Positions 1 through 64,000 of a stretch of DNA of 64,000 nucleotides are shown here, piece by piece. Location of the stretch: assembly GCA_000091205.1 (NCBI GenBank), contig AP006485.2. One strand, written 5' to 3'. Positions within the stretch are counted from its first letter, which is position 1, and each line of letters starts with the position of its first letter. The notes beneath the pieces were generated by a model. The model did no database searches. It had not been told where the DNA came from and saw only the letters and a program-made list of their open reading frames with translations. The stretch comes from Cyanidioschyzon merolae (lineage: Eukaryota). Made by a program: the position numbers and the translations under genes.

Positions 1-1096
1 TCAGAATGGACTTGTGCTCGACCAGCATCACTTGGCCATCGAAGGTCGTTGTCGCTTCAACGGGATCGTTCTCTGCACAGAGCACCTGGCCCGAATGAAT
101 ATCGTCTTCCTCGACGCCTTTCACAAGCAGCTTGACGTTGTCTCCGGGCTCAGCGAGCGGCACCTCCTCGGCATCCATTGTGATGCTCGTGACATGCACG
201 ACAAGTCGCGGTGGCATGAGCAGTAGCCGATCACCGCTGCGAATCGTACCGGCTTCGACTCGGCCTAGGATACAAACGCCCATATCTCGAAATCTGTCCA
301 CGACAGTCATGCGCACCGGCATATCCAGCGGCCGCGGTGGTAGTTTCAGTGCATCGAGCACTTGGAGCAGCGATCCGCCTTTGTACCATGCACACGTGCT
401 TGGATGAACCGGTTCGCGCAAATTCTCACCTGTGAAGCCGCTGACAGGTACCCAGCTGACCTCCTGCGGCCGATATCCAATCTGCTTCAGGAAGGGTGCC
501 AGTTTGTCGCATATCTCCCGAAAGCGCTCCTCGCTCCACTGCACGGTGGGTTCATCCATCTTGTTGATGACGACGATGAGTTGTCGCACACCAGCCGTTT
601 TTGCGAGCATAGCGTGCTCGCGGGTCTGTCCGCCTCGTTCGAAGCCGGCCTCGAACTCTCCCTTGCGGGCCGAAATCACCAGTATAGCCACATCAGCTTG
701 TCCGGTGCCTGAGATCATCGCCGGCACATAGGCCTTGTGGCCAGGCGCATCAATAATCGTGATATGTTTCGTTGCGGTTCGGAATGAAGCTACGCCATAA
801 TCCGTGGTTTTTCCTTTGCTTCGTTCCTGTTCGGTGAGATCGAGCGCCCAAGCGAACTTCCATGACTCGCGACCTTTGCTCTTCGCCTCCTTTTCGTATT
901 TCTCCAACGTGCGCTCGTCGAGGTTGCCAGTCAGGTAGAGCAGGTGGCCGCACAGTGTCGACTTGCCGGCGTCTACGTGTCCGATGAACACAATGTTCAA
1001 GTTTCGGACCCGTTCTGGTGACTCGGATCCTGGTCCTCTGCCGTTGTCGTCGAGGTGCAGCTCCTGCACACGCTCCGCAACTTGAGACGCTGCCAT
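1..1096 (-). CDS. eRF3/HBS1-family translational GTPase (start codon at 1094-1096; about 365 codons in window, 3' part runs past the window start)
   Basis: Minus-strand frame is open from the ATG at 1096 to position 1. G1 is NIVFIGHVDAGKSTLCGHLL, G3 is IIDAPGHKAY, G4 is VVINKMDEP, and ISARKGEFEAGFERGGQTREHAMLAKTAGV closely matches eRF3. The 6-frame track misses it because no stop lies inside the window. Confidence 0.85.
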   Translation of the reverse strand, partial: MAASQVAERVQELHLDDNGRGPGSESPERVRNLNIVFIGHVDAGKSTLCGHLLYLTGNLDERTLEKYEKEAKSKGRESWKFAWALDLTEQERSKGKTTDYGVASFRTATKHITIIDAPGHKAYVPAMISGTGQADVAILVISARKGEFEAGFERGGQTREHAMLAKTAGVRQLIVVINKMDEPTVQWSEERFREICDKLAPFLKQIGYRPQEVSWVPVSGFTGENLREPVHPSTCAWYKGGSLLQVLDALKLPPRPLDMPVRMTVVDRFRDMGVCILGRVEAGTIRSGDRLLLMPPRLVVHVTSITMDAEEVPLAEPGDNVKLLVKGVEEDDIHSGQVLCAENDPVEATTTFDGQVMLVEHKSIL

Positions 1097-1663
1097 AGAT
1101 AGTGCCTTTGAACAAAGCTGCTCTAGTCGAACGGTCAAAATGAGAATCCCGAGCGCTATCCGTACGAGCGCTGCTCTGTGGTCCGACCACGTTCTCTTCC
1201 TTCGCTGCACGGAAGAGTGTCCGGGCACGACGCGAAGCGAGGAATGCTTAAACTTCTAAGCACGGAATTTTCGTCTATTGTAAATAGAAGAGTATTTTAT
1301 AGAGCTACAATTGCGATGTGTAGTCTGGGTTTGAACGCAAAAGCACCGCTCACAGGTGATGCCCTGAGCGAGCCAGCAAGCTCTGATGCGAGCGTCTTCT
1401 TGTTGCTCGGGTCCTCAAAGCCTTGTACTACACTAAGCGTACGTACCAAGCAGTTAGTTCTATACCTGGAGTTCCACAGCAGCGCGAAGCGCTAACAAGA
1501 CCCTGCCGGACAAGAAAGTCGCCTTAATAGGTCGCTGGACAAAGATTGTCGCCGTGGCGAGGCCGCGCGGGTACGCACTCCAACTCCCAACAAAAGCTTT
1601 TATGCCAGTCTCTGTTCAACGGCTGTGTTGCTGCGCTTAAGCCCTAACAGGGATCACTGACTC

Positions 1664-3115
1664 GTGATCCTGGGTAGACTCCGTTCAAGACGTACCTTGC
1701 CGTGGGGTATGTTTGTGGGACTTCTCACAAGACGCAATCTACGACCCTTGCAGTCACTCGCCCGGAAACAAAGCCAGTTGGACACGTTTCGGAGCCGCAT
1801 GTCTTATTCGACTTTCTCTGGAGTGCCTGAGGCACCAAAGGACCCCATCTTAGGTCTGAATGAGCTTTTCCGTGAGGACCCTTCACCCCTTAAAGTAAAT
1901 CTGGGCGTCGGTGCGTACCGCACGGAAGAGAACAGGCCATACGTGCTCGGTGTTGTGAAACGAGTCGAACAAGAACTAGCAAATAATCCGAATACCCTGC
2001 ACGAGTATTTGCCGATCGAAGGCTTACCTGAATTTCGCTCCCTGTCAGCTCGCCTCGTATTTGGGGAGCGCTCACCGGCGCTCAAAGAGCAGCGAGTTGT
2101 CTCGCTACAAAGCCTGTCGGGAACAGGCTCGCTTCGCCTGGTCGCAGAGTTCCTCAGCAAGTTTTACCAGCGCGGCGCAGTCTGTTATCTGCCGCGCCCG
2201 ACCTGGGGGAACCACTGGAACATATTCCCAGCGGCGGGCATAAAGTGCCGCGAGTACCGGTATTACTCAGACGAGACCCATGAGGTCGACATCATCGGTC
2301 TCCTGGACGACCTAACTGCTGCACCGTCGGGCTCAATCGTGCTCCTTCACGCGTGTGCACATAATCCGACGGGAGCAGACCCTTCCATGACACAGTGGCA
2401 AGAGATCTTGGACGTCATCCGAAAGAAACAACATTTTCCGTTATTTGACTGCGCTTACCAAGGCTTCGCCTCGGGCTCTTTTGAGCGCGATGCGGCAGCT
2501 GTTCGCTTGTTTGAACGCGCTACAGTACCGGCTTCCGAAGCGGATGGTGCCAGAGAGCGACCCATGGAGATGGCGGTGACGCAGTCGTTTGCGAAAAATA
2601 TGGGACTTTACGGAGAGCGCGTCGGCGCAGCTCATATTGTCTGTGCTGCTCCGGCAGTAACGCAAGCCGTGCTCAGCCAAATGAAGCAGATAGCGCGCGG
2701 GCTCTATTCGAGTCCACCGGCACATGGTGCGACGATAGCAGCGAGAATTCTGAAAGATCGTGCGCTTTTTGCGGAATGGGAAACCGAAGTGCATGTGATG
2801 AGTAGTCGTATTCTACGCATGCGTCGTGAGCTCTTTGAGGCGCTGCATGAAAACAAAACGCCCGGAAATTGGGAGCATATTCTCTCCCAAATCGGCATGT
2901 TCAGTTTCCTGGGGCTGAGTGCGGAACAATGCCTTTATCTCCGGGAAAAGTACCATATATATATGACGACGAATGGGAGAATATCAATGGCCGGTCTCAC
3001 TTCAGACAAGGTACAGTACCTAGCGGATGCTATCAGGGATGCAGTCGTGCGTGAGGCCGAAAAGTTTGAGCATCAATCCGGCATTCAAGCTGCGCTAAAC
3101 AGCGGTAAGATATAA
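1664..3115 (+). CDS. Aspartate aminotransferase (class I PLP aminotransferase); likely start at M46 (1799); the 45-aa Arg-rich N-terminal extension may be a mitochondrial presequence
   Basis: GVGAYRTEENRPYVLGVVKRVEQEL is present. The PLP-lysine motif reads SFAKNMGLYGERVG and SSPPAHGA is present. There is an insertion near ERATVPASEADGARERPMEMA and a C-terminal extension. Confidence 0.85.
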   Translation: MILGRLRSRRTLPWGMFVGLLTRRNLRPLQSLARKQSQLDTFRSRMSYSTFSGVPEAPKDPILGLNELFREDPSPLKVNLGVGAYRTEENRPYVLGVVKRVEQELANNPNTLHEYLPIEGLPEFRSLSARLVFGERSPALKEQRVVSLQSLSGTGSLRLVAEFLSKFYQRGAVCYLPRPTWGNHWNIFPAAGIKCREYRYYSDETHEVDIIGLLDDLTAAPSGSIVLLHACAHNPTGADPSMTQWQEILDVIRKKQHFPLFDCAYQGFASGSFERDAAAVRLFERATVPASEADGARERPMEMAVTQSFAKNMGLYGERVGAAHIVCAAPAVTQAVLSQMKQIARGLYSSPPAHGATIAARILKDRALFAEWETEVHVMSSRILRMRRELFEALHENKTPGNWEHILSQIGMFSFLGLSAEQCLYLREKYHIYMTTNGRISMAGLTSDKVQYLADAIRDAVVREAEKFEHQSGIQAALNSGKI

Positions 3116-3654
3116 GAGATAAATTTTGGCGGAGTACACACTGGTTTGGTGTTTTGCCACACGGCAACGGAACGAAGCACCGTTCCCGTCACGTCCAGCT
3201 AGACCGATCATCAGGTGCCGTGGAGCCATGATTCGTGAACGGATGCGTCGGTTTTGGTTGCCAGCGTCTACAGCAAAGGCGCGTAACGACGCGAGCGAGA
3301 GCGTCGACCCTGCATCCCGTGTGTGCACGGGACGTCGCGCGCATCTCAGGTGCCCTGTGGCAGCGAGTACCATGTAGTCAACCCCGAGGACTTGCTCCAT
3401 AGATCCTAGCCGGTAACGAATACTGCAGTTAGCGCCTTGCGTGGACCACAGCTCGCGTCTGGGAGAAAAAATCTTTCATGAAAGGTGGTCACAGAAACTA
3501 GACGCTGGTGAGCTTTCTGAATAGTCCACGCCTTTCTTTCATAGAATAGATGCTTCCAGAGAAGCGAATGACTTCTTTTGCTTGCATGCCACCAACAGAG
3601 TTCAATGGATTTTTCGTATGTTTGCAGTGAATCATTACCAACACCAGCGAAAGC

Positions 3655-3730
3655 ACCGCGAGCATCACCATCATCACCCATATTGTAATTATCATCATCA
3701 TCATCATCACCATTAGCAGCAGCAGCAGCA
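3655..3730. repeat. Simple sequence (CAT/CAC/CAG triplet-rich; His/Asp/Gln homopolymer-coding on either strand)
   Basis: catcaccatcatcacc...atcatcatcatcatcatcaccattagcagcagcagcagc. Confidence 0.7.
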
Positions 3731-4554
3731 TGCACCTTCATTGCAACCAAGGGTGCCCATTGCCTCCAACAGAGCTGCCATTTCTTGCACAGCATGCGTG
3801 ACGCGCATGCGTGGCGGCGCAGCGCTGGCGGATCAGTTGCACGCATGCGATGCGCCATATCGTCGTCAGGGCCCTACATCTCCATCATGGACAAAAAGGT
3901 AAAGCGATACAGTCCAACACCTCCGTCAAGAACAAAAAAGAACGTAAGAATGTGCTGAGCGTTGATGGACGCTCGGTCCGATACCGATGACAATCACGAT
4001 ATCAGGGATCGATGGTCAATGGAAACCTTTTGACATCAGAAAAAAATTGCCTCATCGCCGATTGCGGTGTCGATCGACATCCACTTGTCTTTTTTTTCAA
4101 GATATATACATTTATGTCTAGATAGAAAGTGGCGTTCAGCGGCCGCGTAGCAGGGCGTGCACGCGCGCGCCGGCGCATCCACTCCCGTCGCAGCGATGCA
4201 TCGACGCTGCGGCGCGATGGACGGCATCGCTCGAGAAGCGTCAGTTAAGCGCCGGCTAAGTCCACTGGGCGCTCTGGACCTGAACGCTTCTATGGTCTTT
4301 GTGCCGATCACATCGGTTCAAGAGGCAAAGCATATTTTTCGTCATAGAAATAGCAGATCAACGAGTCAACTTTGTGCTTGTCGGTTCGCCTTGGCTCGGG
4401 CTTTCGTGTCTACGCAAGATAAAACGTGCTTTGTACCTGGTAGACCGTGTGTGCTCAAGGAAAAGTCAGCGCACACCGGCACTCTGAGACGCTCTCGGTT
4501 ACAGCGGGGGTTCTGTTGCGCTCAGGTCGAAGCAACAACGGTACATTCTGATTC

Positions 4555-6205
4555 GATGAGGAAAACGAACTCAACTTCAGTCATGGGGAACGGCGCTGTC
4601 GGGGCGCTGACGGGGAGAGTTCTCGTTCCCGAGAAGCTCGACAGCGACGGCGTAGCGCTGCTCGAGAGAGCCGGTCTGGAAGTAGTGTGCAAGTACGACT
4701 TGACAGAAGATGAGTTAAGCGCTGTTCTTGGTGACTTTGACGCACTGATCGTTCGATCCGGTACCAAAGTGACGCGTTCCCTTCTCGAGAAAGCGAACGC
4801 TACGCGTCTGCGTGTCATCGGACGGGCCGGCGTTGGTGTCGATAATATCGACCTGGCGGCAGCCTCCGAACGGGGAATCGTTGTTGTGAACGCACCTACG
4901 GGCAACTGTATTGCTGCTGCTGAGCATACGGTTGCGTTGCTTCTGGCGCTGGCCCGCAACATTGCCGCCGCGGACGCTACAATCAAAGGTGATCAGTGGA
5001 ATCGGAATAAATTTGTAGGCGTTTCCCTTGTGGATAAGACCCTTGGTGTATGTGGTTTTGGAAGAATTGGTCGAGAGGTTGCACGTCGCTGTCGGGCGCT
5101 GGGAATGCGTATATTGGCCTACGATCCCTACTGTGCTGTCGAGGTGACACGCGCCGTCGGTGCCGAGCTCTGCAGCTCCCTCGATGAACTTCTTCGTGTT
5201 TCAGACTTTGTTACCGTGCACATGCCCCTGACAGAGTCCACGGAAAATATGATCGATCGGAATGCGCTCTCTAAGTGCAAGGATGGAGTGCGGATTCTGA
5301 ACGTCGCCCGCGGCGGCATCGTCGACGAGGTCGCTCTGTTGGAGGCGCTGGAATCCGGCAAAGTCGCAGGAGCCGCGTTAGACGTTTTTGTTCAGGAGCC
5401 TCCACACAAATATCCCGGAAGTCCATCAGAGAAGGTTGCGAAACATCCCCGGGTGGTCGCGACACCGCACCTGGGAGCCAGCACTGTCGAGGCACAACTC
5501 GATGTGGCCCTTGAAGTAGCCGAGGCGGTCATCACAGCGCTGCGGGGTGACTTTGCGCCAACAACAGTGAATGCTCCATCGCTTCCTTCGGAGATGCTTT
5601 CGACTTTGAAGCCAGTTGCCGAGCTCGCAAAGGACTTGGGAAAGTTGGCGGCTGCCTTTAGTGACCGCATTCACGAAGTGAGCATCACATACGCCTTTCG
5701 TGATGCTGAGAAGCGGAATGCCACTCGCTTTCTGCGCGCTTCTGTGCTTCAAGGCCTCCTTGGGCAGACCTCGGCAGTGCCGATCAATTACGTGAACGCA
5801 GATGTGGTTGCGGAGCGTCGAGGCATCACCTGGACGGAGGTTTTACTCTCCAGCATCGAAACCAGCGATGCAGAGTTTCTGCGTTTGGAAGTGAATCGCC
5901 ATGTCTACGAAGGCCGTGTAACTTCGGGGATGCCTCGGGTAACGCGCATCGACAATTTCGATATTGACATTTGCCTGAACGGCCGTGTACTCGCGTACGA
6001 ACAAATCGATCGACCGGGCATGATCGGTCTCGTAGGCTCTATTCTAGGTGATGCTGGAGTGAACATCAGCTTCATGACACTAGGTCGCGATGACAAAGTC
6101 GGACGGGCGCTGGTCCTCCTCGGGGTGGACTCAGAGCCGGAACCGTCAACGCTCGATGCCATCGCATCCAAAATTGGGTATCGTCCGCGAATGATGTTCT
6201 TCTGA
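4555..6205 (+). CDS. D-3-phosphoglycerate dehydrogenase, long form with ASB and ACT domains (ORF opens at 4157; probable start is Met at 4555 or 4582)
   Basis: The GxGxxG NAD site reads GVCGFGRIGREVA. The catalytic region contains NVARGG and ATPHLGAST. The C-terminal ACT-like part contains GMIGLVGSILGDAGVNISFMTLGR. Confidence 0.85.
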
Positions 6206-7099
6206 GGTGTTGTATACGTTGCAAAAGATGTAAGTGATGTACCATAGAAGCCGAGATGATCGCCGATTACAAACAAGGGTGTTCCAAACCCAAGGCGATC
6301 ACAAATCGAGATACGATCCATGAATCCAAGGCGAGCTCCATCGTAAATGCACCCGTTTTACAAGTTCATGTACTGGTCGCTCTTGCATTCGCGTGGTGTC
6401 CGAATGCTCTATATTGAGCAACTGCTTTCCTTTCTCTATAATGTTGGAAATGCCTGGATGACCAGATGCTCTGGGTTGCACGGCTGCTGTCGGTAACCGG
6501 TGAGCAGACGCTTGGCCTGGAAGGTGAGCGCTGCGGCCTCGGTGGCAGCGGAGCGCGTTCGCAGGTACAGTGCGAGCCCAGTTGCAAAGAATTCCAGGTT
6601 TTCTTCATGGGAGTCCGATGATCCTAATCGCATTTCCCCCGGTAACGCTCACACTACTGGAACATACGCAGCGGAGCGCCCGCACCGACGGTTCGTCGAC
6701 ATCGTCTTCCAATCAACGACGAGTCTTCAATTTGTCTGCTTTATTTGGGCAAGCAGCCTACCTCTTTCTCGCTAAACATGCTATTAAGAAGTATGCACGT
6801 TGACTTGTCGATCAAAACGACCTGGTTAAAACAACACCCAACCTATTTATGAAAGATGCGAAGCGTTCCGGCACCCGCCGTAAACCGCCAGCCCGGTGAC
6901 CAGCTTCGCTTGCATGGCACCCCCGGTACCAAGACCTTGACTCGACGAGTTCCTACGCCGCATCCCGAGCACCCAGAACGTGCCCTGATCGGTAGCCAGT
7001 GCCTGAGCAGCGACGGAATACACTTGGCACAGCTCCAAACAATCCAAAAGACGAGTCCAGTGCCCGGGGTGCTGCTTCTACGCCTCAGCGCGAACCGCT

Positions 7100-8488
7100 C
7101 TACTTCTGCAAGTCGATACGGCTATAGCGCGCTCCTAATCGTGTGGCTTTCTGATAGAGATCCGCAAAAGCATTCCCGAACCCCTTATCTCCCAAGTTGC
7201 CCAGAGTGTCTACCGCTTTCGTTGCGTCTGCATCTGCAGCGATTGAGAATTCTGTTGCATTCTGTGCTTCGTGCCGATGCAGGCGGCTTGCAAGTTCTCG
7301 CAGAAAACGAGTGCTGAAGCGGTCCTTGCCGAGCGTCAACGAACGCACGGAGGTGTTCACGGCCACTGTCCTCGAGGCAGCAGGATCGCTGCGCGCTCGA
7401 CCGTACGTTACGGTGGCGATGTCCTCTGAGAGAATCGGCCCTGTTGACGAGGAACGCTCACCTCGGGCGGCAGTGCCTCGTGACGGGGCGGACGACCCCA
7501 GCGACTCTTCGAGACGCCTCAGTTCGCCAAGCGCTCCGATTATAAGGAGGCCTGCACGCGTTTGCTGCTCCCTATCATTCCTGGACACAAGGCCGGATCG
7601 CGTCAGAAGCACGCGCATGTCTTCTAGTCCCAGAGCGGCGTCGTTGTCGCTGGCATTGTCCTCGATGCCGTGCAGGAAGCGCCAGTAAGCCGGAACATCC
7701 TGAAGACGCTGCCAAACGAGTTGTTGTCTTTCTGCCGGTGCGTCCTCTCTGCCGTTCTGGACGCGTAATCGCGGACCTCCAGTAAGCTCCATTGCCACGA
7801 CGCCAGCGTAGGCTATGGTATCGGCCCAGGATACCTCTTTTATGAAAGGACGAATAGGCTCCAATGCCTTCAGCGCTTCTTGTAACCCCGATAGACCAGG
7901 TGCGCTGGCAGTCTTCCTAGGGCCGTTCTCTTGCAGCTTCGCCAAAACGTATCGAATAGAGGCGTTGCTACCCCCGACCTGGGTACTTTCGTCGAAGGTG
8001 AAGGCATCGGCAAGCGCCAAGCGTACGAAAGGTTCCAATAAGTGCGGCGACTGGGATAGAACGTTTCTTAAGTTCTGTTTCAGCCGGTTCAGGGTTGAAA
8101 CTCTGATTTCCTTATCTCCGTACCGGTTGACATCAAAGTCCACAAACGCGTGGGCAATCGGAAGCTGTCCGTCCCGAAGCGTCTCGGTTTGCGCGAGAAG
8201 GCAACCAGTGGAGAGCGCAAGCAGCGTGCGCAGGAACGCACGTCGAGAGGGCTCTACTGCAGACCGCCAACACAGACGCTGCGTTTGACGAGTGCCCGTG
8301 AAACGAAGCCGACTCGCACGCCATAGACGTATGCTATTCCGTCCAGTGCCTTGACCAAAGCTTGCTGATGAAGAACCGGTACGGGTCCAGTTACCACATG
8401 TGAACGCAAACGCCGGTTCCTGTGTCCGAAAAAGTGCCTCTTGGTGGCTCACGGCTGACGAGCACTCGAGCGGCGAGGCCTTCTCCAT
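7100..8488 (-). CDS. Class I heme peroxidase (ascorbate peroxidase) fold protein with both catalytic histidines substituted; long N- and C-terminal extensions
   Basis: VSWADTIAYAGVVAMELTGGPRLRVQNGREDAPAE matches APX ([34 protein letters not shown]). FGNAFADLYQKATRLG matches FFADYAEAHLKLSELG. The distal motif RLAWHSAG reads RLALADAF, and the proximal GGHTIG region reads SGLVSRN. Confidence 0.7.
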   Translation of the reverse strand: MEKASPLECSSAVSHQEALFRTQEPAFAFTCGNWTRTGSSSASFGQGTGRNSIRLWRASRLRFTGTRQTQRLCWRSAVEPSRRAFLRTLLALSTGCLLAQTETLRDGQLPIAHAFVDFDVNRYGDKEIRVSTLNRLKQNLRNVLSQSPHLLEPFVRLALADAFTFDESTQVGGSNASIRYVLAKLQENGPRKTASAPGLSGLQEALKALEPIRPFIKEVSWADTIAYAGVVAMELTGGPRLRVQNGREDAPAERQQLVWQRLQDVPAYWRFLHGIEDNASDNDAALGLEDMRVLLTRSGLVSRNDREQQTRAGLLIIGALGELRRLEESLGSSAPSRGTAARGERSSSTGPILSEDIATVTYGRARSDPAASRTVAVNTSVRSLTLGKDRFSTRFLRELASRLHRHEAQNATEFSIAADADATKAVDTLGNLGDKGFGNAFADLYQKATRLGARYSRIDLQK

Positions 8489-8932
8489 AGACTCGAACAG
8501 CTCACTCCTTCAGAAGCGACCTGTAGTACCGAACCCTGCCCTGGTTCACTGGTGAAAGAGCACCGCTGTTCCAGAATACCTGAAGGCGCCGCTGCGAAAA
8601 GCGTTCGATGTTGCGTGGTATGCAGTGAACGGCGCGCTCGAGTTCTACAGTGTGTCTGCCGCTTAGCCGCGGTGCAGCGTATGCTCCATAGCGCTCATAC
8701 TTCGCCCAGTATACTTGTAGGAGGTTCAACTGAACCGACCAAGACGCCCTTAACCGGCTGACGTATTCGAAAGCGTTTCCGAGCGTTGCTCCAGAGGTCA
8801 GAGTTGGCTACTGCAGGCTGCGTTGCGATCTGGAAGCAGGGCTGCTTCCAGGTGCCCGAGCTCTTGTGCTTCATTATCTAGCAAGAGCCTTCACTCCGAC
8901 GCATCTTCTACTGTCAAGTAGCTCTGGGGTTT

Positions 8933-10105
8933 TTGGCAACTGTAGTGCCTCTGTGTCGCATGGCGCCTACTGGCTCTCCAAACGAAGTGTGCGCGGGCCT
9001 ACTCGCAGTGCCAAGAACGTTGCCAACGATACCGATAGCGCAAATAGAGCCATTCGAGCTGCCAGGGTTCCGCGTGGGTACCCTGGACTCCCTGCTCGCT
9101 TTATCGGAGACGCTTTGCCGCCACGACAGCGCAGCGTCTCAACTGGCCGTGAAGATCGCGCAGGAGTTCCCAGCCGAGTTCTCGTTATCCACTGATGGCT
9201 TGAGGGTACCACTGCGTGCATACTGTCCCTTCCGCTGGAATCAAGCCAAATACGGCTCAGTCGAACAGTGTCCACTAGCGCAACTATTTCAGTTCGTCTG
9301 GCGACAGGTAGAAGAGCTCGAACAGGGTTTTCGCACCCGCCACGAGCAGTACGCCGCAGCGAAACAGAACTGGCAAGCACTGGAACAAGCTTACTCGGGT
9401 GGACTGAGCTATCGACCGCTGTCAAGTATCGTTAGACCCGAGCAGATACTCGAAACAGAGCACCTCCTGACGGTGTTTCTCCTGCTCAAGGCCCGGGACG
9501 AGGATACGTTTCTGCGCACGTACGAAAGCTCAACACCGCATGTGGTGCCCCGCAGCGCAACCCTGCTTGCCCGCGACGATGAAGAAGTGCTGTATAGCGT
9601 AGTCGTATTCCGAAAAGGCCTCACGGAGTTTGTTCGAGCTGCGCGAGAACGTCGCTATCAAGTACGAGAGTACCAATCTGAGGCAGATTCCACACAGGGC
9701 AGCCTCGAGGAACGGCTTGCAAAGGCACGAATACACTGGCAGCAGCTTGGTCATGCATTCCGGGAATGGATAACAGAAGCGTATGCGGAGTGCATCGACG
9801 CGCTCGTTCACTTGAAGGTGCTGCGTCTGTTCGTAGAGGGTGTTCTTCGGTACGGAGTTCCGGTCTCCTTCGCCGCTGGATGGATTTTGTATGATCGTTC
9901 GAAGATACAAAAAATCCGAAAGACGCTCCAGCAAGCGCTACACACACCCGAGCATCGACAGATTCTGCGACATGTATACCGCGAAGCCGGCGAACAGATA
10001 GAGATGCCGTCGATTCCTGGGCTCTCAGCAGCAGATATGGAACTGCCATACGACGAGGATGCTTTCGTGTGGCTCCCAGTGGACGATGCGATTTTTCGGC
10101 AGTAG
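8933..10105 (+). CDS. V-type H+-ATPase subunit C (V1 C)
   Basis: VGTLDSLLALSETL, VVPRSATLL, VVVFRKGLTEFVRAARERRYQVREYQ and HLKVLRLFVEGVLRYGVPVSF align to ATP6V1C/Vma5. Confidence 0.85.
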   Translation: MATVVPLCRMAPTGSPNEVCAGLLAVPRTLPTIPIAQIEPFELPGFRVGTLDSLLALSETLCRHDSAASQLAVKIAQEFPAEFSLSTDGLRVPLRAYCPFRWNQAKYGSVEQCPLAQLFQFVWRQVEELEQGFRTRHEQYAAAKQNWQALEQAYSGGLSYRPLSSIVRPEQILETEHLLTVFLLLKARDEDTFLRTYESSTPHVVPRSATLLARDDEEVLYSVVVFRKGLTEFVRAARERRYQVREYQSEADSTQGSLEERLAKARIHWQQLGHAFREWITEAYAECIDALVHLKVLRLFVEGVLRYGVPVSFAAGWILYDRSKIQKIRKTLQQALHTPEHRQILRHVYREAGEQIEMPSIPGLSAADMELPYDEDAFVWLPVDDAIFRQ

Positions 10106-10302
10106 ACGATCCTATGCCTGAGATGCCTTACGCCAAGCGGGGAGCATCCTTTTAGTTGCAGTGTCGCGCTTTGTCGAAGGCGAGGAGCATTGGACGGCGT
10201 ACTTTTCAGGTTCGGTGGTACGCGAGCATTCCGCTGCATTGCATCTTCTACATTCGTGTTCGAATAAAATGGGACGGACCCTGAACCTGGGCGTAAACGC
10301 TG

Positions 10303-11613
10303 ACGTTTGGATCTCTTCGCACTGCCATCAATAATAGTCTTTGTGGGGTTTTTCTTGCGACTGCTTCTGCTCCCTCTTCCATACCCGACTTTGAACAAGA
10401 TGCTCAATGCTTTCCTGGGAGCTAACTTGTCAACAGGTGAAGGGTGTTTATGGCAGTGTGCAAATCCTGATTTTGCAGCTACAACCTGTTGTCGACGCAG
10501 TCAATACGTAAGTAAAAATTGCGATCGACGTAGCTGTTCCATTGTTGAGCTTGTTTGTACAAAGGCGCTGTGCGACCTTTCCATCAGTCATATCGTGTTA
10601 TGGTCAGGTGTGTCCCTCTATATCCACCTCATTTCCTCCGTGCGCCGCGCTGGGGCGTGGAAACGCTTGCTTCACGCCCCCGTACATGTCCATGACTGCT
10701 ACTGAAGGGTACGCTCCATGCACGCCTCCTTTTTTTTGCAGCGTCAACTGTACCCCACGATCACGGGGCTTGTGCGTGGCAATCCCCTCGGCAAGTACAC
10801 TATTCGATGCATACGAGAGTGCACGCAGTTCCGTTCGATAGCGGATTTGCGAAACGCAATGTTATTGACGATGGAACAATTACCAGAAACAAGATCCAAG
10901 CTGGAAAACGGGTCAAGAAATTTCGGTCTGTCTACGCTCCCTTCGTGCGAAACGGTGACGCACACCCTACTGGAATCGATCGCTCGGATGACTCCAGTTC
11001 TAGTACCGAATCCTTTCCCAAGCAAACAGAAGAGGCGGGAGCCCCGCAAGCAGCGCACCACATCATACGGTACCCTGCTGCTCTGGAATGCCGTCTCGCC
11101 GATGAGCGCGAAGAGACAAGAATTTGTCTTTCGAATGCAATGGACCATTCCAAGCGACAAGTGACGTGAGCAATGGTCATGAGTTTGTGAACGAGTCGTC
11201 CATGGACGACGTCAAGGTTCTGGTATCGCTGGATAATCTAGGGACACAAATCGCTTCGCCCCTAGGGTGCCGTGAGAGAGCAACACTGAAGCGTTGAAGA
11301 GTGCACGATTAACGCGTGCTTCACGTACGGAACTTTAAAGCGTGGGAGCTTGAACCAGTGACTCGGATCATTATATCGAATATTCTACGAATCTTTATTC
11401 GATTGCGTCGTGAATCCCCCCGATCCCTGTAACGTAACAATTTCCAGCGGTACAGCGTCAAAGGAGGCATTCCGCGAAAAAATGGCGACCGATCGACAGC
11501 AAACTACTCATGAATCTACACGCTCCTACCTGCTGCATTTCGCATGTCGAGACTGCGGAACTGCAAGTTCGGATAAATGGAAAAACAGGAACATAGAGAG
11601 CAGTAAAGCACTG
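10303..11613 (+). repeat. Dispersed repeat family R1, copy A (longest copy, about 1.3 kb)
   Basis: Near-identical to 24964-25646 in the same orientation and to 38001-39242 inverted. Embedded ORFs are identical across copies (e.g. ...LSTLPSCETVTHTLLESIARMTPVLVPNPFPSKQKRREPRKQRTTSYGTLLLWNAVSPMSAKRQ...). No recognizable transposase. Confidence 0.8.
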
Positions 11614-12900
11614 CACCCTAAACCGGTACAAATGGAGCGCCGCGAGCCCTGCCCAGACTCGGAGGCCAACAGGTCGTTCCGATTTGCAGTCAAACCGAAA
11701 CAAGAACCCGCGCCCTGCCACTCACCCCGAACAAGTGCTCTCAACAGCGACGCACAACAGACGCATTCTCAAAGCGTTTTCATTGGTTTTGTGCGACAGC
11801 ACCATTGCCGTGGAACCCTCTATTCGACACCCGCATGCGCCTCTGTATCTACGCATGCAAGCATGCATGGATTAGGGTCAAAGCAGTGACACATGTATGC
11901 ATCTATGTCACTATACGTCTAGGTATATCTAGACATATCCTATTCCTACTGGGGTTCGCAGGTCCGGTGACGATTCCGTCGCTGTAACGCTGCATGCGTA
12001 CATTCCTATGTTTTCCATCTCCCGTTCCACGAGCTGGAATTTGGATTCGTATCGCTCGTCGAGGTCGAATTCGAGCTGCTTGTACCAGCGACTCGCGAAC
12101 AGCGAAGTTCCATTCCATGAAGCAAACGAAACAGGTTCGGCGATAGCCAAGAAGGAATGCTCTCTCGATAAAACGAGTATCTGGTCTTACCCGCGCATAC
12201 CAGACGAGGCCCCTGGGAATAAAAGTGCATCAAGTGTGAAAACTGAGCGTTGTCGATCACCCAACCATTCCTTGTTCTGTGCAGCCTTGGTGGCACTAGA
12301 CTGGAATCTCTTCGCGATGCATGTGCCGCACTTGTCGCCACAGGAGGAGAGCAGACGGCAGCGGCATCGCCAGGCACGTGCAATTCTCGAAACATACGGC
12401 AGCAGTGCGTACAACTGGTACCGATACGACACCAGGAGCGAAAGCCGTAGATGAAGCACCGGATCACCACGACATGTGTAGGCTGTGCTCAGTGTTCCTG
12501 ATTCCGGGATAACGTTCTCGTCCTCGAAGGTCCATCTTGGTGGATATACCATTGCTTCTCTGCTGATTGACAGATTCTGTTGCTTCGCTCATCCTTGCAC
12601 CGGGACATATTTCGCAGTGAACGATACAGCAATCCTTCGCACCGGAGCCATCTTACGGTACGTAAGAGTGTAGAATGCGCTCCTGGAGCGCTTCTCGCAC
12701 GTCCGCTGTTCCCTAGCTACGTGAACCGCTTGCAGACTAGGCAACGTTTCCGGATGCCCGGCTCCGTCTGAGATGTTATCGATGAATCCAAAAACAGAGG
12801 CCAGGGCGGATTGTTTGGAGCGAGCCTGGGCGATCGCTCATGAAGATCTTCCAAGATCCAAGACTGCTCAAGCTAACTGCTTCGACGATGTTCATTCGAG

Positions 12901-13452
12901 TCACTGCACTGCGCTCTGAGGCTGTTTCGCACTCAGTGCTTCTTCTAAAGCAAGCACAGTTGCATCCAGTGGTTCCGTCAGCACCACCACAGGTTGTTCC
13001 AGCAGACTTACAAGCTGTTCGACATATTCACGCGAAGGACGTAGCAGCTCCAGTACCGAGCGTGTCACGACGGGTACAGCACCGATGCGTGCCCCGACCA
13101 GCAGTGCACCTGGAATCGCTTGCTCTGTGTACTTGGTGACTCGGAGCCAGACGTCAGCGTTCTCACCAAAGACGACTAAAGCTGGACCACCTCGAAATAG
13201 CGGCAAAAGCGGTCGCTGGTTAGCACGTTCGAGCGCGATGCGTACCCACTTGGGAACAGCATACCGCACGTCGACTGAGGAGCCAAGCGCCCCGGTACCG
13301 TGCAAGATGCGCAGCCTTTGCTTCGTGCGTCCCCAGGCACTGTTCTGTGTGAGTGCAATCACACTAAAGTAGGTTGACTGGCGGCAAATACTTTCCCAGC
13401 GCTCGATCCAGAGTAGCTTACGTAGTACGCGAACGCTTAACGCACCAGTCAT
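12901..13452 (-). CDS. Hypothetical protein (183 aa), function not recognized
   Basis: ORF with non-repetitive composition between repeat R1 copy A and repeat R2 copy 1. No motif assigned. Confidence 0.3.
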   Translation of the reverse strand: MTGALSVRVLRKLLWIERWESICRQSTYFSVIALTQNSAWGRTKQRLRILHGTGALGSSVDVRYAVPKWVRIALERANQRPLLPLFRGGPALVVFGENADVWLRVTKYTEQAIPGALLVGARIGAVPVVTRSVLELLRPSREYVEQLVSLLEQPVVVLTEPLDATVLALEEALSAKQPQSAVQ

Positions 13453-13821
13453 AGGCGTTCAAGCGTACCTGCGACATACCCGAGAAGCAACAGGCCTGAC
13501 AAGCGCTCCGCTGCAGTGCGTTTCTACGGGCGACGCAGGCGGCGCTGCACGTCGACGGTGGGGTGGCGGCGGTGCTGCAGCGACGGGGAGCACGACACAG
13601 GCCTTGTCTACGCTTGCTTGATGCTTTCAGAGGTTCACAGAACTGGATAGGTCCATAGTCGTGGTGTATATACGGGGCTTTGTTCTGTGGAGGTACCGAC
13701 GTTCCCTTTCTGTGAATCGGCGGGCGTGTATTCGATGTGATCGAATGTTAGACTACGAGTACGGTTGAATCCTCGGACAGAGCGATCGTCTGCGGTGGTT
13801 ATGGATGCGATTCTTTAGTCG

Positions 13822-15021
13822 TTCTGGAATGCGGACTCCTACCATATCCATGACCTACTCTTAAGGGGAGTATCCAATCAATCGACGCTACCCCGGCGGA
13901 TGAATGTTTTCACGACAGGAGTTTTCACGGGTTTCAGCATGATTCGCAGACTAAGCACGAAATCATATTTTAGGAGTTTCGCTCTGTACAAAACTGCTGG
14001 TCGCTCCGCAAGCACGAAACATCTCCCGATATTCATAGAGACTCCGATATTTCGGTGCAGAACGTGCTCGCACCTGTGGCTGCCAGTGGCATCATTCCAA
14101 AGCGTGCCTGTCATTGTCGATTGCCCCGTTATCTGAGGTTCAGTCAGCATCCGCTGTACCATGATGTGCTTCGGTCTCTGCTTTTCGCGCGTCTGCTTCG
14201 CTGTCCGCTTCACCGGGCACCCTGACTCGTGGAGCGCGTACGTCGACCCAGACGCATCGCTGGGAATCGTGCCGCATCCATGTGCATCCACAGTTGTACG
14301 CTCTCGTGGATGGAGCAGGAGTGCAGCCTTGGCATGCTATAGCGCATCGATTGCTCTGTGGTATCACGAAACGACACGATACGAACGATCGAAGGTTTCC
14401 TTCCCCGTCGCATGAAAAGCGTTGGTGAATGCACGCTTGTCGCCTGGGTAGCACTGGAACCGGTGGCGACCCAGCGCTGTCTCATTGACTCTTGCCGGAG
14501 ATCGTCCGTACGCGCCATTTTGGACGTCTCGGGATGCTCTAGGTGAAGCATCCGAAGCACTGGTGTCGGCGCGAGACTGTACGCAGAGCGTCGAGCTGCA
14601 GGATGGGTGGCTAGGGGCTATGGCGCCTCTGCTGCATCTCCTGGTATGCCGCATGGCGTTTATGACGCTCGACTCTCGATGACGGTGCGCTCTGGGAAAC
14701 TCGAGCCGCTTCATCTGCTTTCACCCAGGATGCAAGGCTCTGTCCTTTTGATCAATACCTATGGCGACGGGCACGACACGCCCACACAAGTAGGCATCCA
14801 AAGTCTTTCTCCAGTACTACCTCGAAGGGTGGAACGTGATTCTCGAGTTTCGAGGTAGGCATAGGTTTCAAAAAGGGCATGCACAGGGATATGAGGTCGC
14901 TTTCGATTTTCGATGTAAGCATCTTTCCATTTCCTCCATGTACTCGATAAATCTTACACAAACTCCGCCGACGCTCTTCTGCCGAGCTGCTCGAATGCTT
15001 CGTAGTTGATCGCAGAGACCA
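13822..15021 (+). repeat. Dispersed repeat family R2, copy 1 (about 1.2 kb; termini 5'-TG...CA-3')
   Basis: About 98% identical to 58413-59612 in the same orientation. Embedded 137-aa and 116-aa ORFs are conserved between copies. Flanks diverge after ...gatcgcagagacca. Confidence 0.8.
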
Positions 15022-16488
15022 GGTGCTTCTTCGGCACCGACTTGTCTCGGCAAGGTGGCATGGCAGTGGTCGCTATACTTCATGTCCGTGACCTTCGTGG
15101 GATTTCGCACGTCGTGGATGAAGGCTACGACAACAACTCTCCTTTTCTACCTATGTCTAGACGGTTACTCAAGTACCTCTTCGTCACCTTCTCCGTCGCG
15201 AGCATGTCCACGGACTGAAGCTCGCCTTGCCGACCCCGCTTCGCACACGAACACTGAAACAGCACAGCAGTACAGGGCTGGTGAACCTCGAAACGACATG
15301 TCGCTGAATAGTGCCGTAGAGCCGAACGTCCCGTCTATGGATCCGTTCGCTCAAACGGGGCTATTGACAGCAACGCAAGGCGCTTCCTACGGGAAAGAAG
15401 CGGAGAGCACCCGCTTCCACCGCCAGCAGCTCAACGCCAGTCTCAGCTGCGTGCTCCTTCACCGCTTTCGAGTGAAGCAAAGTGACGTTTTCGAAAAACA
15501 GGACAAGAGAATGTACGGAGGCGAATCGAAGACGCATGCTTTCACGAAGAATGACTTGTTGAACGAGCCCATCTGTTTGGCGACCTGTGTGCGACCAAGC
15601 GACTGCATAGCCGGCACCGCTGCTACTATCGGGTGTTCGCTGGTCTCCTCTTGAAGAACTGCGGTTTGCGACTCTTTTTGAGAACCGGTGTCATACAGGT
15701 TTACCAATTTCTTCGACTCAATCCTTATCGAGTGAGCAGAAACTTCGCCCTTGAAATCTATGCACTCTCGTATCCGTCCGGAATCGATCACTCAAGTCGC
15801 TCTATGTGCAGTGCCCTCTCCCGGGGGAGCGCACGTTGCTTGTTGTCAGAGCCTGTCCCTTTATGAAAACTCTTTTCGACGACACAAATGCTCGACACCT
15901 TAATGATACATTGATCATACTCGTTAGACCAGGTGCGGGATCGGAATCGATTGACGTGGACAGAGCCGTCTACGTCGACTTTGTTCAGTTCTGTTTTGCG
16001 ACCGACCAACTTCATGATACGGTCGAGGGAAAGCATGGTTCATCCACCTGCTGCCAATAGAATGACGGACATGTGCGGGGTCGACCATTTATCGCAAGCG
16101 ATCCACACCAGCATCAAGGATTCCGCGCTTTTTTACCAATCCACAGCATTCATTTTTATCGATGAATACCTGCGAGAACAACAAATAGCAGTAAAAGAGC
16201 GTGCTCATCCAACTGTTCCAGAGTTCACTGCTCTAATGATCAAAGACTGACGTCGCGTCACTCGTACAAGCGAAACCGATGTCCTGAGTGGTTACGCAGC
16301 ACCCGTTCAAGCGAACTGGGCGCTCTCCACCATCCCGCCAACGCTTCCATCACGCCCGGGCATTCACACAGGTCTTCGAGAGGCGGAAACAAGGAACCCA
16401 GTGGCTTGCAAACCCTCTCCAGAGCAGCACACGAGTCCGCACAAGCAGTAAGGAGAATGGAGCTCTCCGTCCAGGAGCATACGCTCAT

Positions 16489-18675
16489 CTACGATGGCGT
16501 TCTGTCGCGAGTGGCGGTGTTCGCGCTGGTAGCAGCAGGCGGCACTAGCGGCACCCGATGCGCTTTCGACTTGTCTGCTGAACGCTCCTGCAGCTCATTC
16601 GTCGATAGGAGAGGTACTGGCGCCGGCAAACACGCACTGGATGTATCATTCGCTGCTCCGAGAACATCCACATAACGCTGACGTATGCTACGAGGTCTTG
16701 ACACCTGATTCCGAGTCGTCATCGACATTGTCGTCGTCCCTGGACACGATGCAGCAACTGGCGGCAATGCTCCAGGTAGCGTACGGGTACTTGACTCGGA
16801 GGCTACTGCACCCGACACTTGTTCCTTCGTTGCTGCTGCTGATGTTTCATTGCATCCAGCGGACTTGTGCGCCAGTTCCGCGTCGCTGGGCGGCGGCGCC
16901 AGCACAGCACCCCCTCCAGCGGCATCGACATCATCGGCAGCACATACCCAGCGACCTAGTTTGTCATCATAGTAGAATTTGTTCTCCAGACCCAGATTGG
17001 CCTGCTTACGGGCAAACAGGCCCCCGAGTATGCGCAGGGGTAGCAGACGCGACAAACCCTTCGCTTGTGGTGCCTCTGCTGATGCTGATGCGGCGGGTGG
17101 CTTCGTATCCGTAGCTGCTGGACAAGCAGCACGCTGTGGCACTTCATGGACTGCGACGCGTTCCTGGTGAGGATGCATTGCTGACGCAGGCAGCACCCTT
17201 GACTCGGTATCGGATCGTGACGATGCAGCAGCGGTATCCGTAATGTCTGGTGACGTAGAGGTAGCGCGCGCTGCAGGTGCATTTGCAAGCACTTGTGCGC
17301 GCTGCGAGGTACCAGAGTGTGTCGTGCTTGACCGATTTTCACTGAACGAGGCATTTTCGTTGCCGCCGTAACCAGCGTTCGACGAATGCTCCGCTGCTGG
17401 CGGTCTAGGAGCAGACAACGCTGGCGACGATGCCCATGACTGCGAGCAGGTCTCAGCGTCGGCTTCGACCGGTACCCGCTGCGTATCGCGTGCACTACTC
17501 GAGAACTGCATCTCTGCATCAGGCTCGCCGCAGTTGCTGTTGCTAGCACCGGCGGAATGATAAGACCCCGGATAGGGGCAGGGCTTCCAACGTTCTTGCT
17601 GTTGTTCTTGCTGCTGATCATCGTGCAACCCTGCCGATACGATGCTCAGCTGTTGGAAATCAGCACGTACAGCACGCTGCGGAGAAGCAACAACCTCGTC
17701 GACGCTGCTCGTGAGCCTCGCAGAGGCCGGTGTTGCATCCACGACAAGACGCTGCGTCGTTGCCTCTGCCGCCCTAGGCGAGCAGCGCAGATCCCCGTCA
17801 CCTGTGGCAATCGATCCGCGATGCCCCAGAGACAAGTCGCCATTCCATGTGTGGACTGCATCCAGCGCAGTTGGAGAGAGCTGCAGCGTGGATGCAGGTC
17901 CATGACTCGCAACGCCGCAGGCTGACGACGACGGCGACGACGACGACGACACTCTAACGCTTTGCTCCCTACAAGGTGAAAAGCTTGCAGCTGTCGCCTC
18001 TGCGGTGCTCTTCGCTCGACGCCACGATTGCATCCCAGGGGTTTGCGTCGCGGCTGCCTCGGGTGCAATGCAGTGCTTCCCTGGTATCGGGGTGCGCTCT
18101 TCAGCACTTTCGTTTCCAGCGATCACCGGTATCTGGTAGCGTTGCGCGAGCGCACAACGACCAACATCCTGCAACGCCTCCGCAAGCGACACATGCACCC
18201 AAGCAGTGAAGCGCGTCGAGCGTTCTCGATGCACTGCATCAGCACCAGAGGGGGCTTCTGGATCGAAGCGCTTCGACCAGAGCATCCGGTAAACCTCCCA
18301 GAAAATCAACCGGTACACCGGACAAGGCGCTGGCATCGATATGCGCGCAGCACCCGAGGCACAGGCCGCCAGTGAAGTTCCAGTTGCCTTTTGGTACAAG
18401 TCGCTGGTGCTGGCCTCGTTCAAGTGCTGGTGCAGTGTCGTTGACGTTGACGTTAAGGTTAATGATGAAAGTCTCGTTGCTGGTACCCCCGGTTCGATAC
18501 CCTTCAGAAGCAGGTCACAGAAAGCTGGTGACCAGGGCGACTCTGCGGCGATCATTCGACAGAGCATCTCACGATCTATATCCCAGTCGTGATCAGCAGC
18601 AGTCAGTGTTTCTGCGACGATAGAAAATGCCCTCGACAGTGCCGCTTGATGCCCAGACTCTACAACAGATCCCGA

Positions 18676-18717
<42 letters not shown>

Positions 18718-21700
18718 ACGCCAGGGCGAAAGGATCCAGAGGCAGTCCAAGAGCGCTTGCCAGGGCCATGCACCCCCGGATGGTGCAACCAGGCGCCTTG
18801 TTGCCGACCGAATGAGGTCTTCGTCGGCGATCATCACTGCCAGTAACAGGGCAAGCAAGGAATCGCGTGCGTAACCCGAAAGGAGCAGTTGTCGAATGGT
18901 CTGTACGCGCCAGTGCTGGGGCGCAGGTTCCTCTTCGTCGTCGTCGTCGTCGTCGTCGTCGTTGACGTCGTCGTCGGGAATGCTATGAAGGAGATGCCCG
19001 CTTGTCGCTGTCGAGCGTTCATCCGGTGGCCAGAGTCCGGCTTGCGCTTCGCTGACAAGTAGCGCCAGTGTCCAGTCATTGGCCTGTTGCGCAAGACGGA
19101 TCGCTGTGCGGTACTGACCGAACAGAAGCGCTCGTTCAATCTGTTTGACATGCGACTGGGACGCATCAACGCCCTCATCAGCACCAAGAACAACGACAGA
19201 TGCGGCAGCAGCGTCTACGCGATGCTCCTGCAACATATGGCATAGCGCTGGCGATAGCGGCAACATCGAATGCTTTCGCGATGCGCGATTCGCTCGACTT
19301 GATATCAGTGAGCGCTCACCCGATCCAGATGTAAAAGAAGCGACAGATTGACTATGCGACATTTCCGACACGTGCACGAGGTTGGGGAGCACCTGACAGA
19401 GGAGTCGGCAAAGCAACCGACTTGCCGAATCGTCGTTCTCGTGTCGTTCCCAGGTCGCTTCCAGGCGATCACCGAAACGCTCCAGCACTTGACTCAGCTC
19501 CAGAGGCTCATCCGTTTCCGGCAACCAGTGCACGAGTGCCGTCACGTCCACATCGATACCGTCGAGTTCGGACACCAGTGACCAAGTATGATAGACATGA
19601 ACATCCGTATTGAGCTGTTGCTCAGCTGGATCTGCGTGGTCGCTGCAGGAGCCCCGATCGCTATCGTTCGTCCATGGAGCTGTCCCTGGTATCGAGATCG
19701 GTATCGGTGTCGCTGAAAAGGCATCGTTGGCGCTGGGTAAGCTACAGAGTACGCGTGGCGCCGACAATGCGAAATAGCCCAAGGAGCTGAAGGCCGCGGT
19801 TGGGCACAGCGGTTTCCCAACTGGACTCCAGTTCGCCGCTTGAGAAGCCATCATGGCATTCGTTGCGAATGGCGATACCCCCGAGAACACGCTCGCACCA
19901 GCATCATTTGCAGCAGAAGCTGGTGGCGATGTTGACGTTCGCTGCAGAGACGATATCGCGGTCACCAACTTGTCGTCATTGTCGTCGTCGTGAGTGTGAA
20001 CGTGGTGCAGAGTCCGGGTTGCCTCCCGAGCGTCCCAGCGAGCACCATCGTTCACAGCAGAGTGTGCAGCAGCGTTCCCTGGAGATACTGAAGCTGGCGA
20101 CGCCTTCAACGATGCTACCGCGCTCGCCTGCGACCTGTGCTGCTCCCAGGAAGCTTGTGTCGACCGGCCAGCAAGTGCATCCTCCGTGTTCGCGTCGTCG
20201 ATGAGCCGCTCACGATCATCAGCACTATGAGCATCGGCACCTGGACGCATCACAGGCGCTGCTGCGAACTCGGAATGATGCTTGAGCGGGGGCCCTGCCC
20301 AGACACCCGTCTCGAATGCCGTATCTAGGCGCAGGCCTTGTGTGGAGGTGTCGGGTTGCTCAGCGAAGGCAACCATGGATGTTGTGAATGCTTCCTCACA
20401 AGTCTGCGCATCTGTGTTAGCAGCGGTGTCGCTTGGGGCAAGCGCTTGAAGCATTTGCTGTGGCTGCGCAGCGTCCGGCGCTGAAAAGAAAGCCGCGCCC
20501 TCCGTGATAGTGCCCCAGAGGGCCTGCCTGGTCCCCGGCGTTGCCGTTGCCGCAACATTCGTGGACGCCCAGGGAGCCTCGTGACCCCAGGGATGCTCGG
20601 CAGTCGACTCGCCGTCGTCGTCCGCAGTGCCGTCAACGTCGCTGTCGGCATTGGAGCGTTCACGGCGTTGTACCTGCTGCCTATGGTCCACGTGCACGGG
20701 GTCATCGGTCACCAACTCGGGTGAATACGTCTCCGCGAGGCGCAAACGATGCATTGCTTCAGCGCTGGCGTCATGTTCCGGAGTAGCGAGAGGCAGCTCG
20801 CGTCCATAGCCGGGACTATGTACGCTTGTCGAAGGAGAAGCTCGTGTCTTGTGCTGGGACGGCGTCCAGGAGCGACTCGAATCCTCACGCTGCGATGTCG
20901 GTTGCGGTGGCGTTTCTGCTTGCGGGCAAGTCGCGTGCATTTTCATTGCTGCAGCGCCTCCATCTGAACTCCATGAAAGCGGCAGCTGTGTTGCAGCATT
21001 AGAAGACGTATACAACGGATCATCGGTACTGCGTGGTGCATCAGTGCACGTTTCGGGTGATCTTGGAGAGCGACTCGCTCCGGAATGCTCGTCTGGTGAT
21101 GTGCTGGCGAATGACTGCTTTGCGACTGCTTCATCTGCTCCGGATCGACGATCCGGGGCCTTCGCCTGTGGCAAATATGAGACTTCGAACTGTAATTGGT
21201 GATGCTGAGACACAACGTCAGGGGTCGGGTCTGCAGGCTCGTTATCCGGGAGCGCACCTGAAAAGTCGATCGCACTCTGGTACAGTCGAGGTTGCGACAA
21301 GTTTGCGGGCGCTGTAGTTGCACGCGTTTCAGTATCACCACCAGCCGCAGACGTCCGCAGTGCGATAAACGTGTCCGCCACAGAAACGTTCGCATCCGTC
21401 AGCGACATTCGCGGTGCAACTTCCGTTTCCTGGACTGTCGGCAGCGGTGTCGCTATCGTCCAGGCGCGCAATTCTCCGTCTTTGGAATCGAAAGGATACC
21501 GTTGTTCTGGATCATCAGCATGTCTTTGGTGCGGAGAAGCGCCTCTCGAGCGCACGGGTTCCAGCGACGACAAAACCGGCAGGTGATCGCCTTGCTCACG
21601 CGAGTGGCCTACATGTGGAAGCTCGGAGCGTCGAGCCACAGTCGGATACCCGTGAAGTATCGTCTCAGCTGCCTCCGTTGACTGGTGCTCCCAGGGCGCC

Positions 21701-23448
21701 ATCTCTTCGTGATCAAACTCGTTTGCTCTGTATGCATCCGACGCCATTGTTTGCCGAGCCTCAGTCGCATCTTCCGCTAGCCAAGTGTCGTCGGCATTCT
21801 CCGAGTGCTGCGCAAGCTCTATCGCATCCCAACTGTCTATCGTTTGCATGGTAGCTTGCGCAACAGCAGCAGGATGCGCTCGATGGTGCGATGCTTGGAC
21901 CTGATCCCAGCCCCGATCCGCGTCATGAGGATGCAGCGTCACAGTAAGGGTGCTCTGCTGCTCTCGCGGATGCGGCAAGGAGTCTGAAGCGTCCAGCGGT
22001 GCTCGGTTACTCGCAACGGATTCGGCATCCAGTTCGTTGCGTGACAAAGTCCCGGAATATTCGTGCCCCCCTTGCCGAGGACTCGCTCGCGACTCACGAT
22101 CACGCATCGAATCCATACAGGGGCTCGTTTGTGCCGCTGACTGCACCTGTATAGTACTGCGATCACTTTGCACGCGAGGCAAATCCGGCGAATTCCAAGC
22201 ATCCTTATGTACAAGCGGCATGCTGTACGTACCCGTGCTTTTCTCTGCTGAGCTTCGAGATTCTTGTTCCGCTAGGGCTCGTTGCGGTGGAGACTTCATC
22301 GTCATCGAGGCTTGTGCGCATGCGGCATCGCATTCGTCTCCAATGGACAAGCCTGAATGATGCAAGGGTCCGCACGCGGTCTCGTGGGATGCCATGTGCC
22401 TCAACTGCGGTGATGAGGCACGCTTTTCGGGTCCCGTTAGGTAGCTTGATGAACGTGAGACATTCTGGATCTCGGATCGCGTGCGGCCTGGTTCAGCCTG
22501 GATCGACTCGCTTGCTTGTATTGTGTGAACCGGATTTTCAAGACTATCCGGAGCTCTCGGATACCTCGTCGGGTCTTGCAAGAGATCTCCGTCTCGAGGC
22601 GGATTCAAAACTCGTGTAGCAGGTGGATCCACCGGCCCGCCACTTGCTGCATCGTCCTCTCTGCGCTGCACGTTAGAGTCCTCGGGAGAACGCTCACCTC
22701 TTGTTCCCGATTCGCATTGCAGACGCTCCATGACCGTATGAATCCTTTCAACTACATGAGAGGATGGAGTTAGCGGTCTATCTGTATGCTGCTGCGCTCT
22801 CGCGAGTTGTCCAGCGGCCAGTGCGTTGCGCCCCATAGTTGTATTGTCTTCCGTCGCCGAAGTGGAAAGCGCTTCTACGTGAAAACCCTGCTCTATCCTT
22901 GTTGAAAGATTCTGCGACTCTTCACCAGACCATGATGGACTCATATACGGAGTAGAAGCTGATGCGGTACGGCTGTTAGCTTTGGAACGGAGCCTCCGTT
23001 CGTGCTCCTCTATGAGCCGCTGAGCCTCTGCACGCCTTTGGCGTATTCGCTCGAGAATGGCGGCTCCTCGAGCTGCCAGCGTCTCGCTCGACTCCACAGG
23101 CAAGCGCCCAACTTGGCTCTCTGTCAGCGTACTACTACTACTACTGGAAGCGAAACGCTCCAATGAGGCAGCTCGTCGAGCCGCTGCAATCTGCTCAGCA
23201 CGCCGCATAATAGCGACCGCGTGCGACTCGCGCTCTGTCCGCGCTTCTGGAGCTTCCCTGCCTGAGCTTCGGTGCCCCAGCTCCGAGTCAACGCCCATAG
23301 TTGCCGATGTCGCTACCGTCAGTACCGCTGATGCTCTTTCCTCAACAACAGGGCCACGATCAGTGGTTCTGTCCTGCGCAGGAGCAGGAGCACGCAGCCG
23401 CTGGGCCCCCAGACGAGAGCCTCGAGATTGCCGCGACGTCGTCGTCAT
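16489..23448 (-). CDS. Giant (2319 aa) low-complexity Ser/Ala/Gln/Asp-rich protein, possibly a Sec16-like COPII scaffold
   Basis: Single uninterrupted ORF. A Trp-rich central block reads QLLLSGYARDSLLALLLAVMIADEDL...GAWPWQALLDCLWILSPW, recalling the Sec16 central conserved domain. The C-terminal motif is ENKFYYDDKLGRWV...QRYVDVL. Contains polyQ(17) and polyD tracts. Confidence 0.6.
18676..18717. repeat. (GCT)n / (CAG)n microsatellite encoding polyQ in the giant protein
   Basis: gctgctgctgctgctgctgctgctgctgctgctgctgctg. Confidence 0.9.
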
Positions 23449-23644
23449 TCGTTTCTACAGTTGTGTTTCGAGCCCTCTCTGTTCACAACACCAAAATCAG
23501 TGGCCCTGGCACCGGAACACCGCGCAGTACCGAAGCGTTTCAGAATGTTATCGCCAAAGTCGTCGGTTCGCCTTGGCACGCGAATTCCCATGAACGCGCC
23601 GTCCAGCTTTTCAGCATAAACACACGTGACATGTTTGCGTCTCG

Positions 23645-24255
23645 ATGGGGATACACGCTGAGTTTCGCACTCCGGTATACCTAAAATAAGATTGCCTTTT
23701 TGTAGTGGTTTGCTTTTCTTACAGGGTTACACGCTGAGTTTCGCACTCCGGTATACCTGCAATAAGATTGCCTTTTTGTAGTGGTTTGCTTTCCTTACAG
23801 GGATACACGCTGAGTTTCGCACTCCGGTATACCTGCAATAAGATTGCCTTTTTGTAGTGGTTTGCTTTCCTTACAGGGATACACGCTGAGTTTCGCACTC
23901 CGGTATACCTGCAATAAGATTGCCTTTTTGTAGTGGTTTGCTTTCCTTACAGGGATACACGCTGAGTTTCGCACTCCGGTATACCTACAATAAGATTGCC
24001 TTTTTGTAGTGGTTTGCTTTCCTTACAGGGATACACGCTGAGTTTCGCACTCCGGTATACCTGGAATAAGATTGCCTTTTTGTAGTGGTTTGCTTTCCTT
24101 ACAGGGATACACGCTGAGTTTCGCACTCCGGTATACCTGCCATAAGATTGCCTTTTTGTAATGGTTTGCTTTCCTTACAGGGATACACGCTGAGTTTCGC
24201 ACTCCGGTATACCTGGAATAAGATTGCCTTTTTGTACTGGTTTGCTTTCCTTAAA
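23645..24255. repeat. Tandem minisatellite, 76-bp unit x about 8
   Basis: The unit ggatacacgctgagtttcgcactccggtatacctNNNataagattgcctttttgtagtggtttgctttccttacag repeats with period 76 (anchors at 23653, 23729, 23805...). Variation is concentrated at one trinucleotide (aaa/gca/aca/gga/gcc). Confidence 0.9.
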
Positions 24256-24963
24256 GTTGTTCAATGAAAATAGCGTATGATATGCATTCGGGAAAGGTCG
24301 GGAAAAGCGTTTTGTGACGGCAATGGTCGTGTGCGGAAAACGGTCGTACATAGGCAAGTCAGTTCCTACTTCTCCAGAAGGTGCATGAACCGCACTTGTC
24401 GATGTGCATCCATGATAGAACTTGTCGAAATCTATCAACACGAATACTCTTTTGATCACTCCAATTTAGTCCAAACGTTCCCCCAGAAATACGAGGAAAG
24501 AAGCTCCAGGATGTCAAGTGTTCATGCGGTTTAAAAGGTCGGTGCTGAAGCGACTCGGATGGACGGAACAAGAGATCGCTTTCCTTCCACCGTTGAATAT
24601 ACACAATCGATTTCGTAGTGAAACGCGAATACTTTTGACAGAAAGCACAGGTAATCGTCTGATTTGATGATTCTTAATTCGACATGAATTTAGAGACCTG
24701 TACATGGCTGCTCAAAGCGGCGTTAACCATATTTCAAAGGCAAGCAACGAGTGATCATGGTGACAACATGACCCTAAATGGTAATGCAGCCGCGCGGTCC
24801 ATGAAGTATCACGAAAAAAAGCACAGGATGATTTACCATCTTATCATTCGTCGAAGCGCACTTTGAGTCTTGTCCTTGTCATGTGTTATGCTCCTGCTCT
24901 TACAGAGCGCCACTTTTTATCTTACAGAAATGGTCGAGGAGTCCTCCTCTAGGATTGGCGTTT

Positions 24964-25646
24964 TCTACGCTCCCTTCGTGCGAAACGGTGACGCACACCC
25001 TACTGGAATCGATCGCTCGGATGACTCCAGTTCTAGTACCGAATCCTTTCCCAAGCAAACAGAAGAGGCGGGAGCCCCGCAAGCAGCGCACCACATCATA
25101 CGGTACCCTGCTGCTCTGGAATGCCGTCTCGCCGATGAGCGCGAAGAGACAAGCATTTGTCTTTCGAATGCAATGGACCATTCGAAGCGACAAGTGACGT
25201 GAGCAATGGTCATGAGTTTGTGAACGAGTCGTCCATGGACGACGTCAAGGTTCTGGTATTGCTGGATAATCTAGGGACACAAATCGCTTCGCCCCTAGGG
25301 TGCCGTGAGAGAGCAACACTGAAGCGTTGAAGAGTGCACGATTAACGCGTGCTTCACGTACGGAGCTTTAAAGCGTGGGAGCTTGAACCAGTGACTCGGA
25401 TCATTATATCGAATATTCTACGAATCTTTATTCGATTGCGTCGTGAATCCCCCCGATCCCTGTAACGTAACAAATTCCAGCGGTACAGCGTCAAAGGAGG
25501 CATTCCGCGAAAAAATGGCGACCGATCGACAGCAAACTACTCATGAATCTACACGCTCCTGCCTGCTGCATTTCGCATGTCGAGACTGCGGAACTGCAAG
25601 TTCGGATAAATGGAAAAACAGGAACATAGAAAGCAGTAAAGCACTG
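24964..25646 (+). repeat. Repeat family R1, copy B (truncated, about 0.68 kb)
   Basis: Aligns to copy A 10931-11613 at near identity. The left boundary is degenerate. Confidence 0.8.
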
Positions 25647-25792
25647 TATGTGAATCTCACCCGTCTCTTTATCACAAGCTCTCAGAATCGGACTCGGTGA
25701 CGTGTCGTGCGGTCCTGTCAGTGACAATCCTGTACCGTCGCTGTCGTCCTCGTCGAGCGACTCCGGTTACGCACCAGGCTTCCTCTGTTCAT

Positions 25793-27007
25793 CTACGCAC
25801 ATATTCCATCGGTAAAGGTCGTTCCTTCAGGGCAGATGCACGTGTCTGTGCCACAAGTCGCCTCAGGCGGGCAGCACAGCAGGCGCTCGAAGCCGTACCA
25901 GAGCGGGGTCGAGAGCTTGCCGCAGTTCTGGTAGCCAGCACGGCAGGCGCAGTTCGTGTTGCTCGGAAGCGTCGTTGGTAGCGGCGTCGCTTCCCAGCTC
26001 TGCCACTGCTTGTTCTTGTTCTGTTGTACCTGCAGCTGAGCCTGGCGGATTGACAACACGCACGTCTGGGTCGGATCACAGCACTCCTGGCCACAGACAG
26101 TCTGGTTGGCGCTCGGGCAGGAGAGCATCGGCTGCTTGTAGTAGCACCATGGGATCTGGCTCAGGGCCTGTGAATCGGCACCCTGGTACGGGTAGATTGG
26201 CTCGAAGCAGCAGCCGCGTTGGAAGCACTCGTGCGACGAGATGCCCGGGAAGCCACAGTTCTGCCGCTCATTCGCATCCACGTAGCACGTTCCGAGCGGC
26301 TCGTAGCATATACCGTTCTGGTTATTCTGATGCTGCTGTTGCAGTTGCGAGGACCAATAGTAATTGGAGTCGAAGCAGCAACCATGGGCAACGCATTCCG
26401 ATTCAGTGACTTGCTGCCTGTTGCCCAGAGCTGCGCAGGGCAGTTGAATGGTGACGTTACAGTTCGGTTGCGGGTACTGCGGCTGATAGACGGGCTCCTG
26501 TCCGGGTTTGTAATAGCAGAAGGGCGCGTACTCGCCGGCTTGCGGCGGCAACCAGCAGCAGCCGTACGATGTACACTCTTGTGGGGTTATTCCAGGCCAA
26601 CCGCAAGCACTGCGGTTCTGAGGCGCCACATCGCAGCTCGGAGCTGGCGTCGGCAACAAGCAGGTGTAGCCGTTCCAGCAGCAACCATACTGAAGACACT
26701 GATCCTGGTTGAGGTTCACACCGCAGATTTCCACCGTATCACACTGCTGTTGCTGGTTGTTCTGGTTCTGGTACTGCTGCTGTTGTGTGAAGATTTGCTG
26801 CTGCTGCTGCTGTTGCTGCGGCTGCTGCTGAATGATGACTTGCTGCTGTTGCTGCGGCTGCAGTTGTTCACCATAGGTGCGCGCCAGCGTCGGCAAGGCC
26901 ACTACCGTCGTGACGGTTCCGCTACCAGCAAACAGGGCTGCCACCGCTGCTGCGAGTAACGTTACCAACAGAATAAATGAGAGGCGGCTGCGTTGCATCT
27001 TTCGCAA
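25793..27007 (-). CDS. Secreted polyQ protein with four trefoil (P-type) domains and a Cys-rich C-terminal region
   Basis: N-terminal signal-peptide-like stretch LSFILLVTLLAAAVAALFAG. Four CX..C..GCC[WF] units are present: QDQCLQYGCCWNG, RSACGWPGITPQECTSYGCCWLP, ESECVAHGCCFDS and RQNCGFPGISSHECFQRGCCFEP. Confidence 0.75.
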   Translation of the reverse strand: MRKMQRSRLSFILLVTLLAAAVAALFAGSGTVTTVVALPTLARTYGEQLQPQQQQQVIIQQQPQQQQQQQQIFTQQQQYQNQNNQQQQCDTVEICGVNLNQDQCLQYGCCWNGYTCLLPTPAPSCDVAPQNRSACGWPGITPQECTSYGCCWLPPQAGEYAPFCYYKPGQEPVYQPQYPQPNCNVTIQLPCAALGNRQQVTESECVAHGCCFDSNYYWSSQLQQQHQNNQNGICYEPLGTCYVDANERQNCGFPGISSHECFQRGCCFEPIYPYQGADSQALSQIPWCYYKQPMLSCPSANQTVCGQECCDPTQTCVLSIRQAQLQVQQNKNKQWQSWEATPLPTTLPSNTNCACRAGYQNCGKLSTPLWYGFERLLCCPPEATCGTDTCICPEGTTFTDGICA

Positions 27008-28326
27008 TTGAAAATAAATACCAACGCTCGTGAAAACTCAGAAAATTATAAATTGTATCACTTTTGTGAATAATGGTTCGATGAACGCTCCCGTTTTGCT
27101 TCCTGAGCGCCAATGACACACACACACCGATGCGAACGCTTGACACGCTTATGTTCAGCAAAGGACACGGGAGTGAGATGCCTATGTCCAACGTTCGTGC
27201 TCGAAGGAAGATGCCACAACGACAAACAACAGAGTAGTGCTGTGTGCATCGGTAGCGACGCGGCGGGCCGTACACGGAGGCTGGACCCAATGGGTCTACA
27301 ACCGCCACGCCCAGGACCGAGGAGAGAGGCCCTCGCTTTAGGCCCGCGACGTAACGGAATCGCAGCAGTGTACAGGGCGCTGCAGGCATCATACGCGGCG
27401 AATCGGCGGGCCAAATTCCGTTCGCGCCGTCGCTGGCGGTGCGCAAGGCTAGGATCGCCAGCGCGCTAGCCTCGCCACGTGGCGCGCTCTACTGCGGCAT
27501 CAGGTGCGCACGCATGCGCCTTGATCGGTCAGTGCGTCGTGGCGCACCGACGCCGCCGGCTGATGATGACGCTTTGATCGATCCTGCAGCGTTCCGCGTG
27601 GATGCGATCTACACACGAAAACGGGTACACGAGACAGGCACGCTGACGTGCCTCGCCCTGCGTACGGTGTGGTGACGGCTCGGCGCAGTGGCCGGCGGCA
27701 GTGCAATCGCTGCACTGCGCTATGCGAGCTTTCCGTGAAAGTCCAGTGGTTGTTGCGAACCTGGGGCGGTCCGATTGGGGCTCTGCATCCAGGTTGGCAC
27801 GACAACGTGATGGTACAATCATCTATTTTTCGAACAAAAAGCAACTTTTATATCCAGAACGGATCATCGTGTTCAGCGCATCCTCTGAAATCCGAACGCT
27901 CGCCGCCACACCATCCCGCGGACTTGGCATACGCGCACAGCACCCGGATTCCATTCACAACGCGAGGTTGTAATTGTCCATTTATATATATAAAGATGCA
28001 ATTATATCCCATATCCTCTTGAGCCTGTGACGGATTCTCGCGTGATCCGTCGCACGAGACGCCGCAACGGCCACGGGAATTCAAAACGTGAAATGTGACG
28101 CGGCAGCCGTCCAGCGGCGGCGCCAGCCGCGCGCCACCAATGGAGCCGTACAGCGCGTCCGTTCAGGCCATGTTCGCGGCTACCGGGTCGCCAGACGACG
28201 TGACGAGCGTTCAAGCTGCATCAAGACCCGAATAATTGCCCATTCGAACGCTTTCTCTTCAGTCAGGCAGGCAATCGGCGTACGCATCGTCCCGGAGGGA
28301 GTCTAAGAGGCTCCCACTACAGCAAA

Positions 28327-31077
28327 ATGCCCGAGCAGAGTCAACGTATCCGCACAGGGCCGCGCAGCGCAGCTGTACCCACTACAGGTCACGCTCGCCT
28401 AGCTGCTGTGCAGCGAGTATCAGCAGCTACGGGCGAACGACGAGAACGCTTAAAGATAGAGAAAAACGTAACTGAGCGCGAGCCGGCGCAACGTATTGCG
28501 CCTTGTGTGGAGCAGCGACGTGCACGGCACCAGCCGTGGAGCGGGATCTCGCAAACACGGCAAGAGCCTAGCCGCCCCGAGCCTGTGCGCTCCAGTGCAA
28601 GTGCTGCGGGAACGCATGCGACTGCGTCTAGCAGCGGCGTAAACACACCCACAAACTCGGCAGCAGAACGGGTACAAGTTGCGGTGCGCTGTCGCCCTTT
28701 GTCTGTCGAACTGCTGCAGACTGGCGGTGATGCGCCCGTCCAAGCTGTTCGCGTCAATGAGTTATTGCGTGAAGTTCGCGTTCTGCAGCCTACCTATCTG
28801 GCGAGTGCCCATTTGGCTCGGTCAACAAACGCATCAGCGTTGACGGCAGCGGCGCCTGGTGTGCCGCTGCCCGTCTCTGAGGCCGACTTTGATCAGGTGC
28901 CTCCGTATGCGATGCGTTCCTTTACTTTTGACAAGGTTTTCCCCATGAATGCAGGGCAAGAACATGTGTACCAGAGTCTCGTGCAGCCAATCGTGAGCGA
29001 CTCGATCCTCGGCTACAACTGTACGATTTTTGCGTACGGACAAACCGGCACTGGCAAAACGTACACCATGGAGGGCGTGCTGCCAGGACACACCGCTGAG
29101 CCCGGTGCAAGCGGCTGCTCACTCCCGCCAACAGCAGGAATCATTCTTCGAGCCGCAAACCAAATATTTGCCACACTGAAGGATCGCAGCAACGATATCG
29201 AATACACCGTTCGTTGCTCACATCTGGAGCTCTACAATGAGCAGCTTAGCGACTTGCTCGCCGTCGAGGGTGCTGCTCATCCCATGCGCATCCTGCAGGA
29301 TCCCTCAAAAGGCGGTGTTTTCGTTTCCGGACTGGAGGAAATCGTCGTTCGCAACGAGCAGGAGATCATGGCGCTCTTGGAGAAGAGTTCGCAGCGCCGT
29401 CGCACTGCGGAGACAAGCCTCAACCGATACTCTTCCCGGTCACACGCCATTTTCACGATCACGATTCACGTGCGAGAAATGACGCCTGACGGTGAGGATC
29501 TTCTCCGAGTTGGCAAGTTGAATCTCGTGGACCTGGCTGGCTCCGAGAACATTGGGCGCTCGGGTGCAACGCATGAACGAGCACGGGAAGCAGGCTCTAT
29601 TAACCAGTCGCTGCTTACACTGGGTCGCGTCATTAATGCGCTTATCGAAGGTCAGGTCCACATCCCGTATCGCGACAGCAAGTTAACACGGCTACTGCAG
29701 GAGTCTCTGGGCGGCCGCAACAAGACTGCTATCGTTGCCACCATAAGCCCTGCGGCTGCAGATCTCGAGGAGACACTCAATACACTCGATTATGCTTTCA
29801 GGGCGAAGAACATTCGCAATCGACCCACTCTGAATCAAATGCTGATGAAGAAGACGCTGATTCGGGAGTATGCGGAAGAGATCGCACGTCTGCGTCTCGA
29901 GCTCGAGGCAACACGGGCCAAAAACGGCATCTTCGTGCCGCCCGAGCTCTACGCCGAAATGGACGAGGCCCGCCGAACGCACCGTGATCGAATTGCAGCG
30001 CTGGAGCAACGAATCCAGGATCAGGCCCAAGAGCGTGACGTACTCGAGCGAATGCTGGACGAGTCCCGTGACCAGCTGGCACAATCACAGGAGCGGCAGC
30101 AGGTGCTCGAGGGTGAGCTCCGAGCACGAGACGCGGCCATGCACCAGCTACAAGCGCATCTGCACAGACTGGACGCTCAACAGAAAGAAAGCCGCTTCCT
30201 CTTGCGCGAACAAAAGCGAGTGGAAGAACAGCTCGCTTCCGAAGCCCTGTGCCTCATGAACAATCTCACTCAGAGCCTGGTGGATCTCGACACGCTCTAC
30301 GCGAAACTAGAGGAGCGCGATCGCTCGCATAGGGCGTTTTACGGCCACGTGCGTGAACTGGAAACGGTATGCGCAGATACAATGCACCAAATTCGCAGCG
30401 AGATTCACCAGCTGGAGGAACGCATCGAAACCCACGATCATCTCATCCGGGATCGATTCAGTCAGTGCCTGTCATCTTCAATGACGTCGGTGCCGGTGTG
30501 CAAAGCGGACGACGCATACGAACCTGGCGCTGACAAGGAAAATATGAGCGTGTTTGCTAGCGAGCCTCATCTGCAACCATCGACGGATGCGTTACGAGAT
30601 ACGCCAAAGCGGCGCCACTGGAGCTATCCCCGAAAACTGACCCGATCAGCTCCTGAGCACGAACTGCTTGCAGCGTATCGCGGATTGGATGTACATCCCG
30701 CGCGCAGTGATGGGGCAGTAGCAACCATAGAGGCCGCGACGACGACGCTGCCCACCCCGGATGCTGGTTCAGATCAGGGCGAAGCGCCGACATTGCCCTC
30801 GGATGCCACATTCACTCACGATAGGACGCCTTGCGATCCCAGTATCGATGCAATCAAGACGTCGACAAATACAACGGCGACGACTGCATGCGAGCAGGCG
30901 CCACAGCGCGCGGAAACGCTGGACACGATACAGACGCACGATCCTAGCTCGCGGCGTCAGCATCGTCAAACTTGGCCTGGAACTGTCCCGGATGCGAGTC
31001 GTGTGCACCGTCAACCGCCAACGAGCGCCAGCGTCGTTCACCGAGATCGATGTTCAACGCCGGCCCATGTGACGTAA
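28327..31077 (+). CDS. Kinesin-5 (BimC/Eg5 family) motor protein
   Basis: P-loop AYGQTGTGKTYTMEG, switch I SSRSHAIFTI, switch II LVDLAGSENIGRSG. Family-specific neck motif KKTLIREYAEEIARLRLELEATRAKNGIFV, followed by a long coiled-coil stalk. Confidence 0.85.
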   Translation: MPEQSQRIRTGPRSAAVPTTGHARLAAVQRVSAATGERRERLKIEKNVTEREPAQRIAPCVEQRRARHQPWSGISQTRQEPSRPEPVRSSASAAGTHATASSSGVNTPTNSAAERVQVAVRCRPLSVELLQTGGDAPVQAVRVNELLREVRVLQPTYLASAHLARSTNASALTAAAPGVPLPVSEADFDQVPPYAMRSFTFDKVFPMNAGQEHVYQSLVQPIVSDSILGYNCTIFAYGQTGTGKTYTMEGVLPGHTAEPGASGCSLPPTAGIILRAANQIFATLKDRSNDIEYTVRCSHLELYNEQLSDLLAVEGAAHPMRILQDPSKGGVFVSGLEEIVVRNEQEIMALLEKSSQRRRTAETSLNRYSSRSHAIFTITIHVREMTPDGEDLLRVGKLNLVDLAGSENIGRSGATHERAREAGSINQSLLTLGRVINALIEGQVHIPYRDSKLTRLLQESLGGRNKTAIVATISPAAADLEETLNTLDYAFRAKNIRNRPTLNQMLMKKTLIREYAEEIARLRLELEATRAKNGIFVPPELYAEMDEARRTHRDRIAALEQRIQDQAQERDVLERMLDESRDQLAQSQERQQVLEGELRARDAAMHQLQAHLHRLDAQQKESRFLLREQKRVEEQLASEALCLMNNLTQSLVDLDTLYAKLEERDRSHRAFYGHVRELETVCADTMHQIRSEIHQLEERIETHDHLIRDRFSQCLSSSMTSVPVCKADDAYEPGADKENMSVFASEPHLQPSTDALRDTPKRRHWSYPRKLTRSAPEHELLAAYRGLDVHPARSDGAVATIEAATTTLPTPDAGSDQGEAPTLPSDATFTHDRTPCDPSIDAIKTSTNTTATTACEQAPQRAETLDTIQTHDPSSRRQHRQTWPGTVPDASRVHRQPPTSASVVHRDRCSTPAHVT

Positions 31078-31431
31078 TCCCGGGCACGTCTCGGCAACGA
31101 AGGCGACGGCAACGCATCGGTAATCAGCAGCACGGCGACGAGCGGTCGCTCGCTGCGACGCAGTGCCAATGCCGCTCAGCATCGCGACGCCACAGCTCCC
31201 ACAGCGATGTATCGTTGGCGACAGACGCCATGAGGCTGCGGTCGCTTGCTCGACCAAGGCAGTCGCAATGCCGGGTCCCGGCACGCAAGGCCAGGGCACC
31301 GTCCTGGCAATCCTGCGGACACCAGCTCGCTTTCTCTGACGTGCGCGTGCGTCGTGTGCGCTCGCGCAGGCATCGCTGGACCCGCCCGGGAAGCCTTGAC
31401 ACTCCCTGGAAACCCCCAGATGCCGACTTCA

Positions 31432-32559
31432 CTACGCAGCGTTGGTATCCAGACGTCCATCCGCAGATGCTGCTGACCAGATCTTGACGGAGCGATCGCG
31501 TTCGAGGGCGCCACTCGCGATGACGTGATCTGTCGGATGTGCGTCCACTGCCAGCACAACATCGGTGTGCGCCTCAAGGCGCTGGACCATCTTCCGTGTG
31601 TGCAGATTCCACAGGTACACAAACCCGTCTTCGCTACCACTCAGCACATACTTGTGCTCGGGGTGTGTCACCACAAACGTGCTGAATACACAGTAGCGAG
31701 CATTGCAATGTCCCCGCAAAGTCTTGAGCACCCGCCCTTGGCCATCGCGGTAGCTCCATAAACGTATCGTGCTATCTAGGGTATTCGCCAGGATGTAGCC
31801 CCCGTTGGGGGTGAATTTCACAAAGCTCACAGGCAAGCTTTCCTCTCCAACGATCGTATATAAACAACGGCCATCAGGCACGTCCCATATCCTACAAAGC
31901 CCATCATACGACGAAGATACCAACAGGGTTCCGTCGCGATTGAAATGCACCGCACTCACCGGTTCCGAGTGCGCCGGCAGCGTCCGTAGACATCGACGCA
32001 TTCGCACGTCCCAAAAACAAATGGTTTCATCGAACGATCCCGAGGCCAAAACATTACCCTGGGGATTAAAGTTGCAGCAGAAGACATAATTGGAGTGTCC
32101 TTCGAAACGGTGCACGGCGACGCCCCGCTCCACATCCCAGAGCCGCAGCGTGCGATCATCGGACGCGGAGGCGAGCCAGCGCGACAGGCTCGCCGAACGA
32201 CTCGCCCCGCTGCCAGCTGCTGCTGCTGCGGACGCTGCACCAGCCCAGGCTACGTCGCTGATGCCTTGCGCGTGTCCCTCGAGAACGCCCACTAGTCTGC
32301 CATCTGCGACTGACCATAGCCGAACCGTCTTGTCTGCAGAAGAAGACGCCAACAGACGACCGTCAGGAGAGAACTTCACAGAGGAGATGGCCTTTCGGTG
32401 ACCCTCGAGCGTGTACTGCAACACGAACTGCAAGTCAGGCGAGGTCTCCTGCTCTTTGCGAGCGCTTCCAGCAAACTCGTGCACAGGCGCACAGGTGCCC
32501 TCACAGCACTCTGGTCCTCGCTCTACGCCGCTGGACATGATGCGGATTCTTGCAGTCAC
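31432..32559 (-). CDS. WDR5: WDR5 homolog (WD40 repeat protein, COMPASS/MLL core subunit) with an Ala/Ser-rich insertion
   Basis: Near-colinear with human WDR5: LEGHRKAISSVKFSPDGRLLASSSADKTVRLW...GHSNYVFCCNFNPQGNVLASGSFDETICFWDV...PAHSEPVSAVHFNRDGTLLVSSSYDGLCRIWD...ASGALERDRSVKIW. An approx. 30-aa insertion GAASAAAAAGSGASRSASLSRWLASA sits before SASDDRTLRLW. Confidence 0.9.
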   Translation of the reverse strand: MTARIRIMSSGVERGPECCEGTCAPVHEFAGSARKEQETSPDLQFVLQYTLEGHRKAISSVKFSPDGRLLASSSADKTVRLWSVADGRLVGVLEGHAQGISDVAWAGAASAAAAAGSGASRSASLSRWLASASDDRTLRLWDVERGVAVHRFEGHSNYVFCCNFNPQGNVLASGSFDETICFWDVRMRRCLRTLPAHSEPVSAVHFNRDGTLLVSSSYDGLCRIWDVPDGRCLYTIVGEESLPVSFVKFTPNGGYILANTLDSTIRLWSYRDGQGRVLKTLRGHCNARYCVFSTFVVTHPEHKYVLSGSEDGFVYLWNLHTRKMVQRLEAHTDVVLAVDAHPTDHVIASGALERDRSVKIWSAASADGRLDTNAA

Positions 32560-32916
32560 CGCCCCAGCTCACGGTTGCTTTCGAGAGCACCCAACCGTCT
32601 CAATCAGAACGCTACCGCGCTACAGGCTGCTGCTCGGCCGGTGAACCGAAGCACCGCACCAGAAGACGTACAGCAGCAGCAGCAGCAGCAACTACTATTA
32701 TCGACTACCAACCAATCAACCAACCACCAGCTGCTGGGCGTCCACAGTTCTTCGACACAGCGCGGACCTGTGGCGCTTGTTAAATAAAGTCCCTGTCAAC
32801 GTTAGAAGCGTTCCCCTCGAAAGCCGCCTCTGGAATGATATGCAACGACGTCGTGTTGCCGTCGTATGGCGCCCTGTGAGGCGCGCACGGATATGTGTGC
32901 AACGCATTGATCCGTG

Positions 32917-32961
32917 ACGCGCACGCACGCACGCATGCGTGCGTGTATGCGTGCGTGCGCG
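32917..32961. repeat. Perfect 45-nt pyrimidine/purine alternating tract (CG/CA/TG), near-palindromic; Z-DNA/cruciform prone
   Basis: acgcgcacgcacgcacgcatgcgtgcgtgtatgcgtgcgtgcgcg alternates R/Y without a break. It is followed by (gttgccgc)x3 at 32963-32990. Confidence 0.8.
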
Positions 32962-33266
32962 ATGTTGCCGCGTTGCCGCGTTGCCGCCGCCGCCGTCGTT
33001 GTCGGTGCCACGCGATGTGTGACACCGATCCGGGTAGCCCGTTCGGCATGCAGCCGATGGCGAATACGCCGTCGTTGTCTACCCCGCGAGCACCCAATGC
33101 TCTATGTGATCAGTGACACGATAAATGCGCTACGACCCTGACAGGTGTATATATCTATCGATGGACAGGCGCCTCTTGGTCTTGTTTGACCGACTTTGTG
33201 CTATCGGCTGCAGCTTCTCGTTGTGCACTTCGAGCATCAGAGGGTGCCTCACAACGTAGGTTCGCC

Positions 33267-33848
33267 TCAGCTTCGCGGGTCTCTGCTCTTCAGCACCACC
33301 CATCGTCCGATACTCATGGCGGTGTTTAAGTCTCTGTTCAAGAATTTCATAGGTTTATTGCCGCTGGGTGGTTTCAGCAATGCAAGGATTCCTAGTGGTC
33401 GCACGCTATGCGCTATTAGAGTCTCGTCGACGTCCTGTCGGGGAAACATCTTTTCTCGACTATCCCCCTTCTTCTTCTTCTCTTCAATGGTCATGAATCA
33501 TGGATAGTATGGAGGAAAGGAAAGCAGCTCTATCCCGATAGATTCGGCAAAAGCCTGGACGCATGGGGAATGGTGAGATGCAACGTTGTCCGGTAGAAGG
33601 ACGCCGCCATTCGTCAGATGATTCTTCAGTGATTCGATAACGTGGTTGGTGCTCTTGTATGAGCCTTCTCTACGACCCCAAGCTGAAGCCGCCAAATGAA
33701 TCCACTGCAGCTGGAACAGATGATGGTGTCCTCGTTCTCTTCGAATTCGATCCTGAATTCCACGGACGCCCTCTATGCCAGTACGCGTGAAAGCTCCGAC
33801 AATTTCGTCTGAAAAAAAAAAGTCCCTTGCACTCAGAAAAGGATTCAA
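33267..33848 (-). pseudogene. Degraded DDE_3 (Tc1/mariner/IS630-like) transposase C-terminal remnant, frameshifted
   Basis: GGVLLPDNVASHHSPCVQAFAESIGIELLSFPPYYP matches the DDE_3 pattern ...DNAPIH.S..V...L...GI..L.WP..SPDLNPIE. In the next frame, FLNRDLNTAMSIGRWVVLK matches SPDLNPIENLWGILK. Confidence 0.55.
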
Positions 33849-34658
33849 AATCCTTGTGCATCATACCAATCGCTGAGTTCCAGGAACGAATTCGTTACTT
33901 TTTCGGTAGAAAATTGCTATGCATGAACTGGAACTATTTTTGCGAATGTATACCGCTGTTTTCAGGACAACCCGAACAAGCCATTAAGCAACAGAGACGC
34001 CTCTGGTGGCTAGGATCATTGCGTTTGCTTTCCATAGGGTCATCAACGCGCTTTTTTCTACCACAGTCCATAAGCAATCTCTAAATATATCGGGTTTTGG
34101 CACGGAATGCATATGCTTCCTTCTTTCAATATGTATGAACCATCTGAGTTCTAACGTATGACTGACCTGAAGGACGCATGCAATGCTCCCCGCACTTTTC
34201 AGTAAAGAATCTCTACCCTACATTCAATTCGTCTACGATATATGCAAAAAATGCCTAGTGATTCCGACCTCCCGCTACATACCGCGAAAACGCATTCCAA
34301 GAAATTCAGCAAGGGTGCAACACAATTGAGTTGAAAGACTATAAGGTGCAACGGGTGCACGCCCGGATACCCAGCGCCGCGGCACGGCCGATGCCTTACG
34401 TTGAGGCATTGCCTGCTGCGCAGTGCAACCTTATAGTTCGAGACTTCTGGTACTAGCTTTTTGCAGAAACTTGTCTGGGATACCATACACAAACAGATAA
34501 ACTTGGGACACGATTGCACCCGGCTGCGCGTCGTGCAGGAGCTCGAAAACGTGGTTGCAACGCCACCGCACGCTGAACCTGCGGAGCGTTCTTGGCGAAC
34601 AGGACGCGACTGGGAGTCCCATTTACTGTTGGCTGGATCAACGTGACTCACGCTTATC

Positions 34659-35612
34659 ATGAGCGCTCAAGAAGCGGTGCAACGACCGCTTCCTAACTAT
34701 CTGCAGTTCGTTTTCGGCGGACTGGCAGGCATGGGTGCGACGCTTCTGGTGCAGCCGTTCGACGTCGTGAAAACACGCATGCAGTTGACGCAATCAGTCC
34801 AAGGCGCTCAGGCTCCAGGTCCGCTGTACGTGCTCCGCGCGATTGTTGTCCAGGAGGGCGCCTCAAAACTCTATGCGGGCTTATCAGCGGGGCTGTTCCG
34901 CCAGATCACTTACACGACGACGCGTCTCGGGGTATACGGTGTTCTTCTCGAAGAACTCACCCGTATTCGAAAAGCCCAGCAGGCGAGCTCGGCTCACGAC
35001 GGCGAGTCCCAGCGGCAGGGCGTTGCACTGCCCTTCAGCTGGAAAGCTGGCGCTGGACTCACCGCTGGTACTATTGGAGCATTGGTCGGCACGCCTGCGG
35101 AGGTGGCGCTCATTCGGATGATGGCAGACGGACGACTGCCCCCAGAGCGACGACGAAACTATCGGTCTGTCTTCGATGCCCTGATTCGCATCGTACGCGA
35201 AGAAGGCATTATGACACTGTGGCGGGGAGCTTTGCCGACGGTAGGGCGCGCAGCGCTGCTCAATATGGCGCAACTCGGTACGTATTCCCAGGCGAAGGAG
35301 ATGATTTTGAGCACTGGGCTCGTTGGGGATCATCTCGGAACCCATGTCTTGGCATCGACGTGTAGCGGCTTTGCAGCTACGTGTATTTCCTTGCCTCTCG
35401 ATAACGCTAAGACGAAGCTGCAGCATATGCGGGATCGTGAGTACGCCGGAATGCTGGATGCGCTGTTGAAGACTTCACGTTCTGAGGGCATTCCTGCGCT
35501 TTGGAGGGGGTTCATGCCCTACTTTTTGCGTTTAACACCGCACACCATTGGAGCATTCGTCTTACTCGAGCAGTTGAAGAAGCTCTATTTTACGTGGCGC
35601 CAAGTGTTGTAG
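34659..35612 (+). CDS. Mitochondrial carrier family protein, 2-oxoglutarate/malate carrier-like (SLC25A11-type)
   Basis: Three carrier signatures are present: PFDVVKTRMQ, PAEVALIRMMADGRLP and PLDNAKTKLQ. Strong colinear similarity to OGC (FVFGGLAGMGATLLVQP..., LWRGALPTVGRAALLNMAQLGTYSQAK). Confidence 0.85.
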   Translation: MSAQEAVQRPLPNYLQFVFGGLAGMGATLLVQPFDVVKTRMQLTQSVQGAQAPGPLYVLRAIVVQEGASKLYAGLSAGLFRQITYTTTRLGVYGVLLEELTRIRKAQQASSAHDGESQRQGVALPFSWKAGAGLTAGTIGALVGTPAEVALIRMMADGRLPPERRRNYRSVFDALIRIVREEGIMTLWRGALPTVGRAALLNMAQLGTYSQAKEMILSTGLVGDHLGTHVLASTCSGFAATCISLPLDNAKTKLQHMRDREYAGMLDALLKTSRSEGIPALWRGFMPYFLRLTPHTIGAFVLLEQLKKLYFTWRQVL

Positions 35613-36448
35613 CAAAAAATAGAATCTACACGGGGCGTATGATGAACCGAATCTCGGTCCAAGTTTTCCGGGGCAGGACAAAGACCAGACGCTTTGGACG
35701 GATTCTGCTCGCCAGAGTCGCGCATGTGAGGCTTGCGTACATTGCGCTTTGTTTTTTGCTCGCGTTAATGCCACCTGGGTGCACCGGCTCATGCGCAAAC
35801 TACATGTCGCTGGCATTCGCGTCGGCACGCTCCGCAGCGATGCTAGTCGTACGAAGGCGCTAACGCAACGCGAGTATGATATGAACGTCATACGAGGTTT
35901 TTTGATCACGTGTTGCAACGATACGTTCGCAACAGAAGCGAGCATGTCCAGGGACAGCTCGAATGAACAAAATGCGCATTCTACTGGCAACTAGAATGCA
36001 GAGGTTCCAGGTTTTATAGGTGCCGGTGCTGGTCGCTTGCAGCTGCGTCAAGTCATCGCTGCAATCAATGCAGTGCCGGGCACTTATTCCCCAAAATGCC
36101 GTGACGATATGCTCGTTTCATTAGATGGCTGATAATTGAGACCGTCGCGATGGAAGCGGCCCCCAAAATCAAACACAACGCTCTGTAATGGGCCGCATTC
36201 CAGGCTTGGTTCGCCTCATGAGGTAGTGTTGCCGCTTGCCATACAGCGCGACGCTGCAGTAGCGTCACAGCCGTCCTGTTTCGGGGCTCGAGGCTTTCCT
36301 TGGTATCAGCTGCGCATGCGATGATGTGGACACCCGCAAAAACGTGCGCGGTGCCGCCTCCACAATGAAGAAGCAACGCACCGAAACGCCGCGCATGTGC
36401 ACAGGCTCTCGAAGCACCGGGAGTCTTGCGAGTGAGAGTCTCACTCAG

Positions 36449-37684
36449 TCAGCGCTTGGTCGCATGCGCGGGTGCACCATTCCCCGCGGAGTCGGTCTGG
36501 TCGAGCGCCAGAGCGGCTCGTAGCATCTCGTGCAATGCATCTCCACCGTCAAGGACACTCTCTGCGTCACTGCAGGTGAGGCCCGTGCGCAAGTCTTTCA
36601 CCAAGGTAAACGGACTCAGAATATAGGAACGAACGAGGCGATCTGCACTGCCAAAGCCGGCGCTACCGCCGTGATGTGTCATTGACGCCTGTCGTTGCCT
36701 TCTTTCCTGCAGATAGCGCTCACGGAGTTTCGATCGGAGCACATATAGCGCTCGAGCCTTGTTCTGGTGCTGCGAACGCTCGCTCCGACAGGTTACCACG
36801 ATGCCACTCGGTCGATGGGTGATTCGCACTGCAGAGTCCGTCTTATTCACGTGTTGGCCACCGGCGCCCGAGGAGCGCATCGTCTCGATGAGCAAATCGT
36901 CGGGATGAATGTTGAGCGCTTGTAACGCTTCTGATGCGACTTCTTCTTCATCCAGTAGCGGTATGATCGACACACTTGCAAAGCTCGTGTGACGCCTCTG
37001 GGACGCGTCAAAAGGCGAATGACGAACCAGGCGGTGAATACCGGCCTCGCCACGGAGCCAAGCGGTAGCCCAGGCGAGTCCATCGGTGCCGCTGCGTACA
37101 AAGAGGGCAGCATAGCGAAGTCCGGCGACTTCACCCGGGCTCGAGTCCGTGAGCTTCACTTCTTGGAAACGCAGGGATCGACTCGCCGCCGCAGACTCTG
37201 CCCATCTCTGGTACATGCGAACGAGCATACTACACCAGTCCATGGCCTCAGTACCACCTGCACCTGCCCGGACCTCAACCAGGCAAGAGCGGTGGAGGTC
37301 GGAGGGTTCATCGGCGCTTTCGCTCCGCGTACTCGCCCCATGAAGAAGCGCCATTGCTTCAATTCGCTGCGATCTAAGACGCAGTGCCTCTATCTCATCA
37401 CGAAAGAGAGCACCAGAGTCCGTTGTCGCACTCCCTTCCTCTGAGCAGAGCGTCAAACAGGCCTGAACTTCTGCAGAAAGCGTATCGACTTCGGAAACGA
37501 GGCGCTGTAGCTCAGCTCTTTCGCGAAGCAGCAAAGCACCCTGCTTCGCAGCGCGGGCTGTACTCCAGGTGCCTGGTTGGAGGCATGCGTTTTCGAGCTC
37601 GCGTAGGCGACGAACCAACTGCGGATAGCGCAGGCGCTGACGAACGAGCGCTAAGGAGCGCTGTATGGCTTCTAGGTCCCGCAC
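36449..37684 (-). CDS. Organellar bacterial-type class I peptide chain release factor, RF2-type
   Basis: GGQ motif SGAGGQHVNKTDSAVRITHRPSGIVV and the RF2-specific SPF tripeptide (VRHSPFDASQRRHTSFASV). The C-terminus LRTGLTCSDAESVLDGGDALHEMLRAAL matches RF2. Confidence 0.8.
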   Translation of the reverse strand: MRDLEAIQRSLALVRQRLRYPQLVRRLRELENACLQPGTWSTARAAKQGALLLRERAELQRLVSEVDTLSAEVQACLTLCSEEGSATTDSGALFRDEIEALRLRSQRIEAMALLHGASTRSESADEPSDLHRSCLVEVRAGAGGTEAMDWCSMLVRMYQRWAESAAASRSLRFQEVKLTDSSPGEVAGLRYAALFVRSGTDGLAWATAWLRGEAGIHRLVRHSPFDASQRRHTSFASVSIIPLLDEEEVASEALQALNIHPDDLLIETMRSSGAGGQHVNKTDSAVRITHRPSGIVVTCRSERSQHQNKARALYVLRSKLRERYLQERRQRQASMTHHGGSAGFGSADRLVRSYILSPFTLVKDLRTGLTCSDAESVLDGGDALHEMLRAALALDQTDSAGNGAPAHATKR

Positions 37685-38000
37685 CTCGACTGCTGAAGCG
37701 CAACGTGCGCGTCAAGCGCTGTATCACGAAAAAGAATCACAGCTTGATGCTTCAAAAAGAGGCGCCAACCGTCACCACGAAACGTAACCTGTTGTTTTTC
37801 CAACGCGGCATCCAGCGCGTGCGGTACAGTTCGACGCTGCCGAACGCTGTACGCGGAGCGTCAACGTGGACGTTCATGGAACTTGCGGAGAAAGCATTGG
37901 GAAACTCCAACTTTATCAGATTAGAATTGAGGCCTGAGCTCGTCTTTCTGTTCTTGTGTTGTAATTTTTTTCTTTACTTGTTCAGATGTACAGCGATGAG

Positions 38001-39242
38001 ATGCGAAATGCAGCAGGTAGGAGCGTGTAGATTCATGAGTAGTTTTCTGTCGATCGGTCGCCATTTTTTCGCGGAATGCCTCCTTTGACGCTGTACCGCT
38101 GGAATTTGTTACGTTACAGGGATCGAGGGGATTCACGACGCAATCGAATAAAGATTCGTAGAATATTCGATATAATGATCCGAGTCACTGGTTCAAGCTC
38201 CCACGCTTTAAAGTTCCGTACGTGAAGCACGCGTTAATCGTGCACTCTTCAACGCTTCAGTGTTGCTCTCTCACGGCACCCTAGGGGCGAAGCGATTCGT
38301 GTCGCTAGATTATCGAGCAATACCAGAACCCTGACGTCGTCCATGGACGACTCGTTCACAAACTCATGACCATTGCTCACGTCACTTGTCGCTTCGAATG
38401 GTCCATTGCATTCGAAAGACAAATGCTTGTCTCTTCGCGCTCATCGGCGAGACGGCATTCCAGAGCAGCAGGGTACCGTATGATGTGGTGCGCTGCTTGC
38501 GGGGCTCCCGCCTCTTCTGTTTGCTTGGGAAAGGATTCGGTACTAGAACTGGAGTCATCCGAGCGATCGATTCCAGTAGGGTGTGCGTCACCGTTTCGCA
38601 CGAAGGGAGCGTAGACAGACCGAAATTTCTTGACCCGTTTTCCAGCTTGGATCTTGTTTCTGGTAATTGTTCCATCGTCAATAACATTGCGTTTCGCAAA
38701 TCCGCTATCGAACGGAACTGCGTTCACTCTCGTATGCATCGAATAGTGTACTTGCCGAGGGGATTGCCACGCACAAGCCCCGTGATCGTGGGGTACAGTT
38801 GACGCTGCAAAAAAAAGGAGGCGTGCATGGAGCGTACCCTTCAGTAGCAGTCATGGACATGTACGGGGGCGTGAAGCAAGCGTTTCCACGCCCCAGCGCG
38901 GCGCACGGAGGAAATGAGGTGGATATAGAGGGACACACCTGACCATAACACGATATGACTGATGGAAAGGTCGCACAGCGCCTTTGTACAAACAAGCTCA
39001 ACAATGGAACAGCTACGTCGATCGCAATTTTTACTTACGTATTGACTGCGTCGACAACAGGTTGAAGCTGCAAAATCAGGATTTGCACACTGCCATAAAC
39101 ACCCTTCACCTGTTGACAAGTTAGCTCCCAGGAAAGCATTGAGCATCTTGTTCAAAGTCGGTATGGAAGAGGAAGCAGAAGCAGTCGCAAGAGAAACCCC
39201 ACCAAGACTATTATTGATGACAGTGCGAAGAGATCCAAACGT
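38001..39242 (-). repeat. Repeat family R1, copy C (inverted orientation, about 1.24 kb)
   Basis: Reverse complement aligns to copy A 10303-11545. It shares with copy A the same terminus, ...acgtttgg (39242 corresponds to 10303). Confidence 0.8.
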
Positions 39243-40587
39243 TATTCTTTGTGCCGTATTAGATGACTCGTTCCATTATATTCTGACGTGGGGGAACGCA
39301 GAGAGATTCGCATGAAGCTGCATCATGGTGAGCGCTGGCGAAAACACGGGACCAAGCATGACGCTATCCGCAGAGCGCCCCCGCTGCGCTGAAATACTAA
39401 CGCTTTGCTGTGTTCGTGCCGCGCTTGGATCTCCGGGGCGCCTTTGCAGTATAACGGCAGCAGAAACGCGTACGTCATGCACTGGGGACGCGCTCAGGTT
39501 GCTGGCGTCTGTTCAAAAGCTGGTTCTTAATCAACGTTCTTTGGTGTCAGCGTCTAACTGAAGCTAAACGCTGCGCTGGTGCAACTTGAGCGCTGCCAGT
39601 ATTTTTCTGGAAATCGTAAAAGCCATCACTCTCATTCAAATAAGCTAAAGAACGCTGTCCAACCAGAGCGAACGTCTCGTGGCGCTAGCGTACATCTGGG
39701 TTCGAGGTCAGAGCTCCGAACTACTGCTTGAACGAACTGGAAGTTTCTGTCGTAGGCGCCTGATGACGGCTCTCATTCGATTGCAACCGGGTGCCTAGGC
39801 GGTGACCTGGATTCAGTGTTTTGGTCCCTGAAAACGCCAGGGTCGCTCCAAAGGTAAGCAAAGATAGAGATCATTCACGTGCAATACATCGCCTCAATAG
39901 CGGATCCGATCCAGTGTTCCGCTCTCCAAGTCGCAAACGATAGAGGTGCAGTGACCCATCAGACTCCCTGCTGCAGAATGAACACACATACGCACATACA
40001 CAGACAAACAGCGCTGGACACGAGACTCATTCCATGTCGGAATCGATCGGAATGTGCTGTTTCCATTATTGGCGTCGGCGTTCTATGGTCAACCTCATTC
40101 AAAGACTCGTCTCTCTATGACGTGTCGTCATACAGCTCTACCACGGGCCGTTGCGGGTATCGAAGTTTTGACTTTGCATCGGCGACGAGGTGGTTTCAGG
40201 AAACAGGTCTCATTCGGACCGTCTCCAGCGAACGGCAGGTTTGACGCTTCCGCTTTACATCAAAAGAAATCAGACAGAGGCTAGCAGGTACGCCAAAGCA
40301 CGCACCTCAAGGCATACGCTGAGCGTGCTTATGAGGAACCACACTCGATGAACGGGTCAAAGACTAGTGCGCTCGGATGTACGCGTGTCCAGCCATGACG
40401 AATTTTCCGCCAGCAGATGCGTCCATCGACATGCTTCCGCCCAGCCGAGCAGGTCTCGTCGAGAAGCCGCCGTTCTGAGCACTACGCCTTGGATATGGCG
40501 AGCATCTGCCAGAGACCACGCTCATCAGCTGCCGAGAAACCATGGACATCATAAACAGAGGCTCGGTGCTGCGGTGAAACGAGAACG

Positions 40588-41883
40588 CTAACTCCGTCGG
40601 AGTATTGACGTAACGGCGGCTACGCAAGCGTCTTGGTTCTCGTTACGATAGGGCTGACCCCCGTGCACCATTGCAGTGAAAGGGCTCGTCTTGGAGACCA
40701 GTTCAGGGCACCACGCTCGACTTCCATAGTTCTGTATCCAGTCCGTGTACACGAACAGATGCGCATAGACGCGCCACCAGCTATCGTGTGCCGTCGCCAT
40801 ACGCCAGCGCTGCATGGCACTATCGAAGGGCTCATCAGGAAAGCGAGTCGCCATCCCTCGCAGCACAGTATGGGTGAAGCACGGATCACCCAGTCGATAC
40901 ACAGCATTGCCGTTCAGATGGTGATCATGAGGCCAGGTCACGCACCAACGATGTCGCTGGTAGAGGGGCGCACTCCCCATGACCCAGAAAGGGTGCCGCT
41001 TCGCCACAGATCGATGAAGCATAGGTAGAAAGCACGGACGAAGCGCGTATACGTCGGGTTCAAGCCAAACAAAGTAGTCGTACTGAAGCGCGAGCCCCAT
41101 CGGGTGGATCCTGTGCTCCTCGTGGCGACTCGTGCTCCCGGGTACGTGGTATAGGTCAAAAAGCGCATAGAATAGATTCGCTGTCCCACGAGAAATATGC
41201 CGCCTACGCCAGCGACTGAAATAGTAGGCGTCGGCGTAGTCGCTGAGGTTCGCGAACCGAAGCAGCACCCGCGAGAAAACTTGCTCTGAACGAAACGTCT
41301 CGTTTCGGACAGAGTCCAAGACTAGTTGCACTTGTTCCCGCTGGAGGCAATTAGTCTCTGCTCGACTACAGAACAGCAGCAGGTCGGACGCATAAGCGGT
41401 TTCCGCGCAAGCGCTCGCTTGGCGAAGCCACTGCCGCAGCGTCTCCAGTACCTGTGGTGCCTGCTTGGGCGGGTACGGCACGACGAGCAGCACGTTCGGC
41501 CGCGACGACCTGTTCGTCGTCAAGAGTGTTGTGCGCGGAACACAGCGTGCATAGAGCGCACCGCTCTGGTTATCTAGCCAGGGAGCATCGCTGCCGGAGG
41601 CCGTCGTGCGCGCGCCCCAGTCTCCCATACGAAGACGTGGAAACGTGCCGTCATACCAGCACAGCACTTGTACAACGAGCAGAAACCAGACAATCACTCC
41701 CCATAGACTACCTATGAACTGGGTCAAATGTCGTCGCTCAGTAGTCCGTCGGAAGCGTGACTCTTTGGCGCTGCGAAGGGACGCTCGCGACAACGCCGGT
41801 GCTCGACGCATGCACAGGACGCAGCGCGCGTTCCCCAGAGACAAGACACACAAACTGTCCACGGGACGAAAGAAGTTAGACAA
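40588..41883 (-). CDS. Hypothetical type II membrane protein (N-terminal TM LWGVIVWFLLVVQVLCW), possible Golgi glycosyltransferase-like
   Basis: 431-aa ORF with a cytoplasmic basic tail, a single TM segment, then a large Trp/His-rich lumenal domain. No confident family assignment. Confidence 0.45.
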   Translation of the reverse strand: MSNFFRPVDSLCVLSLGNARCVLCMRRAPALSRASLRSAKESRFRRTTERRHLTQFIGSLWGVIVWFLLVVQVLCWYDGTFPRLRMGDWGARTTASGSDAPWLDNQSGALYARCVPRTTLLTTNRSSRPNVLLVVPYPPKQAPQVLETLRQWLRQASACAETAYASDLLLFCSRAETNCLQREQVQLVLDSVRNETFRSEQVFSRVLLRFANLSDYADAYYFSRWRRRHISRGTANLFYALFDLYHVPGSTSRHEEHRIHPMGLALQYDYFVWLEPDVYALRPCFLPMLHRSVAKRHPFWVMGSAPLYQRHRWCVTWPHDHHLNGNAVYRLGDPCFTHTVLRGMATRFPDEPFDSAMQRWRMATAHDSWWRVYAHLFVYTDWIQNYGSRAWCPELVSKTSPFTAMVHGGQPYRNENQDACVAAVTSILRRS

Positions 41884-41980
41884 TATTTTTATAGAGTCTC
41901 AAGAAGCGCAAGGATCGTGTCATGGTGTCCGCCTGCTCCCTTGGGTAACCGTAGACACGCGCGAGCGCTGAGCGATAACG

Positions 41981-43507
41981 GTGCGCAGGGAGCGCCGGCC
42001 GGCAGGCAGCATATTCGCCCATCAGCGTTCGACAACGCCCGAGCACGTTGATTGCTTCTTCTGTGCGGTGTCTATGTTCGTGGAGCCGGAGTTTCTTTGC
42101 TCTGGTCGTATCTGGAGCTGGGATTCGGCGACAGCGTCAGTGGGAAGACCACGAAGCTGTTGCCGGTGGCTCACTTCACGGAAACAGAGCCAGTTCGAGG
42201 GTGTCGGTTGCCAGCCGTGTCGAACGCGGTCTCGTAGGGTGTTCCACGACTCGCGGTGCTGCTGCTGCTGCTGCTGGGCCGTGGGGTTGCGACCAGGCTA
42301 CCGAAAGTGGTCTGATCCGGATCGTCAGCACAGTGCTCGCCTCGAACGTCGTTTCGAGTTGGTTGCTGTTGTGGATAAGGACGCGGGTAGTTCGGAGCGT
42401 CCAGTACGCTGGAACCTCAGCGGTATTCCGCCACCACCGCCAGCCGCTCGCCAATGGATTGCGCAACCAAAACCATCAAGTGCTGAAAGCGACTACATCA
42501 ATCGGGCACCGCTCTTTTCTAAAGTACTTCGCACGCACTGTTTCGCGCTACCGTGGTCTGCTCTCGTGGAGCTGCGTGCGCGTGCCGCCGACGACATCGA
42601 CATCGACAACGCGGCACGCCTGGCAGCAACGGCTTCGACCAGTGTGCATGCTACCCTGTACCAGGGCAGTGTACCAACTGAGCCATATCCGCGGACTTTT
42701 ACAAGAAGCGGGCTCGTGTTGGAGGCCGGTAACGCCGGCACCCTCAAAAGGCGCCGAAACGCCCCGCAAGTGCCGGCACTGGTGACCGCGGAGCGCCAAC
42801 TGCCGCTTGGCGTGCTCATTGATCCTAACGCTGATGATCCTGCTATTGCAGTTTTCATAGCAGCTCGGCAACCGCGCTTTGGTAAGGAGCAAAATCGTCA
42901 AAAGCCGGCAGTGATCGCTGTAGCTGCGGTTGCCGCATCACCTCTTGGTATCGCGAATGGCGTCCTTGATGCTACCGTCGATGCACTCGTGGACATCGTT
43001 CGACGTCTGGATCCCTCGTTGCCGTCGACATCGGTTCATGAGCGAGCGATTCGAAGGTCTATGGTTGCAGCGATAGGGCCGAACCCTGCGACTGCAGATT
43101 ACGGGTTCGTCACGGTTCGTTCGGATGTGCTGAATGCGATCTTCTTGCCGTGGGAGGATCGCCCGCATGTCGGCCTGTCACGCCGCTGCTATTTCGTTCA
43201 CGATATTCAAAACGATGTGCATTCAGTGATCTGTCGGAGCCGACGTACGCGTCTATCCTTTACGTTTCTGGCGCAGCGTCTGACGGGGCGTCACCGGAGC
43301 CTGGCGAACCCGTTACCAGCGACAAGCGAGTCGCATGGTATCCAGTTCCCGTTGCAAGAGTGGTATCTTCGACTCGCGCCGCTTGTTTACGAACGATTGC
43401 GCTGCATTGGCGTTGGACAAGTTGAGCTGACGCGCGTGCTTTTGCCGCGCGTGCCGATCACATCTCGCGAGGATACGCGTCATTTTTCCTACATCGTTTT
43501 GGAGTGA
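41981..43507 (+). CDS. Hypothetical protein (508 aa), divergently arranged about 100 bp from the 41883 gene start
   Basis: Long ORF with a CCCCCC tract and Ala/Val-rich segments. No recognizable domain. An alternative-frame ORF 42048-42785 overlaps it. Confidence 0.35.
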   Translation: MRRERRPAGSIFAHQRSTTPEHVDCFFCAVSMFVEPEFLCSGRIWSWDSATASVGRPRSCCRWLTSRKQSQFEGVGCQPCRTRSRRVFHDSRCCCCCCWAVGLRPGYRKWSDPDRQHSARLERRFELVAVVDKDAGSSERPVRWNLSGIPPPPPAARQWIAQPKPSSAESDYINRAPLFSKVLRTHCFALPWSALVELRARAADDIDIDNAARLAATASTSVHATLYQGSVPTEPYPRTFTRSGLVLEAGNAGTLKRRRNAPQVPALVTAERQLPLGVLIDPNADDPAIAVFIAARQPRFGKEQNRQKPAVIAVAAVAASPLGIANGVLDATVDALVDIVRRLDPSLPSTSVHERAIRRSMVAAIGPNPATADYGFVTVRSDVLNAIFLPWEDRPHVGLSRRCYFVHDIQNDVHSVICRSRRTRLSFTFLAQRLTGRHRSLANPLPATSESHGIQFPLQEWYLRLAPLVYERLRCIGVGQVELTRVLLPRVPITSREDTRHFSYIVLE

Positions 43508-44674
43508 TTGAGAGTGTGGGCGTTGTCTGATGCAATGCAGACCGGGGGTTTCCCCAGCCCTAGTGTGCAACGCGTTCCAAAAGACGTGTTCTGCTTGATG
43601 GATACTGAGCGTTTTGATCAGCGGCCGACTTGTTGCATCGTACGCGAGTCCCGATGCCAGAGCGGAGGCAGCCTTTTCCGCCAGCCTGTGTCAATGGAGA
43701 TGTACATTCGCGGGCTCGCGTCTGCTGACCTTGATTCCAGTTTAGTGCGCTTTCGGCATGAGTCTGTGAGCAATTCATCACCGGACGAGATCAAGTGTTT
43801 CCCCTGCCTATCCAGCGCTGCGAGTGATTGCGTGCGCATGTTGCCTCGCGATAGAACAATTGGCAACTTGAAGAACGTCTGCTTCGAGCTTGCGACATGG
43901 AAGGGAAACGCAAGAATCGGGGCCTGTACATATGAATGGGTTTTCATTTTGATTACTGTACGAAGCCTTGCACGAGGGCATCGCTCATCTTCATCATGAT
44001 AGCAATCACGTAACGTTTCCCAGTGACACAGCGTCTAAGGAGCCACTCGGAAAAATCGGTCTAGCATCGTAGAACTAGGCGTGAATCCGTAAATCCTAAC
44101 TGCCGCACTTGGATTGTCAAGGCTGTCTGTGTATAAAAATAAGGTCCGAACATCAACGAAAAGCAGGTGTAGAACGAGCAGTCCCGTTTTCTCGTTTTAC
44201 CGGACCCGCGCGCATGGCGGATGTGCTTCTGCAGCGTGTTTGCGTTCGGTGCCGTTGGCGCGCGTTGCGAGGCTTGCGTTCTTATTTTATGAAAGCTGGT
44301 GGTTCTCAGGTTATTGTGGATACGTTTGTGGTGGCTTGTCTCGGTCTTGCGGGAGCCATTATTGGTCTGGAGTACGCTTTGGACGGTGACGAAGCCGCCT
44401 ACAGCGAACTCACCAACGGCAAGGACGAGGTTGCCGGCGATGCCGTTCGGGCACACGTACGTGCAACGTGGCGCAGCGCTGCACTTTCGCGGGTAGCGCA
44501 AGTGCCTGGCGGGACCTGAAACTGGTTTTTGACGAGCACGTCGCACCGGAGCTACCCAAGATGTTCCGTTTGATCGGACAGCAGTGGCTGACCCCGAAAA
44601 CTGCCTGGTTGTGGTCCGTGGTAAGCAGCTGGTGGGCAATCGCCTGAAAGGATGCGTGGTTCGTGCAGCGAGGC

Positions 44675-44678
44675 AAAA
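44675..44678 (-). terminator. Pol III terminator (T4 run) 3 nt downstream of the tRNA discriminator base
   Basis: Minus-strand context reads ...CTGCCGC A GC TTTT GCC. Confidence 0.5.
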
Positions 44679-44680
44679 GC

Positions 44681-44803
44681 TGCGGCAGGTGAGACTCGAA
44701 CTCACGACCTTAGGATAGCTTTCTTGGGCTCGTGTTATGAGACCTACGCGCTGTGGCACTGAAACTGAACTGGACAAAGTTTAACCAACTGCGCTACTGC
44801 CGC
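44681..44803 (-). tRNA. tRNA-Met (anticodon CAU; elongator-like) with a 19-nt anticodon-loop intron at 37/38 and a 30-nt insertion in the D-loop
   Basis: The minus strand reads GCGGCAG TA GCGC AGTTGGTTA[AACTTTGTCCAGTTCAGTTTCAGTGCCACA]GCGC G TAGGT CTCATA[ACACGAGCCCAAGAAAGCT]A TCCTA AGGTC GTGAG TTCGAGT CTCAC CTGCCGC A. It has a 7-bp acceptor stem, a 4-bp D stem, a CU-CAU-AA anticodon loop and a canonical T arm. Its architecture matches human elongator tRNA-Met (TAGCGCAG...GCGCG.CAGTCTCATAA...AGGTCGTGAGTTCGA.CCTCAC), including U31-U39. Confidence 0.65.
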
Positions 44804-46750
44804 TGATGGGAAATGCTTGCGATAATCTAGATATAAAGCCCATTGCGCCCAGGTTCGTTGCACCGACGGCGCGTGCGTTTGTTCGTGCTCGATTCTGTGC
44901 GCTAGGTTTCACCAACCGTTTCAGCATGATGTCCCTTGTATGGTGCAACTTGATTGAATTCGCACCACTTTGGACAGGTTCGGCCTCGGTGCGCACCTTG
45001 TTGCGCAGATGGGATGCTTGCTTCATGACGTCAGTGCTATGATCCCCTGTCGTGAGGTACAGATGCGCATGAAGCGATAGCGCCCTTTTGCGGGTGCACG
45101 GCTGGTGTGCCGGAATGTGCACTCATCTGGTCAGCGTAAATTTATCATGCGGCATGCTTGCACCCAAGTCGACGTATACACGGACGAGCACGACCTTGCG
45201 TCAGTTATTTTTGGGGTACGGAGTAGGGCGCTGCATGATCGTGTAGACGAACCGGGGGATTCCCGATTGCGCCATGGTTATCGGTATCCGCGAAAGCGTT
45301 CATCATTCTGCACGGGACCGCTGCGTTTCAGGAGCCAATGCCGATAACTTCTTTTCGGAATTAGGGTTTGTTCGTCCAATTTTCCTGGTGCCGAGCGCCT
45401 GCCGTGTGCGCCCACTAGGTTGCCACTAGCGTCGATATGGTTATCGCATGGCAACGGAGCGGCTTTTCCATACCATGATTGAAGAAAGCTCGAGGCATCA
45501 GCCTGCGTGTACACGCCCGCGGGCTCGCGGAACGCGTCTCTCACGGACGACTCGGATATGCACTGGCACCGGAGCTGCTGTATTTGCAGCTGCATACCAA
45601 ATCGATGCTCCTTCGCCTACGAGCTGGTGCGTCACATAAAAAGCAAACGAAATTCCTAGGTACCGTCATATCTTCGGGACGGCACAGCGTTGCAGGTTGG
45701 TCGAGCAGTCGCCCAAACTTTGGTTTGAGGCGACGCGGGTCGACGGACAACATAATGGTAACGCCCGACATGCGGCGGTTCCTGGAGGGTTTCGCCGTTT
45801 TCCTGGACGGCGTAACAGGGAGCACTCGTGATTCAAGCTGACACCGAGACAGCGGCCCCAGGCGGTCACTTTTAGACGTCCATGGTAAGTGCCATAAAAC
45901 AGTGCGAGGCTCTCACGCAGATCCGTGTCGATGATGCTACCAGATACGTTTGCTCATCAGCTTGGCCGCTCTTTCCGACGTTTCCGTGGCCGTATCCACC
46001 TATTCGATGTCCATTGGCAAGCACATTTGGTCATAGAGCACTCGCTAGCAAACAGCATAGCACAGCACTGCAGATCCTCGGCAGTTCCTGGTGCACCGCT
46101 CACACCGGTGACGCATCGCGAGTGCGCACCGCATCCTGTGCCTCGTGCTGAACTAGGTCCGTTTGATCGCATGGCATTCGCGAAAGACGCATGCAGATGG
46201 TGTGTATCGCGTTTGGCAGAGGGCTATGTTATTCAAACCAGTGAACCTGAAACAGTCTGTCATTGAGATGTTTATCGACAAACGCGTGGATGCGGCATCC
46301 TATCGTTCGCGGAGCGTCCTGTCATAGTGCCAGCGAAGAGTCGGAACTCTTACGCGAGCAGAGCTGCATTCGTTTTATTTTGCAAGCAGCCCCGGACCGT
46401 GCAGCTGCTTGCATTCTTCTGCAGATTTACATCCATCGAGGAGCGTCAAATCGTTCCGGCTGAAGCGCACAGAAACGTCGCGCGAAAGCATGTATCCGAG
46501 GATGTCGGGTGACTCCAACGGCGAACAACATCCCAGCCATTGCCGCCTACGATACGATTTGGGTAAGGCGCTTATGGAAACAGGTCGGGCCGATGCAGCC
46601 CATTTATGCACAGGCACTTGCTCTTCGTTGTATTGACCTATAGTGCAGTCCACTGCTATTGCAATGTTCATGTACACATGCTCTAGATTATCTACCGAGA
46701 TCATGCGGGTAGGCCGCAGCGTAGTCTCCAGAAAGCTCATGGAAACAGTT

Positions 46751-47875
46751 TCATGGATGAATAGTATCTTTGAATTCAAAGAACGAGTCATGCATGCGAA
46801 TGAAAGAGTACTCCTCGCATGACCCACAACACCAGTATAAATTAGGTTCTTTGTGAAAGATAGCGAACCCGGCGTGCATAAAACCTCGGAAAAACTCATC
46901 CAATTCTGGGATAGAGGCGAAACCCGCGTGCACTTCGATAAGGACTTGATTCACGTGCCGCAGCGCGTGCCAGGTTCTCAAGGCATATTGCTCTTCAGAG
47001 CTGAGTTCACGTTGGCTCCGTCCTTGGCGAAGGAGCTTGTCGGCTGCCCGGAACGCTCCCAAGAAAGAGGTGAACTCACCACCCTCGATATCGATCTTGA
47101 GCACCTCGACGACGTTTGGCAGCTCCAGGTGACCCAATCCAGACATGATCTCCGCCAGCGAATTGTTGCTCTCAGCCGGGCCAAGCGGCCGGCGAAAAAA
47201 ACGAACGCGTTCCAGAAAGCTCTCGGAGTGCATCGCAGATGGTGGCGATGATGTTGGGTCAAAGACGAAAAAATCGCAGTCCGGCAAGCGTTCATGAAGC
47301 TTCGTTTCGAAACTGAAATCGTCGTTGCTACCAAAACTGTAAACAATGCAGCGATACGGGAGCCTGAGCTGCTCACGAAACAGCCGTCCCCGGTTCAGGA
47401 TAGCAGGTGGGTCGCACACCCATTTGCCACCGTCTCCGTTGTTACCGATCCGTTCCTCTAAGGTACAGCCGATATCCGGTTCCCAGTTATTGTAGAAAAA
47501 AACCGACGGGTTTGGTTCGAGGGTAACGGTCTGGCGCTTTCGCTGACGTTGTGACCGAATCCTCCGTTGGGCCCAGAGCGCGTCCGACTCGCACCAGAAG
47601 CCGAGCGACTCTTTCAGTGCTCGCGTGTCCTTCGAAGTCACTGGTAGGGTCCGGTCCCAAATCTCCGTCAGGGTTTTCGCGTTGCGCAAAGAGCTCCCAC
47701 GACGAAGAGCCCTCGACACGGAGCGAACGCAGCTGTCATCCACGGCGGGAAGATCCGCGCGCTGGACACCACTAGAGCGTCCGTTGAGAACACTAGTAGC
47801 GCGGTATATTACGATAAGAGCATAAATAAGAAAAGTCAAAGCCCCTGAAGCGATGCACGGTTTTCGCCACGTCAT
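46751..47875 (-). CDS. FkbM-family (Methyltransf_21, METTL24-like) SAM-dependent methyltransferase, type II membrane topology; ORF opens at 48115, probable start is Met at 47875
   Basis: TM segment ALTFLIYALIVIY. Motif I-like CIVYSFGSNDDFSFE, and the family hallmark VLKIDIEGGEF. Confidence 0.65.
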   Translation of the reverse strand: MTWRKPCIASGALTFLIYALIVIYRATSVLNGRSSGVQRADLPAVDDSCVRSVSRALRRGSSLRNAKTLTEIWDRTLPVTSKDTRALKESLGFWCESDALWAQRRIRSQRQRKRQTVTLEPNPSVFFYNNWEPDIGCTLEERIGNNGDGGKWVCDPPAILNRGRLFREQLRLPYRCIVYSFGSNDDFSFETKLHERLPDCDFFVFDPTSSPPSAMHSESFLERVRFFRRPLGPAESNNSLAEIMSGLGHLELPNVVEVLKIDIEGGEFTSFLGAFRAADKLLRQGRSQRELSSEEQYALRTWHALRHVNQVLIEVHAGFASIPELDEFFRGFMHAGFAIFHKEPNLYWCCGSCEEYSFIRMHDSFFEFKDTIHP

Positions 47876-48024
47876 GCCGGCCACTGAAAACAAACGTCTT
47901 TCAAAAGAAAAACGTTGCCGCCAACGGTGTACAGTAGTGACGGGAAACGCGCCGTAAGCAAATCGTCTCCAGCTGAGGTGCAGACGCATCCCAGTCTTTT
48001 TCGACCGTCCACCTACTACGTCTT

Positions 48025-50149
48025 TCATTTTCTTCTCATATAATTCCACTTTGAGAGGTCGCCCCACAGGTTCTCTCGTGTCGAATCTGGAGGTCTTTTC
48101 TCCAGCACCGCACATCTCCTGATATTGATAGCGACATTAAAGTCTCGGTTCACAAACTCCATGCGTTTCTTGCCATCTTTGGTTGTACTTACTAATACAA
48201 GTAGCCCACGAACGTTCGCCCTCCTTTCCATTTGCTCCTCCGTCAGCGGTCCGTACTTTGCTATTTCGTCGGGGCTCCTCTGGCACTTTTCCATCTCGAT
48301 CCTTTGAAGTGTACAACACAGTTCATGGTGTGTATACGATGTTCGGAACTCATCTACAGGTATTGTAACTAACCGGTCTGCACACCCCTTGTACGTTCTT
48401 GTCGTTGGAGCTGGTGTACACTCTTTTTCAGACGCCTAGCGCCCTGCTCCGTATGCTACTACCAGCCTTTGACTTTCATCCTCTTTGAAGGCACTCAGCT
48501 GATTGAAAAAGTTCGCGAACGCACACTGCTTGCCAACGTATAGATTCATACGCAATCGAGACCACCGGGGCTTTGTATACTCTTTCCACAGTGCCTCCCA
48601 ATGACCAACGCGAACTTTCATGAACTCCCGAAAAGCTTGAAAGTCGGCTCCGCGGCTCGTCACCTCGCCCAAAGCTTCCAGGTGCTCTTTCATTCCTGCA
48701 TTCCATGTCTCGATTTCCTTCCACGCATTCTTTATACCGGATTCTCGATAGTATCTCGCTCTCGAGAACCTCAAAAGACGCATGTCTTTCTGAATGAAGT
48801 TGCCGTCTGGACCATCTTCCGCACGCCTGGGTACAGCGATGGCTGTGACATTCGTATTCCCAGGGTCCGCGCCCACGACAAAGTCGTTATACTTCCTTTT
48901 CTGTGTGGCACAATCCGCCTCCTTCTCATCTTCATACCTCGTCACGTCAACGACAACGTCGTCATCCTGCACTTCCTGTGTCGCAGGATCCGTCTCTTTG
49001 TTTTCTTCATGCTTCGTCATGGGCGAAGCCGAAGGCTCGATAGGACGATACGCCCTCAAGCGCTTGCAGTCTACACAAATGGATACTCCATCGGTTTCGA
49101 TCATCCCCGTGAATACCCTCTGCTTGCTAATTTTGAGACGTTTGAAACTGAAGATATTCTTCCAGTACGTCTCCCGGTTTTCACCGGAGAATTCCTCCCT
49201 GCTGGCATTGAACTCGGGACTGATCTACTTCATGATGCCGTAGACGACTCTGGAGCCGATATAAACAAAATGGGGCTGTATGTTCCATAACGGGATGACG
49301 TAGAAGCGCTTCACCATTAGGAAAGCCCTCGGTCTCTCGCGCTCTTCATTTTTTCCTCACTCAGCTTCATCTCCGTCTTGCGTTCGAGTTTTCGGTCCAG
49401 AAACACGAAATACCGCAGAATGAGGCGATAGTGTCTTTCCATATCTTTTTTCAACTCTGGTACCTTTTCTGCTGGATTCGCCAGCCCAAAAACTGCATGG
49501 TGCTCTTGTATTGCCGCACGGATTACAGAAGCTTCATTCGTGCTCCTGCGTGGCGCCTTCTTGTCACCAAATTCGACCTCATCTTCATGCTTACGATCAT
49601 TCGTGATGCCTTGAAAATCGCACATTTTCCATCGCGAGATAGACCCGGGTAGAGTGCAAACACGGCGCGTATCATGAAACGTTCGAGGTTCACTGTCAAA
49701 TGGTGTTTCAGGTCCGTGATTTACTTCATCGCCCCGTATATGTAGATATTTCCGTCACCGCTGTATCGATTACCCTCGAAGGGGAATTCCACGAAGATTT
49801 CGTGGAGAGCATGCACTAGCTCATTTTCCCTCCGCATACCCCCTGTACCAAGCATCAGTTGACGAATAAACGTCTTGTCGAAAAACTCGTCCGAAACCTC
49901 GACTCTTTCCATGTGCGTCACATCGCGATGCATCGCCCTCACCAAATGCATTAGCCCTGACGATGCGTTTATAATACTTTTGGAGTACGAATCGACACAT
50001 GGTCTCTGATAGCGTCTCGCAAATTTTGCTTGTACTGATCCTTGGTATGTCAAAGAAGACCAGCTTTCACCACCATCTCGTCGCACAGGTGTCTTTTTCG
50101 CCGCCTTCGACGTTGGACCTCCCCTTTCGGTCCTTTTTCTTCTCTTCAT
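48025..50149 (-). pseudogene. Fanzor/TnpB-like (OrfB_IS605 family) RuvC nuclease gene in four ORF pieces (50149-49721, 49625-49317, 49104-48436, 48294-48025), with an in-frame TAG at 48436-48438
   Basis: N-terminal NLS MKRRKRTERGGPTSKAAKKTPVRR. RuvC-I reads [20 protein letters not shown] (Asp at about 48865-48867). [19 protein letters not shown] and DRLVTIPVDEFRTSYTHH are colinear with ISDra2 TnpB (PKYYRST, QDFLHKLTTSLV, GRLVSKVSPYFPSSQLC). RuvC-III reads EFVNRDFNVAINIRRCAVL (Asp at about 48142-48144), against DRDENAALNIRREAL in ISDra2. The Zn-finger cysteines are degenerate. Local GC is about 50%, against about 60% for flanking genes. Confidence 0.6.
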
Positions 50150-53100
50150 TTTCTTCTGGACTCGGTACTGTTTTTTATTTTTTTCTGGCAGCCTGCGACA
50201 CTGGGCCTCCAGGATTATGTACTTGCTTTTTCATAACTTTGCTTTTTTAGTTTTTTTAAGAAGAAAGCCCTTTGAACGCTTCTGGTACACACTGCGAAAA
50301 AATTTGAGTAGACTTGTTTGAAGTTTGAAACACAAATGCAACCGAAAAACTGTACTTGGCTATGAACTCAACGAAAATACAACTTTTACATCAGAGCGAC
50401 ACGCTAGAGATCAAGATCACGTTTCCAGTCATCGTCGGCGATATGCGTCATGTCTCAAGCCTGTCTGATCTCCCAGCTGCGCTCGCTGTGCGCGATGCGT
50501 GCACCGCGCGAGACGCCTCACCGATCGATGAAGGACACGTGTCCGACACCCCGCCGTGGCACATGCGTGTTCGCATCGCACTGCAGCTGAAATAAAGTCT
50601 CGTAGATCGGAAACTCACGTGGAACGATCTCTTGCTATAGGCTATGTCGCTGATGCACATCGCAGTACGGACCTGACATACAAGGAGATGCAGGGGCCTG
50701 GCACGATTGCCCGCGATGCTTCTATCAAAGGCGTAGTCACTGTAGCACCTTACGCTTGTGCGAGTGAGGTATGCATCACCCTACTGAATAGGAGTTTCGT
50801 TCGTTTTATTGATCGTGAAAAAACTGTGTGCCGTAGTCTTCCCGACTACGGATATACGTTTATTCCCGTTTCTTGCAGTCCATTCCGCTCAGACGCTGGA
50901 ATGAGAAACTGGTTTGAATTGTGTTTCTATCCGGCGCCAGGCCAGCAAGTGTCGAGCAACCCACCGCAAATTCGTTCTGATCGATGGAATGTGCTTACGG
51001 CTCAATGATCCGAGAATTCACGACGAGTACCGACACCCGGGAAATCTGCCGCCATTGCGCACCAGCTCTGCGATTTCCACCAGTCACATCGCGTGCCTCA
51101 TCTCCGACATTCTGCTTTTCCGACGTTCCATTGTGCCCTGCGACTGCCGTGAGCGTTCGAAACAGCGCCCAAACCGCTGGATCGGGCGTAGCACAGAGAC
51201 CGACAGACATACCCCCTACTGGATTGGAGCCGGGAGCCATCGCTCACACGTAGCACTGCTCATTGCCGATCTCATCTGAATACTCCGTGACCACATTATA
51301 GTGATGGAAAGCGGCAACGTCTAAGGCCAGTGAAGAAGAACGTGCAACGAATAGGTCGCAAAACGTGATTCCCCGCAGCATGCGATGTTGGACGATTAGA
51401 CAATTCTCGGCGATGTATAAGTGACTACATAACCGAGTCGTAGCCAGGGCTAATAGTACCGACAGCCCCGCTGCTTTTTTTCTATGAACAGCAGTTTGCC
51501 CCCGTTTTGAATTATCCATATACAAATCTACCAAGTCTACCGAATAAAGTCTCATAAATTGAGACGGCAAAATGCCCCTGGTGGAAGAAACTTTCTCGTT
51601 GCAGTGCGAAATCGATCGTGCGCTGTTCAAGGTGCTGCAGCTACAAGTAGTAGCCTGCCATCTTCTTCGTTCACTCGTGTCGCTTCACCGCAATTTGTAT
51701 CAACCGTTCGAAAACCTCTCATCCAGCGGCTTCTTTGGAGGTACGTCATGGATATCATCCGGGCTGAAATACATGAAAGACGGGACGCTCATGTAGAGAG
51801 CTTTTGAAACTTGCTGTGGTCGGTGCAAGTCGTTCAAGGAACGGACTACGAGAGGGGTACCTCATACGTCTGCTGTCCGCACTATGTCTGGTCTGGACAA
51901 GTAAAGGCGTTTTGCTCCGAAGCCAGCCAGCCAGCCAGCCAGCATAAAGTCATCTCGCGACCTTTCACCGATCTACAATGTACAATCCACGTTTTGAATA
52001 CCTGTGCGAAAAACAAACAATTACACGTTTAGCGTGTTGATACATGTTCTTGCAAGTGCGCTGCTCTGAGTAAAAAGTCTCGTGATCGGTAGGAAGCATT
52101 CAAGATTTTTAACTTCTGAACCGCAACCTCGTGAGAAATTGCCGAGGCGCGGGTACGGCACCCTCCACTAGCGGGAATACGGTCTGTCTGGGAACCTCGT
52201 TCCTCTCTGGTACCGCAGGTGTGCAGTAGTGCATCCCGGATGCGTCCTGATCCTTCGCCCAAAAGACCTGCCGAGTGTGGCACTGCCGATCGCGAGTCTA
52301 AAACTGCTGTCGCTAAGAGCGATACGCAGGGTTCGCTCAGCAAGCACTGGTTGCCCCAGCAAGCGCTTGGGCTGGTATGCACGCCGCTGCAGTGACCCCA
52401 CGTTTGTCTCTTGGTGCTTTTCGTCATGGCTTTTATTCCGAATGATTGAGCATTCACTCAATACCCCAGAGAAAGACCGGGCGGATGGAGGATGATCGTG
52501 ATTGGCTCACGTCCTCCTCGCACGCATTGCTTCTTCGACAGACTCCCCTGACGCGAAATCTAGTCCATGGTCAGGAATCCCGTCTTGCTTGGCTGGTTGT
52601 ATTGATGACGCATCATGCGCATTGCGTGAACGCTTTCAGCTTGCGCTCACAAAGCCGACGGTCTGTAGCCAAATGATGAGGAGGCAGAATCGAGAACGGA
52701 ATACGCTGTCATTTTGGAGCGTCGCACGGAACGCATGCTCTCTATGAAGACCGCGATACTACGCAGGTATCTCGCTAATGATAGGTCGCGTACGAGGCGC
52801 TTGTGCATAGCTGCAACCTGTTACGTGTGCGGAAAGCTGAATGAATGCATCCAAGTGCCGTCTCTGGTTGCGTTTTTGAAAAGAGGGTCCAAACAAAGCC
52901 CCTGTTGTGTGGTCCCGCCCCGATGACTTTGCAAGCCATGCTGTCGGTAGATTCCCTTCGAAAAGAGCTCAACAGCTCGAGCACGATGCTTACGTATGTC
53001 CAGTGATTCAGAGGCGCCTTGCCAGCTGCTAGGAGCAATGCCGGTTGGATCCATGACACACGTCTCGCAGATGCGTCGAGAATGTTGAATGCCCGCAGGG

Positions 53101-53307
53101 CCCCGAGTCGAGCGATCAGGGAAGCGCATGCTCGAGGAGCCACACACGCGCCTGACGACCCGCTGATACTCTAGCATATAGACACACAGATCTCAAGACA
53201 CACAAATAAAGAGCCGCAGATATGCGATACACTCACAAGCCAGCGACCTGCACCGCACAGATCTGGCTTCGTGTGTGAAGAGCGCCTCGCCTGTTCATCT
53301 CCGGGGT

Positions 53308-54953
53308 TCACGATGACGTGGAAAATTCAAAGTCTTCGAGATCCGCATCAGCTGCGACGTTCTCAACCGCAGCACCAGGAGAGAGCGGCAAAGCAAATGC
53401 TTGCCTTTCTCTCCGAGTTTTATGCTTCCAGACATGGAACACGACTTCATCGTCAACATCAGCGACCGATAGCGGGGCAGCGTCGGTAGCAGGATTCTCA
53501 TCCATCACAACTTCTTCTGCGCTCGGTGAAGGCTCGCAGACATCAAGATCAAAAGCGTTATCCCAGTTTGAAACGATCTGGGCTCCAAGCTGCTGCGACG
53601 AAGGCAGTCCAACGTGCTTCGGCCACGTATAGTATGGGATTCTGCCAGTTGCCCAATCTTGCACCAGGACTCGAGCTGCTGCTTCGAGATCAAGAACTCC
53701 CGCTTTGCGTAACAACCCACGCCTTTTTGCAAGCAGTGCCAAGAACTGCGTGGCAAAAGATTCCTCTCGAGTAGCTTCGTTTGCAGCAACCATATCGCAC
53801 ATCGAAAATGCAGGCATTTCGTAGAGTAGAGAGAGCGCTCCATCCGCGTTATACTGACATCGTTCGAGTACCAGGCGAGCCGCAGCCACCGGATCGCTGA
53901 GCTCCTCAACAGCGAGAAATCCAGCGAGCGCCATTCGACTTTCGTCTCGAGAGCCAGATGTCGCATTGGCAACTGGCTCGGGTGAGCCCGCGGCTTTCGT
54001 CTGCTCCACCTCCACCACGGGTGCTGGATCGATTTCCTGCACATCGTCCAGCACAACACCAGGCGAGTCCAGCAACCGGATGTTGCTATCAAGCCGAACC
54101 TCCTGCAGTGTTTTGGTGATACCCGGACGGGCGCCAGTCGCCACAGCACCTTGTTCACGGCAGAGGGCGTTCAGTAGACTTGACTTGCCCACATTCGGTT
54201 TGCCGACGATGCCTACAGTGATGGTGCTGCTGGATGATTGCTTGTCCGCACGCCGTTTCGCATAGAGCTTGAGCAGCTGCACCAGCTGCGAGAGCTGTTT
54301 TGGTTGTACTGCGCTACCTGGCTGCCGCGGGCCCCGGTGCTGACCAGTCTGATCGAGGCCTTCATGCATCGCCAATGTCGGGTACTCGGCCCGAAGTCGA
54401 CACAGCCAGGCCTGGAGAGCTTCACGTGGAACCAGGTCCGCTTTGCTGAGCACCAATATCAGCCGTTTCCCGCCAGCAGCTCGCGCACCCTCGTGACGTA
54501 CCAGCAGCTCGAGCGCTGAAGATCGGCTCTCCAGCGGGTTCCGGGCGTCGAGCACCTCGACAACGACATCCGAAAACTCCACGACACGACGAAGCGCTGC
54601 AGCAAAAGACCGCCTCGAGCGCGCAACTTCGCGGAACACCGGAGTCTTCTCGAGTGCATTCGCACCGGATAACGCAGGAGCGGACACGGGCGACTCGCCC
54701 AAGGAGCCCGCTTCTGCCGTCACCGTCGATCGCAGGGCCAGTCGTCGCGCTGCCTGCTCCAGCAACTGCTCCTTTTAGGGTTGAGGTTCGGTACACCGAG
54801 CTCGCGCTGGGCCTTGCGCTGCCCTTTAATCATACCTTCTTGTCGTTGCTTGCGAACCAGGCGCCGCATTCGTCGATTGTGCTCCGCCACTTTCCGCTGC
54901 ACTTTGTACTTGTGCTTTAGCGTTTCTCGTTTGCTATGGCGATGTGGTGCCAT
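53308..54953 (-). CDS. GNL3/nucleostemin (Nug1)-like circularly permuted nucleolar GTPase; the N-terminal basic exon (54953-~54776) is out of frame with the GTPase body because of an A4 homopolymer
   Basis: The N-terminus KHKYKVQRKVAEHNRRMRRLVRKQRQEGMIKGQRKAQRELGVPNLNP matches human GNL3 ([40 protein letters not shown]). The body runs in G4-G1-G3 order: VVEVLDARNPL...LILVLSKADLVPRE...GIVGKPNVGKSSLLNAL...LLDSPGVV. Confidence 0.75.
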
Positions 54954-55439
54954 ATCGCCGTCTTCTCAGAGCACGATTCGAGATTCCAGACGCACCTCTT
55001 TGGAAAAAGACCAATGCTGTACCGAGTCGGTGAAAATGCAAGCAACCGAGAAGCGCTGATAAAGGGATCGCAGCTGAGCAGTCCGCGACGCGAGGCCTAT
55101 CGTACATATGTGTCCATAAAAATACGTAAATGTACCTGTTATAACGAGTCCACACACCACCAATCGTGCGAGGGCGGATGCGCATTGCGTCATCCGCAAT
55201 GGCAACAGCGTTTGGCAAGCTGTCCCTTATATTCATTAAAATACATAAAGATACAGATAGGAACCACAGCGTCCAGGTTCATTTGTGGGAGCGCCCAGGG
55301 CGAAGCTCGCTTGACTCGAACTACGTTCTTCATACACTCCAGCATCGTACCAACTTGGCGGTGAAGGTGTATCCAGTACGCCCCGGTCCCTGCATCGGGC
55401 GAGCACTTTGATCCAGGATTTTTCAGCTCAAAGCCCTCG

Positions 55440-58295
55440 TTGTTGGACAGCTGTCACGCGCTTCAAGGAGGAGACACTGCTCCCGCAACGCTACTTGCAC
55501 TGATCACCTGGGTAAACGCCGCCTGTTGTGCTGCGCAGCCTCGACGCACCTGTGGCGGTGTTTGTCTAGTCCTTTTCCATTCGACATTGACTGAAACGGA
55601 CTTTCGCTCTGCCCAAATCGCCTACCGTGTTCGTGGAAACAAGTCTCTTCGTCGACACGAGGCTCTGACTGCGTCGCACGCTTCCATGCCGTGCGACGCA
55701 CAAGCGGGCCAGCGGCTTGTTCGGGCCCTGTCGCGAGCAGAGACTTGGGATACTCGGCGGGCTCTGCTGCAGACGCTGGTCTCTGAGCTTCGAGATACCG
55801 AGAGTGTCACTTTTTTCCTACAGGAAACGAAACTTCGCTCGGTGCTCGGCCAGCTAATCGAAAGGGCCTTGCGGGCAGCGCAGCCACACATCGTCGACCT
55901 ACTGGACCTGACGATGCAGGTGATTAAGTGCCTTGTCAAGTCGATGCAGAGAGAGGATGTGGTCGATTTTCTGGAGGAAAGCAAGTCTCTCGTTCACGGC
56001 CTTAAAGCGCTTCGAAAATTAGGACGCAGCAAAGGCGTTTCTGCGGAGAATTTCGTCGCTGACGCATCCGAAAAAGCCTGGGGCGAGCGACTTGCGACCT
56101 TGCGTGAGCAGGCTGCGAATATAATCGCTGAAATGGAACAGGTAGCTGGCCGAGAAAAACCCTCGACGCCATCAGCGCCCGAAGAAACACCAGAGGCAGG
56201 TGAGAGTCGTTCGCTACCGGTAGCCGTGCATGCACCAGTCCAAACAACCGATTCCAGTCACCCTGGTACCACTGAAGCATCTATTCACGCGAATGCAGAT
56301 GCGAGTAACGCTTCTGCAAAGGCCGCTGCATCCCAGGATGATACATCAGAGCCAGCACAGTCGACTGTTGGGGAACACGAAACGCCTCTGGCGGTCGGGG
56401 CGCTTTCGAGTTTCGCCTCGGCAGACGCGTCGATGAAAACGGGACGTAAGCGACCGCGTCCACGACCAGAACGTGACACAGCTTTGCCGGCTTTTACAAG
56501 CTCCTCTGATGAAGCTTCCCAAAGTGTTTCTGCTCGAGCTACGGAATCTGTAGGTACGCAGCCGACCGTCGACGTTAGTGACGCAGATGCGTCGCTCTTG
56601 CCACAACAAGCTTCAGCACACGTAACAGCAGCTCGAGCGGAGCGAATGCATCACTCCGATGCCCTCGAGACAACGTCACCACCTGGAGCAACAATACCCG
56701 AGCGATGTGCGAACGAAGCAACGCATCATGTACCTACACCTACCGTGCGCGATGCAGGTCACACCGGCGATATCGCCGAAAAGGAAGCATCATCAGCCGA
56801 ATCAACATCATTCGTAGCACCAGAAGAGGCAGCAGCAACTTGTGCGATAACCAATCGATCTGCGAAGCGAGCGAAAATGGAGGCTCCGCGTCCAGCCCTT
56901 CGGATCCGAACATCCGCTGACGCATCATCGACGAAACTTGCTCGAAAACCTGCATCAAAGCGTGTTCATTTCGCCCCAGAGCCTGTGCTTGTGCAAGTCT
57001 ATGCCTTTGAATATATTCCCGACGAGCGCACGCATGCCCCTGTGAACCTCGCTGGCATCGTGTCTGATACCGATGAACCGGCATTGGACGGGGAATCAGG
57101 TGCGACGAGTGCGACCAAAGAGCGATCGACGCACGCTCCAGGCAATGGATTCTCAGAGGTCGTAGAGGAGGGTCGTCTCATGCAAAAGAAACGCCAACAT
57201 CGCCAGAAAGTTCTTGCTGAAATGCGGGAGGATGCGACATTCTACCCGCCGCCACATGTCGAGAGTTCCTGTCCGCTGGGAGCAGCTGGCGAATGCGAGC
57301 AGCTGTCCGACGTTCTCGCCAACGGCTCTACTGTTGGATGCGTTCCACGCAACGCGGACAGTCATCAAAGCGGTACCATTGGAGTCGTTTCGCCTGGGTC
57401 GCTATCGTCCGGTGTGCCCGACGAACCGATGCCGCCGTCGCCACCTCGTGAGCGCTCGCTCGACAGGCAGACACCACCACCGAGCCTGCGGGTGATTCCA
57501 GAGTATCGCGTGGAGCATCCAGCTCCAACCTCGTTTTCCTACACACCGGCAGGGGCGCTTGCACCGGCGGGAACACCAGAAGCGACCGTATCTGCACCAG
57601 CGGCTGCCACGACTGCAAACCTATTGACATCGTTCCACGGGACACGAGGCCCAAGTACGCTGGATCCAACGCGATTGCAAACGAAGCCCTCGGATCGGAT
57701 ACAGCCGCCTCACCTGGAGACCAGCCTCTGGTCAGCGATTCCACCGAATACGAGCGGCACGCCTGTTTCGGCTACATCGCAAGGCCAGCATACCGACCTA
57801 TTGCAGCGCAATCAGATAGATGAGGCTATCTTGCAGCATTTCCTGCTCGTGAAAGACGAAGAGACCCGTTTACAATTACTTTGTGATGAAAATGTCCTGC
57901 GAGTAGTCCAAAAGTACGCGGAAGAGAAACAGCGAGAGGCGGCTTTGCAGCACGCACATGGCTACCGCCATGCGAACGCAGCACCCGGTAACCAGTGGAG
58001 CGGTTATCCAGCACCGGCACCGGCACCAGCACCAGCACCACTAGCGGCAGCGTTTCCTGCACTGACTCCTCAACAGGCTCCGTTCCCGGTGTTGAATGGC
58101 ATGCCATCGGACCCGATCGGCTATCACGGATTCGTTTCGCCAGCGCTGCGAAGAGAGACCGCCAGCTCCGCTGCGTACGCTCAAGCGACTGGGGTGAACA
58201 ACGACTCCGCACCTATTTGCAAGTACCACTTGCGCGGTTATTGCAGACGCGGTAAGTGGTGTCGCTTCCGGCATATATCGCCGGACAAGCCATAG
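55440..58295 (+). CDS. PNUTS (PPP1R10)-like PP1 nuclear targeting subunit: TFIIS-N-like N-terminal domain, long disordered region, RVxF motif and C-terminal CCCH zinc finger
   Basis: KRVHFAPEPVLVQVYAFEYIPDERT parallels PNUTS ([24 protein letters not shown]). The last 25 aa, CKYHLRGYCRRGKWCRFRH, form a C-x7-C-x5-C-x3-H finger. The N-terminal helical region reads LQETKLRSVLGQLIERAL...VKSMQREDVVDFLEE. Confidence 0.6.
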   Translation: MLDSCHALQGGDTAPATLLALITWVNAACCAAQPRRTCGGVCLVLFHSTLTETDFRSAQIAYRVRGNKSLRRHEALTASHASMPCDAQAGQRLVRALSRAETWDTRRALLQTLVSELRDTESVTFFLQETKLRSVLGQLIERALRAAQPHIVDLLDLTMQVIKCLVKSMQREDVVDFLEESKSLVHGLKALRKLGRSKGVSAENFVADASEKAWGERLATLREQAANIIAEMEQVAGREKPSTPSAPEETPEAGESRSLPVAVHAPVQTTDSSHPGTTEASIHANADASNASAKAAASQDDTSEPAQSTVGEHETPLAVGALSSFASADASMKTGRKRPRPRPERDTALPAFTSSSDEASQSVSARATESVGTQPTVDVSDADASLLPQQASAHVTAARAERMHHSDALETTSPPGATIPERCANEATHHVPTPTVRDAGHTGDIAEKEASSAESTSFVAPEEAAATCAITNRSAKRAKMEAPRPALRIRTSADASSTKLARKPASKRVHFAPEPVLVQVYAFEYIPDERTHAPVNLAGIVSDTDEPALDGESGATSATKERSTHAPGNGFSEVVEEGRLMQKKRQHRQKVLAEMREDATFYPPPHVESSCPLGAAGECEQLSDVLANGSTVGCVPRNADSHQSGTIGVVSPGSLSSGVPDEPMPPSPPRERSLDRQTPPPSLRVIPEYRVEHPAPTSFSYTPAGALAPAGTPEATVSAPAAATTANLLTSFHGTRGPSTLDPTRLQTKPSDRIQPPHLETSLWSAIPPNTSGTPVSATSQGQHTDLLQRNQIDEAILQHFLLVKDEETRLQLLCDENVLRVVQKYAEEKQREAALQHAHGYRHANAAPGNQWSGYPAPAPAPAPAPLAAAFPALTPQQAPFPVLNGMPSDPIGYHGFVSPALRRETASSAAYAQATGVNNDSAPICKYHLRGYCRRGKWCRFRHISPDKP

Positions 58296-58412
58296 GCGAG
58301 CAAGGCATGAGCTTCCCCACAGACGCGGCGATTTCGAACCATGGAATATCTTTATCGTTCAACGCCTGCCCGCGAGCACCGTTCCCAGTATGTATATTTG
58401 GCGGTCCAGTGT

Positions 58413-59612
58413 TTCTGAAATGCGGACTCCTACCATATCCATGACCTACTCTTAAGGGGAGTATCCAATCAATCGACGCTACCCCGGCGGATGAATGTTT
58501 TCACGACAGGAGTTTTCACGGGTTTCAGCATGATTCGCAGACTAAGCACGAAATCATATGTTAGGAGTTTCGCTCTGTACAAAACTGCTGGTCGCTCCGC
58601 ACGCACGAAACATCTCCAGATATTCATAGAGACTCCGATATTTCGGTGCAGAACGTGCTCGCACCTGTGGCTGCCAGTGGCATCATTCCAAAGCGTGCCT
58701 GTCATTGTCGATTGCCCCGTTATCTGAGGTTCAGTCAGCATCCGCTGTACCATGATGTGCTTCGGTCTCTGCTTCTCGCGCGTCTGCTTCGCTGTCCGCT
58801 TCACCGGGCACCCTGACTCGTGAAGCGCGTACGTCGACCCAGACGCATCGCTGGGAATCGTGCCGCATCCATGTGCATCCACAGTTGTACGCTCTCGTGG
58901 ATGGAGCAGGAGTGCAGCCTTGGCATGCTATAGCGCATCGATTGCTCTGTGGTATCACGAAACGACACGATACGAACGATCGAAGGTTTCCTTTCCCGTC
59001 GCATGAAAAGTGTTGGTGAATGCACGCTTGTCGCCTGGGTAGAACTGGAACCGGTGGCGACCCAGCGCTGTCTCATTGACTCTTGCCGGAGATCGTCCGT
59101 ATGCGCCATTTTGGACGTCTCGGGATGCTCTAGGTGAAGCATCCGAAGCACTGGTGTCGGCGCGAGACTGTACGCAGAGCGTCGAGCTGCAGGATGGGTG
59201 GCTAGGGGCTATGGCGCCTCTGCTGCATCTCCTGGTATGCCGCATGGCGTTTATGACGCTCGACTCTCGATGACGGTGCGCTCTGGGAAACTCGAGCCGC
59301 TTCATCTGCTTTCACCCAGGATGCAAGGCTCTGTCCTTTTGATCAATACCTATGGCGACGGGCACGACACGCCCACACAAGTAGGCATCCAAAGTCCTTC
59401 TCCAGTACTACCTCGAAGGGTGGAACGTGATTCTCGAGTTTCGATGTAGGCATAGGTTTCAAAAAGGGCATGCACAGGGATATGAGGTCGCTTTCGATTT
59501 TCGATGTAAGCATCTTTCCATTTCCTCCATGTACTCGATAAATCTTACACAAACTCCGCCGACGCTCTTCTGCCGAGTTGCTCGAATGCTTCGTAGTTGA
59601 TCGCAGAGACCA
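58413..59612 (+). repeat. Repeat family R2, copy 2 (about 1.2 kb)
   Basis: About 98% identical to 13822-15021. It begins 118 bp after the PNUTS-like stop codon. Confidence 0.8.
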
Positions 59613-62332
59613 ACCGGCGCTCTCTGTGGAAGCCATGCACGACATACTTCTCTTTCATGATGAAATGGGCTTTGCTGTTACGCATGGGGATCACGTCGAA
59701 TAGAAGCTTGCAGAGGCGAGCACGATTGGATTCGGAGGAAGGGTCTTTTGCAGACTGCCCTGTTCAGTACATTCTTGTGGCGCAAGATTTAAGTCTTGGT
59801 TGCATCACGTCTCAACCATCATACAGGCATGACGTCGATCGGTCCGAGTCAGAGAGCAGCACGATGAGCCTGGACGATCTAAGGTTGCATTCGCGCTCTT
59901 GCTGCTGCATCTCTTCCGAACTGGCTGGCAACTCGAGCTCGGTCGCTGCCAGCTCGTCGGTTGTCTTCATGGATATCAATTAGGAACCCGTTGGATCTGT
60001 TCCCAGTTTTCTGGACCAGTGAGGTTAGGGCACCAGGTTCCAGTTCGCGATTCATGAAGCAGTCGAGACTGATCTGCACGAGATGTTTAAGACTTATTTG
60101 GTACTTATCGGGTGCCGCGCTCCCGCGTACATTCGAATCAACGAAACGGAGCACCGATGCACCAAGATACCACCGGGAACCTGCACCCATATGTCTGATC
60201 CGAGAACCAGGCCGTGCTGCATCTTCTGTCCCGAATATCCGTTTTCTCTGGGTGCGAATATTTGATCGAAACATTCCCGAGGGATATGAATAGCTGGCAG
60301 CCCTGCGTCCCGAATGCTTACGACCATTTTTGCCCGACGAGAAGCGTGCAGCCGGCAGCAGCTCAACGAGACATCCACAAGTACGATTCCATGCGATCGT
60401 TCATGGCGCTCGACATCCTCGGTTATCATCGAAGCGAGCGGCTCGTCAATTGATCAGTACGCATCAAAATAGCGTTTGACACCAAAGGAGACGCCGCCGG
60501 CAATTATGACCTAGGAAGCACATGGTGGTACGGGTCGCAGCTCAACACCAATATCCGTTGTGTCATCTTGGAACGTTTTAGAGGAGTCCGAAAAGACGTT
60601 GTGCAAGAGCCGGAGAAGAGAATCTGGTGATTTCACGTATCGAAGTGTCCTTCGACATAGGATACGACGTTGAATGATCCTGTCGATCCAGCAGTTGCAG
60701 GTGAATGCTTCATGGTGTCGCCGCCAGCGCAAATGTTGTCGACATGCCCGCTGCCCTCTTGTCTACGAACTGCAGTCTGGCCCTTCTTTGATGATCCATG
60801 TACAAGTCTAGCATTTGTCCCAAATGAAATCACATCGAATGAGACGGTGATTCATCCGTCCCGTTCAAAGCGCTCGCGTATCAGTCCTCGGTCGATGGTG
60901 CACTGTTCATGATGCAGCGGTTTCGAGTAGTGGCGTGCCCTCTTCTTCTTTGCCTCGTATCTCTTCATCACCTTTCGTATCAACAGTACGTGAACTTGAT
61001 ATTCTGTGCCTTTATTGGCAGTGTTTCGTCGCGATCATGTAGAAACCGGATACTCCGTGATTGTGACAATCGTCTAGCTATATTCTCAAGAGTTCTCTCG
61101 GGGATACACGACATTCGGAATACGGACAACGGTATATACGGTTCGTCCAGGTGCTCGGCGTCGAGCAATGGACTTGTACATCCAAGACGATTTCTAGCAA
61201 GCTAATTGTGATAGTAGAAGACTGCTCGCGACTTTTCACCAATTTACAGGGTATATTCCCCTTTATTGGATACCTACGAGAGGAACAAATAGTTACACGT
61301 TTCGCGTACTGGTACAGAAATTCCAGAACTCAATGCTCCGCGTACCATACGATCCCGAGCAGAGCCCGACAGGTATCAAGAAGCTCAGACTCGACGTACT
61401 TCAAAGCGTGCGCCTTTCAAGAGGCTGCTGAGCATGACATCGAGGCGTCTGAGCACCACAATGCGCGCTGGTCGCCAAGCAAAAGCGCTGCGCTTCAGCG
61501 ACGCAGCACCTATGTTGCGTCGTTGCAAGCCAGCTACCCGCTGAGGCATTGCTTCGACATGCAAAGATTTCGATCGATCTGTACAACTGAGAAAACACGC
61601 AATCCATCGACGCGTGTCTTTTGGATGTGCTCGAAAACGTGCTCGTTCTTTTGCGAGTCGCAAATGAGTGCATCGATGCTCCAGCGCAGATTAGCACCCA
61701 TAACCGATAGTCATCCACTTGATCTAGTCGGATCGCGTGCACCTAACGGATACGCCATTTGAAGCATGCGCTGTGCGCGCTCTTCCATGCCGGCAGTTGC
61801 TGCGCGCTTTTATAGTAGGGCGGCTCGCGTGCACGGACACGGGGGCACTTGCGCGACACTCGGTACGCCTGGAAGCAACCCCTCTAGTGTCAACGTATAT
61901 CCCTGTGCGGAGTGTGCTTTCGTCGTGGCGCTTCTGGCGGGGCAAGCGCAGCGAATTCACGAGCTCGGGTCGTGTACAGGCGCCGCCTCGCGCACTTCAA
62001 ACGAAGCTTCGTGTTTGAACTTGTATGCATGTGCTGTCTCGGCGACGGAGACGATACTGCAACGCAGCAATCTGGCTTCACGAGGAGTTTCTTCGTGGCA
62101 TCCAGCGGAGTACTGAGTGGGCTTTGCGCTTCACTCGATGCACAGGGCATCAGTTCGCGTGCACACGCCCCTCAGCCTTCACATTCGAGCGTGCGTTTCA
62201 TCAACGACACGCGTTCAAGAAGTACCAATGCCCGTGTGCTGTGTAGATTTTCGCAAGGTTCAAACACGGAAATTCCGTGACGATTTCGACACTATTGTCC
62301 ACATGGCAAGCATACTGGCACTCTGCATGCTT

Positions 62333-63892
62333 CTAAAGAATTGAATCTTGATCATTTTGCAGCTGTAGCTGCCGTTGCTGCTTCAGGCGACGAGCTTCCT
62401 GTCGAGCCTGGCGACGTAGTTGTTCAGATCGCATTCCCGGGCGCCGGCTCTTTCTCGAAACGCTGGTTCCCGAGGAAAGCGCCAGCTCATTACTGTTTGC
62501 CACCAGCGGGCTAGCATCCCTGCTAGTCGACTGCGCGCTCCCCATAAACGCTAACCCAAACAAATCCCGGAGGAACGGGTTGCCCTCAAGCTGGACAGTC
62601 AGTGCTCGCCCACATGCTCGACGCAGAGCATCTAACTGCCGTCGTTGCGCCCAAGTCCTGGCTTGCAGACGTTCCTGCGCTCGTCCGCGGCGAAGCGAAA
62701 GCGTCTCTATTCCAGAACGTTGCGTTGCAGCGCGTTCAACCAGACGCAGCAGTGAGCGGTTGCGCTTCCCAAGCCGATAGCGCTGGGCACCAACCGTGAA
62801 TGCGACGCGTTCCAGAGCCCTGTCAAGCTTGTCGATACCCGCGGAAGTTATCGTCGACGACGACGACGAAGAAGAAGAAGAAGAAGAAGAAGATGATGAT
62901 GATGACGAAGAACAAGGTGGTGAATCCCGGCATTCCGAAGATGCTGACGATTCGCCCGCCTGGAAAGAGCCCTCGGCTGCATCGACATGGAGACGCGCTT
63001 CTCGATCTGCCTCAGCGAATGCAGCCACAGCATCAACATCATCGTCTGTGTGATCGTTGTCCATATGATGAGCAGGTATATTGGATCCAAATACCCCGGA
63101 ATCGGTTCCTTGAGAGTGCTCCAACAACAACGCTATGGCTTCTGTTGCCGCTAAACAGGTCTCCTTCGGTGTGGATGTGCTTTTCCAGTCACCTTGGACG
63201 GCGTGCAACTCGAGCCACTGGCGTAACGGACGCGCTTTTAACTGGGTCCGTATCACCTCCGATGGACAGGCACTCGCTAACAGTGACCATCCCCGAATAG
63301 CGGCCGCTACAACCTGGTCGAACGCGCTCGACTCGCCAAGACGCTGTTTCGTTTCACCAGTTGACAGGTCGCTCGGCGACGTATCCTGCCCGAACCAGCT
63401 TTCTAAACGCTGCATCAGCGCTACCAATGCAACTGAATCAGATGAAGCCAAAAAACGCAACAGACTCACCGTCTCTATGACACAGACTTGCCACTGAACC
63501 CACTCGGGGTCCGGTCGAGGCGCACTGCGTTCACTCGCTTCGAGCAAGACCTGCTCGAAACGTGTTCGCTGCAGGAGCGCCTCAACTGTTTCAGTGTCAG
63601 TGGTGCTTGCCACAAGCGTCAATACGCTTGTACCAATGAGTCGACAGACTTCGCGTTTCTCCCAGAGCGACCCTCGTCGCAGCGGGCCTCGCAAGGCCTG
63701 CTCCACGAGCTGCTCACAGCGTGTCTCCGACCAGAGGTCGGTACGGAGTCCCAGGTCCGTCAGCTGCCGTGCCCTATGGAGCGCTGCTTCTCGTAGCCAG
63801 CGCCGTTTGTCCGTTAGACTGTCAATGCACTCGTCTAGGGCTTCAGACTCGCTCGTCAGCACGCAGCCTCGGTCGAGGATGCTTACCAGCAT
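62333..63892 (-). CDS. IFRD (interferon-related developmental regulator)-like protein with a poly-Ser tract; the N-terminus may extend further upstream
   Basis: An ARM-like N-terminal pattern (...LREAALHRARQLTDL...) and a C-terminal block ...NPFLRDLFGLAFMGS... fit the IFRD architecture. Assignment is by motif recollection only. Confidence 0.45.
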   Translation of the reverse strand: MLVSILDRGCVLTSESEALDECIDSLTDKRRWLREAALHRARQLTDLGLRTDLWSETRCEQLVEQALRGPLRRGSLWEKREVCRLIGTSVLTLVASTTDTETVEALLQRTRFEQVLLEASERSAPRPDPEWVQWQVCVIETVSLLRFLASSDSVALVALMQRLESWFGQDTSPSDLSTGETKQRLGESSAFDQVVAAAIRGWSLLASACPSEVIRTQLKARPLRQWLELHAVQGDWKSTSTPKETCLAATEAIALLLEHSQGTDSGVFGSNIPAHHMDNDHTDDDVDAVAAFAEADREARLHVDAAEGSFQAGESSASSECRDSPPCSSSSSSSSSSSSSSSSSSSTITSAGIDKLDRALERVAFTVGAQRYRLGKRNRSLLRLVERAATQRSGIETLSLRRGRAQERLQARTWAQRRQLDALRRACGRALTVQLEGNPFLRDLFGLAFMGSAQSTSRDASPLVANSNELALSSGTSVSRKSRRPGMRSEQLRRQARQEARRLKQQRQLQLQNDQDSIL

Positions 63893-64000
63893 GTTTTCAG
63901 AGGTGCCAGTGCCCCTGAGAGACGACGCCGAGGCGTTGCTCGAATAGGAGGCGTTCCAGGAGTCACTTGAGCAGTCCAGTGGTGTTTCCTCGCCATTCGT

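What the first reader, a model, noticed from the sequence alone, without database searches (positions are those of the whole stretch)
44681..44803. tRNA-Met(CAU) gene with two intervening sequences, one at a non-canonical D-loop position
All stems of a canonical tRNA are perfect: a 7-bp acceptor stem, a GCGC/GCGC D stem, a 5-bp T stem with a TTCGAGT loop, and a CUCAUAA anticodon loop. It is followed by a T4 Pol III terminator. Two stretches are extra. One is 19 nt at the canonical 37/38 site. The other is 30 nt inside the D-loop, between AGTTGGTTA and the 3' D-stem strand. D-loop introns are essentially unknown in most nuclear genomes; they are reported mainly for Cyanidioschyzon, a few green algae, nucleomorphs and archaea. 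This is therefore either an unusual split-tRNA architecture requiring BHB-dependent splicing, or a tRNA gene disrupted by a small insertion. It is the only tRNA gene in the window and sits at the edge of the low-GC island that holds the Fanzor-like element.
Basis: seen in the sequence. Interest (0 to 1): 0.7.

Follow-up and report, generated by a model that had tools for sequence, protein, structure and literature searches.

The report
Two-intron elongator tRNA-Met gene, red alga

Summary
On the minus strand, 44803 to 44681, lies a 123-nt elongator tRNA-Met(CAU) gene (Rfam tRNA, 48.4 bits). It has a 30-nt insert between D-loop A21 and G22 and a 19-nt insert at 37/38. Removing both in silico gives a 74-nt cloverleaf that ARAGORN calls tRNA-Met(cat).

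The window is Cyanidioschyzon merolae nuclear DNA. Soma et al. 2013 reported that 27 of its 43 nuclear tRNA genes carry introns. These include 14 D-loop introns and nine two-intron genes, all removed at bulge-helix-bulge (BHB) motifs.

I recovered seven syntenic orthologues: two C. merolae-like strains, Cyanidiococcus yangmingshanensis and two related lineages. All keep both introns at the same sites and lengths. Only 2 of 74 exon sites vary, against 33 of 49 intron sites (Fisher p = 1.4e-15). This excludes an insertion-disrupted pseudogene.

The D-loop intron keeps a 4-bp helix, a 3-nt bulge and a flanking helix with one compensatory change. This geometry places both cuts at the inferred junctions. 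The 37/38 intron keeps the anticodon-intron pair. A TATA-like box near -34 and a T4-5 terminator are also conserved.

Verdict: a genuine gene of an already known kind. The only small addition is the cross-genus conservation of intron sites and lengths. No RNA data were available here.

The parts
44831..44837 (-). TATA-like box TTTATAT, 34 to 28 nt upstream of tRNA position 1. It is the probable upstream Pol III promoter element.
   Evidence: Read directly from the sequence. TTTATA[T/A] is conserved at -34 to -37 in all orthologous loci, while the surrounding flank diverges and carries indels. Soma et al. 2013 report TATA-like sequences upstream of most C. merolae tRNA genes.
44782..44803 (-). 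Exon 1: acceptor 5' strand, positions 8-9, D-stem 5' strand GCGC, and D-loop AGUUGGUUA (positions 1-21).
   Evidence: Rfam alignment and parse. Invariant across 8 orthologues except D-loop position 16, U to C.
44752..44781 (-). Intron 1: 30 nt, non-canonical, between D-loop A21 and G22.
   Evidence: Rfam shows an insertion here. 19 of 30 sites vary among orthologues, but the length is always 30. Its 3' end GUGCCAC is invariant.
44784..44787 (-). Exon strand of central helix H of the D-loop BHB-like motif (U17 G18 G19 U20). It pairs with intron bases at 44754-44757 (G47 C48 C49 A50 of the pre-tRNA).
   Evidence: RNAalifold predicts it independently. All 4 pairs are intact in all 5 distinct sequences.
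44781..44783 (-). 3-nt bulge (U20a, A21, first intron base) that holds the inferred 5' splice site after its second base.
   Evidence: Left unpaired between H and h' in the RNAalifold consensus. The first intron base varies (A or U), as expected for a bulged base.
44778..44780 (-). 5' strand of flanking helix h' (intron bases 2-4). It pairs with 44758-44760 (intron bases 22-24).
   Evidence: Pairs 24-46 and 25-45 are invariant. Pair 26-44 changes from U-A in C. merolae to A-U in the other lineages, a compensatory change.
44736..44751 (-). Exon 2: D-stem 3' strand GCGC, G26, anticodon-stem 5' strand UAGGU, and anticodon-loop CUCAUA. The anticodon CAU is at 44739-44737.
   Evidence: Invariant in all orthologues.
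44717..44735 (-). Intron 2: 19 nt, at the canonical 37/38 position.
   Evidence: ARAGORN -i reports i(39,19) once intron 1 is removed. 14 of 19 sites vary, but the length is always 19. Conserved bases are C2, G13, A15, A16 and G17. G17 (44719) pairs with C32 (44741) as the anticodon-intron pair, and A16 pairs with U33.
44681..44716 (-). Exon 3: A38, anticodon-stem 3' strand UCCUA, variable loop AGGUC, T arm GUGAG-UUCGAGU-CUCAC, acceptor 3' strand, and discriminator A. No CCA is encoded.
   Evidence: Invariant except variable-loop position 47, U to C.
44675..44678 (-). T4 run starting 3 nt after the discriminator base: the Pol III terminator.
   Evidence: T4 or T5 sits at the same place in all orthologues.

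Best explanation
This is the functional nuclear gene for elongator tRNA-Met(CAU) of Cyanidioschyzon merolae, and it belongs to the 'highly disrupted' tRNA gene class already described for this alga.

Inferred pathway:
1. Pol III starts from an upstream TATA-like element and stops at the T4 run, giving one linear precursor with both introns.
2. The tRNA-splicing endonuclease (cmSen2, cmSen34, cmSen54) cuts the 30-nt D-loop intron at an HBh'-type BHB-like motif. The parts are a 4-bp helix UGGU/GCCA, a 3-nt bulge UA|N holding the 5' cut, a flanking intron helix, and the 3' cut two bases past the helix on the other strand. A ligase joins A21 to G22.
3. The 19-nt intron at 37/38 is removed next. 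It has only a relaxed eukaryote-type motif: the C32-G anticodon-intron pair plus a 3-nt 3' bulge.
4. End trimming and CCA addition give a 74-nt body.

Shown here: the gene parse, the cloverleaf after in-silico splicing, the conservation pattern, and the conserved pairings. Inferred: transcription signals, the enzyme, the order of splicing, and expression itself.
For: Gene call and parse:
- Rfam tRNA hit of 48.4 bits covering the whole model, with two insertions.
- In-silico splicing gives tRNA-Met(cat) in ARAGORN and a cloverleaf minimum-energy fold.

Organism:
- The kinesin ORF is 100% identical to a UniParc entry. The next best hits are Cyanidiococcus at 61% and Cyanidium at 60%.
- Neighbouring genes are syntenic with Cyanidiococcus yangmingshanensis contig JANCYV010000012.1.

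Conservation:
- Eight syntenic copies are all 123 nt, with introns of 30 and 19 nt at the same sites.
- Variable sites are 2 of 74 in exons against 33 of 49 in introns, Fisher p = 1.4e-15.
- Neighbouring proteins are only 54-66% identical.
- All eight spliced products are called tRNA-Met(cat).

D-loop motif:
- RNAalifold independently recovers helix 17-20:47-50, the 3-nt bulge 21-23, and helix 24-26:44-46.
- All these pairs hold in every sequence, with one compensatory U-A to A-U change.
- The motif energy is -6.9 to -7.8 kcal/mol, against +0.6 to +5.1 for the 37/38 motif.
- This matches the published pattern in which stable ectopic BHBs are cut first and 37/38 last (PMC3728597).
- In Cyanidiococcus the last intron base is G, so only the 21/22 junction preserves A21.

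Flanking signals:
- The TATA-like box and T-run are conserved, as reported for C. merolae tRNA genes.

Single copy:
- Soma et al. list 43 genes, with only tRNA-Gly(CCC) duplicated. The single elongator Met gene must therefore be functional.
Against: - I had no RNA evidence for this gene. Soma et al. tested Asn, Phe, Ile and Gly, not Met.
- Their figures and supplement, which would list this gene's introns, are not held as text. That this exact gene is in their catalogue is therefore an inference.
- The D-loop motif is relaxed, not a strict hBHBh'. The 3' cut lies in a 3x2 internal loop next to the D stem.
- A naive BHB scan finds equal or better chance configurations. Nine conserved 4-bp-helix configurations exist, and only one restores a cloverleaf. 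The motif alone is therefore not diagnostic.
- Covariation support is one pair from about three independent lineages. The shuffle control is weak: 45 of 500 shuffles reach the observed covariation score.
- For intron 2, RNAalifold prefers an alternative pairing (75-86, 76-85) that competes with the anticodon-intron pair.
Confidence: 0.9

Rival explanations
1. The locus is an insertion-disrupted tRNA-Met pseudogene. A 30-bp fragment landed in the D-loop of a formerly normal gene that carried only the 37/38 intron, and the locus is now dead.
For: Standard tRNA finders fail on it: ARAGORN finds 0 genes. The D-loop insert in C. merolae contains an imperfect CAGTT x3 repeat, which could look like slippage junk.
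Against: The same insert site and length are present in 8 syntenic loci from 4 lineages. Exons are 97-100% identical while introns are 37-63% identical between genera and neighbouring proteins are 54-66% identical. A dead gene would not keep 72 of 74 exon sites. C. merolae has only 43 tRNA genes and only Gly(CCC) is duplicated, so no spare elongator Met gene is expected.
Confidence: 0.02
2. The gene is functional, but the D-loop insert is not removed by the BHB-dependent splicing endonuclease. Either another nuclease-ligase route removes it, or it stays in the mature RNA as an enlarged D-arm.
For: The motif is relaxed (HBh' only, with no h helix on the 3' side), and chance BHB-like configurations are common. 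Soma et al. note that yeast-type Sen54 contacts the D-arm, so a canonical complex should not fit D-arm introns, and the enzyme's composition is unresolved.
Against: Within an otherwise diverged intron, the conserved bases are the ones forming H, the bulge-flanking pairs and h'. Both inferred cuts lie two bases 3' of H on their strands, which is the BHB rule. For other C. merolae tRNAs with D-arm introns (Phe, Ile), spliced products and intermediates were sequenced. From my own knowledge, no mature tRNA with a 39-nt D-loop is known.
Confidence: 0.05
3. The gene is mis-assigned: it encodes an initiator tRNA-Met or a CAU-anticodon tRNA-Ile rather than elongator Met.
For: The anticodon CAU alone does not distinguish these.
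Against: The gene has G1:C72, U54 in a UUCGAGU T-loop, and anticodon stem UAGGU/UCCUA without the three G-C pairs. From my own knowledge of eukaryotic initiator identity (A1:U72, G29-31:C39-41, A54/A60), these are elongator features. The U31.U39 mismatch matches yeast and human elongator Met (own knowledge). C. merolae reads AUA with tRNA-Ile(UAU), so no lysidine-type tRNA-Ile is needed.
Confidence: 0.02

Closest known systems
C. merolae 'highly disrupted' intronic tRNA genes (Soma et al. 2013, Sci Rep 3:2321, PMC3728597), for example tRNA-Phe(GAA) with a D-stem intron plus a 37/38 intron
   Same: Same organism. Two independent, non-nested introns, one in the D-arm with a stable BHB-type motif and one at 37/38 with a weak or absent central helix. 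Upstream TATA-like box and downstream T-run. Intron sizes fall within the reported 11-69 nt. The energy contrast (stable ectopic motif, unstable 37/38 motif) parallels Phe: -11.1 against +1.15 kcal/mol in the paper, and about -7 against +0.6 to +5 here.
   Different: For Met the ectopic intron is in the D-loop (21/22), not the D-stem, and the motif is HBh' rather than hBHBh'. Splicing of the Met gene was not among the RT-PCR cases. I could not read the figure that lists each gene.
Archaeal multi-intron tRNA genes with hBHBh' motifs (Thermoproteales and others)
   Same: Short protein-spliced introns at non-canonical positions, several per gene. Cuts are placed by a 4-bp helix flanked by 3-nt bulges.
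   Different: This is a eukaryotic nuclear gene with a eukaryote-like Sen2/Sen34/Sen54 enzyme. The motif is relaxed on the 3' side. Soma et al. found no sequence similarity to archaeal disrupted tRNAs.
Canonical 37/38 intron of elongator tRNA-Met in plants and streptophyte algae
   Same: An intron at 37/38 in the elongator Met gene. The EMBO J 2026 review (PMC13578239) notes that in some streptophytes introns are restricted to tRNA-Met-e and tRNA-Tyr. The anticodon-intron pair and 3-nt 3' bulge are as in other eukaryotes.
   Different: Plant genes have only this one intron and rely on internal A/B-box promoters (own knowledge).
Ectopic tRNA introns in the Guillardia theta nucleomorph and in Chondrus crispus
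   Same: Non-canonical intron positions, including the D-loop, in genomes of the red-algal lineage.
   Different: Most nucleomorph introns cannot form a BHB. The D-loop intron here keeps a conserved BHB-like core.

Membership tests
tRNA (Rfam RF00005) | Covariance-model score above the gathering threshold across the full model | tested here: met
   48.4 bits against a threshold of 29, model positions 1-71 of 71, E = 2.7e-07.
tRNA (Rfam RF00005) | Cloverleaf with 7/4/5/5-bp stems and conserved U8, A14, G18G19, A21, U33 and T-loop UUCGA after intron removal | tested here: met
   ARAGORN draws the 74-nt cloverleaf and the minimum-energy fold is a cloverleaf. Pair 31-39 is U.U.
Eukaryotic elongator tRNA-Met | Anticodon CAU with elongator rather than initiator identity elements (G1:C72, U54, no G29-31:C39-41 run) | tested here: met
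   Read from the sequence. The list of identity elements is from my own knowledge, not from a tool.
C. merolae BHB-mediated disrupted (intronic) tRNA genes, Soma et al. 2013 | [quoted passage not shown] | tested here: met
   100% protein match for the kinesin ORF and for a neighbouring ORF. The closest other genera are at 54-66%.
C. merolae BHB-mediated disrupted (intronic) tRNA genes, Soma et al. 2013 | One or more short introns (11-69 nt), including ectopic positions such as the D-loop | tested here: met
   A 30-nt intron at 21/22 and a 19-nt intron at 37/38.
C. merolae BHB-mediated disrupted (intronic) tRNA genes, Soma et al. 2013 | BHB or BHB-like motif (hBHBh', hBH, HBh' or 'no H') at each exon-intron junction, formed independently by each intron | tested here: met
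   Intron 1 has a 4-bp H, a 3-nt bulge and a 3-5-bp h', conserved in 8 of 8 copies and recovered by RNAalifold. Intron 2 has a 2-bp H that includes the anticodon-intron pair, so it is the relaxed type. Caveat: chance BHB-like configurations are frequent.
C. merolae BHB-mediated disrupted (intronic) tRNA genes, Soma et al. 2013 | Upstream TATA-like sequence and downstream T-stretch | tested here: met
   TTTATAT at -34 to -28 and T4 at +3. Both are conserved in the orthologues.
C. merolae BHB-mediated disrupted (intronic) tRNA genes, Soma et al. 2013 | Precursor is transcribed and spliced to a mature tRNA | not testable with these tools
   No RNA data were available. Purifying selection on the exons is indirect support only.
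Strict archaeal hBHBh' intron | Two 3-nt bulges separated by 4 bp and flanked on both sides by helices of at least 2 bp | tested here: not met
   For intron 1 the 3' side is a 3x2 internal loop abutting the D stem (h = 0). For intron 2 the H helix has only 2 pairs.
tRNA pseudogene or insertion-disrupted gene | Relaxed constraint on exon sequence; insert absent from orthologous copies | tested here: not met
   2 of 74 exon sites vary against 33 of 49 intron sites. The insert is present in all 8 orthologous loci.
Self-splicing group I or group II intron in tRNA | Intron of hundreds of nucleotides with a catalytic core | tested here: not met
   The introns are 30 and 19 nt. There are no Rfam intron hits in the window, even at E <= 1.

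The most novel reading that the evidence does not exclude
The two introns are under selection for geometry and length rather than being neutral passengers. Both sites and both lengths (30 and 19 nt) are identical in Cyanidioschyzon, Cyanidiococcus yangmingshanensis and a third related lineage. This holds although 33 of the 49 intron sites vary among the lineages and the flanks carry indels.

That pattern would imply one of two things. The cyanidiophycean endonuclease might measure the intron hairpin in a ruler-like way. Or the introns might serve a function, such as guiding a modification or timing maturation. It would also date the D-loop intron to before the split of these genera.

I found no paper in the searchable library that compares nuclear tRNA introns between these genera.
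Probability: 0.15. Interest if true: 0.45.

Novelty: already known. Interest (0 to 1): 0.22.

Why it matters
The finding confirms that the scan can pick out a truly unusual gene layout from raw sequence. The biology, however, is published. C. merolae nuclear tRNA genes with ectopic and multiple introns, processed at BHB motifs, were described in 2013.

The small addition here is comparative. The D-loop and 37/38 introns of elongator tRNA-Met sit at the same sites, with the same lengths, in Cyanidiococcus and a related lineage. Only the bases that build the splice motif are conserved. This argues that these ectopic introns are old and stably maintained, and it gives a natural mutational data set for what the endonuclease needs.

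There is also a practical warning. ARAGORN misses this gene. The Rfam tRNA model misses two orthologues that differ from the detected copies by one exon base and one junction base, apart from the diverged intron interiors. Such genes will therefore be under-annotated in new red-algal assemblies.

Tried and rejected
- ARAGORN on the window found nothing. It cannot handle the D-loop insert. Rerunning it on in-silico spliced variants resolved this.
I used the T-arm and variable-loop pattern AGGTCGTGAGTTCGAGTCTCAC, which is shared by many bacterial tRNAs.
- Exact look-up of the 454-aa ORF next to the tRNA failed, probably because the annotated start differs. A homology search followed by contig look-ups solved it.
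- The Cyanidium caldarium locus of the methyltransferase orthologue (L128) is not syntenic and holds no tRNA. I could not date the intron beyond the Cyanidioschyzon/Cyanidiococcus group.
- Rfam missed the Cyanidiococcus (L129) and L127 copies at gathering score, and missed L129 at E <= 1 on a 500-nt slice. I found them by exon string search.
- A naive BHB scanner did not single out the true junctions. When conservation in all sequences is required, nine configurations remain, and only one restores a cloverleaf. I therefore do not claim that the motif is significant by itself.
- The figures and supplement of Soma et al. 2013, which list each gene's introns, are not held as text.
- The ORF at 44061-44777 (minus strand, 238 aa) overlaps the tRNA and has no Pfam hit. 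The block pattern of conservation (exons conserved, introns not) does not fit coding constraint, so I rejected it as a gene.
I did not pursue it further.

Full report
**What is at the coordinates**

Rfam's tRNA model (RF00005) matches window 44803 to 44681 on the minus strand. The score is 48.4 bits against a gathering score of 29, with E = 2.7e-07. All 71 model positions are covered, with two long insertions, one in the D-loop and one in the anticodon loop.

Read on the minus strand, the precursor is:

GCGGCAG UA GCGC AGUUGGUUA [30 nt] GCGC G UAGGU CUCAUA [19 nt] A UCCUA AGGUC GUGAG UUCGAGU CUCAC CUGCCGC A

It is followed by GC and TTTT.

- Removing both inserts gives a 74-nt RNA whose minimum-energy fold is a cloverleaf.
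- ARAGORN calls that RNA tRNA-Met(cat).
- Removing only the D-loop insert gives tRNA-Met(cat) with a 19-nt intron at the canonical site.
- With the D-loop insert present, ARAGORN finds nothing.

The gene is on the minus strand. Pair 31-39 is U.U, which from my own knowledge is normal for eukaryotic elongator tRNA-Met. The low-GC stretch starts about 3.3 kb away rather than adjoining the gene.

**Which genome this is**

The window has about 55% GC and long uninterrupted ORFs.

- A 916-aa kinesin ORF is 100% identical to a UniParc entry. Its next-best matches are Cyanidiococcus yangmingshanensis (61%) and Cyanidium caldarium (60%).
- The ORFs flanking the tRNA have orthologues of 98-100% identity in metagenome contigs and of 54-66% identity in Cyanidiococcus.

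The window is Cyanidioschyzon merolae nuclear DNA.

**What is already known**

Soma et al. 2013 (PMC3728597) reported the following for C. merolae:

- 27 of the 43 nuclear tRNA genes contain introns, 42 introns in all.
- 17 introns lie at 37/38 and 14 in the D-loop. Nine genes have two introns. Intron sizes are 11-69 nt.
- The motifs are BHB or relaxed BHB types (hBHBh', hBH, HBh', 'no H').
- TATA-like sequences lie upstream and T-stretches downstream.
- RT-PCR on Phe and Ile showed that ectopic introns with stable BHBs are removed before the 37/38 intron.
- Only tRNA-Gly(CCC) is duplicated, so elongator Met is single-copy.

The figures that list each gene are not held as text, and no supplement is held. 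That this exact gene is in their table is therefore an inference, though a strong one. A 2026 review repeats the picture and adds Chondrus crispus and the Guillardia nucleomorph.

**Related loci**

Using the neighbouring methyltransferase and a hypothetical protein as anchors, I fetched syntenic contigs. The tRNA is present in all of these:

- two C. merolae-like strains (L121, L130);
- an unnamed Cyanidiococcus-like lineage from three JGI metagenomes (L122-L124);
- the C. yangmingshanensis reference assembly (L129, JANCYV010000012.1);
- a close relative of that species (L127).

Sources for these are. All eight copies are exactly 123 nt and align without gaps.

Conservation by region:

| Region | Variable sites | Identity between genera |
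|---|---|---|
| Exons | 2 of 74 (D-loop position 16, variable-loop position 47) | 97-99% |
| Intron 1 | 19 of 30 | 43-53% |
| Intron 2 | 14 of 19 | 32-63% |

The exon-versus-intron difference gives Fisher p = 1.4e-15. All eight in-silico spliced products are called tRNA-Met(cat). This pattern is what a functional split gene predicts, and it is the opposite of a pseudogene.

**The D-loop intron**

The conserved islands within the intron are bases 2-3 (AC) and the 3' end GUGCCAC.

RNAalifold, given no hint, pairs exon U17-G18-G19-U20 with intron G47-C48-C49-A50. It leaves bases 21-23 as a 3-nt bulge, and it pairs intron 24-26 with 44-46.

Pair counts:
- All seven pairs hold in every sequence.
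- Pair 26-44 is U-A in C. merolae and A-U elsewhere.

BHB geometry puts each cut after the second base past the central helix, on its own strand. I derived this rule from the known 37/38 case and from my own knowledge. Applied here, the cuts fall after A21 and before G22, exactly the junctions needed for a 9-nt D-loop. In Cyanidiococcus the last intron base is G, so the alternative 20a/21 register would replace A21 by G. This favours 21/22.

The motif is the relaxed HBh' type, because the 3' cut lies in a 3x2 internal loop next to the D stem.

A naive scan shows that BHB-like configurations are common by chance. Nine with a full 4-bp helix are conserved in all sequences, and only this one restores a cloverleaf. 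The case therefore rests on conservation plus cloverleaf restoration, not on the motif score. The shuffle control for covariation is weak (45 of 500), as expected with about three independent lineages.

**The 37/38 intron**

Conserved bases are C2, G13 and A15-A16-G17.

- G17 pairs with C32, forming the anticodon-intron pair three bases before the 3' cut.
- A16 pairs with U33.
- C2 pairs with G13, closing the intron hairpin.

The rest of the central helix is mismatched, and the motif energy is positive, +0.6 to +5.1 kcal/mol. The D-loop motif is at -6.9 to -7.8 kcal/mol. This parallels the published Phe case, so I infer that the D-loop intron is removed first.

RNAalifold prefers a competing pairing, 75-86 and 76-85, with one G-C to A-U change. 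I cannot exclude that this pairing forms at some stage.

**Flanks**

TTTATA[T/A] lies 34-37 nt upstream and a T4-T5 run lies 1-2 nt after the discriminator in all lineages. The rest of the flanks diverge and carry indels. No CCA is encoded.

**Mechanism**

- Shown: the parse, the cloverleaf, selection on the exons, and conserved splice-motif pairings.
- Inferred from PMC3728597 and general tRNA biology: Pol III transcription from the upstream element; endonuclease cuts at the D-loop motif and then at 37/38; ligation; end processing; and CCA addition.

**Verdict**

This is a genuine gene of a kind already described in this organism, so interest is low. The modest new point is that the intron sites and lengths are shared across genera. 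I found no paper on that in the searchable library.

Noticed in passing
L129:8397-8519 (minus strand) and L127:11616-11738: The Rfam tRNA model does not report these two orthologues. L129 and L127 are missed at gathering score, and L129 is also missed at E <= 1 on a 500-nt slice. Apart from the diverged intron interiors, they differ from the detected L122-L124 copies by one exon base (U16 to C) and the last base of intron 1 (A to G). Detection of this gene layout by the covariance model is fragile.
   Followed up: partly
window 44788 (pre-tRNA position 16) and 44752 (last base of intron 1); alignment A3 columns 16 and 52: These two positions change together: U and A in C. merolae and the L122 lineage, C and G in Cyanidiococcus yangmingshanensis and L127. 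A 16-52 pair would sit right at the 3' splice site and is not part of the BHB model. It is a single event, so coincidence is possible.
   Followed up: no
window 44755-44772 (intron 1 interior): In the C. merolae lineage only, the intron interior reads CAGTT CAGTTT CAGTG, an imperfect three-fold tandem repeat. The other lineages have unrelated sequence of the same length.
   Followed up: no
window 48116-53307: The spacer between the methyltransferase gene (46751-48115, minus strand) and the GTPase gene (53308-54765, minus strand; MMR_HSR1 domain) is about 5.2 kb here. The same two genes are about 2.5 kb apart in the syntenic Cyanidiococcus-like locus L122. The extra DNA coincides with the low-GC stretch (48-51 kb, GC 0.48-0.50), which suggests a lineage-specific insertion.
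   Followed up: partly
They gave no Pfam hit, and the 222-aa ORF gave no meaningful PDB sequence hit. The 222-aa ORF contains a GADPGNTN motif reminiscent of a RuvC-I motif (own reading). The label is neither confirmed nor excluded.
   Followed up: partly
L006, L018, L039, L046, L047, L093 (metagenome contigs): Several bacterial-looking tRNA-Met(CAU) 3' halves are preceded by non-tRNA sequence immediately upstream of the anticodon loop. This looks like large intervening sequences in the anticodon loop, possibly group I introns as known for cyanobacterial tRNA-fMet. They are unrelated to the finding.
   Followed up: no

Follow-up and report, generated by a model that had tools for sequence, protein, structure and literature searches.

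The biochemistry of Fanzor1 nucleases was published in 2023-2024. SpuFz1 (8GKH), PpFz1 (9CF0) and GtFz1 (9CER) have been characterised by experiment. The CMe-1 clade also resembles ISDra2 TnpB of the IS200/IS605 type, which has the ancestral architecture: a transposon-encoded nuclease with a single RuvC site and a guide RNA that comes from the right end. ISDra2 TnpB differs in having the canonical RuvC-II Glu, an intact zinc finger, a length of ~400 aa, a prokaryotic host and a partner TnpA Y1 transposase; no transposase is associated with the CMe-1 clade. The closest described system is CMe-1A, a Fanzor1 element that Bao and Jurka reported from Cyanidioschyzon merolae in 2013 (Mobile DNA 4:12; PMC3627910). 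It has ~150 copies and a length of ~3.2 kb, the copies are ~80% identical to the consensus, and its 5' 635 bp are common to TE-N2_CMe (PMC3627910). The published consensus gene, CMe-1, encodes 734 aa in one exon according to the supplementary table (PMC3627910). CMe-1A is a multi-copy and non-autonomous element carrying Fanzor1. By analogy with the characterised systems, the product expected from an undamaged copy is a Fanzor1 of ~734 aa, a nuclease descended from TnpB that has one RuvC active site. This nuclease would be guided by an omega-RNA transcribed from the 3' end of the element, with the guide part reading into the flanking DNA.

Here we describe a locus in a 64,000-nucleotide stretch of C. 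merolae 10D DNA, the window, four of whose ORFs are exact matches to the 10D proteins BAM79074, BAM79079, BAM79081 and BAM79085 by protein comparison. With a probability of about 95%, the minus-strand locus at 47888-50470, with a 5' extension to ~50939, is one degenerate copy of CMe-1A (Table 1). Using blastn, the window copy is 83.1% identical to the published consensus over consensus positions 671-2193 and 87.2% over 2117-3169. The corrected window translation and the published CMe-1 protein are colinear, the same residue is encoded by 569 of 735 codons, and the 3' terminus and single-exon organisation are shared as well. The protein stitched together from the window finds its paralogues at E = 3.6e-276, far above chance. 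Among the 600 pattern matches listed, all from hot-spring metagenomes, at least 260 were confirmed as relatives; these are 2.6-3.2 kb long and 74-87% identical. Copy number, length and divergence of these relatives agree with the published description and add to the evidence for the CMe-1A assignment. Thus, the family at this locus is already known and catalogued, and the copy itself is a genomic fossil. No further copy of the element was found when the rest of the window was searched.

Table 1. Features of the CMe-1A copy and its surroundings (window coordinates)
Feature	Coordinates	Strand	Basis or remark
Core of CMe-1A copy	47888..50470	-	Published consensus 671-3169 plus ~7 nt
Alternative 5' module	50471..50939	-	Stands in for the TE-N2_CMe-like first ~640 bp of the published consensus
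Decayed Fanzor1 coding region	47954..50234	-	Compared codon by codon with the consensus CDS (734 codons)
Premature stop 1	50175..50177	-	Codon 20, CGA to TAA
Frameshift, +2 nt	50131..50132	-	Consensus comparison
Premature stop 2	50050..50052	-	Codon 61, GGA to TGA
Frameshift, +2 nt	49999..50000	-	Consensus comparison
Premature stop 3	49721..49723	-	Codon 170, TAC to TAA; the GTAAAT first read as a splice donor
Frameshift, -1 nt	49611 (approximate)	-	True source of the first frame change originally noted
Frameshift, -1 nt, in A run	49355 (approximate)	-	Consensus comparison
Premature stop 4	49225..49227	-	Codon 336, GAG to TAG
Tandem repeat, 75 bp (25 aa)	48875..49019	-	TRF: period 75, 1.9 copies
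RuvC-I Asp codon, retained	48865..48867	-	D431 of consensus, GADPG; aligns with SpuFz1 D383 in VVIDPN
Premature stop 5	48436..48438	-	Codon 574, TGG to TAG; the in-frame TAG originally noted
Relocated RuvC-II Glu codon, retained	48349..48351	-	E603, VDEFRTS; aligns with SpuFz1 E541 in LLDEYKTS
RuvC-III Asp codon, retained	48142..48144	-	D672, NRDFN; aligns with SpuFz1 D606 in NRDM
Frameshift, -1 nt	48070 (approximate)	-	Gives the C-terminal tail first read, ...LWGDLSKWNYMRRK and stop
Foldable 3'-terminal module	47888..47994	-	Putative right end of the element and 3' portion of an omega-RNA scaffold; fold z-scores
Host methyltransferase gene BAM79085.1	46751..47875	-	Outside the element; exact protein match

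The original prediction saw a nuclease gene remnant in four minus-strand ORF pieces. These are present as described (49721-50149, 49317-49625, 48436-49104 and 48025-48294), and the peptides quoted from them occur in their translations. The element to which they belong, however, runs beyond the span of 48025-50149 at both ends (Table 1). Over 70 copies from metagenomes can be aligned with the window from 47877/47919 to 50462/50498, and we set the 3' boundary by the decay of conservation ~7 nt past GGCG. Base composition agrees only in part with what had been stated: GC is 48.9% over 48025-50149, close to the ~50% given, and the adjoining AT-rich stretch at 50150-50400 is indeed low (37.5%), but the neighbouring genes are at 53.7-58% rather than ~60%. 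For the whole window GC is 54.9%.

At its 5' end the window copy departs from the published consensus. It is without the first 640-670 bp of CMe-1A, which are TE-N2_CMe-like, and blastn with the published consensus gave no match for positions 1-670 at this locus. A different module of ~470 bp stands there instead, which is 75-85% identical to sequence in ~10 other copies (L005, L007, L031, L055/56, L068, L072, L076, L077 and L069); their homology to the window stops at 50923-50939. The window copy thus does not have the 5' 635 bp that CMe-1A has in common with TE-N2_CMe. About 35 of 80 copies likewise start at consensus positions 625-675, and judged by sequence this copy belongs to a 5'-variant subfamily of CMe-1A. 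In the 5' flanks of left ends of the window type no target motif was recognisable; T/C-rich flanks occur only at ends of the TE-N2_CMe type, in other loci.

The coding region is heavily decayed. Compared with the family consensus, it carries five premature stops, five frameshifts, an in-frame gain of a 75-bp repeat and a lost stop codon, since the ancestral stop at 47956-47954 now reads TAC. Because of the five nonsense mutations, the five frameshifts and the stop-codon loss, the window copy cannot make a nuclease. The suspicion that the gene is probably not intact was therefore correct, and the damage is heavier than had been described. Where the consensus has a single repeat unit, the window copy has two, the additional one at 48891-48965, and the number of units differs among copies of the element; this additional unit and the ten disabling lesions distinguish the window copy from the CMe-1A consensus. 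The last frameshift replaces the ancestral C-terminal tail GQPLKVELYEKK..., which is present in the consensus, P0006 and P0008. Conservation across the family by codon position 1/2/3 is 0.867/0.893/0.806, which points to former selection on the protein, and almost all of the CMe-1 copies examined are dead, the L003/P0001 type being among the intact ones.

The same comparison changes how two features of the original prediction are to be read. The N-terminal piece exists as an ORF, but its first ~48 residues are out of the ancestral frame. The nuclear localisation signal placed there lies in a frame produced by the two +2 insertions, and the ancestral ATG (50234-50232) is 85 nt upstream. A spliceosomal intron of 32 nt had also been proposed at the first frame change. 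GT (49724-49723) and AG (49694-49693) do bracket exactly 32 nt, their excision joins two open frames, and introns are present in Fanzor genes of other eukaryotes (PMC10530073). The locus could accordingly be a near-intact or intact Fanzor gene with very short spliceosomal introns, including the one at 49693-49724, and with the frame changes as junctions. We regard this as almost certainly wrong. The 32 nt are coding: they encode ITDLKHHLTV, colinear with LTNLKNHLTM of the published CMe-1 protein and with P0001, within a K-Y-x-T-N-x-K-N-x-L pattern that is conserved in the consensus, P0001 and distant relatives. The GTAA of the supposed donor arose through the TAC-to-TAA nonsense mutation, at a point where P0001 and the published protein continue uninterrupted with MKY(I/L)TNLKNHLT, and the change of frame comes from the 1-nt deletion at ~49611. 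Past the supposed acceptor the homologous frame remains frame 0 for ~80 nt more, and is not the post-splice frame. Nothing resembling a splice junction accounts for the remaining four stops and four frameshifts, and the published consensus gene consists of one exon. At the in-frame TAG, which is present as claimed, the consensus and P0001 read AYGAGRW. A genetic code with TAG as a sense codon was rejected, because the consensus has TGG (Trp) at this position and TAA and TGA stops occur elsewhere in the copy.

The call of a eukaryotic Fanzor/TnpB-type RuvC nuclease is correct, as both the family profile and the predicted fold match solved Fanzor1. A profile of 117 family members matches the Fanzor1 chains 9cf0 (E = 3.3e-25), 8gkh (E = 7.8e-20) and 9cer (E = 7.6e-15) in the PDB. 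For the relative P0046, which is intact and not a pseudogene, the AlphaFold2 model has a pLDDT of 90.3, and its best seven PDB matches are SpuFz, GtFz and PpFz (E of 3e-17 to 3e-15, TM 0.52-0.72). The model thus predicts the overall Fanzor1 fold (WED/REC/RuvC/NUC) over the full length of this relative, even though sequence identity between the CMe-1 family and SpuFz1, PpFz1 and GtFz1 is only 13-16%. After the Fanzor1 chains, the fold matches listed are Cas12 proteins, with no TnpB chains among them; the family profile likewise gave no detectable sequence match to ISDra2 TnpB. Simpler searches do not reveal the relationship. No Pfam TnpB/Fanzor domain scored above threshold on the ORF pieces, the stitched protein or the paralogues, with PF07282 (OrfB_Zn_ribbon) reaching only E = 0.23 on P0001. 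The only precomputed domain tag on the paralogues is DUF8286 (PF26935), of which we found no mention in the literature. Neither phmmer of the stitched protein nor a profile of eight sequences found anything relevant in the PDB. Homology to Fanzor1 is therefore visible only by deep profile or fold.

The active-site residues of SpuFz1 are D383/E541/D606 (PMC10432273), and the window copy retains the codons for all three counterparts (Table 1). The Asp of GADPG and the Asp of NRDFN fall on catalytic columns as had been expected, but the glutamate of the WEAL region does not; the catalytic Glu is the E of PVDEFRTS, an invariant column in the family alignment. At the canonical RuvC-II position (VVAYGAG) the CMe-1 family has glycine. 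Fanzors carry Gly or Pro in place of the canonical RuvC-II Glu and have another conserved Glu downstream (PMC10530073), and glycine at this position is general (PMC10530073; PMC10432273). The CMe-1 family and the Fanzor1 nucleases are thus alike in the DPG-type RuvC-I Asp, the N-R-D of RuvC-III, the canonical Gly, and the relocated Glu in D-E-[FY]-[RK]-T-[ST]. They differ in the NUC/TNB domain, whose C4 zinc finger, situated between the Glu and RuvC-III, SpuFz1, PpFz1 and GtFz1 have and the CMe-1 clade does not. The C4 zinc finger is listed in the defining Fanzor motif of Bao and Jurka, who classified CMe-1 as Fanzor1 all the same (PMC3627910). No CxxC pair is present in the window copy, the published consensus or 54 of 60 clade members. 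Loss of these pairs, which had been taken as a sign of decay at this locus, is thus no such sign; it is a feature of the whole CMe-1 clade and a departure from the 2013 motif.

The 3' end of CMe-1 carries a foldable RNA-like module that runs into the end of the ORF, in a position comparable to that in Fanzor1 elements. An omega-RNA had been predicted at the 3' end, and the one conserved non-coding block that can fold does lie there. The module has a long stem, a GGCG/CGCC hairpin, a conserved ACUACUGUACAC stretch and a terminal hairpin of 10-12 bp; variation falls in the loop, while the stems are conserved. In six copies the 3'-terminal ~105 nt fold better than shuffles, with z from -1.6 to -3.1. 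In a three-helix structure drawn by hand and with alifold, 82% of cells pair, compared with 46-50% when the partner is slid, but a shuffle control gives 81.6%, so that covariation is not significant. Column-wise counts miss the terminal hairpin because its two sequence variants, UUCGA and UUUUUC, pair in different registers. RNAalifold found no consensus structure for the 3' 230 nt of 44 copies, and Rfam at E <= 1 found no family over 47500-51200. The last ~105 nt would fit an omega-RNA or the right end of the element, as a candidate.

The methyltransferase gene beside the element bears on two further explanations. Its identification as FkbM/METTL24-like holds (Pfam Methyltransf_22, E = 9.2e-33), its annotated start is at 47875, and the stop of the last ORF piece at 48025 is 150 bp away, as had been noted. 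The two genes lie head to tail, with only ~13-20 nt between the element end and the methyltransferase ATG, a second methyltransferase paralogue is found on another C. merolae chromosome, and at locus L016 a CMe-1 copy lies directly upstream of a near-identical methyltransferase. These observations favour the idea, raised in the original prediction, of a single cassette, mobile or imported, in which the methyltransferase is a passenger. We find this very improbable. The methyltransferase accompanies the element in only three of 81 related loci, two of them this very locus in other strains and the third a paralogous locus of mosaic structure; in the other 78, unrelated sequence follows the shared 3' end. 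The published CMe-1A consensus stops before the methyltransferase, whose GC (53.7%) is host-like. At L016, identity of 97-100% takes in the 3' half of the element and the methyltransferase and continues for at least 4 kb further downstream, a pattern that fits host DNA, by chance holding the element, having undergone segmental duplication or gene conversion, and not transposition of a cassette. L016 was for this reason rejected as a mobile cassette.

The short distance to the methyltransferase ATG would also place its transcription start inside the element or at its edge. A copy that is dead as a protein gene might then still function as RNA or as a regulatory element, either as an omega-RNA "ghost locus" that acts in trans for intact Fanzor copies, with a guide into the methyltransferase start, or as promoter or 5' UTR of the methyltransferase. 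Loci with only the omega-RNA were reported in S. punctatus by Saito et al. (PMC10432273), and the 3' 105 nt of the window copy still fold (z = -2.0) with the conserved blocks intact. We nevertheless consider such a function unlikely, since covariation in the module is not significant and the fold is expected by descent alone in any recently dead copy. Because almost all copies are dead, the active partner nuclease in strain 10D that a ghost locus needs is presumed. A broader proposal is less likely still: that the right-end module is transcribed to this day, as an omega-RNA ghost for a few intact CMe-1 nucleases with its guide in the first codons of the adjacent methyltransferase, or as the promoter or 5' UTR of that gene, and that CMe-1 is a zinc-finger-less Fanzor1 lineage that is still active. 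We therefore regard the window copy as a fossil, with no demonstrated function beyond that.

The discovery value of this locus is small, as the CMe-1A family, its Fanzor1 protein and its copy number were published in 2013. It is more useful as a calibration case for predictions from sequence. The original prediction picked out a RuvC nuclease that is highly diverged and goes undetected by Pfam, but took mutations for a splice site and an out-of-frame stretch for a nuclear localisation signal. For specialists, one minor point is that this Fanzor1 clade is without the C4 zinc finger throughout. The genome of C. merolae contains ~150 old copies of the element and is almost intron-free and genetically tractable. 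Thus, C. merolae would be a convenient system in which to study the role of Fanzor1 elements that have no transposase.

The four minus-strand ORFs that the original prediction read as a Fanzor/TnpB remnant are present at 48025-50149, as are the peptides it quoted; its TAG (48436-48438) and the GT...AG dinucleotides around 32 nt (49724-49693) are likewise confirmed. Bao and Jurka (2013; PMC3627910) described CMe-1A, a C. merolae Fanzor1 element, with ~150 copies that are ~80% identical to a ~3-kb consensus, lacking terminal inverted repeats and with target-site duplications undetermined. Its 5' 635 bp are a separate repeat, TE-N2_CMe; the consensus (3169 bp) and the CMe-1 protein (734 aa) are given in supplementary files (PMC3627910). 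The window aligns with consensus positions 671-3169 at 83-87% identity, and the CMe-1 protein and the window copy are colinear end to end. Thus, the element is already known, and the finding is a copy of the published, named CMe-1A (Fanzor1). The stitched protein (698 aa), i.e., the joined translation of the four ORF pieces, has 49 relatives, almost all from JGI metagenomes, the best ones at 53-76% identity (best E = 3.6e-276) and with DUF8286 as the sole tag. A pattern scan of metagenome contigs confirmed at least 260 relatives, and 80 loci were obtained among the 600 matches listed; their DNA aligns with window 47877/47919-50462/50498 at 74-83% identity, and in ~10 copies homology reaches 50923-50939.

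The Fanzor/TnpB identification is borne out by profile matches to Fanzor1 chains and by fold matches. Pfam found no TnpB/Fanzor domain above threshold on the window pieces or their relatives, and shallow PDB searches reached no Fanzor1 structure. An exhaustive profile search gave 3903 representatives at E <= 0.001, and a family profile built from 117 of the best-scoring ones matches solved Fanzor1 chains from Parasitella parasitica (9cf0, E = 3.3e-25), Spizellomyces punctatus (8gkh, E = 7.8e-20) and Guillardia theta (9cer, E = 7.6e-15). The family's DPG Asp, D-E-F-R-T Glu and N-R-D Asp align with 8gkh chain residues 777/935/1000 (counted in the profile alignment), which are D383/E541/D606 of SpuFz1, the residues reported to coordinate the two magnesium ions (Saito et al., PMC10432273). 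The catalytic glutamate had therefore been assigned wrongly, since SpuFz1 E541 aligns with the Glu of D-E-F-R-T. The canonical RuvC-II position is occupied by VVAYGAG, in agreement with Fanzors generally, where this residue becomes Gly or Pro and the glutamate is relocated (PMC10530073). For P0046, an intact relative 34% identical to the stitched protein, the AlphaFold2 model has a mean pLDDT of 90.3; its seven best PDB matches are SpuFz, GtFz and PpFz chains only (E 3e-17 to 3e-15, TM 0.52-0.72), with Cas12 proteins coming next.

The C4 zinc finger, part of the 2013 motif definition, is absent from the published CMe-1 consensus. Of 60 CMe-1 clade relatives, 54 carry not a single CxxC in the interval from the catalytic Glu to the RuvC-III Asp, and in no relative are there two. 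Its absence is thus a clade trait and not, as was proposed, a sign of decay in the window copy. The clade lacks the NUC/TNB C4 zinc finger and yet shows a confident fold model and protein-level selection (window 48142-48351 (-), family alignment A2).

The window copy is a pseudogene, as originally called, with stops, frameshifts and a lost stop codon that were read off codon by codon against the consensus CDS (Table). The spliceosomal intron proposed at 49724-49693 is rejected. This is because its donor, GTAAAT, is a Tyr-to-stop mutation, the 32 nt code for ITDLKHHLTV, homologous to the conserved K-Y-L-T-N-L-K-N-H-L-T, and the frame change that follows is a 1-nt deletion ~110 nt downstream. 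Likewise, the proposed NLS (MKRRKRTERGG...) lies in a frame that arises from two +2 insertions; the real Fanzor N-terminus, MEKEVEDPGGPVSPAAGKKRKT...KTKKQKREARRQR, has a basic character too. The C-terminal tail described earlier is a product of the last frameshift (-1), which together with the stop loss creates a 454-aa ORF at 46751-48115 (-), running from the Fanzor tail through the methyltransferase. Metagenome gene callers list this fusion ORF as a protein (P0088, P0093, P0098 and 425/432-aa variants). The 10D annotation of the methyltransferase begins correctly at 47875, not at the fusion ORF start. A 75-bp (25-aa, acidic) tandem repeat lies at 48875-49019 (-), directly ahead of RuvC-I, with one unit in the consensus, two in the window copy and 4-5 in the related proteins P0001/P0008.

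Table. Features of the window copy and annotated genes (window coordinates).
Feature	Position	Strand	Basis
Ancestral ATG	50234-50232	-	consensus CDS walk
Premature stop, CGA to TAA	50177-50175	-	consensus CDS walk
Frameshift +2	50132-50131	-	consensus CDS walk
Premature stop, GGA to TGA	50052-50050	-	consensus CDS walk
Frameshift +2	50000-49999	-	consensus CDS walk
Premature stop, TAC to TAA	49723-49721	-	consensus CDS walk
Frameshift -1	near 49611	-	consensus CDS walk
Frameshift -1	near 49355	-	consensus CDS walk
Premature stop, GAG to TAG	49227-49225	-	consensus CDS walk
Extra 75-bp repeat unit	48891-48965	-	TRF
Catalytic Asp codon kept	48867-48865	-	consensus CDS walk
Premature stop, TGG to TAG	48438-48436	-	consensus CDS walk
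Catalytic Glu codon kept	48351-48349	-	consensus CDS walk
Catalytic Asp codon kept	48144-48142	-	consensus CDS walk
Frameshift -1	near 48070	-	consensus CDS walk
Stop codon lost, TAG to TAC	47956-47954	-	consensus CDS walk
BAM79085, methyltransferase	start = ATG at 47875		exact match to window ORF
BAM79079, kinesin			exact match to window ORF
BAM79081, 2-oxoglutarate/malate carrier			exact match to window ORF
BAM79074, ascorbate peroxidase			exact match to window ORF

An exact-sequence look-up found window ORFs identical to C. merolae strain 10D proteins (Table). GC is 48.9% at 48025-50149, close to what had been claimed, and 53.7-58% in neighbouring genes, below the claimed ~60%; the AT-rich stretch at 50150-50400 was correctly noted (37.5%), and the whole window has 54.9%. 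The lowest-GC kilobase is 24001-25000 (44.8%).

The downstream methyltransferase ORF was also correctly recognized, with a Methyltransf_22 domain (E = 9.2e-33) and a weak, sub-threshold FkbM (Methyltransf_21) match. The idea that it and the nuclease form a single imported cassette does not hold. It lies downstream of the element in only 3 of 81 loci among the matches listed. Two of these, the metagenomic loci L073 and L074, are the window locus in other strains (98-99% identity). Over window 43711 to ~48980, a stretch that spans the methyltransferase with at least 4 kb downstream of it and the element's 3' half, the third locus, L016 (4695-11465), matches the window at 97-100% identity; identity drops to 65-88% across the 5' half, and the sequences are unrelated past window 50469. 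This pattern indicates that host DNA already holding the element was duplicated or underwent gene conversion, not that a cassette moved. L016 is thus a mosaic paralogous locus, and its methyltransferase combines residues of the two 10D paralogues BAM79085 and BAM82952, pointing either to gene conversion among duplicated loci or to a chimera in the metagenome assembly. Since the methyltransferase ATG is ~13-20 nt from the element end, its transcription probably starts inside the element.

The published consensus 3' end corresponds to window 47895. Conservation continues for ~7 nt (GGCG-TTTGTTG) and then decays in 37 distinct copies, so we place the end at ~47888. Two unrelated copies (L078, L041) share ~18 nt past the consensus end with window 47877-47895 and then diverge (TTTGTTTCCAG..GTGGCCGG against TTTGTTTTCAGTGGCCGG in the window); chance, similarity of the target sites or a right end that is slightly longer in one subfamily could each explain this. 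At the 5' end, window and consensus match only from consensus position 671 (window 50470) onward, and ~35 of the 80 copies among the matches listed also begin there; ~20 of these 80 have a full TE-N2_CMe-type 5' module. The window copy, without this left end, has a 470-bp module (50471-50939) common to ~10 copies, some of which reach further. The family thus has a modular left side, and the window copy's left end is putative. Copies with the TE-N2_CMe-type left end (CGATGACAAAACG...) have T/C-rich DNA just before it, e.g., ...TTTTTC, ...CTTTCTTT and ...TTTTTT (L009, L010, L040, L052, L068, L077, L080 and others), a hint of a TAM-like motif or of a target rich in pyrimidines. Window 3963-4037 weakly matches the first 76 nt of the consensus, the TE-N2_CMe-type left end (76% over 76 nt, E = 2e-7), and is possibly a fragment of this non-autonomous repeat. 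At 33481-34345, where the DNA is intergenic and lower in GC, lies a dispersed ~0.8-kb repeat that resembles sequences beside Fanzor copies in L014, L033/L034 and L079/L081 (65-68% identity). In the last pair it is directly upstream of a divergent copy; it may represent a further 5' module or an element of its own.

Fanzor/TnpB guide RNA derives from the element's 3' end (PMC10432273; PMC10530073), so the location proposed for an omega-RNA is reasonable. Within the family's last 105 nt there are a long stem (GGGAGGCGUCU...AGACGUUUU), a hairpin of the form GGCG-loop-CGCC and a nearly invariant ACUACUGUACAC stretch; the module ends in a 10-12-bp hairpin with two sequence variants, UUCGA/UCGAA and UUUUUC/GAAAGG. 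Fold z-scores are -1.6 to -3.1 in six copies (-2.0 in the window copy), and conservation is 0.9-1.0 in stems and only 0.3-0.6 in the hairpin loop. On the other side, RNAalifold gave no consensus structure for this module and Rfam no match. The proposed helices are 82% paired versus 81.6% in shuffles, 56 of 500 of which are equally high, and the excess of double changes is only borderline. The omega-RNA is therefore putative, and the hairpins may equally well serve transposition at the DNA level.

Most copies of the element are dead, with an ORF of ~720-750 aa in only 1-2 of 81 loci among the matches listed. Across the copies, codon positions 1, 2 and 3 have conservation values of 0.867, 0.893 and 0.806. 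The lower value at position 3 indicates that much of the divergence arose while the protein was under selection, in agreement with the account of Bao and Jurka that CMe-1A kept its coding capacity unusually long (PMC3627910).
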